From positions 1 to 32,953 of the forward strand of contig CALBRH010000045.1 in assembly GCA_937899865.1 (NCBI GenBank): a stretch of 32,953 nucleotides of DNA, written 5' to 3'. Position numbers and translations under genes: made by a program. The DNA comes from an uncultured euryarchaeote. GTDB taxonomy: Archaea > Thermoplasmatota > Poseidoniia > Poseidoniales > Poseidoniaceae. Shown here one piece after another: positions 1 through 32,953 of the stretch. The first letter of the stretch is position 1; each line of letters begins with the position of its first letter. The notes below the pieces were generated by a model. It was not told where the DNA came from and ran no database searches. It saw only the letters and a list, made by a program, of their open reading frames with translations.

Positions 1-1535
1 TTAGCCCATAATACATCATCTATTCTAAGAATGGAAATTGCAACTTCAGTAGCACCAATCAATGCCTGTTTAACAATCCCCTGAGGCTCTAAAACTCCCA
101 AATCTAACATATTCCCTGGTTTGCCAGTTGTCAAATTAATTCCGAATTGGTCAGAATTAGAGTTAGTTTGCTCAGCAACAACGTCTAATAAAGCAGATAT
201 TGGATCAATTCCAGCATTTTCAGCAAGCACTCTAACAATTACCTCAATAGCATCCGCATAAGCCTCTATCGCTAATTGTTCGCGACCAGGAATGGTTTCA
301 GCGTAACGTCTTAATCTACGAGCTAGAGCAACATAAGAAGCACCACCCCCACACACAACAAAACCATCTTCAATTAATTGTACACTTACTCCAAGAGAAT
401 CATCAAAACAACGTTCTACCTCGCCAAGAATATCTACAGTACTTCCCTTAGCAACGATAGTTGCAGCCTTACCATTGCTTTCAACAACCCAAAAATCCTT
501 GCCGTCAATGTTGGTATTTTTACTTGAAATCAAATCTCCTAAATCACTAGCCCGACTTGTTTGAATTGAATTTACCAATTTAGCGTCACAGGCTCTTGCA
601 AGCATATTCAAATCACTTCTTGCCACTCTACGAAATGCTTGAATGCCTTTTTCAGTCAGATAATTTTTCACATCATCATCGATACTTTCACGGCATGCTA
701 ATACATCAACACCATACTCAACCATTTTGTCAACTTGCTGCATTAGCATCTTTCGCTCTTCCTGTCTAAAAGATTCAAGAACGCCAACACTTCCGACATT
801 TAATTTCAATTCAGTAGAGACATTTTTCTTTTCAAGTCCCCCATCGACTAGTAGGATTTTACCACCAAGAATTTCCTTTTTCATATCACTGGAGATTCGT
901 TTTTTTGGTAGCATCAGGCCCTTAAACACCTTGGAATCTTCTACCCTACCTCCAGTCTGAGAGATCAATTTTATTTTTGACATATCGACAGATTTGTTCT
1001 CATCTACTACCATTTCAACAGCATTGAGAGATACTTTGGCGATAACTTCCTGCATCGAATGATATCCTTTTCCGGCGAGTGAAGTTTTGACAACAGTTTC
1101 GTTTATTTCTTCATTTGAATTCAATTTAATTTCAGGAATACATTGTAAAATATATTGCTCAGCCTTCCGATAACCCCTCGCTATAGTCGAAGGGTGGATG
1201 CCCTGGAGGACTAATTGCCAAGCATTTTGTAACATCTCTCCTGCTAAAATCACAGTACTTGTAGTTCCGTCTTTAGCAATTCTATCTTGAGTTGATGACG
1301 CATTAATCATCATCTTTGCCACAGGATGTTCGACCTTAGCAGTTTCAAGAACAGTAACTCCATCATTGGTTACCAATGTCCTTCCTTCATCATCGATCAA
1401 TAATTTATCCAACCCCTTTGGGCCAAGAGTGGACCTAATCGCTTCAGAAAGAGCCAATGCTGCTTGGATATTTTTCTGTAAAGCCTCTCTGCCATTTGAG
1501 CGAACCGTATCTCTAAGGATTGGGGCTTCGCTCAT
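1..1535 (-). CDS. ths: Thermosome / group II chaperonin subunit (3' end outside window)
   Basis: Translated by hand from ATG at 1535: MSEAPILRD...STLGPKGLDK...VTNDGVT...QDRIAKDGTTS...ERCFDDSLGV...GGGASY...AENAGIDP...LRIDDVLWA. There is no stop codon before position 1, which is why the ORF track omits it. Confidence 0.95.
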   Translation of the reverse strand, partial: MSEAPILRDTVRSNGREALQKNIQAALALSEAIRSTLGPKGLDKLLIDDEGRTLVTNDGVTVLETAKVEHPVAKMMINASSTQDRIAKDGTTSTVILAGEMLQNAWQLVLQGIHPSTIARGYRKAEQYILQCIPEIKLNSNEEINETVVKTSLAGKGYHSMQEVIAKVSLNAVEMVVDENKSVDMSKIKLISQTGGRVEDSKVFKGLMLPKKRISSDMKKEILGGKILLVDGGLEKKNVSTELKLNVGSVGVLESFRQEERKMLMQQVDKMVEYGVDVLACRESIDDDVKNYLTEKGIQAFRRVARSDLNMLARACDAKLVNSIQTSRASDLGDLISSKNTNIDGKDFWVVESNGKAATIVAKGSTVDILGEVERCFDDSLGVSVQLIEDGFVVCGGGASYVALARRLRRYAETIPGREQLAIEAYADAIEVIVRVLAENAGIDPISALLDVVAEQTNSNSDQFGINLTTGKPGNMLDLGVLEPQGIVKQALIGATEVAISILRIDDVLWA

Positions 1536-1570
1536 AGCAACCCCACAACCATCTAAGAAATAAGTGCGCC

Positions 1571-3457
1571 TCAATCTTCATCGACGACTTCAAAATCAGC
1601 ATCGACGACTTCATCGCCACCAACATCGATATTTCCATCATCTTCAGAACCGTCTTGCTCAGCCATTTCAGCTGATGCAGCCTCGTAAAGTTTAGCAGAT
1701 ACACCATGCATTGCCTCTTCGATTTCCTTGACTTTCGCTTGAATTGCAGCCTCATCGACAGCGTCGATATCTAGCGGTTTACCGTCCTCATCTTGAACCA
1801 ATTTTTCTAATTCATCCAAACGCTCCTTAACAGGGTTTACATCATCATCTTCTAGTTTATCAGAAGATTCATCCAAGGTTCTCCTTGTTTGATACAGTAC
1901 TTGATCAGCCATATTCCTCAATTCAACCTTAGCCTTTCTTTGCTTGTCTTCTTCAGCGAAATTTTCTGCTTCAGCAATCTTAGCTTGAATTTCATCCTCA
2001 GAAAGCGAGGTTTGTGCTTCAATCTTTACAGATTGTTCCTTACCGGTCCCCATATCTTTAGCACTAACATTAACAATACCATTTGCATCGATATCAAAGG
2101 TAACTTCGATTTGTGGAACTCCTCTTGGTGCAGCAGGGATGCCCATCAAAGTGAACTCTCCCAGCGTTACATTGTCCTTAGCGAATTCTCTTTCTCCTTG
2201 TAGTACATGAATAGTAACAGCAGGTTGGTTGTCAGAAGCAGTTGAGTAAATTTCAGAACGTCGAGCAGGAATAGTTGTATTTCTCTCAATCATAGTAGTC
2301 ATCACCCCACCAAGAGTTTCAATTCCAAGAGTAAGTGGAGTTACATCGAGCAGCAAAATATCAGATACACCTTCATCACCAGCAATAATACCAGCTTGAA
2401 GTGCAGCGCCCATAGCCACAGCCTCATCAGGGTTGATACCTTTGTATGGCGCTTTACCTGCTTCCTTTTCTACCGCTGTTTGAACTGCAGGAACTCTAGT
2501 TGAGCCACCCACTAAAATCACTTTATCAACATCACCTTTCTTAACACCCGCATCTTTCATAGCTTGCCTAGTTGGAGCCATAGTTTTCTCAACTAATTTA
2601 GCGATCAAACTTTCGAACTTTGCTCTAGTTAAGGCCATGTCCAAATGTTCTGGTTGACCATCAACCATAGTGATAAAAGGCAGATTTATTTGAGTTTGCT
2701 GAGTTCCAGATAATTCGATTTTAGCCTTCTCAGCAGCTTCTTTTAATCTTGACATAGCAGTCAAATCCTTTGCCAAATCAATTCCAGTATCTTTCTTGAA
2801 TTCTTTTACTAACCAGTCAATGATTTGCTCATCGAAATCATCACCACCAAGTTTGTTATTACCAGCAGTAGCCTTTACCTCGATTTGAGGCTGACCATCA
2901 ACCTGATAGATTTCGAGAATTGATACGTCAAAAGTACCGCCCCCAAGATCATAGACAAGAATAGTTTGATCATCTTCTTTATCCACACCATATGCTAATG
3001 CAGCTGCAGTTGGCTCGTTGATAATACGTAAAACTTCCAAACCAGCAATACGCCCGGCATCCTTGGTTGCAGTTCTTTGAGCATCGGTAAAGTATGCAGG
3101 ACATGTGATTACCGCTTGTTTTACTTCAGAACCCAAATACGCTTCTGCATCAGCCTTCAATTTTTGAAGAATGAATGCCGAAATTTCTTGAGGAGTATAC
3201 TCTTTATCATCAATTTTAGAATTCCAATCAGTACCCATATGACGCTTTACAGATAGTAGAGTTCTCTGTGAATTTGTTACTGCTTGTCTCTTTGCAGTTA
3301 CACCGATCAACCTCTCTCCACCATCCTTTGCGAATGCAACTACAGAAGGGGTCGTTCTTGCCCCTTCAGCATTGGCTATCACTACTGCTTCACCATTTTC
3401 GATTGTTGCAACACAACTGTTTGTCGTTCCCAAATCTATTCCTATTACTTTACCCAT
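1571..3457 (-). CDS. dnaK: Chaperone DnaK (Hsp70), 628 aa, archaeal/Gram-positive type
   Basis: Motifs [46 protein letters not shown] and [11 protein letters not shown]; ends [10 protein letters not shown]. It lacks the proteobacterial N-terminal-domain insert. SD-like GGAAGTGA upstream. Confidence 0.99.
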
Positions 3458-3478
3458 TTTTTCACTTCCTTTTTATTT

Positions 3479-4165
3479 TCAAAATATTGGAATTCCACCA
3501 TCATCTTCATCATCGTCATCGTCACCAAAATCCAAGCTCACTTCGGCGGAAGGAGACTCATCATCTACCTCACCTAAAGCAGAGCCCTGAGGTGTTAATT
3601 TCAATGTAATATCAAGAATTCCATTATTCAATGACCAACCTACAACATCTTCACAAGGGTGTGGTAATTTGATCCTGGCCATTGGTTTAGTTTGTGTTTG
3701 CTTCATAATTTCTAACATAGAACCGCCCTTTGATAGGTTCATTTCCATTTGCATTTCCTTAACATCACCCTTCAGTGTGAAGTCAATGGTAATGGACATA
3801 TTCCAACCATCAAGATAAAAGTCATCACTTGGCAATTTCAATACCTCGTCACCATCGTCTTTTATTTCTGAAGTTTCAACTTCAACTGGTGCAGCATCAA
3901 CCTTTACATCCATGCCAAGATTACCAAGAATATCTTCGATCGATTGACCTGATTGGAACATTTTACTTAGATTGGAGAGGTCAAAGTTGAAATTTACATC
4001 CCCACTGTTTAATTTATCAGCATCTAGGCCCATTTTTTCAAATTGAGATTTGAATTGTTTCATCAAGCCTTTAATTTGTTCTTTATTCAGCGACATACCC
4101 ATGTTTCTAAACATCTCAACCAAGCGGTCAATCATTTGTTCTTCCCAGTCATCACCTTCAATCAT
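3479..4165 (-). CDS. Small heat-shock (Hsp20/alpha-crystallin-like) protein, divergent; probable start ATG 4165 (228 aa)
   Basis: RIKLP...NNGILDITLK matches the end of the alpha-crystallin domain, and a C-terminal IPI (IxI-like) motif is present. It lies directly upstream of dnaK. The ORF-track extension to 4213 covers the putative promoter. Confidence 0.72.
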   Translation of the reverse strand: MIEGDDWEEQMIDRLVEMFRNMGMSLNKEQIKGLMKQFKSQFEKMGLDADKLNSGDVNFNFDLSNLSKMFQSGQSIEDILGNLGMDVKVDAAPVEVETSEIKDDGDEVLKLPSDDFYLDGWNMSITIDFTLKGDVKEMQMEMNLSKGGSMLEIMKQTQTKPMARIKLPHPCEDVVGWSLNNGILDITLKLTPQGSALGEVDDESPSAEVSLDFGDDDDDEDDGGIPIF

Positions 4166-4169
4166 AAGA

Positions 4170-4198
4170 CCACTACTTAACCATCGGTTACATAGTGG
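4170..4198. promoter_or_regulatory. Dyad CCACTA-CT-TAACC-ATC-GGTTA-CA-TAGTGG, candidate heat-shock repressor operator
   Basis: 11 of 13 arm positions pair. The core is TAAC-N5-GTTA. It sits 4 bp upstream of the sHSP ATG, with an AT-alternating TATA-like stretch at 4212-4217. Confidence 0.6.
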
Positions 4199-4245
4199 CC
4201 AAAAGGTCCACATATATCAATATCACGAAAAATTTCAGGCAAAAT

Positions 4246-4515
4246 CTACTCTGATTTACGTATCTTCACAACACCAATAATTATTATCGCAATAACGCTT
4301 AGCGTCAAAATATTAGCAAAAATCATGGCAGTTGACTTTATTGCAATACCATAAATCAACCATAATGACAATGAGAATGCTACGATAGAAAAAGTTGGTA
4401 TTGAAATCCCATCATGGCGTTTATGCTTCCAAACTTCCATAATTTGTGGCCCCCATGCTAGAACGCCAATTATCCCTGCAGCAATACCGATGCCTTCGAT
4501 TAACCATGAAGTCAT
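4246..4515 (-). CDS. SemiSWEET / PQ-loop family transporter (about 89 aa; start ATG 4515 preferred)
   Basis: Three hydrophobic helices, WGPQI PQ motif, DGISIPTF, LWLIYG and IFAN. ATG 4515 lies 4 nt after the NERD stop. Confidence 0.85.
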   Translation of the reverse strand: MTSWLIEGIGIAAGIIGVLAWGPQIMEVWKHKRHDGISIPTFSIVAFSLSLWLIYGIAIKSTAMIFANILTLSVIAIIIIGVVKIRKSE

Positions 4516-4519
4516 CCAA

Positions 4520-5431
4520 TCACCCATTTCGATTCCATTTAGCTGCTGGCTTTGACAAGACAATCTTGTCTATACAAGCCCATGGTATGTCTCTGGGTTT
4601 GCTTTCACCGACCACATGCATGTGGAGATTTGCTCCATGCCCGATCGTTAACTCAGCATTTTTACTTCCAATTTTTATCGATGCAGAAGAAGGCTGTTTG
4701 TCGAAAACTGAGAAAAGACCGCGTTTATGAATAGTATTTCCAGTAACTTCACAATCACGCTGTTCAAAAATTTCTGCTATTTGTTCACCAAGTCCGAGCG
4801 ATAAAACATCTCCTTTATTCATTAAACCACCATGCATGTGGACTTCATCCCATGTGTTGAAACCATTCATTGTCTCGACCAATTCTTGGTTTGCATCACC
4901 AGGATTATTCGCTTTTAGAATATCGAGAAAACCCTTCTCATTCACCATTTCAGCCGCCAAATCTTTGGGTATTTTTGGCCACTCAAGTTTTTGATGAGTC
5001 ATTGCAACAATAACTCTTGAATCAGGCATATCATCATCGGATAACCCCAACCTATTCTTGTGTAATTCTAACAATAATCTTGCTTTTCTAGCAATTCTAT
5101 CTGCTACTCCATCATGACTATGCTCTTGTCCATTTTTCCTTTTTTGAATAAAGTGATGTTCTTTATTGATTCGAAAAGACCCAGCCCAATGCTTCTGCTC
5201 AACAACTAATATCGTGTTGCCGCCAATGATTACCATATCTATTTCTCTTCTACCCCCATCAGGATCAGGAATTCTCACCGATTCGTAAACCTGCCAACCA
5301 TTACCCTTTCCGGCAGCCCTCGACAGTTTGACAAGGCGCATCTCGGCTAATTCCCCAGCCCTATGTATGTCATCATGAGGGAATTTTTTTCTGCGTTGTA
5401 AGAGCCAAGATAGGCGTTTGAAAAAACTCAT
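4520..5431 (-). CDS. NERD (nuclease-related domain) protein, 303 aa
   Basis: GELAE...REIDMVII...LVVEQKHWAG, a PD-(D/E)xK-like NERD signature. Confidence 0.8.
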   Translation of the reverse strand: MSFFKRLSWLLQRRKKFPHDDIHRAGELAEMRLVKLSRAAGKGNGWQVYESVRIPDPDGGRREIDMVIIGGNTILVVEQKHWAGSFRINKEHHFIQKRKNGQEHSHDGVADRIARKARLLLELHKNRLGLSDDDMPDSRVIVAMTHQKLEWPKIPKDLAAEMVNEKGFLDILKANNPGDANQELVETMNGFNTWDEVHMHGGLMNKGDVLSLGLGEQIAEIFEQRDCEVTGNTIHKRGLFSVFDKQPSSASIKIGSKNAELTIGHGANLHMHVVGESKPRDIPWACIDKIVLSKPAAKWNRNG

Positions 5432-5440
5432 GAAGACACC

Positions 5441-6244
5441 TTACAATAATTCTGCCACACTATTGACAATAATAGTTGGCATCTGTTCAGCACCCTCGTT
5501 AAGTTCGACAACATCATCCATGGTAGCCTCGCCTGAGAGAACTAATACACCGACACAACCAGCACGATTTGCCATAGCAATGTCTGTGTACAATCTATCC
5601 CCTACCATTGCACATCTTTCTGGAAGCAAGCCCAATTCCTCGATTTTGTGCATTATCATTCCAGCATTTGGCTTACCGGTTATGTGTTCAGGATCAACTC
5701 CTGTGGTCACTTTTAACATTGCCAAATATGCTCCAACATCAGGTAATCCTCCATCAGGGGATGGGCAAACCATGTCTGGATGGCTAGCTACAAGAGGCAC
5801 TCCTGCTTGCATGTGAATACTTCCAGTAGCGATTTTTTCATAATTAATTTCGGTATCATAGCCAAGCACAACATATTCAGGGTTTTCACTGTCAGTAGTA
5901 ATCCCCCGCTCTTCTAACATTTCTCTCATCCCTTCAGTACCAATTAACCAAGTTTGAGTGATGTTATTCTTCGCTAACCATGACAGTAAATCATGTGTTG
6001 ATAGCAACACATCTTCTTCTTCAGCAGGAATTCCAAAATTATGCAACTTCTTGAGATATTGTTTAACCGAGCGGCTTGAATTATTTGATAAGAAAAATCG
6101 TTTAATCCCTTTCTCATTACAACGCTCGAGGAAGCCAAGTGCACCAGGAATTAACTCTCCGCCCAGATATATTGTACCGTCAAGGTCTAGAAACACTGCA
6201 TCAATTTCTTCAAGTCGCTTAGCTCGATCGAGTGCACCATCCAT
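5441..6244 (-). CDS. HAD-IIA family hydrolase (NagD-like); probable start ATG 6244
   Basis: Motifs FLDLDGT, LSNNSS, VLGYD, GKP and MVGDRLYTDI. GGTGA SD precedes ATG 6244. The ORF-track start at 6283 overlaps the upstream gene. Confidence 0.9.
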   Translation of the reverse strand: MDGALDRAKRLEEIDAVFLDLDGTIYLGGELIPGALGFLERCNEKGIKRFFLSNNSSRSVKQYLKKLHNFGIPAEEEDVLLSTHDLLSWLAKNNITQTWLIGTEGMREMLEERGITTDSENPEYVVLGYDTEINYEKIATGSIHMQAGVPLVASHPDMVCPSPDGGLPDVGAYLAMLKVTTGVDPEHITGKPNAGMIMHKIEELGLLPERCAMVGDRLYTDIAMANRAGCVGVLVLSGEATMDDVVELNEGAEQMPTIIVNSVAELL

Positions 6245-6252
6245 ATTATCAC

Positions 6253-7620
6253 CTAAAACATCAATGTCTTGAACATAAACCATGGCGAATGCAGGTTTTC
6301 TTGGGCTTCCTTAGAAGCAATCATTTCGGTCATCATTTCTTGAATCTGGGGCTTCTTACTTGCTTTACCGACAAACCAATTTAATAGCCATTTTTTCCTA
6401 CTTAATTTCTGCATACGATATGAATTAGTCAATTCAGGCCCTAAAATATTCCACATTTCTTCTTGGTATTCTTGAGGAGATTTTCCTGCAAGGATATGAT
6501 TAGCAGCCAACTCGCCAGTGACCAAGGCATTACCAACTCCTTCACCAGAAAACGGGTCAACAAGAGATGCAGAATCGCCAACCAATCTAATCCCATTCAT
6601 ACTTGCTCTTCGCGGCTGATTTTTCTCTTTTTTACGTGGGGAGCCAAATGGCAATTGCCACCCCTTGCCACTCCCATCAATCATTTCTGCATCGGCAAAT
6701 CTTTCTTTGAATAGTGGATGATTTTCAATAACATCCTTCTGCAGCGCTTTCAATTTCTTCTTTTCTTTTTTGAGCAACCCAATAACCATCCCAATTCCAA
6801 CGTTTGCTACTTCATCATTAACCGGAAAGATCCAGAAATATCCGGGGACAACAGAATCTACGAAGTGTATTTCGATATCCCCCACTCCTCCTTCGCATCC
6901 CTTGACATTACGCCAATATTCTCGATATCCGCCACAATAATGCATATTATCCACCATTTCTTCATTGAATGAATCTTTGACTACTGCTTTTGCTACAGGA
7001 CATTGATATCCACCAGCCCCGACAATCTCTTTCGAAAAGAATACCCTTTCCTCACCTTTGCGCCCACCGATTTTTACAACCACGCCTTTGGCATGTCGTA
7101 AATCACCAGCGCCCTGGCCGGGGTCTTCCCCTCCACTACCGTTATCGAATAGGACTTCAGTAACGGCACAATCTTGAATTACCATTCCGCCGTTTTCTCT
7201 AACCAATTGTTGACACCTATCAAACAGCAAATGGTCAAATTGCATTCTTGGTAAAGAATAACCAGCCTCAAGTTTTTGAACATCTTCTTCAGGTAATGCA
7301 ACTCGAACAGTTTTACCTTTCGGAGAAGAAAATTTGATTCCAGTAACTCTAAAATGAGGAGTTTTTTCTAAAATATCCTTTACCCCTAAAGCTTTGACAT
7401 GGCCCAAGGATTTCCCTCCAACTGCATCCCCACAAATTTTGTCTCTTGGCCATAACCCCTTTTCCAATAATAGAACCGACTTTCCAGCCATTGCCAAATA
7501 ACCTGCGGCGGCTGAACCACCCGGTCCGCCACCAACTACAATTGCATCAAATTCACTGTTGCCAGAAGGGATTTCCCCAGTATCTATTGGCAACTCCCAT
7601 GAATTTGCAGACTGAGCCAT
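6253..7620 (-). CDS. Geranylgeranyl reductase-family FAD oxidoreductase, 455 aa
   Basis: Motifs VVGGGPGGS, LLEK, PRDKICGDAV, GYFWIFP and VGDSASLVDPFSGEGV. Confidence 0.88.
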   Translation of the reverse strand: MAQSANSWELPIDTGEIPSGNSEFDAIVVGGGPGGSAAAGYLAMAGKSVLLLEKGLWPRDKICGDAVGGKSLGHVKALGVKDILEKTPHFRVTGIKFSSPKGKTVRVALPEEDVQKLEAGYSLPRMQFDHLLFDRCQQLVRENGGMVIQDCAVTEVLFDNGSGGEDPGQGAGDLRHAKGVVVKIGGRKGEERVFFSKEIVGAGGYQCPVAKAVVKDSFNEEMVDNMHYCGGYREYWRNVKGCEGGVGDIEIHFVDSVVPGYFWIFPVNDEVANVGIGMVIGLLKKEKKKLKALQKDVIENHPLFKERFADAEMIDGSGKGWQLPFGSPRKKEKNQPRRASMNGIRLVGDSASLVDPFSGEGVGNALVTGELAANHILAGKSPQEYQEEMWNILGPELTNSYRMQKLSRKKWLLNWFVGKASKKPQIQEMMTEMIASKEAQENLHSPWFMFKTLMF

Positions 7621-7723
7621 ATGAGTAACGAATTGAAAGCACTCTTTGAGACTTATCTTTGAATTCGCATTATACTAATGATTTAACCATCATCATAATG
7701 CACTCGAATTATTTGGCAATATC

Positions 7724-8704
7724 ATGTCCGATGGTCAGTTAGTAAGCGCATCGACAACTCTTGATAGCACAGATAAACAGAGGCAGATTGCAATATTAGC
7801 ATTATTGGCGGTCACTTTGGTTTGGGGTGCCACATTTATTTGGATGAAGCAAGCTTTAGACGAACTCGACACAGAAAAAGCAGCACTTGGAACAAATGGC
7901 GTAGTTGCCACATTAGTCTTCGCTCGCTTTGCTATAGCTGCAATTATGATGCTATTATTTTTCAAAAAAGCCAGAGCATCTCTCGGTGATAAACAGATTT
8001 GGCAAGACGGATTTATTTTAGGAATCTTGATGTTTATTGCATATCTTTCACAAATGATTGGACTTGACGATATAGATCCATCAGTTTCAGCATTTTTAAC
8101 CTCCTTATATGTTGTTTTTACAGCCTTAATTTCCTCCATATACAACCTTAGATTACCAACAAAAATCATGATTCTAGGGGTTGGATTAGCAACCTTCGGA
8201 GCAGGGTTTATCCAAGGACCCCCACATCTCACATGGGGCGTTGCAGAATTCATCACCGTGTTTTGCGCCTTACTCTTTGCACTCCATATTCTATTTACTC
8301 AACATATCACAACAAGAAGAGATCCAATTTCGGTATCAACAACATCATTTATTGTGGTAACACTTTGTTCAGCAATAACGGTATTTTTCCTTGGTGACGG
8401 GACAAATATGGAGCAATGGAATCTAATATTTTCCGACGGTGTATTGGTTCCAGTGTTGCTTCTAGGAGTGGGGGGCTCATTCTTTTGCTTACTATTTTTG
8501 AACATGTATCAAAGGTATTTACATCCTATTCAGGCAGCGATAATTTATGCTTTAGAACCAGTTTGGGCAACAATATATGGGCTTCAATTGGATATGGTAG
8601 ATTGGAGTATTTGGATTCTAATTGGCGGTGGAGCATTATTCATTGGTAATATCATTGTAGAATTGTTATCAAACGAAGAAAGCCCACAATTAAGCGAGGA
8701 ATAA
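7724..8704 (+). CDS. EamA/DMT family transporter, 326 aa
   Basis: About 10 hydrophobic segments; LVWGATF, SAFLTSLYVVF and AAIIYALEPVWA. Confidence 0.88.
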   Translation: MSDGQLVSASTTLDSTDKQRQIAILALLAVTLVWGATFIWMKQALDELDTEKAALGTNGVVATLVFARFAIAAIMMLLFFKKARASLGDKQIWQDGFILGILMFIAYLSQMIGLDDIDPSVSAFLTSLYVVFTALISSIYNLRLPTKIMILGVGLATFGAGFIQGPPHLTWGVAEFITVFCALLFALHILFTQHITTRRDPISVSTTSFIVVTLCSAITVFFLGDGTNMEQWNLIFSDGVLVPVLLLGVGGSFFCLLFLNMYQRYLHPIQAAIIYALEPVWATIYGLQLDMVDWSIWILIGGGALFIGNIIVELLSNEESPQLSEE

Positions 8705-8756
8705 TGTGGCGTATTGTTCAAAGCCCTCTTAGTGTTGGAGGAAACGAGGGAGTACT

Positions 8757-9941
8757 TTGACAAAAGATTCAACACCGAAATTCAATCGCTTTGCGAGTAA
8801 AGCAGTGCATTCAGGCACCAATCATGTAGGCGATGCCGTCAACACACCAATTTTCCAATCCTCTACTTACAAATTAACCGACGAACGATATGCAGGATGG
8901 GCTGCAGGAGCCCATCATGCCTTGCTTTATACCAGAATTACTTCAGTGAATGCAGAAGCAGTAATCGACAAAATATGTGCTCTTGAAGGAGCGGAAGATG
9001 GAGAAGTATTTTCTTCAGGAATGGCGGCTATATCTTCGACATTGATGGCTTTACTGTCCGCAGGAGACCATATCGTGGCATCAGCAGATGTTTATGGTGG
9101 AACTTATGGATTGATGACCGAAGAATTTCCACGGTTTGGGATAGAGGTCACTATGGCAGATATGACTGATGTTACTTCTTATGAGGCAGCGATTCAGGCA
9201 AATACTAAGATTTTGTATATTGAAACATTAACCAATCCAGTACTCAAAGTCTGCGATGTTGAAGCCATGGCTGCTTTGGCCAAAAAGCACGGTTTGATCT
9301 GCGTTATCGACAACACATTCGCATCACCCTGGGCTTGTAATCCACTTTCAATGGGCGCAGATTTAGTAATTCATTCAACAACAAAATATCTTGGAGGGCA
9401 TTCAGATATTATCGGCGGTGCTGTTGTTGGTTCTAAAGAACACATTGAGAATATTTTCCATCGCAAGGTCCACTTTGGAGGTAATGCTGATCCTAACTCT
9501 TGTTTTTTGTTAGAGCGAGGAATGCGCACACTCCATGTTAGAATGCCACAAATCTGTGACAATGCAGCAGAATTGGCTAGACGCCTAGATGCCCATCCAA
9601 TGATTGAACGAGTAAATCATCCATCACTCTCGTCTCATCCTCAGTATGAAATTGCTCAAAGAATCATGCCCAAAGGAACAGGAATGATTGGCTTTGTCGT
9701 TAAAGGAGGCGATGACGCCGCACTCTCATTCATGCGTGGATTAAAGATGATTTACGAAGCAACAAGCCTGGGAGGAGTCGAATCATTGGTCGAATGCCCG
9801 TTTAATTCAAGCCACATGATGATTCCAGAGGATGTTAGGCATGCTGCCGGTTTGGTTCCAGGATATGTTCGTATGAGCATCGGAATCGAAGACATTGAAG
9901 ATTTATGGGCAGATATTGAACGAGGCTTTGCTAACGTTTGA
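8757..9941 (+). CDS. PLP-dependent Cys/Met metabolism enzyme (cystathionine gamma-lyase/synthase or methionine gamma-lyase family), TTG start
   Basis: Motifs PIFQSSTY, FSSGMAAI, VYGGT, IETLTNP, IDNTFASP, HSTTKYLGGHSD (PLP lysine) and SLGGVESL. GAGGGAG SD upstream. Confidence 0.92.
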   Translation: MTKDSTPKFNRFASKAVHSGTNHVGDAVNTPIFQSSTYKLTDERYAGWAAGAHHALLYTRITSVNAEAVIDKICALEGAEDGEVFSSGMAAISSTLMALLSAGDHIVASADVYGGTYGLMTEEFPRFGIEVTMADMTDVTSYEAAIQANTKILYIETLTNPVLKVCDVEAMAALAKKHGLICVIDNTFASPWACNPLSMGADLVIHSTTKYLGGHSDIIGGAVVGSKEHIENIFHRKVHFGGNADPNSCFLLERGMRTLHVRMPQICDNAAELARRLDAHPMIERVNHPSLSSHPQYEIAQRIMPKGTGMIGFVVKGGDDAALSFMRGLKMIYEATSLGGVESLVECPFNSSHMMIPEDVRHAAGLVPGYVRMSIGIEDIEDLWADIERGFANV

Positions 9942-9942
9942 G

Positions 9943-11691
9943 TTAAGCCTCACCGGTATCTTTTTTCAATTGAGCAAGTTGATTAAACCATTGTTCTTGC
10001 AGTTTTTTAACTTCATCACTAGAACAAGCAAGCAACTCTTTTCCGGTATCAAGCAGCGATTTAGTTGTACTCATCCACGCACTAGCTTTGTTTCTTGCGT
10101 CACTATCAAAATGCCACTCTTGTCCAGAGGAACGCTCAGCAGCAAGTAGCCATGCCCATGCAGCAGCAGCATCTGAAATAGACGAATGCCTCGATATAGC
10201 AACCCGCTCTGCTTTTCCTAAACCTTCCAACAGACCGATTCTTATCAAGTCAACAATATGTCCGCATGCACCTTCTAACTCACCAAGCTTGGTTGGAATT
10301 AAAGAAGATAGTTTGGCTTTTTCTCTAGCGCTATCAAGGCTTTTGAGGAATTTACCGAAAGGCTTTGGTTTGGTATTTTGTTTATGCCAAATTTCTTCAG
10401 ACTCTTCACCAACAATACCAATTTCTCCTAATGCATCAAGCCCAAATTCTTCCCATAAAACACCAAGGATGTCCCCGCAACTTGCCCCTTCAATAATTTC
10501 TAGTGAAGGTGTTTTTCTTTCAGAAGTTTCACCACGAGTATTTATTCGAAGCCCCATATCATCATCGAAGCCAGCACTATAACAAGCTAGCAAAATATGG
10601 GCAGCAAGATCTCTTTCATCACTTGAACCGGCAACATCCTCCAAAGCGCCCCTTATTTCTTCAAACGAATCTCCTTGATACCATTTAGCATTAATAATCA
10701 AACCTTCTTCAATAGAATCCAATACTGAACGCCTGATTGCTTGGGCAACGACCCCTTCATTCATGACTAAACCCTGCCAAGCATCAAGGATTTTTTCAAC
10801 ACCCTCTAACGCTTGTGATGGTAATACCTTATCTGTTGGCCAACCTTCAGGGATCCATTTTGCTTCAATATCTACAATCGAAGGTAAGAATGGCGGCAGC
10901 ATTGACAATGCAAGATGTTGAATAAATGAAGTATCTTTTTTATCACCAGATTCTAATTCATCGAAGCCGATGTATAGTGAAGGACCTTCCTTAAATGAAA
11001 AAGTGATACAAGCATTTGGCAGTAAACCATCTTTTATTTCTTCAAAATTAATACTATTTGTCAACCATATTTTTTTATCTTCAATAACTTCTTGTTTAAA
11101 ATCAAATCTTGAGCGTGAAACTACATCATCAACCCATTCAGTTGGTGGAGACGGTTTAGGACCAGTACAAACAAAACCCCCTTTCCAAGAGAAGAAATAC
11201 ATGCCACGCTTTGCGTGTTCTTCCCAAGGCAACATTCGAAGAGTGACGTTAGAGTAGTTCTGCAATCCAGCAAGATATCCTTGTTTCCCATCGCCTCTTC
11301 TGACGAAAGACGCTGAGCCAAACGATGAAGAAGAGAATTTGCCAACAGTGGTGAAATCTTCATCATGGCAAGCATGGAGAGACCCAGCAAATGCCTTGGC
11401 AACAGGGTCACCTCTCTTAGCCATCATTCGCTTTGACAACCATTTAGTATCGTACTTTTTGCTGATTATTTTATCTAATTCTTTCAGTGTTTTTGTAACA
11501 GGATCGGTTCTACCCCAGCGCATTTTACCTTTCCACAACATTTCTGGCAAATGTGCATTGGGATTTTCTAATAACTTAGTTAAATCTTTTTTCAATTTCT
11601 TTGCAGTTGCCTCATTAGCGTGCTTAGTACCTCTAAGTCTGACCTTCTGCCTTTTTTGCCCGGGAAACTCAACTTGTGCTGGTCGTGCCAT
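9943..11691 (-). CDS. Hypothetical protein, 582 aa, basic N-terminus
   Basis: Long uninterrupted ORF filling the space between flanking genes, with SD-like GAGGGG upstream. I recognise no family motif. Confidence 0.8.
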   Translation of the reverse strand: MARPAQVEFPGQKRQKVRLRGTKHANEATAKKLKKDLTKLLENPNAHLPEMLWKGKMRWGRTDPVTKTLKELDKIISKKYDTKWLSKRMMAKRGDPVAKAFAGSLHACHDEDFTTVGKFSSSSFGSASFVRRGDGKQGYLAGLQNYSNVTLRMLPWEEHAKRGMYFFSWKGGFVCTGPKPSPPTEWVDDVVSRSRFDFKQEVIEDKKIWLTNSINFEEIKDGLLPNACITFSFKEGPSLYIGFDELESGDKKDTSFIQHLALSMLPPFLPSIVDIEAKWIPEGWPTDKVLPSQALEGVEKILDAWQGLVMNEGVVAQAIRRSVLDSIEEGLIINAKWYQGDSFEEIRGALEDVAGSSDERDLAAHILLACYSAGFDDDMGLRINTRGETSERKTPSLEIIEGASCGDILGVLWEEFGLDALGEIGIVGEESEEIWHKQNTKPKPFGKFLKSLDSAREKAKLSSLIPTKLGELEGACGHIVDLIRIGLLEGLGKAERVAISRHSSISDAAAAWAWLLAAERSSGQEWHFDSDARNKASAWMSTTKSLLDTGKELLACSSDEVKKLQEQWFNQLAQLKKDTGEA

Positions 11692-11793
11692 AGTTTCCCC
11701 TCAAACCACCCAATCAAAGGTATGGTTTGAGTTCTTCGTGAGCCTGACCAAATCATGAAACACATTCATGATGCAGTTTATTGTCCCCCTAAC

Positions 11794-12639
11794 ATGGCTG
11801 AAGTCGTTTTACTTGGAATTGCCCAAGATGGCGGCAGACCACAACCCGGTTGCAACAAATCTTGCTGCATTGGACTATCTTTAGACGAGCATAGTTATCC
11901 AACCTCGCTTGGTATAATTGAACAGGATAAAATTCACATTATTGATGTAACAAGACAATTAGCAAACCAATTACAATTTTTAGAAAATCAAATTCCTAGC
12001 GATATCTGGCTTACTCATGCACACTTTGGACACGTTGATGGCTTAGGTTTGTTTGGCCGAGAAACAATAAATGCCAAAGGGATAAATCTCCACGTTTCCA
12101 AACAAATGATTGAGTTAATTAATCAAACACCACAATGGAAACTAATGATGGATCAAGGGGTATTTGTAATCGATGAAATAACCGATAACCAACCCAAAGA
12201 AAATTCCGAATTCATAATGACTCCCATATTAGTTCCACATCGAGCTGAACTATCCGATATGCATGCATTCATTTTACGCGGCGAGAATAAATCATTACTA
12301 TATCTGCCCGACCATGACACTTGGGAAGAGACTTTGGCTATGCACAATGCAGAGAATATTCGCCAATGGTTGAAGGATTTACAAATCGACGTTGCATTAA
12401 TCGATGGGACTTTTTGGTCAAGTGATGAACTAAAGGGACGAGCCCAAGAAAAAGTCCCCCATCCCCCAATCGAACAAACTCTTGAGATGTTGGGTTACAA
12501 ACAACAAGGCGACCCGGACATTTTCTTTTTCCACCTCAACCACACTAACCCAGTTTATGATGAATGGAGCGAACAACACACTCAAGTTGTAGAAATGGGC
12601 TGGAAGGTCGCAAAACAAGGGATGAAAATTTCGTTATAA
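11794..12639 (+). CDS. MBL-fold metallo-hydrolase, PqqB-like; start ATG 11794 (alternative 11755)
   Basis: Motifs LLGIAQDGGRPQPGC, LTHAHFGH, VPHRAELSD, YLPDHD, IDGTF, PHP and HLNHTNP. Confidence 0.82.
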   Translation: MAEVVLLGIAQDGGRPQPGCNKSCCIGLSLDEHSYPTSLGIIEQDKIHIIDVTRQLANQLQFLENQIPSDIWLTHAHFGHVDGLGLFGRETINAKGINLHVSKQMIELINQTPQWKLMMDQGVFVIDEITDNQPKENSEFIMTPILVPHRAELSDMHAFILRGENKSLLYLPDHDTWEETLAMHNAENIRQWLKDLQIDVALIDGTFWSSDELKGRAQEKVPHPPIEQTLEMLGYKQQGDPDIFFFHLNHTNPVYDEWSEQHTQVVEMGWKVAKQGMKISL

Positions 12640-12644
12640 TGGAT

Positions 12645-14726
12645 TCAAACCATAGTTATACTATAATCAAGCGTAATTAATTCCCATAAGTAAGAAACAT
12701 CTTCTCCGTCATCGCTAGTCTCTCTAAAGGGATCAATACAATCGCCTTTGTTAACATCAACAGAGATTTGAAGTGAATGGTCACCAAATCCTAGATAGTC
12801 CGGATTTTCTAACATGTTAATAATATCTGATTTACTCATGTTTGAGACAGTGGTGTCAAGTACACTCAAATTAGACCACAATAGCTGGAACATCTGTCCA
12901 GAAATTACTTCTTCAGTAACCTGTAAATCAGAATACATCAAATGTCCAGAAACACTATCATCAGCAGAACTACACCCTGCTGGCGCTTGCTCATCATCAG
13001 CATAGGTTAGAGTTGCTCTTACGCCAACGACATTCAACATCGAAAACTCCCCGTCTTCTTCAGGTCCACCAATATTCAACTCTATCGTAGTATCTTCACC
13101 ATCTAGAATATATTCATTATCCGATGCAATTTCGTAATATGTTAGGTTACCAGTTACTTCATAATCTCCAATTCTGTTAGCATTGTTTGCCCCATCTGGC
13201 GCAGAGACTAGGTAAGATCCTTCTATTGCTACTACAAAAGTCAAAAGAAAAGCCGCCCCCATCACTGAAATTTGTCGAGTTGGCATTTTATATCGGCCAA
13301 ACGGATTTGAACCAGACTCCTCTCTTTTCCAGCAGTAAGCGAAATGCACTGCAAAGGCTGCACCCATACCAGGAACTGATGGGAAGACATATTCGCCAAA
13401 GCCCAATAAAGTCCAAATCAAGACACCGAGCAATGCCGCAACCATCATTGAAATCGTATGTCGAGAATCTGGTTCATACCCCATCATTCTTATTAGAATA
13501 AGTGGGACAAAAATCCCCCCTAAACCATAAACTGCGAAGACAACTAAGGCAAATACCGAATCACCAAAACCAGGAAACAGTTGACCTACCAACGATATAC
13601 CGGTGGCAAATGCAGCGATTACAAGCGTGACTCCCTTGGTCTTCCCATGGTCTTGATTCCATTCAGGTTTGATATCATCAGTTATTGCCGCCGTACAGGC
13701 TAATACTTGACTGTCTGCAGTAGACATAGTGGCAGCAAAAATCGATGCTAAAATCACACCACCCAATATTGGATTTAGGCTTTGAGCGAGCAGAGGTAAA
13801 CCTTCTTCCGCATCCTCAGGAGCAAGTGTTCCATCGAAAATAGCACGGCACGCTAATCCTATCAAAAACATCAGAGCAATAAATGGAGTTTGCCAAACAA
13901 AGAACCACACCATTGCCTGCTTTCTATCTTTATCATCTTTCAAAGTCATAACCCGAGAAACAACTTGTGGTTGTCCAGCAACACCAAGTCCACCAAGGAA
14001 AAATGCCGCAATCCACAGGGTTGCGCCAAACTTTAGTCCAGAAGGGTAGATGTTTACCATAGCAGAATCTATAGTGGCCAACTCATTGTGAAGCCCCGAT
14101 AAGCCCCCGACTTTACTAAGGGCTACCAAGCAGAGAATGGTTGAGCCGATTATCATAACACAAGATTGCGCCGCATCTGTCCATATTGATGCTCGGATTC
14201 CTCCGGCGTAACAATAAGCAACGACCAACACAAAACCGATCATAATGCCAGTAGCTTCAGGCCATTCAAGCATCGAGTTCAATGCTACGCCACCAGCAGT
14301 CAATTGTGCAGCAGCATAAATTGCTAAGAAAAACACCGACAGTACTGCGGCAATTTTAGCTTCAGGTGCACCACTTTTACTTGACACCAAAGAAGATAAA
14401 GAGCGCAAATTTCTCTCATTCCCTTCTTTTTGAATATACTTGTAAAGCCAAATCCAGGCAACTAACTGACCGATTGTCGACACAAGAGCGATCCAAATTG
14501 CCGAATAGCCTTGCAAAAATATGAACCCAATAAATCCAATGAACATGTATCCTGAATTCCAAGTACTCACTGCCGAAAGTGCAGCAAGTGCAGGATGCAT
14601 ACCCCTGCCCGCGACAAGATAATCGTCTGTAGTATCTGTTTTGACCCACATTGAAGCGATACCAACACCGGCAAATATGCCCATGAAGAGCAAAAAGGAA
14701 AACAATATCAGCATATCCTCGGACAA
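12645..14726 (-). CDS. putP: Sodium:solute (proline-like) symporter with C-terminal soluble extension, 693 aa
   Basis: Motifs DDYLVAGR, GGIRASIWTD, GLGVAGQPQVVSRVM and AATMSTADSQVL. GGAGGAGTGA SD precedes TTG 14726. The substrate is not established. Confidence 0.85.
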   Translation of the reverse strand: MSEDMLILFSFLLFMGIFAGVGIASMWVKTDTTDDYLVAGRGMHPALAALSAVSTWNSGYMFIGFIGFIFLQGYSAIWIALVSTIGQLVAWIWLYKYIQKEGNERNLRSLSSLVSSKSGAPEAKIAAVLSVFFLAIYAAAQLTAGGVALNSMLEWPEATGIMIGFVLVVAYCYAGGIRASIWTDAAQSCVMIIGSTILCLVALSKVGGLSGLHNELATIDSAMVNIYPSGLKFGATLWIAAFFLGGLGVAGQPQVVSRVMTLKDDKDRKQAMVWFFVWQTPFIALMFLIGLACRAIFDGTLAPEDAEEGLPLLAQSLNPILGGVILASIFAATMSTADSQVLACTAAITDDIKPEWNQDHGKTKGVTLVIAAFATGISLVGQLFPGFGDSVFALVVFAVYGLGGIFVPLILIRMMGYEPDSRHTISMMVAALLGVLIWTLLGFGEYVFPSVPGMGAAFAVHFAYCWKREESGSNPFGRYKMPTRQISVMGAAFLLTFVVAIEGSYLVSAPDGANNANRIGDYEVTGNLTYYEIASDNEYILDGEDTTIELNIGGPEEDGEFSMLNVVGVRATLTYADDEQAPAGCSSADDSVSGHLMYSDLQVTEEVISGQMFQLLWSNLSVLDTTVSNMSKSDIINMLENPDYLGFGDHSLQISVDVNKGDCIDPFRETSDDGEDVSYLWELITLDYSITMV

Positions 14727-14730
14727 ATTC

Positions 14731-15609
14731 TCACTCCTCCTTTAACCATCGAAGTAGCGCCTTCTCTTCAACATCACTCGTAGATGCAGGGAATACTAGA
14801 CAATTCATTCGGCCACCTTGTAATTCGGATAAATCTGCAAGACTTGTGTAAATCATCTTTTGTTGACTTGTCCCCATATCGCTACACAAAACTACAGGCA
14901 AATCGCAACTTTCCAGAGCGATGAATTCTTCTAAAGACTGCTTTTTCAATCTAGCTAAATCATTATCAGTACTCATTTCTTCAATATTATCTTCTACCTT
15001 TTCAATCATTGATTTCATCGAAATGACTGCATCGGCAGGCGCCATGGGTTTCTGTTGGCCAGTTCCAGCACCTGTTGGATCAAGGTCTAGTAAAGCGAGA
15101 GTATGTTGGCCCATTTGTCGATTTAGAGCGATTACTTCGAGCGGAGAAGTAGCGACCCAGCCCGAATATGGGTATGTTAGAGTAGTTTGCCGACCAAATT
15201 TGTAATTTGACAATCCAATCGCACCAGTAACCAAATTAGTAATCGAAATACCGTGTATAACACTACAATTTATTCCCTGTTCAATAGCTTGTAATTGCAA
15301 GTCGATGTGAGTAGTAGCCTGTAACGGATCGCCAACAATCAACACCGCTACTAGGCTGTGCTTTGCTAGAGTTAGTATCTCATCAGGATTTTCTATTTCC
15401 GGTCTCATTACTTTTTCAATAGGGCCAATTATGCCTTCCAAAGAATTTAGTTCATCATCTGGCCAAAGAGCAGTGTATGCCTCATATCTTCGATAGTCAG
15501 CAGATTTAGCAACAGATATTGCTTCATTAGTCATTGAATCGACCGTACCCGGACCCATGCCAATTAGCATCAATCCTGTTTCTTTTGGATTAACCTCATC
15601 ATCCGCCAT
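14731..15609 (-). CDS. dph5: Diphthine synthase (diphthamide methyltransferase)
   Basis: Motifs LIGMGPG, YEAYT, GDPLQATTH, HGISI, GLSNYKFG and HTLALLD. Start ATG 15609 or 15615. Confidence 0.9.
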   Translation of the reverse strand: MADDEVNPKETGLMLIGMGPGTVDSMTNEAISVAKSADYRRYEAYTALWPDDELNSLEGIIGPIEKVMRPEIENPDEILTLAKHSLVAVLIVGDPLQATTHIDLQLQAIEQGINCSVIHGISITNLVTGAIGLSNYKFGRQTTLTYPYSGWVATSPLEVIALNRQMGQHTLALLDLDPTGAGTGQQKPMAPADAVISMKSMIEKVEDNIEEMSTDNDLARLKKQSLEEFIALESCDLPVVLCSDMGTSQQKMIYTSLADLSELQGGRMNCLVFPASTSDVEEKALLRWLKEE

Positions 15610-15646
15610 GCTCAAACCTCAGTGGTGCTTGGACAGGGCGAAGCGT

Positions 15647-16738
15647 ATGCGTCATTTGATAGTGCCGAGTGCAGATACTCAATATTGGCTTGATACAATT
15701 AAGTCCAATGGGTGGATCGAATCAGGGTTGGGAATTTTATCATTAGATGACGATATGAAAGCAATACCGCTTAACAAAACAGCCCCAGAAGAGATAGATT
15801 CAATTTGGCAAAATTTACCATTAATCGAACTTCCAAGAGAGGATAAATCAGCTAAACACTGGACTGATTTACTTGACCAAGAATTATATGATTCTCTCGA
15901 AGACTATTGGCCCAGGGCTTACGAGATAATTGGTGATGTTCTAATTGTGAAGTTAGAAGAAGAGGTTTACTCGCACCGAAAAGCGATTGCTGAGGCAATG
16001 CTTGAACAGATTCCAAACGTTCGTATTATATGCGCGGATAATGGAGTAGAAGGAGAATTCCGCGTCCGCAGCCTTTCCCCAATCCTCAGTAGAGATGGCA
16101 GCAATGAAACATTGACAACAATTAGAGAAAACGGCCAACAGATTTTGATTGACCCAACCAAGTCTTACTTTTCTTCAAGATTATCTAATGAACGCCAAGG
16201 AAATTTAGCAGCAGCTAAGCAACTATCGTCAACAGTTGGTCGAAAAATAACAGTTTGCGACCCGTATGCTGGAGTAGGGCCCTCAATGGCATGTTTGCTG
16301 AATAATCATGAGTTAATTGACTCGGTTTTAGTTGGTGATCTCAACCCTCAAGCGGTAGGATTACTTACACAAAATATTGAAAATTATCTTGCTCGAGTAG
16401 ATTCTAGAATTAATGCCACAATATTGTGTCAAGATGCGAGAATATGGAAAGATGATTCAAAATTCATGGGCGCAGTAGATTTTTTGTTAGTCAATCTTCC
16501 TCATGAGACATTGAATCATTTGTCCGATTTACTCCCTCTAATGAGAAAGGGCACACCCTCCCTTATCCGTGGCTGGGCGATTATTGATAGAGGGGTAGAA
16601 TCTTCAGTACAAGAGGAACTTGAAGCCCTATTATTGAGCAAAGGGGCTACTAATTTAGAATTAACTTGTCAGGAGATTAAGGGGTTTTCAGCGACTAAGA
16701 TATTTGTTAGAATAGAATCATGGCAAACCTTTGTTTGA
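15647..16738 (+). CDS. trm5: Trm5/Met-10+-family tRNA methyltransferase (m1G37 or wyosine-pathway paralog); probable start ATG 15647
   Basis: Motifs YEIIGDVLIV, VEGEFRVR, YFSSRLSNER, DPYAGVGP, DLNP and VNLPH. Confidence 0.82.
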   Translation: MRHLIVPSADTQYWLDTIKSNGWIESGLGILSLDDDMKAIPLNKTAPEEIDSIWQNLPLIELPREDKSAKHWTDLLDQELYDSLEDYWPRAYEIIGDVLIVKLEEEVYSHRKAIAEAMLEQIPNVRIICADNGVEGEFRVRSLSPILSRDGSNETLTTIRENGQQILIDPTKSYFSSRLSNERQGNLAAAKQLSSTVGRKITVCDPYAGVGPSMACLLNNHELIDSVLVGDLNPQAVGLLTQNIENYLARVDSRINATILCQDARIWKDDSKFMGAVDFLLVNLPHETLNHLSDLLPLMRKGTPSLIRGWAIIDRGVESSVQEELEALLLSKGATNLELTCQEIKGFSATKIFVRIESWQTFV

Positions 16739-16777
16739 AGCGTGTAATTGATGAATGACCAATGATTGGACTATATC

Positions 16778-16906
16778 ATGGGGACAGTAGTAAAGTGCGT
16801 TTGCGGAGTGTCGATTGACATTACAGGCGTAACTCCTCGGAAGAGTGGAACCAAAGTTTGGTGCCGCGTTTGTGGCGCAACCACGATCCACCACCATGAC
16901 AAGTGA
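16778..16906 (+). CDS. 42-aa putative zinc-finger microprotein (CxCG...CxxCG)
   Basis: Translated by hand: MGTVVKCVCGVSIDITGVTPRKSGTKVWCRVCGATTIHHHDK*. It fills the trm5-HAD gap and is below the ORF-track length cutoff. Confidence 0.72.
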   Translation: MGTVVKCVCGVSIDITGVTPRKSGTKVWCRVCGATTIHHHDK

Positions 16907-16947
16907 TTAGCGATTTATTCAAAGGCCGTGTTTTCTCACGACTTATT

Positions 16948-17367
16948 ATGGCTGATTTAGTTAAGGCAACTGATGAGCGAGGAATGACGGTATCTCCAGT
17001 ATTACCTGAAGACTGTAAAAATTTCCTCATCGATATAGATGGCACAATCTGTGAAGACATTCCAAATGAAGAACCTGAGCGAATGAAAACTGCTGAGTGT
17101 TATGATGGCGTAGTAGAACAGATCAATAAATGGTATGATGAAGGCCATCAAATATGCTTCTTTACAGCAAGAGCTGAAGAACACCGAGCAGTAACTGAAG
17201 AATGGCTGGCAAGGCATGGATTCAAATGGCATTCCTGCTTATTTGGCAAACCAAGAGGTGGTAATTATCATTGGATTGACAACCACATCGTTAGAGCGAC
17301 CAGATTTAACTCAAAGATGACAGATTTCATCAAAAAAATGGTTGAAGTTGAAGTGTTTGACGATTAG
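16948..17367 (+). CDS. Small capless HAD-superfamily phosphatase-like protein; probable start ATG 16948
   Basis: LIDIDGT (DxD motif I), FFTAR (motif II) and GKP (motif III). Confidence 0.8.
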   Translation: MADLVKATDERGMTVSPVLPEDCKNFLIDIDGTICEDIPNEEPERMKTAECYDGVVEQINKWYDEGHQICFFTARAEEHRAVTEEWLARHGFKWHSCLFGKPRGGNYHWIDNHIVRATRFNSKMTDFIKKMVEVEVFDD

Positions 17368-17401
17368 GATAAATCATAAACCAGTTTAATTATGATTTTT
17401 C

Positions 17402-18262
17402 ATGGAAACCGATAGCGCCACTATGGCAACTCACTATCGGCTCCCATTTTTTCTGCGGTTATCAGCTAAGGTGCTCAACATCGTGTCCAAATCGCTTACT
17501 ACGAAATTCCTCTGGAATATCTTTTCTGGACCAATAAAATTCAAACCTCATGCTAGAGAATTGGGGTTTTATGAAAAGGCAACAATGTCGATGATTAACA
17601 CATCATCGAACCGCAATATTGCGATATATCGGATTCCCAATGATGGCCGCAAAATACTTCTTGTCCATGGTTGGAATGGTAGATCTGGTCAATTTTCTAC
17701 GCTGATTGATAGATTATCAAAAGAGGGATTTGATATTACGGCAATTGATTTACCCGGACACGGGAAATCAGATAGCGGGCAAACCTCATTGCCACAAATA
17801 ACCGACGTATTAACGGAAATAGCCGAAAAACTCGGTCCGTTCGATGTGTTAATTACTCATTCATTTGGCGGCGTTGCTGCATTGAATTCAATAAGACTCG
17901 GCGCTAGTTATGATAAAATCGTCTTAATTTCACTAGGTGTTTATGAAATCCGACCGATGTTTGAGAACTTTGTAGGGCTATTTGGTCTGAATAAGGCATA
18001 TTACGCAGATAGATTATTTCAGCGAGTTAAAATTACATTTGGTGTAGATCCGACAGAATATGGGCCTGATAGATTTGCAGATAAGATAACGACTGAAACA
18101 CTACTAGTCCACTGTAATGATGACGCAGAATCAAAAAGTGAGATATCTGTTAATGTTAACGAGAAAATGCCACACTCACAACTCTATTTGACAAATAATC
18201 TCGGGCATAGAAAACTTCTCGGCGACGCTGCAGTAATCCAACGAATTACTGATTTTATCTAG
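17402..18262 (+). CDS. Alpha/beta hydrolase, 286 aa
   Basis: VHGWNG oxyanion motif, DLPGHG, THSFGG nucleophile elbow, HCNDD and LGH. Confidence 0.88.
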   Translation: METDSATMATHYRLPFFLRLSAKVLNIVSKSLTTKFLWNIFSGPIKFKPHARELGFYEKATMSMINTSSNRNIAIYRIPNDGRKILLVHGWNGRSGQFSTLIDRLSKEGFDITAIDLPGHGKSDSGQTSLPQITDVLTEIAEKLGPFDVLITHSFGGVAALNSIRLGASYDKIVLISLGVYEIRPMFENFVGLFGLNKAYYADRLFQRVKITFGVDPTEYGPDRFADKITTETLLVHCNDDAESKSEISVNVNEKMPHSQLYLTNNLGHRKLLGDAAVIQRITDFI

Positions 18263-18276
18263 CCTTTAGAAGAAAA

Positions 18277-20286
18277 CTACTCATCTTCAATATTAGTGTA
18301 TAGGGATGGATACATGAAATTAGGATTAATATCTTCATCCATCTGAACTACATAAACACCGGACACCATCTCTGAAATGAATAGGAATCCTCGTGGGTCA
18401 TACTGCAATCCCCAGTCAAACGGAATCATACAAGACGCCCAACAATCAGCCATATCATAAGCTAAGGTTTCTTTTGGATTTTCAATCCATGTAGGTCCTG
18501 CAGGAAGGTAATAGCCCATAGTAATGGTTTCAGCCAATTGTTCAATCGCTGGGAAGCCAATTTCAGGAGCAGGCACTCCATCTATCCATTGAACATCATT
18601 CCAAATTTGACTGTGATCTGTCACCCAATTGCCAGCATGATAATGCGTCCAGTATACGTGGCCATTAGTTCCAGTATCTCCATTATGTGGGCTGTAGATA
18701 TAGCCGCCAGGGATGTAATGATGTTCATGCACACTACCATCAGGTAGAATACTTGTTCCTGGTAATTTCCACTTACTTAGTAAGAATGGCTTAGCCGGGT
18801 CTGTAGTATCAATAGTCCAAATGTAACCAGTGTGATTGGTATTGGTGCCGTATTCAGGGGCAATCAAAGTTAGGTGGCGCCAGTTGATGCCATATACAGG
18901 GTCATCAGGTCCAGTGCCACATTCATCTGGCCATGTTTCCATAGGGTCTATTTCAGCAGCACCATTACATAGCAAGTGATCGTAAGGAACTGCGTAATGA
19001 ATCCAACCATTACCATTCAATGCACCACTACTGCCGCCCCATTCTTCAGGAGTCATGTTAGCATGACCGCCGCCATCAGGGCCATACCATCCATCGTCAG
19101 CACTAGGACAGCCCAACCATCTTCCAACTTCGTAATCTTGAGGCCAAGATACTCCTTCAGGATCCGGGATTGATGGAGGCTCAGACACGTCTACAATTCG
19201 CAGCCCTGCATCCCAGTAAGAGATGTAGAGTAAGGCTTGTCCAGTAATTGGGTGGATGTGGAAAACATTGTCGTGATTGAATAGTGATCCTCCACAGGTA
19301 GTTTCCGGTTCAGGAGAATAACCACCCCAACGGATAATTTCTCGGCTGACATTTTGGTCTTCTTCATTGACATCAGGTCTCCATGATTCGAAACCTAATG
19401 GAACATAAAAAATCTGAGTACCTTTGTAAAATACACCTGAGTCTCCTTCTACCATTTCAGGATAAGGGTCAGCGCCGTAAAGGAATAAGTGGCATTCTTC
19501 AAGATTCCAAGGCGGCGGTGCGTTCTCCCAATCACAGTCAACATGCAAATCTTGGTTGTGGAATCCTGCAGGAGGGTTATTCCACTCGGCAACCTTGATT
19601 GGTTCATTCTTATTTGAAACATCGATAACGTCAAGCCTATTTGCTCCACTGTTAGCATCATCATCTTGTGGAATTGGATCTAAGTCACTATTTGTTAATT
19701 CATGATTAACTAAGACCCAGTTGTTATCTGGAGTAACTTTGATGTCAATCATTCTACCGATTTCAGCGTAGTATGTTGATAGCAAAACTATGTTGTTAGG
19801 TTCAGAGATGTCAAGAATTTCGAATTGATTGTAAGATGAAACGTAAGCATAACAGCCGCCAGTGCCGTCAGGATGCTTTTCACAATCTTCCATGAAATTA
19901 CCTTCAATCGAGATTTCAGAGGAATCTCCAGGAGTCGGCCCGACATTCTTGAATTCAGGGAAACAAGGACGGCCAGCAACATTGTCCAATTCAGCAGGTG
20001 GAGCAACATTACCATCACAGTTTAGATTGTGGTAATCGATTAGTTGCATGTTATTAGTTGCTAATCTATGAGCCATTAAGTCAGTATGGCTGTGATTTTC
20101 ATCTTCGATTTCAACTACAGGGTCAATCCATTCAGCTGTTTTACTACCCCCGTCGTTGCTTTCATCAGAATCAAGACTCATGTAAGCAATAGCTGAAATT
20201 ACACTAACAGTCAATAAACTAACCAACGCGATAACAATAATCTTGTCTGCTGCACTATCATCATCGTTAAGTTGCCTTCGAAGCAT
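18277..20286 (-). CDS. Membrane-anchored secreted LVIVD-repeat-like beta-propeller protein, 669 aa
   Basis: N-terminal TM helix; repeats FEILDISEP, LDVIDVSNK, LRIVDVSEP and WTIDTTDP; acidic composition. Confidence 0.7.
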   Translation of the reverse strand: MLRRQLNDDDSAADKIIVIALVSLLTVSVISAIAYMSLDSDESNDGGSKTAEWIDPVVEIEDENHSHTDLMAHRLATNNMQLIDYHNLNCDGNVAPPAELDNVAGRPCFPEFKNVGPTPGDSSEISIEGNFMEDCEKHPDGTGGCYAYVSSYNQFEILDISEPNNIVLLSTYYAEIGRMIDIKVTPDNNWVLVNHELTNSDLDPIPQDDDANSGANRLDVIDVSNKNEPIKVAEWNNPPAGFHNQDLHVDCDWENAPPPWNLEECHLFLYGADPYPEMVEGDSGVFYKGTQIFYVPLGFESWRPDVNEEDQNVSREIIRWGGYSPEPETTCGGSLFNHDNVFHIHPITGQALLYISYWDAGLRIVDVSEPPSIPDPEGVSWPQDYEVGRWLGCPSADDGWYGPDGGGHANMTPEEWGGSSGALNGNGWIHYAVPYDHLLCNGAAEIDPMETWPDECGTGPDDPVYGINWRHLTLIAPEYGTNTNHTGYIWTIDTTDPAKPFLLSKWKLPGTSILPDGSVHEHHYIPGGYIYSPHNGDTGTNGHVYWTHYHAGNWVTDHSQIWNDVQWIDGVPAPEIGFPAIEQLAETITMGYYLPAGPTWIENPKETLAYDMADCWASCMIPFDWGLQYDPRGFLFISEMVSGVYVVQMDEDINPNFMYPSLYTNIEDE

Positions 20287-20380
20287 GACGCTCGCTAATA
20301 TCTGTTATATTTCAATTAACGGGTAAAATAATCACAATACTCTAATTTGCTTTATTTAGGAATTTAGATTGGGGCAAAAT

Positions 20381-20980
20381 ATGGGAAGATTGTTTGGGCT
20401 AGTAGGATTGATTTTACTTTCCTTGATTTTAGTCCCAGGAATCGCTCAAGCACACTCAGCTAGTACCTTTAATGTAATAATTAAGCAAAACGATTTACAG
20501 CCCGGCACTACACAAATCGAATACAACGATTCGATAATGTGGTATAATGCAGATTCTAGAGAAAATGTAACCCAAAGGATTGTGTTCGATGCAGATGGCG
20601 ACGGCTTGTATAATGGTTCAGCAGATTGGGATTCAGGAGAAATCTATCAAGAATGCACGCCTCCATCAAATAACTCATCTTCAGATTGTAAAGAATCATT
20701 CACAGTTTGGTTTAACGGCACATGGGGAGTAGGAGAATACAACTACCAGGCGCTTTCATCAAATGGAGATGTTCAAAACGGAACCATAACTGTCATTGAG
20801 CATATTGAGGAAGTAACCGGTCCAGCAATAGGTAGTAGTTTTGGCTCATTCGACAATCAAGACACATCAAATGATGATGATAACGACGATGACGGCAAGA
20901 AACAATTGCTATTATTATTGGCCGCAACTTCAGCCTTAGGCTCGATTATGTTGATTATACAATTAGTAAAAAGATCATGA
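20381..20980 (+). CDS. Secreted, C-terminally anchored cupredoxin-like protein lacking type-1 copper ligands
   Basis: Signal peptide ending AQA. LQPGTTQIEYNDSIMWYN and GEYNYQ...NGTITV are cupredoxin-like strands. Asp-rich linker, then a C-terminal TM and KRS. Confidence 0.6.
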   Translation: MGRLFGLVGLILLSLILVPGIAQAHSASTFNVIIKQNDLQPGTTQIEYNDSIMWYNADSRENVTQRIVFDADGDGLYNGSADWDSGEIYQECTPPSNNSSSDCKESFTVWFNGTWGVGEYNYQALSSNGDVQNGTITVIEHIEEVTGPAIGSSFGSFDNQDTSNDDDNDDDGKKQLLLLLAATSALGSIMLIIQLVKRS

Positions 20981-20992
20981 AATAATCATTGA

Positions 20993-22492
20993 TCATCCTT
21001 GAGTAATCAAATGGTGCATTGTCCTAACATGAATTCCAGTTGCGCCATTCTTGACCATAGTGTTGGTCTTAGCTCCCCAATAGGTTCCTGCAATGTCCAT
21101 GTGCGCCCAAGTAATTTGTTCACCATCTTTGTCATAATCGACATTGGGTACGAATTGTTTCAAGAATGCAGCAGCAGTATTTGCTCCACCCCAGCGGCCA
21201 GCACCAAGATTTCTGGTATCGGCGATTTTTGAATCGGTCATTTCCTTTTCGAATGCTGGTAGTAGAGGCATTGGCCATGCTAACTCATCTACTGCATTAC
21301 CTGCATCATGGATACGAGTTCTAAACTCATCATTATTTGACCATAGTCCAGTTGCTTCGTGACCAAGTGCAACAACGCAAGCACCAGTTAAGGTAGCGAA
21401 GTCAACAATATATTCGGGATTAAATTCTCCTGCCTTCCAAAGTCCATCTGACAATACCAGTCTTCCTTCGGCATCAGTGTTTAGGATTTCTATGGTTTTG
21501 CCAGATAGGCCTTTGATGACATCTCCAGGCCTTGTTGCATTAGCAGCAGGCATGTTTTCAGCCATGCAGGTTATTCCTACAACCTTGCCTTTGTGGCCAG
21601 TTTGAGCTAAGGCTTCCATGGTTCCAAATACGGTTGCTGAGCCACCCATATCATACTTCATTTCATCCATATTAGCGCCAGGCTTTAGTGAAATACCACC
21701 GGTATCGAAAGTAATGCCTTTACCGACTAGAACTGGACACTTGCCTTTGACATCTTTATTCATTTCAAAGATGACCATGCATGGTTTGCGAGATGAACCC
21801 TTGCCAACAGCAACCAAACCTCCCATACCAGCCTTCAAAGCTTGATCATAATTGATTATAGTCACATCGACATTGTCGTATTGCTTAGCCCATTCCCATG
21901 CACGATCAGAAAATTCTTCAGGATACATATCATTTGGAGGACAGTTTCCAAGATCTCTAGAAAGATGCACTCCCTTAGTAATGCCTCGATAATTTTCCAC
22001 CATAGAGGTCAATTCTCCAGCTTCCTTTTCACTACATGCTAAACGAATCTGTTTAACGCCCTCGTCGTCTTTATCATCTTCATCTTTCATCTTGTAATGG
22101 TCATATGAATAATCTCTAAGCATCATGCCCTCGGCAAACGCAGCCATATGCGCAACGCCAGCGTTGGAGAATCGTACAGTGAAATCATTACCGTGAATTT
22201 TTTTGATACTGGCAAATACAGCAGCGCCGGCCTTTCTGTAATCATGAACAGTGATTGAGTCGGCCTTTCCTAGTCCGGCAAGAATGATTTTACCATCTTC
22301 ACCCCCAACTAAAGATAATGTCGTTTTTGATTTTGCTTTGAAATCGCCATCACTAAGCACTTTGTTGATTTGTGCTTTCGTCGATTGTGGCAAACCTCTT
22401 TCACAGTCTTCAGGTATTGATTCAGTTCCTTCGACCATTGGAAGAATTAGTGTTCCATTGATGTTATCATTTACGCTTACAGTCATTTCCAT
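20993..22492 (-). CDS. pepA: Leucyl aminopeptidase (M17); probable start ATG 22492
   Basis: Motifs VGKGITFDTGG, MKYDMGG, NTDAEGRL, ATLTGA and WAHMDIAG. Confidence 0.96.
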   Translation of the reverse strand: MEMTVSVNDNINGTLILPMVEGTESIPEDCERGLPQSTKAQINKVLSDGDFKAKSKTTLSLVGGEDGKIILAGLGKADSITVHDYRKAGAAVFASIKKIHGNDFTVRFSNAGVAHMAAFAEGMMLRDYSYDHYKMKDEDDKDDEGVKQIRLACSEKEAGELTSMVENYRGITKGVHLSRDLGNCPPNDMYPEEFSDRAWEWAKQYDNVDVTIINYDQALKAGMGGLVAVGKGSSRKPCMVIFEMNKDVKGKCPVLVGKGITFDTGGISLKPGANMDEMKYDMGGSATVFGTMEALAQTGHKGKVVGITCMAENMPAANATRPGDVIKGLSGKTIEILNTDAEGRLVLSDGLWKAGEFNPEYIVDFATLTGACVVALGHEATGLWSNNDEFRTRIHDAGNAVDELAWPMPLLPAFEKEMTDSKIADTRNLGAGRWGGANTAAAFLKQFVPNVDYDKDGEQITWAHMDIAGTYWGAKTNTMVKNGATGIHVRTMHHLITQG

Positions 22493-22527
22493 GTTATCGC
22501 CTGTGATGGCGTATGACCGACAGCATT

Positions 22528-23928
22528 TCAATTATCGTGTGCATCAGATTGACAGAATTCTTCGATTTCTTCATCCTCAGGACGCAGTATTGCTGCCAAG
22601 CCAACAACAGAAGCGATTACTGTTAACGGGTTGAAAATCCCGTATCCAAACAATCCTTCAGAATCTTTGCCGGAACCTGATTTAACAACACTAGAATTAA
22701 TTGATTCAGTAACCCATGTTGAGGAATTTATTACACGCTTTTGGTAATACATTTGCCATGCACCGTCAGAGGAAATATCAATTGCCGAAATATCAAGTTC
22801 AACAATCGTGCTGTTGGTTGCATTAACTGTGAAAGCATCAGATGTCCAGGCAATTTCTCCATCAGAATCCACATATTGCAAAGTAGCATTGGAGGTTGAT
22901 GCTTGACCATGATTAACCACATCAAGAGTTACCGAATTACTTGACAGTTCTAGTGAGCGAACATCAAGCCGCGCTCTCCAGTACCACACATTGTTGATCA
23001 AATACCTCATAACATCCATTTCTTCTTCCAATCTGTCGTTGAGATTTTCAAAAGAGCCAGGAATAAACTGTTCATCATCTGTTTCAAAGGTAAATGTTGG
23101 AAAACCCATCACTCCATAACCATAATCTCTACTGGTTCCACAATTTGGATACAGCCCTTGGTTAGCATTTTGAATTGGAATACTCGAAATATTGGCGTGC
23201 ACATCATCTCTTATTTGCCAAAATAATTCCCAGTCAGCAGGTTGATGAGCCCACTTACCCCAAGGGTACAACATAATCCAAACACCCGTATGCATAGTAA
23301 CGTAGAGGTCGGCATCAGAAACATATTCATTCATGTAAATTGAATTATACATTGTTTCAGATTCGCTAAATGCACTGCTGCCGGGCTGTGTAGTTGGACA
23401 AGTATTCCAATAGTGGTCGTAGTTCCTATTCAAATCTACTTGATTGATATTCCAGCGAGTATCTATGTCATTACCATCTGGGTTTAGCATAATTAAAACA
23501 TGAACTTCTGTATTTCTTAATACATTAATCGCTTCTTCATTACCTTCAACCCACCCATCTATGTACCATTTTGCCGATAGCCATGCTAATGCAGTTCCCA
23601 GATATTCATTTCCATGATGCCCTCCATCAATGTAAATGATTTCTTTTGGGCTTCCATCTTCCTTGGTCTCAATAGACCAATCCGACAATCTAACTACCCA
23701 CAAAGCTCTACCAAGTTCAGACTCACCAGCACTCATCAAGTCAACAATCTCTGGATAGTCATCAGCCCACTCATTGACTTCAATAGTCATAGCCGCCCAT
23801 GTCATATGGACATGACTATCGATAGGGTCGCCAGGCCACATGCCGTTTTCATTAGATTCAGTTTGCGCGCATGCTACAGGAATCGATGCGAGCAGCATGG
23901 ATAAGACAAGACCAACAGCCACTCGCAT
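22528..23928 (-). CDS. M14 zinc carboxypeptidase with signal peptide and C-terminal membrane anchor, 466 aa
   Basis: HGNE (HxxE), NPDG, DLNRNY, TMHT and FTFE; hydrophobic N- and C-terminal segments. Confidence 0.88.
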   Translation of the reverse strand: MRVAVGLVLSMLLASIPVACAQTESNENGMWPGDPIDSHVHMTWAAMTIEVNEWADDYPEIVDLMSAGESELGRALWVVRLSDWSIETKEDGSPKEIIYIDGGHHGNEYLGTALAWLSAKWYIDGWVEGNEEAINVLRNTEVHVLIMLNPDGNDIDTRWNINQVDLNRNYDHYWNTCPTTQPGSSAFSESETMYNSIYMNEYVSDADLYVTMHTGVWIMLYPWGKWAHQPADWELFWQIRDDVHANISSIPIQNANQGLYPNCGTSRDYGYGVMGFPTFTFETDDEQFIPGSFENLNDRLEEEMDVMRYLINNVWYWRARLDVRSLELSSNSVTLDVVNHGQASTSNATLQYVDSDGEIAWTSDAFTVNATNSTIVELDISAIDISSDGAWQMYYQKRVINSSTWVTESINSSVVKSGSGKDSEGLFGYGIFNPLTVIASVVGLAAILRPEDEEIEEFCQSDAHDN

Positions 23929-23977
23929 GATATTCCCTACTTATTGCACAACAAAAACGCTTTGATGTTACGCAACT

Positions 23978-24400
23978 TCACCAATCGCTGGTGAAAGCGT
24001 TTGGATTAACGACTTTTTCAGACTCCCTAGTCCAAATCTGTCCAGCGTCACCACTTGAATAAACATCACCGAAAGGATCGATTTCTTCGGTTTTCTTACT
24101 GCGTTGCATATAAGCCTCAACACTCTCACGCAAGTCTGGCTTAAACTTCCAGTAGTGGATACGCCACTCGCGACCATCCCACAAAGTAGTTTCTTCACTT
24201 TCAGTAGTCAGTAGATTGTAATCTTGGAACATGTAAAACAGGTTTCTATCAGTTGGTTCTAGAGCATTATCAATAATTCGATTGTAAAAACCAAAAAATC
24301 CTAACGCGTGTTCGGCCATACCTTGAGCAACTTCACTATCCATCTCCAAGTCGATATGTTGCTGAATTGCTTTGGTTAATTCTCCTAATGTCATTCCCAT
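23978..24400 (-). CDS. DUF6015-like conserved Thermoplasmatota protein (about 140 aa; start ATG 24400 or 24394)
   Basis: FFGFYNRIIDNALEPTDRNLFY...LLTTESEETTLWDGREWRIHYW. The family assignment is from memory. A G-rich SD-like run precedes 24400. Confidence 0.7.
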   Translation of the reverse strand: MGMTLGELTKAIQQHIDLEMDSEVAQGMAEHALGFFGFYNRIIDNALEPTDRNLFYMFQDYNLLTTESEETTLWDGREWRIHYWKFKPDLRESVEAYMQRSKKTEEIDPFGDVYSSGDAGQIWTRESEKVVNPNAFTSDW

Positions 24401-24523
24401 CAAAATACCCCCGGCCCCGACTTTCAGTCTTAGAACACTATTAATTATTGTAAGCCGACCCATATTAAATCTTCGGTGAAAATGGCTTTTTTTTACTGAC
24501 ATCCGGCAAAACGTGTCCGCAAA

Positions 24524-25492
24524 ATGACACCAAACGCTCAATACCACAAAGGCCTGCCAAGGTTCGTGGCAGAGGAGTTTGTTGAAGGCAATTTCTTGGG
24601 TTTGCCTAGCAAGCCCGGCAATGCAGATGTTGTTATTTTACAGGTTCCATATGAATTGACAACTTCTTATGGCCAAGGAACAGCACAAGGCCCAGCAGCC
24701 TGTATTACGGCAAGCGGACAAGTCGAATTATTTGATCCAATACTCGGTGAAGATTTGCCAGCTGGATACAATATTCACACAGCCCCTGAGTGGAATGGCG
24801 AAGGCAATACTCTAGAACAACAATTAGCAAATATCTCAAACTATCTTGCTAAATGGAATAATGGAACAACATTTCCAGTAATATTGGGTGGAGAGCACGG
24901 TATATTGCCGCCAATCATCAAATCGCTTACCAATCATCCAGCAATAGATGGAGATTATTCTAAGTTAAATATAGTTCAAATCGACGCCCATGCCGATTTG
25001 CGTGAGGAATTAGATGGCGAGCCATTTTCACATGCCTGTGCCGCCTCAAGAGCTATGGATTATGGCCTCAAACACCTCTATCAAATCGGTATCCGTGCCT
25101 TTTCTAAGGAAGAATATGAACGAATCAATACGGATGAAAAAATAACGACATTTTTTGCAGCAGACATCCTTCGAAATAATGCCAAATGGCAAAAATGCCT
25201 TGATGCACTTAGAGCAATCGAGGGACCAGTCCATTTGACAATTGATATCGACGGCCTTGATGGTAGCATAGTTCCTTCCACAGGCACGCCAGTCCCTGGA
25301 GGGCTAAATTTTTGGCAAGCAGTAGAAATAATTGAAGCATTATTTTCTGCACCTAATGCAAAGATTATCAGCATGGATGTTAATGAGATAGTGCCTCAAA
25401 AAGACACTCCATTAACACAATTTACTGCAGCAATGCTTGCTACAAAAGGTATAGTAAACCACATAAATAAAAGAAAATCCAATCGGTGGTAA
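24524..25492 (+). CDS. speB: Agmatinase (ureohydrolase family), 322 aa
   Basis: Motifs PYELTTSYGQGT, GGEH, QIDAHADLR, SHA, TIDIDGLD, GTPVPGG and DVNE. Confidence 0.9.
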   Translation: MTPNAQYHKGLPRFVAEEFVEGNFLGLPSKPGNADVVILQVPYELTTSYGQGTAQGPAACITASGQVELFDPILGEDLPAGYNIHTAPEWNGEGNTLEQQLANISNYLAKWNNGTTFPVILGGEHGILPPIIKSLTNHPAIDGDYSKLNIVQIDAHADLREELDGEPFSHACAASRAMDYGLKHLYQIGIRAFSKEEYERINTDEKITTFFAADILRNNAKWQKCLDALRAIEGPVHLTIDIDGLDGSIVPSTGTPVPGGLNFWQAVEIIEALFSAPNAKIISMDVNEIVPQKDTPLTQFTAAMLATKGIVNHINKRKSNRW

Positions 25493-25514
25493 TCAAGGTA
25501 ACAGGGGGAATAGT

Positions 25515-25892
25515 ATGGCCAATGCTCACGGAGTTCACATTCTAGCTGACTATACTGGTTTTTTTCCAAAACTCGATAATACCGGAGAATGGATACTTTC
25601 TTTGATGGAACAAGTCATTGATGAGAGTACAGCAAATAGAGTCCATTCACATATCGAGGAATTTGATGGAACATCTTCACCTCCAGGTTTTGCTGCTGTA
25701 GTTTTATTGGATGAAAGCCATCTAACCGCCCATTGTTATTCAGAGAAAGGTTGGCTTTCAATCGATTGTTTTACTTGTGGCTCAACCAATCCAGGCGCAA
25801 TTATCGATGCTATGCATTCAGCAATTCAAGATGCTTCACCTGGTATAAAACTTGAGAAACGCAAAACAGAAGCAAGATTTACCAACGGGTGA
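25515..25892 (+). CDS. speD: Pyruvoyl-dependent SpeD-fold decarboxylase proenzyme (AdoMetDC or neofunctionalised Arg/Orn decarboxylase), 125 aa
   Basis: GVHILAD, LLDE|SH self-cleavage site (Ser68 at 25716-25718) and IDCFTCG. GGGGGA SD upstream. Confidence 0.85.
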   Translation: MANAHGVHILADYTGFFPKLDNTGEWILSLMEQVIDESTANRVHSHIEEFDGTSSPPGFAAVVLLDESHLTAHCYSEKGWLSIDCFTCGSTNPGAIIDAMHSAIQDASPGIKLEKRKTEARFTNG

Positions 25893-25896
25893 GCAA

Positions 25897-26844
25897 ATGA
25901 CAATTCGAGATTTTGTTGATACATATTTCCACCATTTCAATGCTGGAGAGGTTAGGAAAGCAGCCCAATCACTCGCCCAATTTCTTTCCGATGGTGGCAA
26001 AATTTTCCTAACCTTAGCCGGTGCAATGAGCACAGCAAGACTTGGAAAAGTTCTGGCTCCAATGATCAACTCCGGCTATATAGCTGGCATTTCATGTACG
26101 GGTGCTAATTTAGAAGAAGACGTATTTCTCCTTGCTGCTAATTCACATTACCAATCGATAGAAGATTGGCGTAGCCTATCTGCAGACGATGATGCTGATT
26201 TATTAGAAAAAAAACTCAACAGAGTAACCGATGTATGCATTCCCGAAGACCAAGCAATTAGAGCGATTGAAAAAGCCATATTTTCGCTTTGGCAAGAATA
26301 TTCGACTGCGCAACAGTCAGCATTGCCGCACGAATTTTTCTATCAAATGCTACTGAATAATCAGCTAATAATTGATGGCAACCCAGATGATAGTTGGGTT
26401 TTGGCTGCCGCTAAGCACAATCTTCCACTATTTGTTCCAGGTTGGGAAGATTCAACACTTGGTAATATTTTTGCATCCCATGTAATTCAATCAGACATCG
26501 ATCCATCAGTTGTCAAGAGCGGAATACACTATATGACCGAGTTAGCAAAATGGTATGAGTCACAAACAACACAGTTAGCATTTTTTCAAATCGGTGGAGG
26601 CATTGCTGGAGACTTCCCAATATGTGTGGTACCGATGTTAAATCAAGATTTACAGCGCCAAGTTCCTTTATGGTCATGGTTTTGCCAAATCAGTGAAGCA
26701 AATCCATCGTATGGAGGTTATTCAGGTGCTCCACCTAATGAAAAAATAACTTGGGGGAAACTGGCTAAAGAAACTCCGAAATTTGTCATTGAAAGTGACG
26801 CGACCATTGTTGCACCACTAATCTTTGCATACCTACTAGAATGA
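25897..26844 (+). CDS. dys: Deoxyhypusine synthase-like protein (bacterial-type; possible homospermidine synthase); probable start ATG 25897
   Basis: Motifs HHFNA, AGAMST, TGANLEEDVF, PGWEDSTLGN, QIGGGIAGDFPICVVP, YSGAPPNEKITWGKL and ESDATIVAPL. Confidence 0.9.
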   Translation: MTIRDFVDTYFHHFNAGEVRKAAQSLAQFLSDGGKIFLTLAGAMSTARLGKVLAPMINSGYIAGISCTGANLEEDVFLLAANSHYQSIEDWRSLSADDDADLLEKKLNRVTDVCIPEDQAIRAIEKAIFSLWQEYSTAQQSALPHEFFYQMLLNNQLIIDGNPDDSWVLAAAKHNLPLFVPGWEDSTLGNIFASHVIQSDIDPSVVKSGIHYMTELAKWYESQTTQLAFFQIGGGIAGDFPICVVPMLNQDLQRQVPLWSWFCQISEANPSYGGYSGAPPNEKITWGKLAKETPKFVIESDATIVAPLIFAYLLE

Positions 26845-26874
26845 AAAATAGTTTTGAGTAAGGAGGCAACTGAC

Positions 26875-27909
26875 ATGGCAGAACCAAAAGACAGGTATTT
26901 TCTGATTGAATACTTGGTAATAGCGGCAGTAATTTTTACTGCCACATCATTGTATTTTGAAGAATCCGCCCAAGAATCAAATGATTTGGAATTGATTTCA
27001 TTAACTGGCACAATCGAATTATCGACTAGAGATTCAATGGATACTTTTGGGTTGCAGAATTTCAAAACCGGAGCAATAGCCAATCTAAATCTTTCAGTAA
27101 ATTCAATTCAAGTGCCTGAATGCGCAACATGTACAACCACTACCTCAGGAAATATGTTACATGGGGAGATAATAATCACTGAATTATTTGACTTCGAAAA
27201 CCGACTTGGGAGAGTGGAAGGCAATCTAAATTTCACTCATTTACTGACTTTTTCGAGTTCACAATATGTTATTACTGAACAGGTTTACTTTCATTGGTCT
27301 GCTGGAGATATAGAATCCTCTTGGAAATTAACCTTAAATCACGACCCTCCACGATGGTTGCCTAAATATGACATAAACACCTTATTTGTCGAAACAGAAC
27401 TCGGCCTAGAATCAAGGGCTGGCCCAGAACTACTGATAAAAAGTCCAAGTACTAACCAAAGAATAATCCATGCTTGTTTACCGGATAGTTTCCTTTGTAA
27501 AAGTTCTTCACCAGACGCTTTGCTAATAGCGAATTATGGCCCAGTTCAAGAAGAAATACTCGTCTCAGATTCGATGGAATGGCACCTTCACAATCTAAGC
27601 AACTATTCACATGCAAATATTATGGACAGCTTTGCAGATGAACTCTTGCCGTTGGAAAATTCAATTCCCAACCAATATGGATTTACTCCATGGCCGGAGC
27701 CAGAATTAGTTAATGCTTCCACATATCTTATCGAAGACCAAGATACTAGAATTCTTCCACTTTCAATTTGGTTTAATTCAATTGATTTAACGCCTATACA
27801 AATCGATCTTTTTGGCCAAAGTGTAGTTTACATGAAAAACGAATCATATAGCGTTTACAATATTTTAAACTCCGATGGTAGTATGAAAGTTGGTTTAGTA
27901 ATTTATTGA
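26875..27909 (+). CDS. Hypothetical membrane-anchored protein, beta-rich; probable start ATG 26875
   Basis: AGGAGG SD at 26861-26866, an N-terminal TM (FLIEYLVIAAVIFTATSLYF) and CxxC (CATC). No family recognised. Confidence 0.75.
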   Translation: MAEPKDRYFLIEYLVIAAVIFTATSLYFEESAQESNDLELISLTGTIELSTRDSMDTFGLQNFKTGAIANLNLSVNSIQVPECATCTTTTSGNMLHGEIIITELFDFENRLGRVEGNLNFTHLLTFSSSQYVITEQVYFHWSAGDIESSWKLTLNHDPPRWLPKYDINTLFVETELGLESRAGPELLIKSPSTNQRIIHACLPDSFLCKSSSPDALLIANYGPVQEEILVSDSMEWHLHNLSNYSHANIMDSFADELLPLENSIPNQYGFTPWPEPELVNASTYLIEDQDTRILPLSIWFNSIDLTPIQIDLFGQSVVYMKNESYSVYNILNSDGSMKVGLVIY

Positions 27910-27931
27910 TAAGCAAGTATGGTGATGGTTA

Positions 27932-27959
27932 TTTATACGACTTGATTTTTAAATCAGTC
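27932..27959 (+). promoter_or_regulatory. TATA-like TTTATA followed by a dyad abutting the ATG of the giant surface protein
   Basis: TTTATA at 27932-27937 is 28 to 23 bp before ATG 27960, spacing consistent with a leaderless transcript. TGATTT-TT-AAATCA lies at 27943-27956. Confidence 0.5.
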
Positions 27960-30900
27960 ATGCGAAAAGCAGCAAATCTTCTGATTTTTTTAATGTTTAC
28001 ACTTTCATTGCAACCCATCATAGCCGACAGTGTTGCACCCAATGATGAAAATACTCAGACTGGGGAGATAATCAGTATAGATGCATTCATAACAACTAAA
28101 TTTACCAGTGTAGGCGATACAATAGAAATCTTTGCCAATACCAAAGGTCATTCTGGAACCCTTAGTAACCCTTCAACGATTGTAACTGCAGATATTCTAC
28201 ATTTCCCCGATAATGACCCACTTGGGATTATTGTCCAAGGCGAAACCCCACAAAATCCAGTGGTCATTGACACAGTTGTTATGCAACCACTGGAATACCA
28301 TGAAGATGACAATTCAATTATGATTTGGGAAGGGTCGTATACAGTGCCAATTAATTCATTGGGAGGAGTTTATGGCGCCAGTATAACAATGGAAGACAAT
28401 GGCAGATTTGCTACTGACAATCCAACACAAATTCCCGATAAATTGATTTCAGAGATTGAGCAATTACTGCAAACGATCGATGATACTTGGGATAATGCAA
28501 ATCCAACCATGGACATGAAAGCGGTATTTGACAATCTGGATTCTCATGGCGGTGGCGATTGGCCTGGTTTCGTCGATGATGCAACACGTGGGACTGGTTT
28601 AGGGGGCAGTGCCCAATTGTGGAATAATATGATTTCCGCAGGCTACAACAATCCTGCTTATGATATGAATGAAGGCGCTAAATTCCTTGAAGCTTTGATG
28701 GAATTCTTGGAATCGACAGACCTCGATGCGGGAATGGCGTTTCTTACCGGATTATTCGTGTATGGTAATGAATTTCCATTGCCTAGAAGTGTGAATGATT
28801 TTGACCAAGTTGCAGACTATATCTCGAGTTTCGATCCGATTGAAAACTTCACCCGATTTGCTGGAACCGAAGACTTTTCAGTTGCTTATGATGCGATGCT
28901 TGGTAGTAATGAGTGGCAAGCAGTAGAGCAAGCACTTGATAATTTAGCAAATAATACGATGATTTTCGAATCCTTCCAAACGCTGTTACATAATGTTGCT
29001 TTGTTGTCAGTTTCTACGCATCCTGATGCTTTGATTGCGGGTTTTGAGGCATGGGTTGAGCCTTTGGCAAATGGTGATTATGATAGTATGACGCCATTCC
29101 AAAAACTTGTAGTCAGTTGGTCGGAAATGGATGTTACTATCCAAGACTTAGATGGTGATGATTTCCCTGATAGTATAGTATGGGAATATGAATTATTGCT
29201 AAACACAACAGAAGGCCTGCAATGGCAAGCAAAAATGGAGACTGATTACCAATACATTGCAGATGGCTTTGAAGACTTCAATGAGTTTGACATTGAACTT
29301 TTGACTATTCTACGAGATACGATTGAGGATCCACTTTGGGAGAATGCTGGTGAAGCATTGCAAGATTTTGGCGAGTGGGCAGCTAACGCTACAGTATCCC
29401 GTGATTTGGAATGGGAATATGATTGGGAGTCAGAAGAGGAAGATGATTCGGCTGAAGGAGACGACAGTGGCGGCGACGGTGGTGGCGGAGATGATGGCGA
29501 TTCAGATAGGCACCAATACGTGATATTTGACGACCTAAATACGCTTCAAACATTTGAACTTAACAAGTACATCCTTGATATCGGATTTGAATTAAGACTC
29601 CATGGATTGTGGGATCAGAATACCGACTATCCTGACGATTTTAATATCACTGTAACCGATTCAGATGGCGATATTTCTAATGTTTTATTAGTTCGCAACC
29701 CGAATGATTGGCAAGCATACTTTGGCCGATTTACTGCAGATGATATAGGAGTTGACACTTACACGTTTAGCCAACCATTGGAGACATTCCGCCCGCCTTG
29801 TGTTGACGATGGTTGTACATTAGAGCGCGCTGAACTTAGAATCGAAACTCTACAACCCAGCCTCATCGAATCAATGCCTCTCGAAGTCATGGATGAAATA
29901 TTCATGGTTTCTGCAGTAGGAGTGATTGTTGACCAAGATGAAACGGTCTTGATTGACCAGCCATATGAAGTAGAATCAACGACTTATGACGCAGTCGATG
30001 GAGCGTTATTTGGAGCCAATGTTGATACTGCCGTACTTAGATTATCTCCTGGCTTAGGGGCTTCTGCAATCTCCACACTATCAGCAGAAGGAGGTTTAAC
30101 AATCACTAGTTCTGAACCTTCAACATTGGTCGCTGATTATGATGCCAGCGATGCAATCGATGTTCTATCAGTAATAGTTGAACCGCGCTCGGAAGATTCT
30201 GAAGGCCGCGACTTGTCAGATGACCAAGCATCATTTTCAGGCAATATTGACTATTCCGGAGATAGTACAACTGGCTGGGATCTATCATCAACATTAGGAG
30301 GACAGTACTCACAATCAGACCGTGGAGTAGCAGTAATAACGACCAATGGCGAAAACGCAGAAGGCCTACAATTTAGTTTCATCAATGAAATGCCATTGCC
30401 AAGTACGCCTCCTTGCACAATTAGTAGAGGTGAAGAGCGCGGATGGGTTGCTAATGAAATCCATCTAAATATGGTATACCAAGATTATTATTATGAGACA
30501 GACCAAGGTAGATATTATTTTGATCCTACCGAAGCAACCTCGATATCCATAGATTGGGGCGATGGGCAAACTACGGAAGTAACCCCTGATCCTTCTGCAA
30601 TTTCAGGAATGGAAGGCCGATATGAAGTGGAAGAAACTCATACTTATGCCGCATCACCTTCCGGGCAAGAATCCTACAACATTGTAATCGATCATGAATT
30701 TGAACATGGAACTCATTACTATCATAGCGCAGTTTGGAAAGAAAATCACGGGTTTGAACATTATGATGATGACGGCAATGCCCACTACGATAGTTCGTTC
30801 CAGTCTAATGAGGAAGGGTCTTACTGTAGATTGTCGGAACCTGAAACATCAGCATTACCTAGTCCACCAATTATCAACGAATTCATTACCAATGGTCCGT

Positions 30901-32953
30901 TTGAAGTTATGACCCAACAGCTAGGCACTTCTGATGCAGATGGTAAAACATCCCTAACAATTACTCCACCTCATGCCGGCGCGTATGTTTCAATTGTCCA
31001 ATCAGAAATTATTCGAGCAGTAGATGGAGAAACATTGACAGGAATAGGTCTTAATTTCGGTATTGCTACCCAGGGGAGCATTGGGGTAGCCAACTTAGAT
31101 ATCATCGACCACTTCTCTGGATTGCCAGTTTATGCAGCCAATACAAGCCAATCAACCCAATCAGTAATTATTGAAGCAAGTGGTATTTCTGACACTCATC
31201 ATAAAGCAATTATTGGGCATATTCCACTAGATCTTTCAATTGCATTTGATGATGTAGATTGGTCTGCAGAACCGAGCATACAAGATGTTATTTTTAATCC
31301 AGGCGAAACCAGTCGTAGTATTGAACTTACACACGGAGCTCCATTGTCGCTAATTGGAATCTTTACAACAGAATCTGATTCAAATGGTGAAAGTTCCATT
31401 GATCAAACATTAACTCCACTAGCAGTTCACTTTGGTTTAATTCTACACAATCCCAATGAGTTATCTATTACAGGAGCACTAGGGCCTGGGCAAACCACCA
31501 ACATCGCGCTATCAGAAACCATCGACCAAGCTACTCGAATATTGGCAGTAGCGTCACCAAGTCATGGCTTTGACCCAGCGACAGTCGATTTCTCAACAAT
31601 TACTGAATTAATTTCAAATGAAGGATTGAGACCAGCAACAGATTGGGCCGGCGTAGAAGGTGAAATAACTTCGATTTGCGAAGAAATTGATGTAGGGGGG
31701 GAGCATTCATGGAATTGGGAGTCAGAGACTCATGAGCCGATGCTTTACATTAGTGTAAGACATGAATCGGACGCTATCCGATATGGCAATTATGATAGTT
31801 ATAGTATGATGCTGACAAATCATGCTTTAGTCCACGAAGAGACTGGTGTTAGTTACGACCACTTGCCAATTGCTGACTATGAACTCGCTGAAACAGTCCA
31901 TCTTACTTATCCTACATCTGATATGCCTGAAGGGAAATATTTGTTCACTACTGGTACAGCATTAGGCTCTTCAGTAGAAATACAGCTAAATGATAGATAT
32001 GGCCCAGATATCGGTGAAGAAAACCATCAAGAAGAATGTGAAAACAATTTAGATTTAACAGACGAAGAGAGTTTCGATATCTTCGACAAATATGTGACAA
32101 GATTCAGTACCATTGCATGGGGTCAAGGATCTAGTGCAGATTTACAACTCCCATATCTTTCATCACCAGTATCTGAATATACTGTTATTGCCGTTGCACA
32201 ACAAGGTAGCGGTAATTCAGCAACTCTAGTATCGGCAGTTAGTACTACATTATCGGAACCTAATCCAGAACCACCAACTATGGAAAACCTCACTGCCGTA
32301 TTTACTCCTTCAAATCCACTTCCAGGAGACATTGTTCTTCTGACTGTTACAGATGAATCGAATGAGCCAGTTGAAGGGCTTTCAATAACAGTAGTTAGAG
32401 GCGAAGAGACACTAACCAGTCTCTTATCAAATGAGAATGGACAAAACTCCTTCCCGATTCCAGAGGGCGAGATTACCATTCGAATTTCTGGTGGCCAGTA
32501 TTATCCAATCGAATTAAACATATCAGTAACCGCTGAAGGTATAGATGATGGCGGCGGCCTTCCTGGTGATAGAGATGGCGACGGCTATGGAGATTTACTA
32601 GACGCTTTTCCGAATGACCCCAATGAATGGTTAGATACCGATCAAGACAACATTGGCAATAATGCTGATTTAGATGACGATGCTGATGGAGTGTTAGATG
32701 ATGATGAAATAATCTCCAATCCTCAAACCAATCCATTGAAACCAGACACTGATAATGATGGGTATTGTGATGGCAGTATCAACGTATTAGGATTCTGTGT
32801 TGGCGGCGATGTCTTCCCCATCGACTCTTCAGAGTGGGCTGATTCAGATGGTGATGGTGTTGGCGATAATAGTGACCAATGCCCAAACACTCTTGCTGAA
32901 GAAACTGTAAACCAAGCCGGTTGTTCAGATGCGCAATTGAATCCAGATGTTGA
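27960..32953 (+). CDS. Very large acidic secreted/surface protein (at least 1664 aa, open at right edge) with PKD-like motif and TSP3 repeats
   Basis: Translated by hand from ATG 27960 (MRKAANLLIFLMFTLSLQPIIA signal peptide). I found no in-frame stop up to 32953. DWGDG at 30552-30566; Ca-binding DxDxDG repeats at the end. Confidence 0.9.
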   Translation, partial: MRKAANLLIFLMFTLSLQPIIADSVAPNDENTQTGEIISIDAFITTKFTSVGDTIEIFANTKGHSGTLSNPSTIVTADILHFPDNDPLGIIVQGETPQNPVVIDTVVMQPLEYHEDDNSIMIWEGSYTVPINSLGGVYGASITMEDNGRFATDNPTQIPDKLISEIEQLLQTIDDTWDNANPTMDMKAVFDNLDSHGGGDWPGFVDDATRGTGLGGSAQLWNNMISAGYNNPAYDMNEGAKFLEALMEFLESTDLDAGMAFLTGLFVYGNEFPLPRSVNDFDQVADYISSFDPIENFTRFAGTEDFSVAYDAMLGSNEWQAVEQALDNLANNTMIFESFQTLLHNVALLSVSTHPDALIAGFEAWVEPLANGDYDSMTPFQKLVVSWSEMDVTIQDLDGDDFPDSIVWEYELLLNTTEGLQWQAKMETDYQYIADGFEDFNEFDIELLTILRDTIEDPLWENAGEALQDFGEWAANATVSRDLEWEYDWESEEEDDSAEGDDSGGDGGGGDDGDSDRHQYVIFDDLNTLQTFELNKYILDIGFELRLHGLWDQNTDYPDDFNITVTDSDGDISNVLLVRNPNDWQAYFGRFTADDIGVDTYTFSQPLETFRPPCVDDGCTLERAELRIETLQPSLIESMPLEVMDEIFMVSAVGVIVDQDETVLIDQPYEVESTTYDAVDGALFGANVDTAVLRLSPGLGASAISTLSAEGGLTITSSEPSTLVADYDASDAIDVLSVIVEPRSEDSEGRDLSDDQASFSGNIDYSGDSTTGWDLSSTLGGQYSQSDRGVAVITTNGENAEGLQFSFINEMPLPSTPPCTISRGEERGWVANEIHLNMVYQDYYYETDQGRYYFDPTEATSISIDWGDGQTTEVTPDPSAISGMEGRYEVEETHTYAASPSGQESYNIVIDHEFEHGTHYYHSAVWKENHGFEHYDDDGNAHYDSSFQSNEEGSYCRLSEPETSALPSPPIINEFITNGPFEVMTQQLGTSDADGKTSLTITPPHAGAYVSIVQSEIIRAVDGETLTGIGLNFGIATQGSIGVANLDIIDHFSGLPVYAANTSQSTQSVIIEASGISDTHHKAIIGHIPLDLSIAFDDVDWSAEPSIQDVIFNPGETSRSIELTHGAPLSLIGIFTTESDSNGESSIDQTLTPLAVHFGLILHNPNELSITGALGPGQTTNIALSETIDQATRILAVASPSHGFDPATVDFSTITELISNEGLRPATDWAGVEGEITSICEEIDVGGEHSWNWESETHEPMLYISVRHESDAIRYGNYDSYSMMLTNHALVHEETGVSYDHLPIADYELAETVHLTYPTSDMPEGKYLFTTGTALGSSVEIQLNDRYGPDIGEENHQEECENNLDLTDEESFDIFDKYVTRFSTIAWGQGSSADLQLPYLSSPVSEYTVIAVAQQGSGNSATLVSAVSTTLSEPNPEPPTMENLTAVFTPSNPLPGDIVLLTVTDESNEPVEGLSITVVRGEETLTSLLSNENGQNSFPIPEGEITIRISGGQYYPIELNISVTAEGIDDGGGLPGDRDGDGYGDLLDAFPNDPNEWLDTDQDNIGNNADLDDDADGVLDDDEIISNPQTNPLKPDTDNDGYCDGSINVLGFCVGGDVFPIDSSEWADSDGDGVGDNSDQCPNTLAEETVNQAGCSDAQLNPDV
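29427..29507 (+). repeat. Low-complexity Asp/Glu/Gly linker within the giant protein
   Basis: ESEEEDDSAEGDDSGGDGGGGDDGDSD. Confidence 0.8.
32568..32888 (+). repeat. Thrombospondin type-3-like Ca-binding repeats
   Basis: DRDGDGYGD, DAFPNDPNEWLDTDQDNIGNNADLDDDADGVLD, DTDNDGYCD and DVFPIDSSEWADSDGDGVGDNSDQCPN. Confidence 0.88.

Follow-up and report, generated by a model that had tools for sequence, protein, structure and literature searches.

A cluster of three genes, speB-speDA-speY, was described in Marine Group II (MGII)/Poseidoniales archaea by Li et al. (JBC 2023; PMC10407285), who found two MGII SpeD homologs to be arginine decarboxylases (ADCs) without AdoMetDC activity. In an E. coli speD strain these proteins did not restore spermidine, arginine was the sole substrate decarboxylated, and kcat/Km was low at 64-180 M-1 s-1 (PMC10407285). 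The two source organisms, uncultured marine group II/III euryarchaeote KM3_15_H06 (SpeDA AIF02979) and Ca. Poseidonales archaeon isolate 70165 (DAC51064), belong to the same lineage as the archaeon studied here and carry the same three families in a cluster; the pathway for these clusters was drawn via putrescine, SpeDA being the archaeal enzyme that was assayed. In bacteria, every SpeY tested joins two agmatines to form N1,N9-bis(guanidino)homospermidine (G44G, also known as diagmatine or caldomycin), G44G accumulates when SpeB is missing, and those SpeY-linked SpeB homologs that were tested break down G44G by hydrolysis but leave agmatine intact (PMC10981699, PMC13625781). The Thermus thermophilus CdmS/SpeY, which works with a ureohydrolase in the caldomycin pathway (PMC10981699), and the bacterial SpeY/DUH 'diagmatine' pathway (PMC13625781) likewise operate alongside an ADC and a hydrolase of arginase fold. 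Capsulimonas corticalis follows the same logic of three genes, its ADC likewise derived from SpeD (speDA-speB-speY); its SpeDA proved to be an ADC in 2023 and its SpeY to make G44G in 2026, in a paper whose SpeY and SpeB enzymes were bacterial only. The C. corticalis SpeDA forms a clade separate from, and evolved independently of, the MGII/Gimesia/stramenopile clade (PMC10407285).

Here we document such a cluster in a Poseidoniaceae (MGIIa) archaeon (genome of 2.01 Mb, 91% complete): its gene identities, catalytic residues and family placement, the missing alternative routes, and its order-wide conservation and fusions. We conclude that it is probably a SAM-independent homospermidine module that runs via G44G and not via putrescine. 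The window, the whole stretch of 32,953 nucleotides that was analysed, comes from a species other than KM3_15_H06 and 70165; identity to the window SpeDA is ~73% for homologs in the same MAG data set. The 2023 description answers a doubt left by the original prediction as to whether the cluster had been reported for this lineage, and both the cluster and its decarboxylase activity are therefore already known. The features of the locus are as follows.

23981..24400, minus strand: DUF6015 gene, divergent neighbour of speB (PF19479, 262 bits)
24401..24523, no strand: intergenic region of 123 bp between the divergent DUF6015 and speB genes, with two A+T-rich TATA-like boxes
24524..25492, plus strand: speB-like gene, arginase-fold ureohydrolase of 322 aa (PF00491, 187 bits; TIGR01230, 175.7 bits)
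25515..25892, plus strand: speDA, SpeD-fold protein of 125 aa (PF02675, 61 bits)
25897..26844, plus strand: speY, bacterial-type deoxyhypusine synthase (DHS) homolog of 315 aa (PF01916, 152 bits)

All three genes point the same way and are separated by 22 and 4 bp, as first read from the sequence. The program-made list of open reading frames opens the DHS-like gene at TTG 25852 and not at ATG 25897; the 4-bp gap is correct because the database members (315 aa) start at ATG 25897, 4 bp past the SpeD stop.

SpeDA has the fold of class 1b AdoMetDC, scoring 61 bits with PF02675 against a cut-off of 25, and in the PDB it most closely matches the AdoMetDC proenzymes 2iii and 1tlu. In an alignment with T. 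maritima AdoMetDC, S63, H68 and C83 correspond to S68, H73 and C88 of the window protein, and W70-P71 to Y75-S76, the window motif being HCYSE as against HTWPE in bona fide AdoMetDC. Ser68, His73 and Cys88 were invariant across 116 homologs, while position 76 was Ser in 112 and Pro in none. The proline is invariant in bona fide AdoMetDC and its loss distinguishes SpeDA (PMC10407285). Sixty of 61 order genomes held one SpeD homolog each, which makes the two MGII proteins assayed by Li et al. orthologs of the window SpeDA. The retained Ser, His and Cys, the absent Pro and the ADC-only orthologs uphold the earlier reading of this gene as an arginine decarboxylase rather than an AdoMetDC. They support the assignment of the protein as a probable pyruvoyl-dependent arginine decarboxylase of AdoMetDC fold, predicted to cleave itself between Glu67 and Ser68.

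A bona fide AdoMetDC at this position would imply that spermidine is made via an aminopropyltransferase missing from the assembly, as the Pfam family name and a genome just 91% complete could suggest. However, speE was not found in the window or in the whole 2.01-Mb, 91%-complete genome, as a search proposed with the original prediction had asked, and it was not found in 150/151 order genomes, single-contig ones included. A bona fide AdoMetDC would be expected to exceed the TIGR03330 cut-off and to be partnered by SpeE; the window protein scores 68 bits under a cut-off of 75.65, and no speE was found for it. Together with the proline missing in all 116 homologs and with MGII orthologs that decarboxylate only arginine, this leaves the AdoMetDC reading effectively refuted. 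The same genome search saw no pdaD, PLP-dependent ADC/ODC, agmatine deiminase or CASDH/HSS in the 91%-complete genome (PF02784, PF01276 and PF04371 not found; PF03435 none above cut-off) and recovered a second DHS. With neither speE nor an alternative route found in this 91%-complete genome, the proposal that these genes together encode a SAM-independent homospermidine pathway gained support. Genes for aIF5A and TiaS are present, and SpeDA is the one enzyme seen that could supply TiaS with agmatine, in agreement with the suggestion that the cluster could also supply agmatine for tRNA-Ile agmatidine.

The two DHS homologs of the genome are only 24% identical, and the window gene is the second, non-canonical paralog. 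The copy on contig C65 is the true ortholog of canonical archaeal DHS, passing NF002294 at 364.7 bits against a cut-off of 350, whereas the window SpeY reaches 101.6 bits; its best score with any NCBIfam DHS model was 128.5 bits (cut-off 434). With canonical archaeal DHS (NF002294; 7cmc, 8put) the window SpeY has in common the fold, the NAD-binding glycine motifs and the catalytic Lys. It retains this Lys (WGK) together with the Glu before it, its stretch NEKITWGK aligning to human E323...K329, and the DHS fold, Lys and Glu are likewise common to T. thermophilus CdmS. The top NCBIfam match was NF001980, 'homospermidine biosynthesis protein', at 150.1 bits against a cut-off of 450, and NF002699 gave 106.3 bits against a cut-off of 500; both models appear to rest on narrower bacterial groups. 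Identity to 80 SpeYs (79 bacterial, 1 from Micrarchaeia) was 46-59%, including 56% to the SpeY of Caldilineaceae, a family that supplied one of the tested enzymes. In a quick IQ-TREE phylogeny, whose root is unreliable as it rests on a single very long DHS outgroup, the MGII SpeYs formed a single clade among bacterial SpeYs. By identity, tree and NF001980 match, the window SpeY thus falls with bacterial SpeY and apart from the aIF5A-modifying DHS, which suggests that it is a candidate agmatine homocoupling enzyme (diagmatine/G44G synthase).

We also compared individual residues of the active site. Phe204 and Leu286 of T. thermophilus CdmS, which differ from human DHS, are Asn and Tyr in the window SpeY, and archaeal canonical DHSs likewise differ from human DHS at these positions, which therefore have no discriminating value. 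The substrate-pocket residues D243/D316 were rejected as a marker of CdmS versus human DHS, since they are absent in archaeal canonical DHSs too, that of this genome included.

An agmatine-based route of aIF5A modification has reportedly been proposed for haloarchaea by Prunetti et al. 2016. In a module of this Haloferax style, the DHS-like enzyme would put an agmatine-derived group on aIF5A and the agmatinase homolog would trim it to deoxyhypusine, a possibility that had been raised for this locus and that draws on the presence of aIF5A in a genome that makes no spermidine. Against it, the canonical DHS above its NCBIfam cut-off is encoded elsewhere in the genome, and two DHS-type matches occur in 144/151 order genomes. 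Furthermore, the window paralog clusters with enzymes from bacteria, which have no aIF5A. We therefore regard an aIF5A module as very improbable.

The SpeB-like protein carries the binuclear-metal ligand motifs GGEH, DAHAD, DIDGLD and MDVNE. It is encoded by the only arginase-fold gene in the host genome, single-copy in 60/61 order genomes, and shows 35-36% identity to SpeY-adjacent SpeBs of Caldilineaceae. To our knowledge, no sequence discriminator between diagmatine ureohydrolase (DUH) and agmatinase (AUH) has been published, and PDB matches to the SpeB-like sequence did not separate a preference for agmatine from one for G44G. By analogy with the bacterial enzymes, it is a candidate diagmatine (G44G) ureohydrolase that would catalyse the final step to homospermidine.

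The synteny check in MGII suggested with the original prediction retained the gene order speB-speDA-speY in 12/15 loci across the two main families of the order. This recurrence in both families indicates that the arrangement is not due to chance. The module was found in nearly every genome sampled from the order, SpeY-type genes occurring in 147/151 genomes, and speDA adjoined speY in 15/15 sampled loci. In three sister genera, SpeDA and SpeY were fused in one open frame in each of the 14 genomes, linking the producer of agmatine directly to SpeY; one genome had speB-speDA in a single frame.

These observations bear on the order of steps originally drawn, agmatine to putrescine to homospermidine. 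In that order SpeB would be a true agmatinase making putrescine, and the DHS-like enzyme would join two putrescines, or putrescine and another donor, to give homospermidine. The field accepted this scheme until 2024, PMC10407285 draws it so, and the SpeB-like protein does pass the TIGR01230 agmatinase model, marginally (175.7 bits against a cut-off of 174.3). However, the tested bacterial SpeYs all need agmatine and pile up G44G without SpeB, the SpeY-linked SpeBs show no agmatinase activity, and the window SpeY falls in this agmatine-coupling, bacterial-type family. A canonical agmatinase would moreover drain the substrate of SpeY and, here, of TiaS also, and the SpeDA-SpeY fusions would unite the first and third steps of a putrescine route but the first two of the G44G route. 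The original order of steps was therefore not sustained, and we consider a putrescine route unlikely. Because tested bacterial SpeYs use agmatine and their SpeBs act on G44G, putrescine is probably not an intermediate.

In the G44G pathway that we favour, SpeDA would cleave itself at Glu67/Ser68 to yield its pyruvoyl cofactor and convert L-arginine to agmatine. SpeY, as an NAD-dependent DHS-fold enzyme working via a lysine-imine intermediate, would then transfer the butyl-guanidine part of one agmatine to the amino group of another, producing G44G, from which the SpeB-like ureohydrolase would strip both ureas to leave sym-homospermidine. The pathway would run without SAM, PLP or putrescine. 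A share of the agmatine pool would go to TiaS for tRNA-Ile2 agmatidine, and aIF5A modification would be left to the separate canonical DHS on another contig. That the archaeal SpeY and SpeB would act like their bacterial relatives is inferred from homology. Compared with the bacterial SpeY systems, the host is archaeal, the ADC is of SpeD fold and SpeY lies under the NCBIfam equivalog cut-offs; the host also adds a canonical DHS, aIF5A and TiaS, which would place agmatine at a three-way branch point.

We also examined the surroundings of the cluster. The two TATA-like boxes were read directly from the sequence of 24401..24523, relatives hold comparable paired TATA-like strings in their intergenic regions, and a promoter role for this region may be proposed on that basis. 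No match to Rfam families was obtained in and around the cluster. The DUF6015 gene adjoins speB in 28/28 order genomes with both positions listed and stands without a polyamine gene within 2.5 kb at 20/20 loci elsewhere in the phylum. As a phylum-wide core gene without polyamine neighbours outside the order, it was discounted as a regulator dedicated to these genes and is probably not a pathway member. A 351-aa open reading frame downstream was left out, since relatives show no synteny of that frame with the cluster.

This finding adds no new kind of system, as the cluster and its ADC activity were published earlier. It adds the order-wide presence of the module, the lack of a detected speE in 150/151 genomes and SpeDA-SpeY fusions throughout three sister genera (14/14 genomes), and the G44G route should take the place of the putrescine step in the published scheme. 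More tentatively, and at slightly short of an even chance, Poseidoniales may run the diagmatine route with undescribed twists, namely the SpeDA-SpeY fusion and a canonical DHS that uses homospermidine or agmatine as butylamine donor. In the fusion, the pyruvoyl-bearing alpha chain would stay covalently joined to the DHS-fold enzyme and pass agmatine straight on. If the order as a whole lacks spermidine synthesis, the canonical DHS would need homospermidine or agmatine as the butylamine donor for aIF5A. PMC13625781 asks whether archaea possess both an agmatine-dependent and a spermidine-type DHS, and this reading, if true, would give the answer. The SpeDA-SpeY fusions, and a host that has both SpeY and a canonical DHS and no spermidine, provide a direct handle on spermidine-free hypusination of aIF5A. 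Marine Group II archaea rank with the most abundant uncultured archaea in the surface ocean. Homospermidine is apparently their sole self-made polyamine, produced without SAM or PLP, and this reliance bears on how MGII metabolism and marine polyamine pools are read.

The cluster comprised three open reading frames (ORFs) on the same strand, flanked by a divergently oriented DUF6015 gene:

23981-24400, minus strand: DUF6015 gene, divergent neighbour of speB
24524-25492, plus strand: speB-like arginase-fold ORF (PF00491, 187 bits; TIGR01230 agmatinase, 175.7 bits against a cut-off of 174.3)
25515-25892, plus strand: speDA, 125 aa, class 1b AdoMetDC fold (PF02675, 61 bits; TIGR03330, 68 bits, below the cut-off of 75.65)
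25897-26844, plus strand: speY, 315 aa, deoxyhypusine synthase (DHS) fold (PF01916, 152 bits)

The ORF lister began speY at a TTG at 25852; an alternative ATG at 25897, 4 bp past the SpeD stop, gives the 315-aa SpeY listed in databases, so the 22-bp and 4-bp gaps noted originally hold. Members of the 90% clusters of these proteins carry the name 'Candidatus Poseidoniaceae archaeon', which places the source of the window in Marine Group IIa (within MGII). The top NCBIfam match of speY was NF001980 'homospermidine biosynthesis protein' (150 bits), and in the profile search the protein fell below all NCBIfam equivalog cut-offs, those for DHS included. A 351-aa ORF (26854-27909, plus strand) begins 10 bp past speY, with a likely start at an ATG at 26877 behind GGAGG; it has a hydrophobic N-terminal segment and no Pfam or NCBIfam match, and is followed by a very large ORF of >1680 aa. 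The 351-aa ORF lay beside the cluster in 0/15 related loci and is therefore probably unrelated to the polyamine pathway.

Clustering of speDA with speB and speY has been published for the MGII lineage, in 'uncultured marine group II/III euryarchaeote KM3_15_H06' and, identically arranged, in 'Ca. Poseidonales archaeon isolate 70165' (Li, Liang, Phillips, Michael, JBC 2023, PMC10407285); the original prediction had left prior publication unverified. Neither MGII SpeD homolog restored spermidine in E. coli speD, and L-arginine was the only substrate decarboxylated by the purified proteins (kcat/Km 64 and 180 M-1 s-1). The same study defined SpeDA by a retained processing Ser, retained catalytic residues (His and Cys) and loss of the Pro invariant in true AdoMetDCs. 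This region of the window protein reads LLDESHLTAHCYSEKGWLSIDCFTCG; S63, H68 and C83 of T. maritima AdoMetDC align with its S68, H73 and C88, and W70-P71 with Y75-S76. Among 116 homologs Ser, His and Cys were invariant and none had Pro at position 76. Of 61 genomes from the order that were at least 90% complete, 60 carried a single SpeD homolog, so the MGII proteins that were assayed must be orthologous to the window gene. Together, the residue pattern and the arginine-only orthologs support the predicted identity of the SpeD-fold enzyme as an arginine decarboxylase (ADC). One SpeDA homolog, the cluster representative P0075 (146 aa, 66% identical), belongs to a cluster assigned to a contig of ~104 Mb, a length that points to a eukaryotic genome, in agreement with published stramenopile SpeDA homologs.

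Whole-genome searches of the 2.01-Mb assembly (65 contigs, 91% complete; the window is contig C45) identified one SpeD homolog, one arginase-fold gene and two DHS homologs, one of them a second DHS on contig C65. No spermidine synthase (speE), PdaD-type pyruvoyl ADC, alanine-racemase-fold ADC/ODC, AAT-fold decarboxylase or agmatine deiminase was found in this 91%-complete genome, nor any CASDH/HSS-type dehydrogenase above cut-off; the lack of speE first noticed in the window thus held genome-wide. No other polyamine route is thus recognisable in the genome, and the cluster's decarboxylase is the only visible source of agmatine. Across the order, a SpeY-type gene (at least 49% identity) was present in 147/151 genomes and two DHS-type matches in 144/151; speE was not found in 150/151, single-contig genomes included. 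SpeB was single-copy in 60/61 genomes. Across MGII, 12 of 15 sampled loci had the order speB-speDA-speY; some genomes of MGIIb, the other main family, carried speB apart from speDA-speY. Three MGIIb genomes (G011, G045, G073) had no SpeY-type match. No close SpeY was found in genome G004 (family f2), in which speB adjoins a DHS homolog sharing just 29% identity with the window SpeY (C6:52600-54575).

DUF6015 was present in 151/151 genomes sampled from the phylum and 0/14 control genomes. It lay beside speB in divergent orientation in 28/28 genomes of the order, including those with speDA-speY elsewhere; beyond the order, 0/20 loci had a polyamine gene near it. An AlphaFold model built from a single sequence (pLDDT 62) resembles a winged helix, and Foldseek returned only weak matches (E at least 0.03), to PadR, MarR and TFE-alpha. 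PF02002 (TFIIE_alpha) had no match in the window's genome and was above cut-off in only 22/101 genomes of the phylum.

Scanning a single genome for each species recovered 596 relatives of SpeY. Among the best 80 of the 596, which were 46-59% identical to the window SpeY, 79 were bacterial (hosts included Planctomycetota, Verrucomicrobiota, Acidobacteriota, Bdellovibrionota, Gemmatimonadota and Caldilineaceae) and one was from a Micrarchaeia archaeon. The window SpeY was equally close to bacterial-type SpeYs and to those of the other MGII family. A rapid maximum-likelihood tree, rooted insecurely on one very long outgroup branch, grouped the 27 MGII SpeYs in one clade (SH-aLRT 99) among bacterial SpeYs. 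The catalytic Lys and the Glu before it were both conserved. Judged by sequence, the window SpeY is a member of the bacterial-type SpeY family. Its nearest non-MGII representative, P0221 (756 aa, on a 2.5-kb JGI contig), contains AdoMet_dc, NNMT/PNMT/TEMT-type methyltransferase and DS domains, and may be eukaryotic; SpeDA homologs are reported in stramenopile algae (PMC10407285).

The original prediction placed an agmatinase step, with putrescine as intermediate, between SpeDA and SpeY. In T. thermophilus, the DHS homolog CdmS converts two agmatines to the bis-guanidino triamine caldomycin/G44G, which a ureohydrolase converts to homospermidine (2024, PMC10981699). SpeYs of diverse bacterial phyla, associated with three different ADC folds including SpeDA, all yield G44G, and the tested enzymes, all bacterial and none archaeal, gave homospermidine only with SpeB present (Li et al. 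2026, PMC13625781). Agmatine activity was undetectable in the SpeBs linked to SpeY in C. aerophila and W. algicola, and a canonical agmatinase, it was argued, would starve SpeY (PMC13625781). By analogy, putrescine as an intermediate is most probably wrong: SpeDA would convert arginine to agmatine, SpeY would use agmatine directly to form G44G, and the SpeB-like enzyme would release homospermidine. We infer all of these enzymatic steps for the window's own proteins; the predicted SAM-independent homospermidine module would be retained.

Natural gene fusions bear on the same question. In 14/14 genomes of genera g3, g6 and g7, three genera within the window's family, speDA and speY formed one unbroken reading frame of ~430-500 codons:

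L018:3190-4530: SpeDA-SpeY fusion, continuous open frame
L019:2754-4265: SpeDA-SpeY fusion, continuous open frame
L020:2514-4016: SpeDA-SpeY fusion, continuous open frame
L021:3042-4355: SpeDA-SpeY fusion, continuous open frame
L126-L135: SpeDA-SpeY fusions, continuous open frames

AdoMet_dc and DS domains were also combined in two representatives of 50%-identity clusters, of 469 and 453 aa. The fusion was found in 0/24 other loci examined, and neither of two JBC papers on the pathway (PMC10407285 among them) mentions it. Self-cleavage would leave the pyruvoyl alpha chain joined to SpeY. Fusion of the agmatine producer to SpeY fits direct agmatine use better than an intervening agmatinase step, which is supportive rather than proof. 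At L025:1884-3605 (G015, MGIIb genus g16), speB and speDA share one 574-codon frame uninterrupted by a stop; this single genome has unusual composition and a long tree branch, and the frame may be an assembly error.

The second DHS (L001:1474-2481, minus strand) passed the NCBIfam equivalog NF002294 (364.7 bits against 350) and was 24% identical to the window SpeY, in agreement with the reading of the DHS-like gene as a separate paralog. In this canonical DHS, Ala replaces the human spermidine-binding Asp243 (GSIGAQLF), which may be linked to the lack of spermidine in the order; other archaeal DHSs vary there too. Whether archaea contain both agmatine-dependent and spermidine-type DHS proteins is a question posed in PMC13625781. 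A Haloferax-style route, in which the window module would serve agmatine-dependent aIF5A modification, is unlikely because a canonical DHS is encoded elsewhere in the genome and SpeY is bacterial in affinity. aIF5A, encoded with TiaS on contig C51, instead appears to be served by its own canonical DHS. As TiaS is present and no other agmatine source was found, the module would, as predicted, also supply agmatine for tRNA-Ile2 agmatidine. From established DHS chemistry, homospermidine is the obvious candidate for the donor used by the canonical DHS in an organism that lacks spermidine synthesis.
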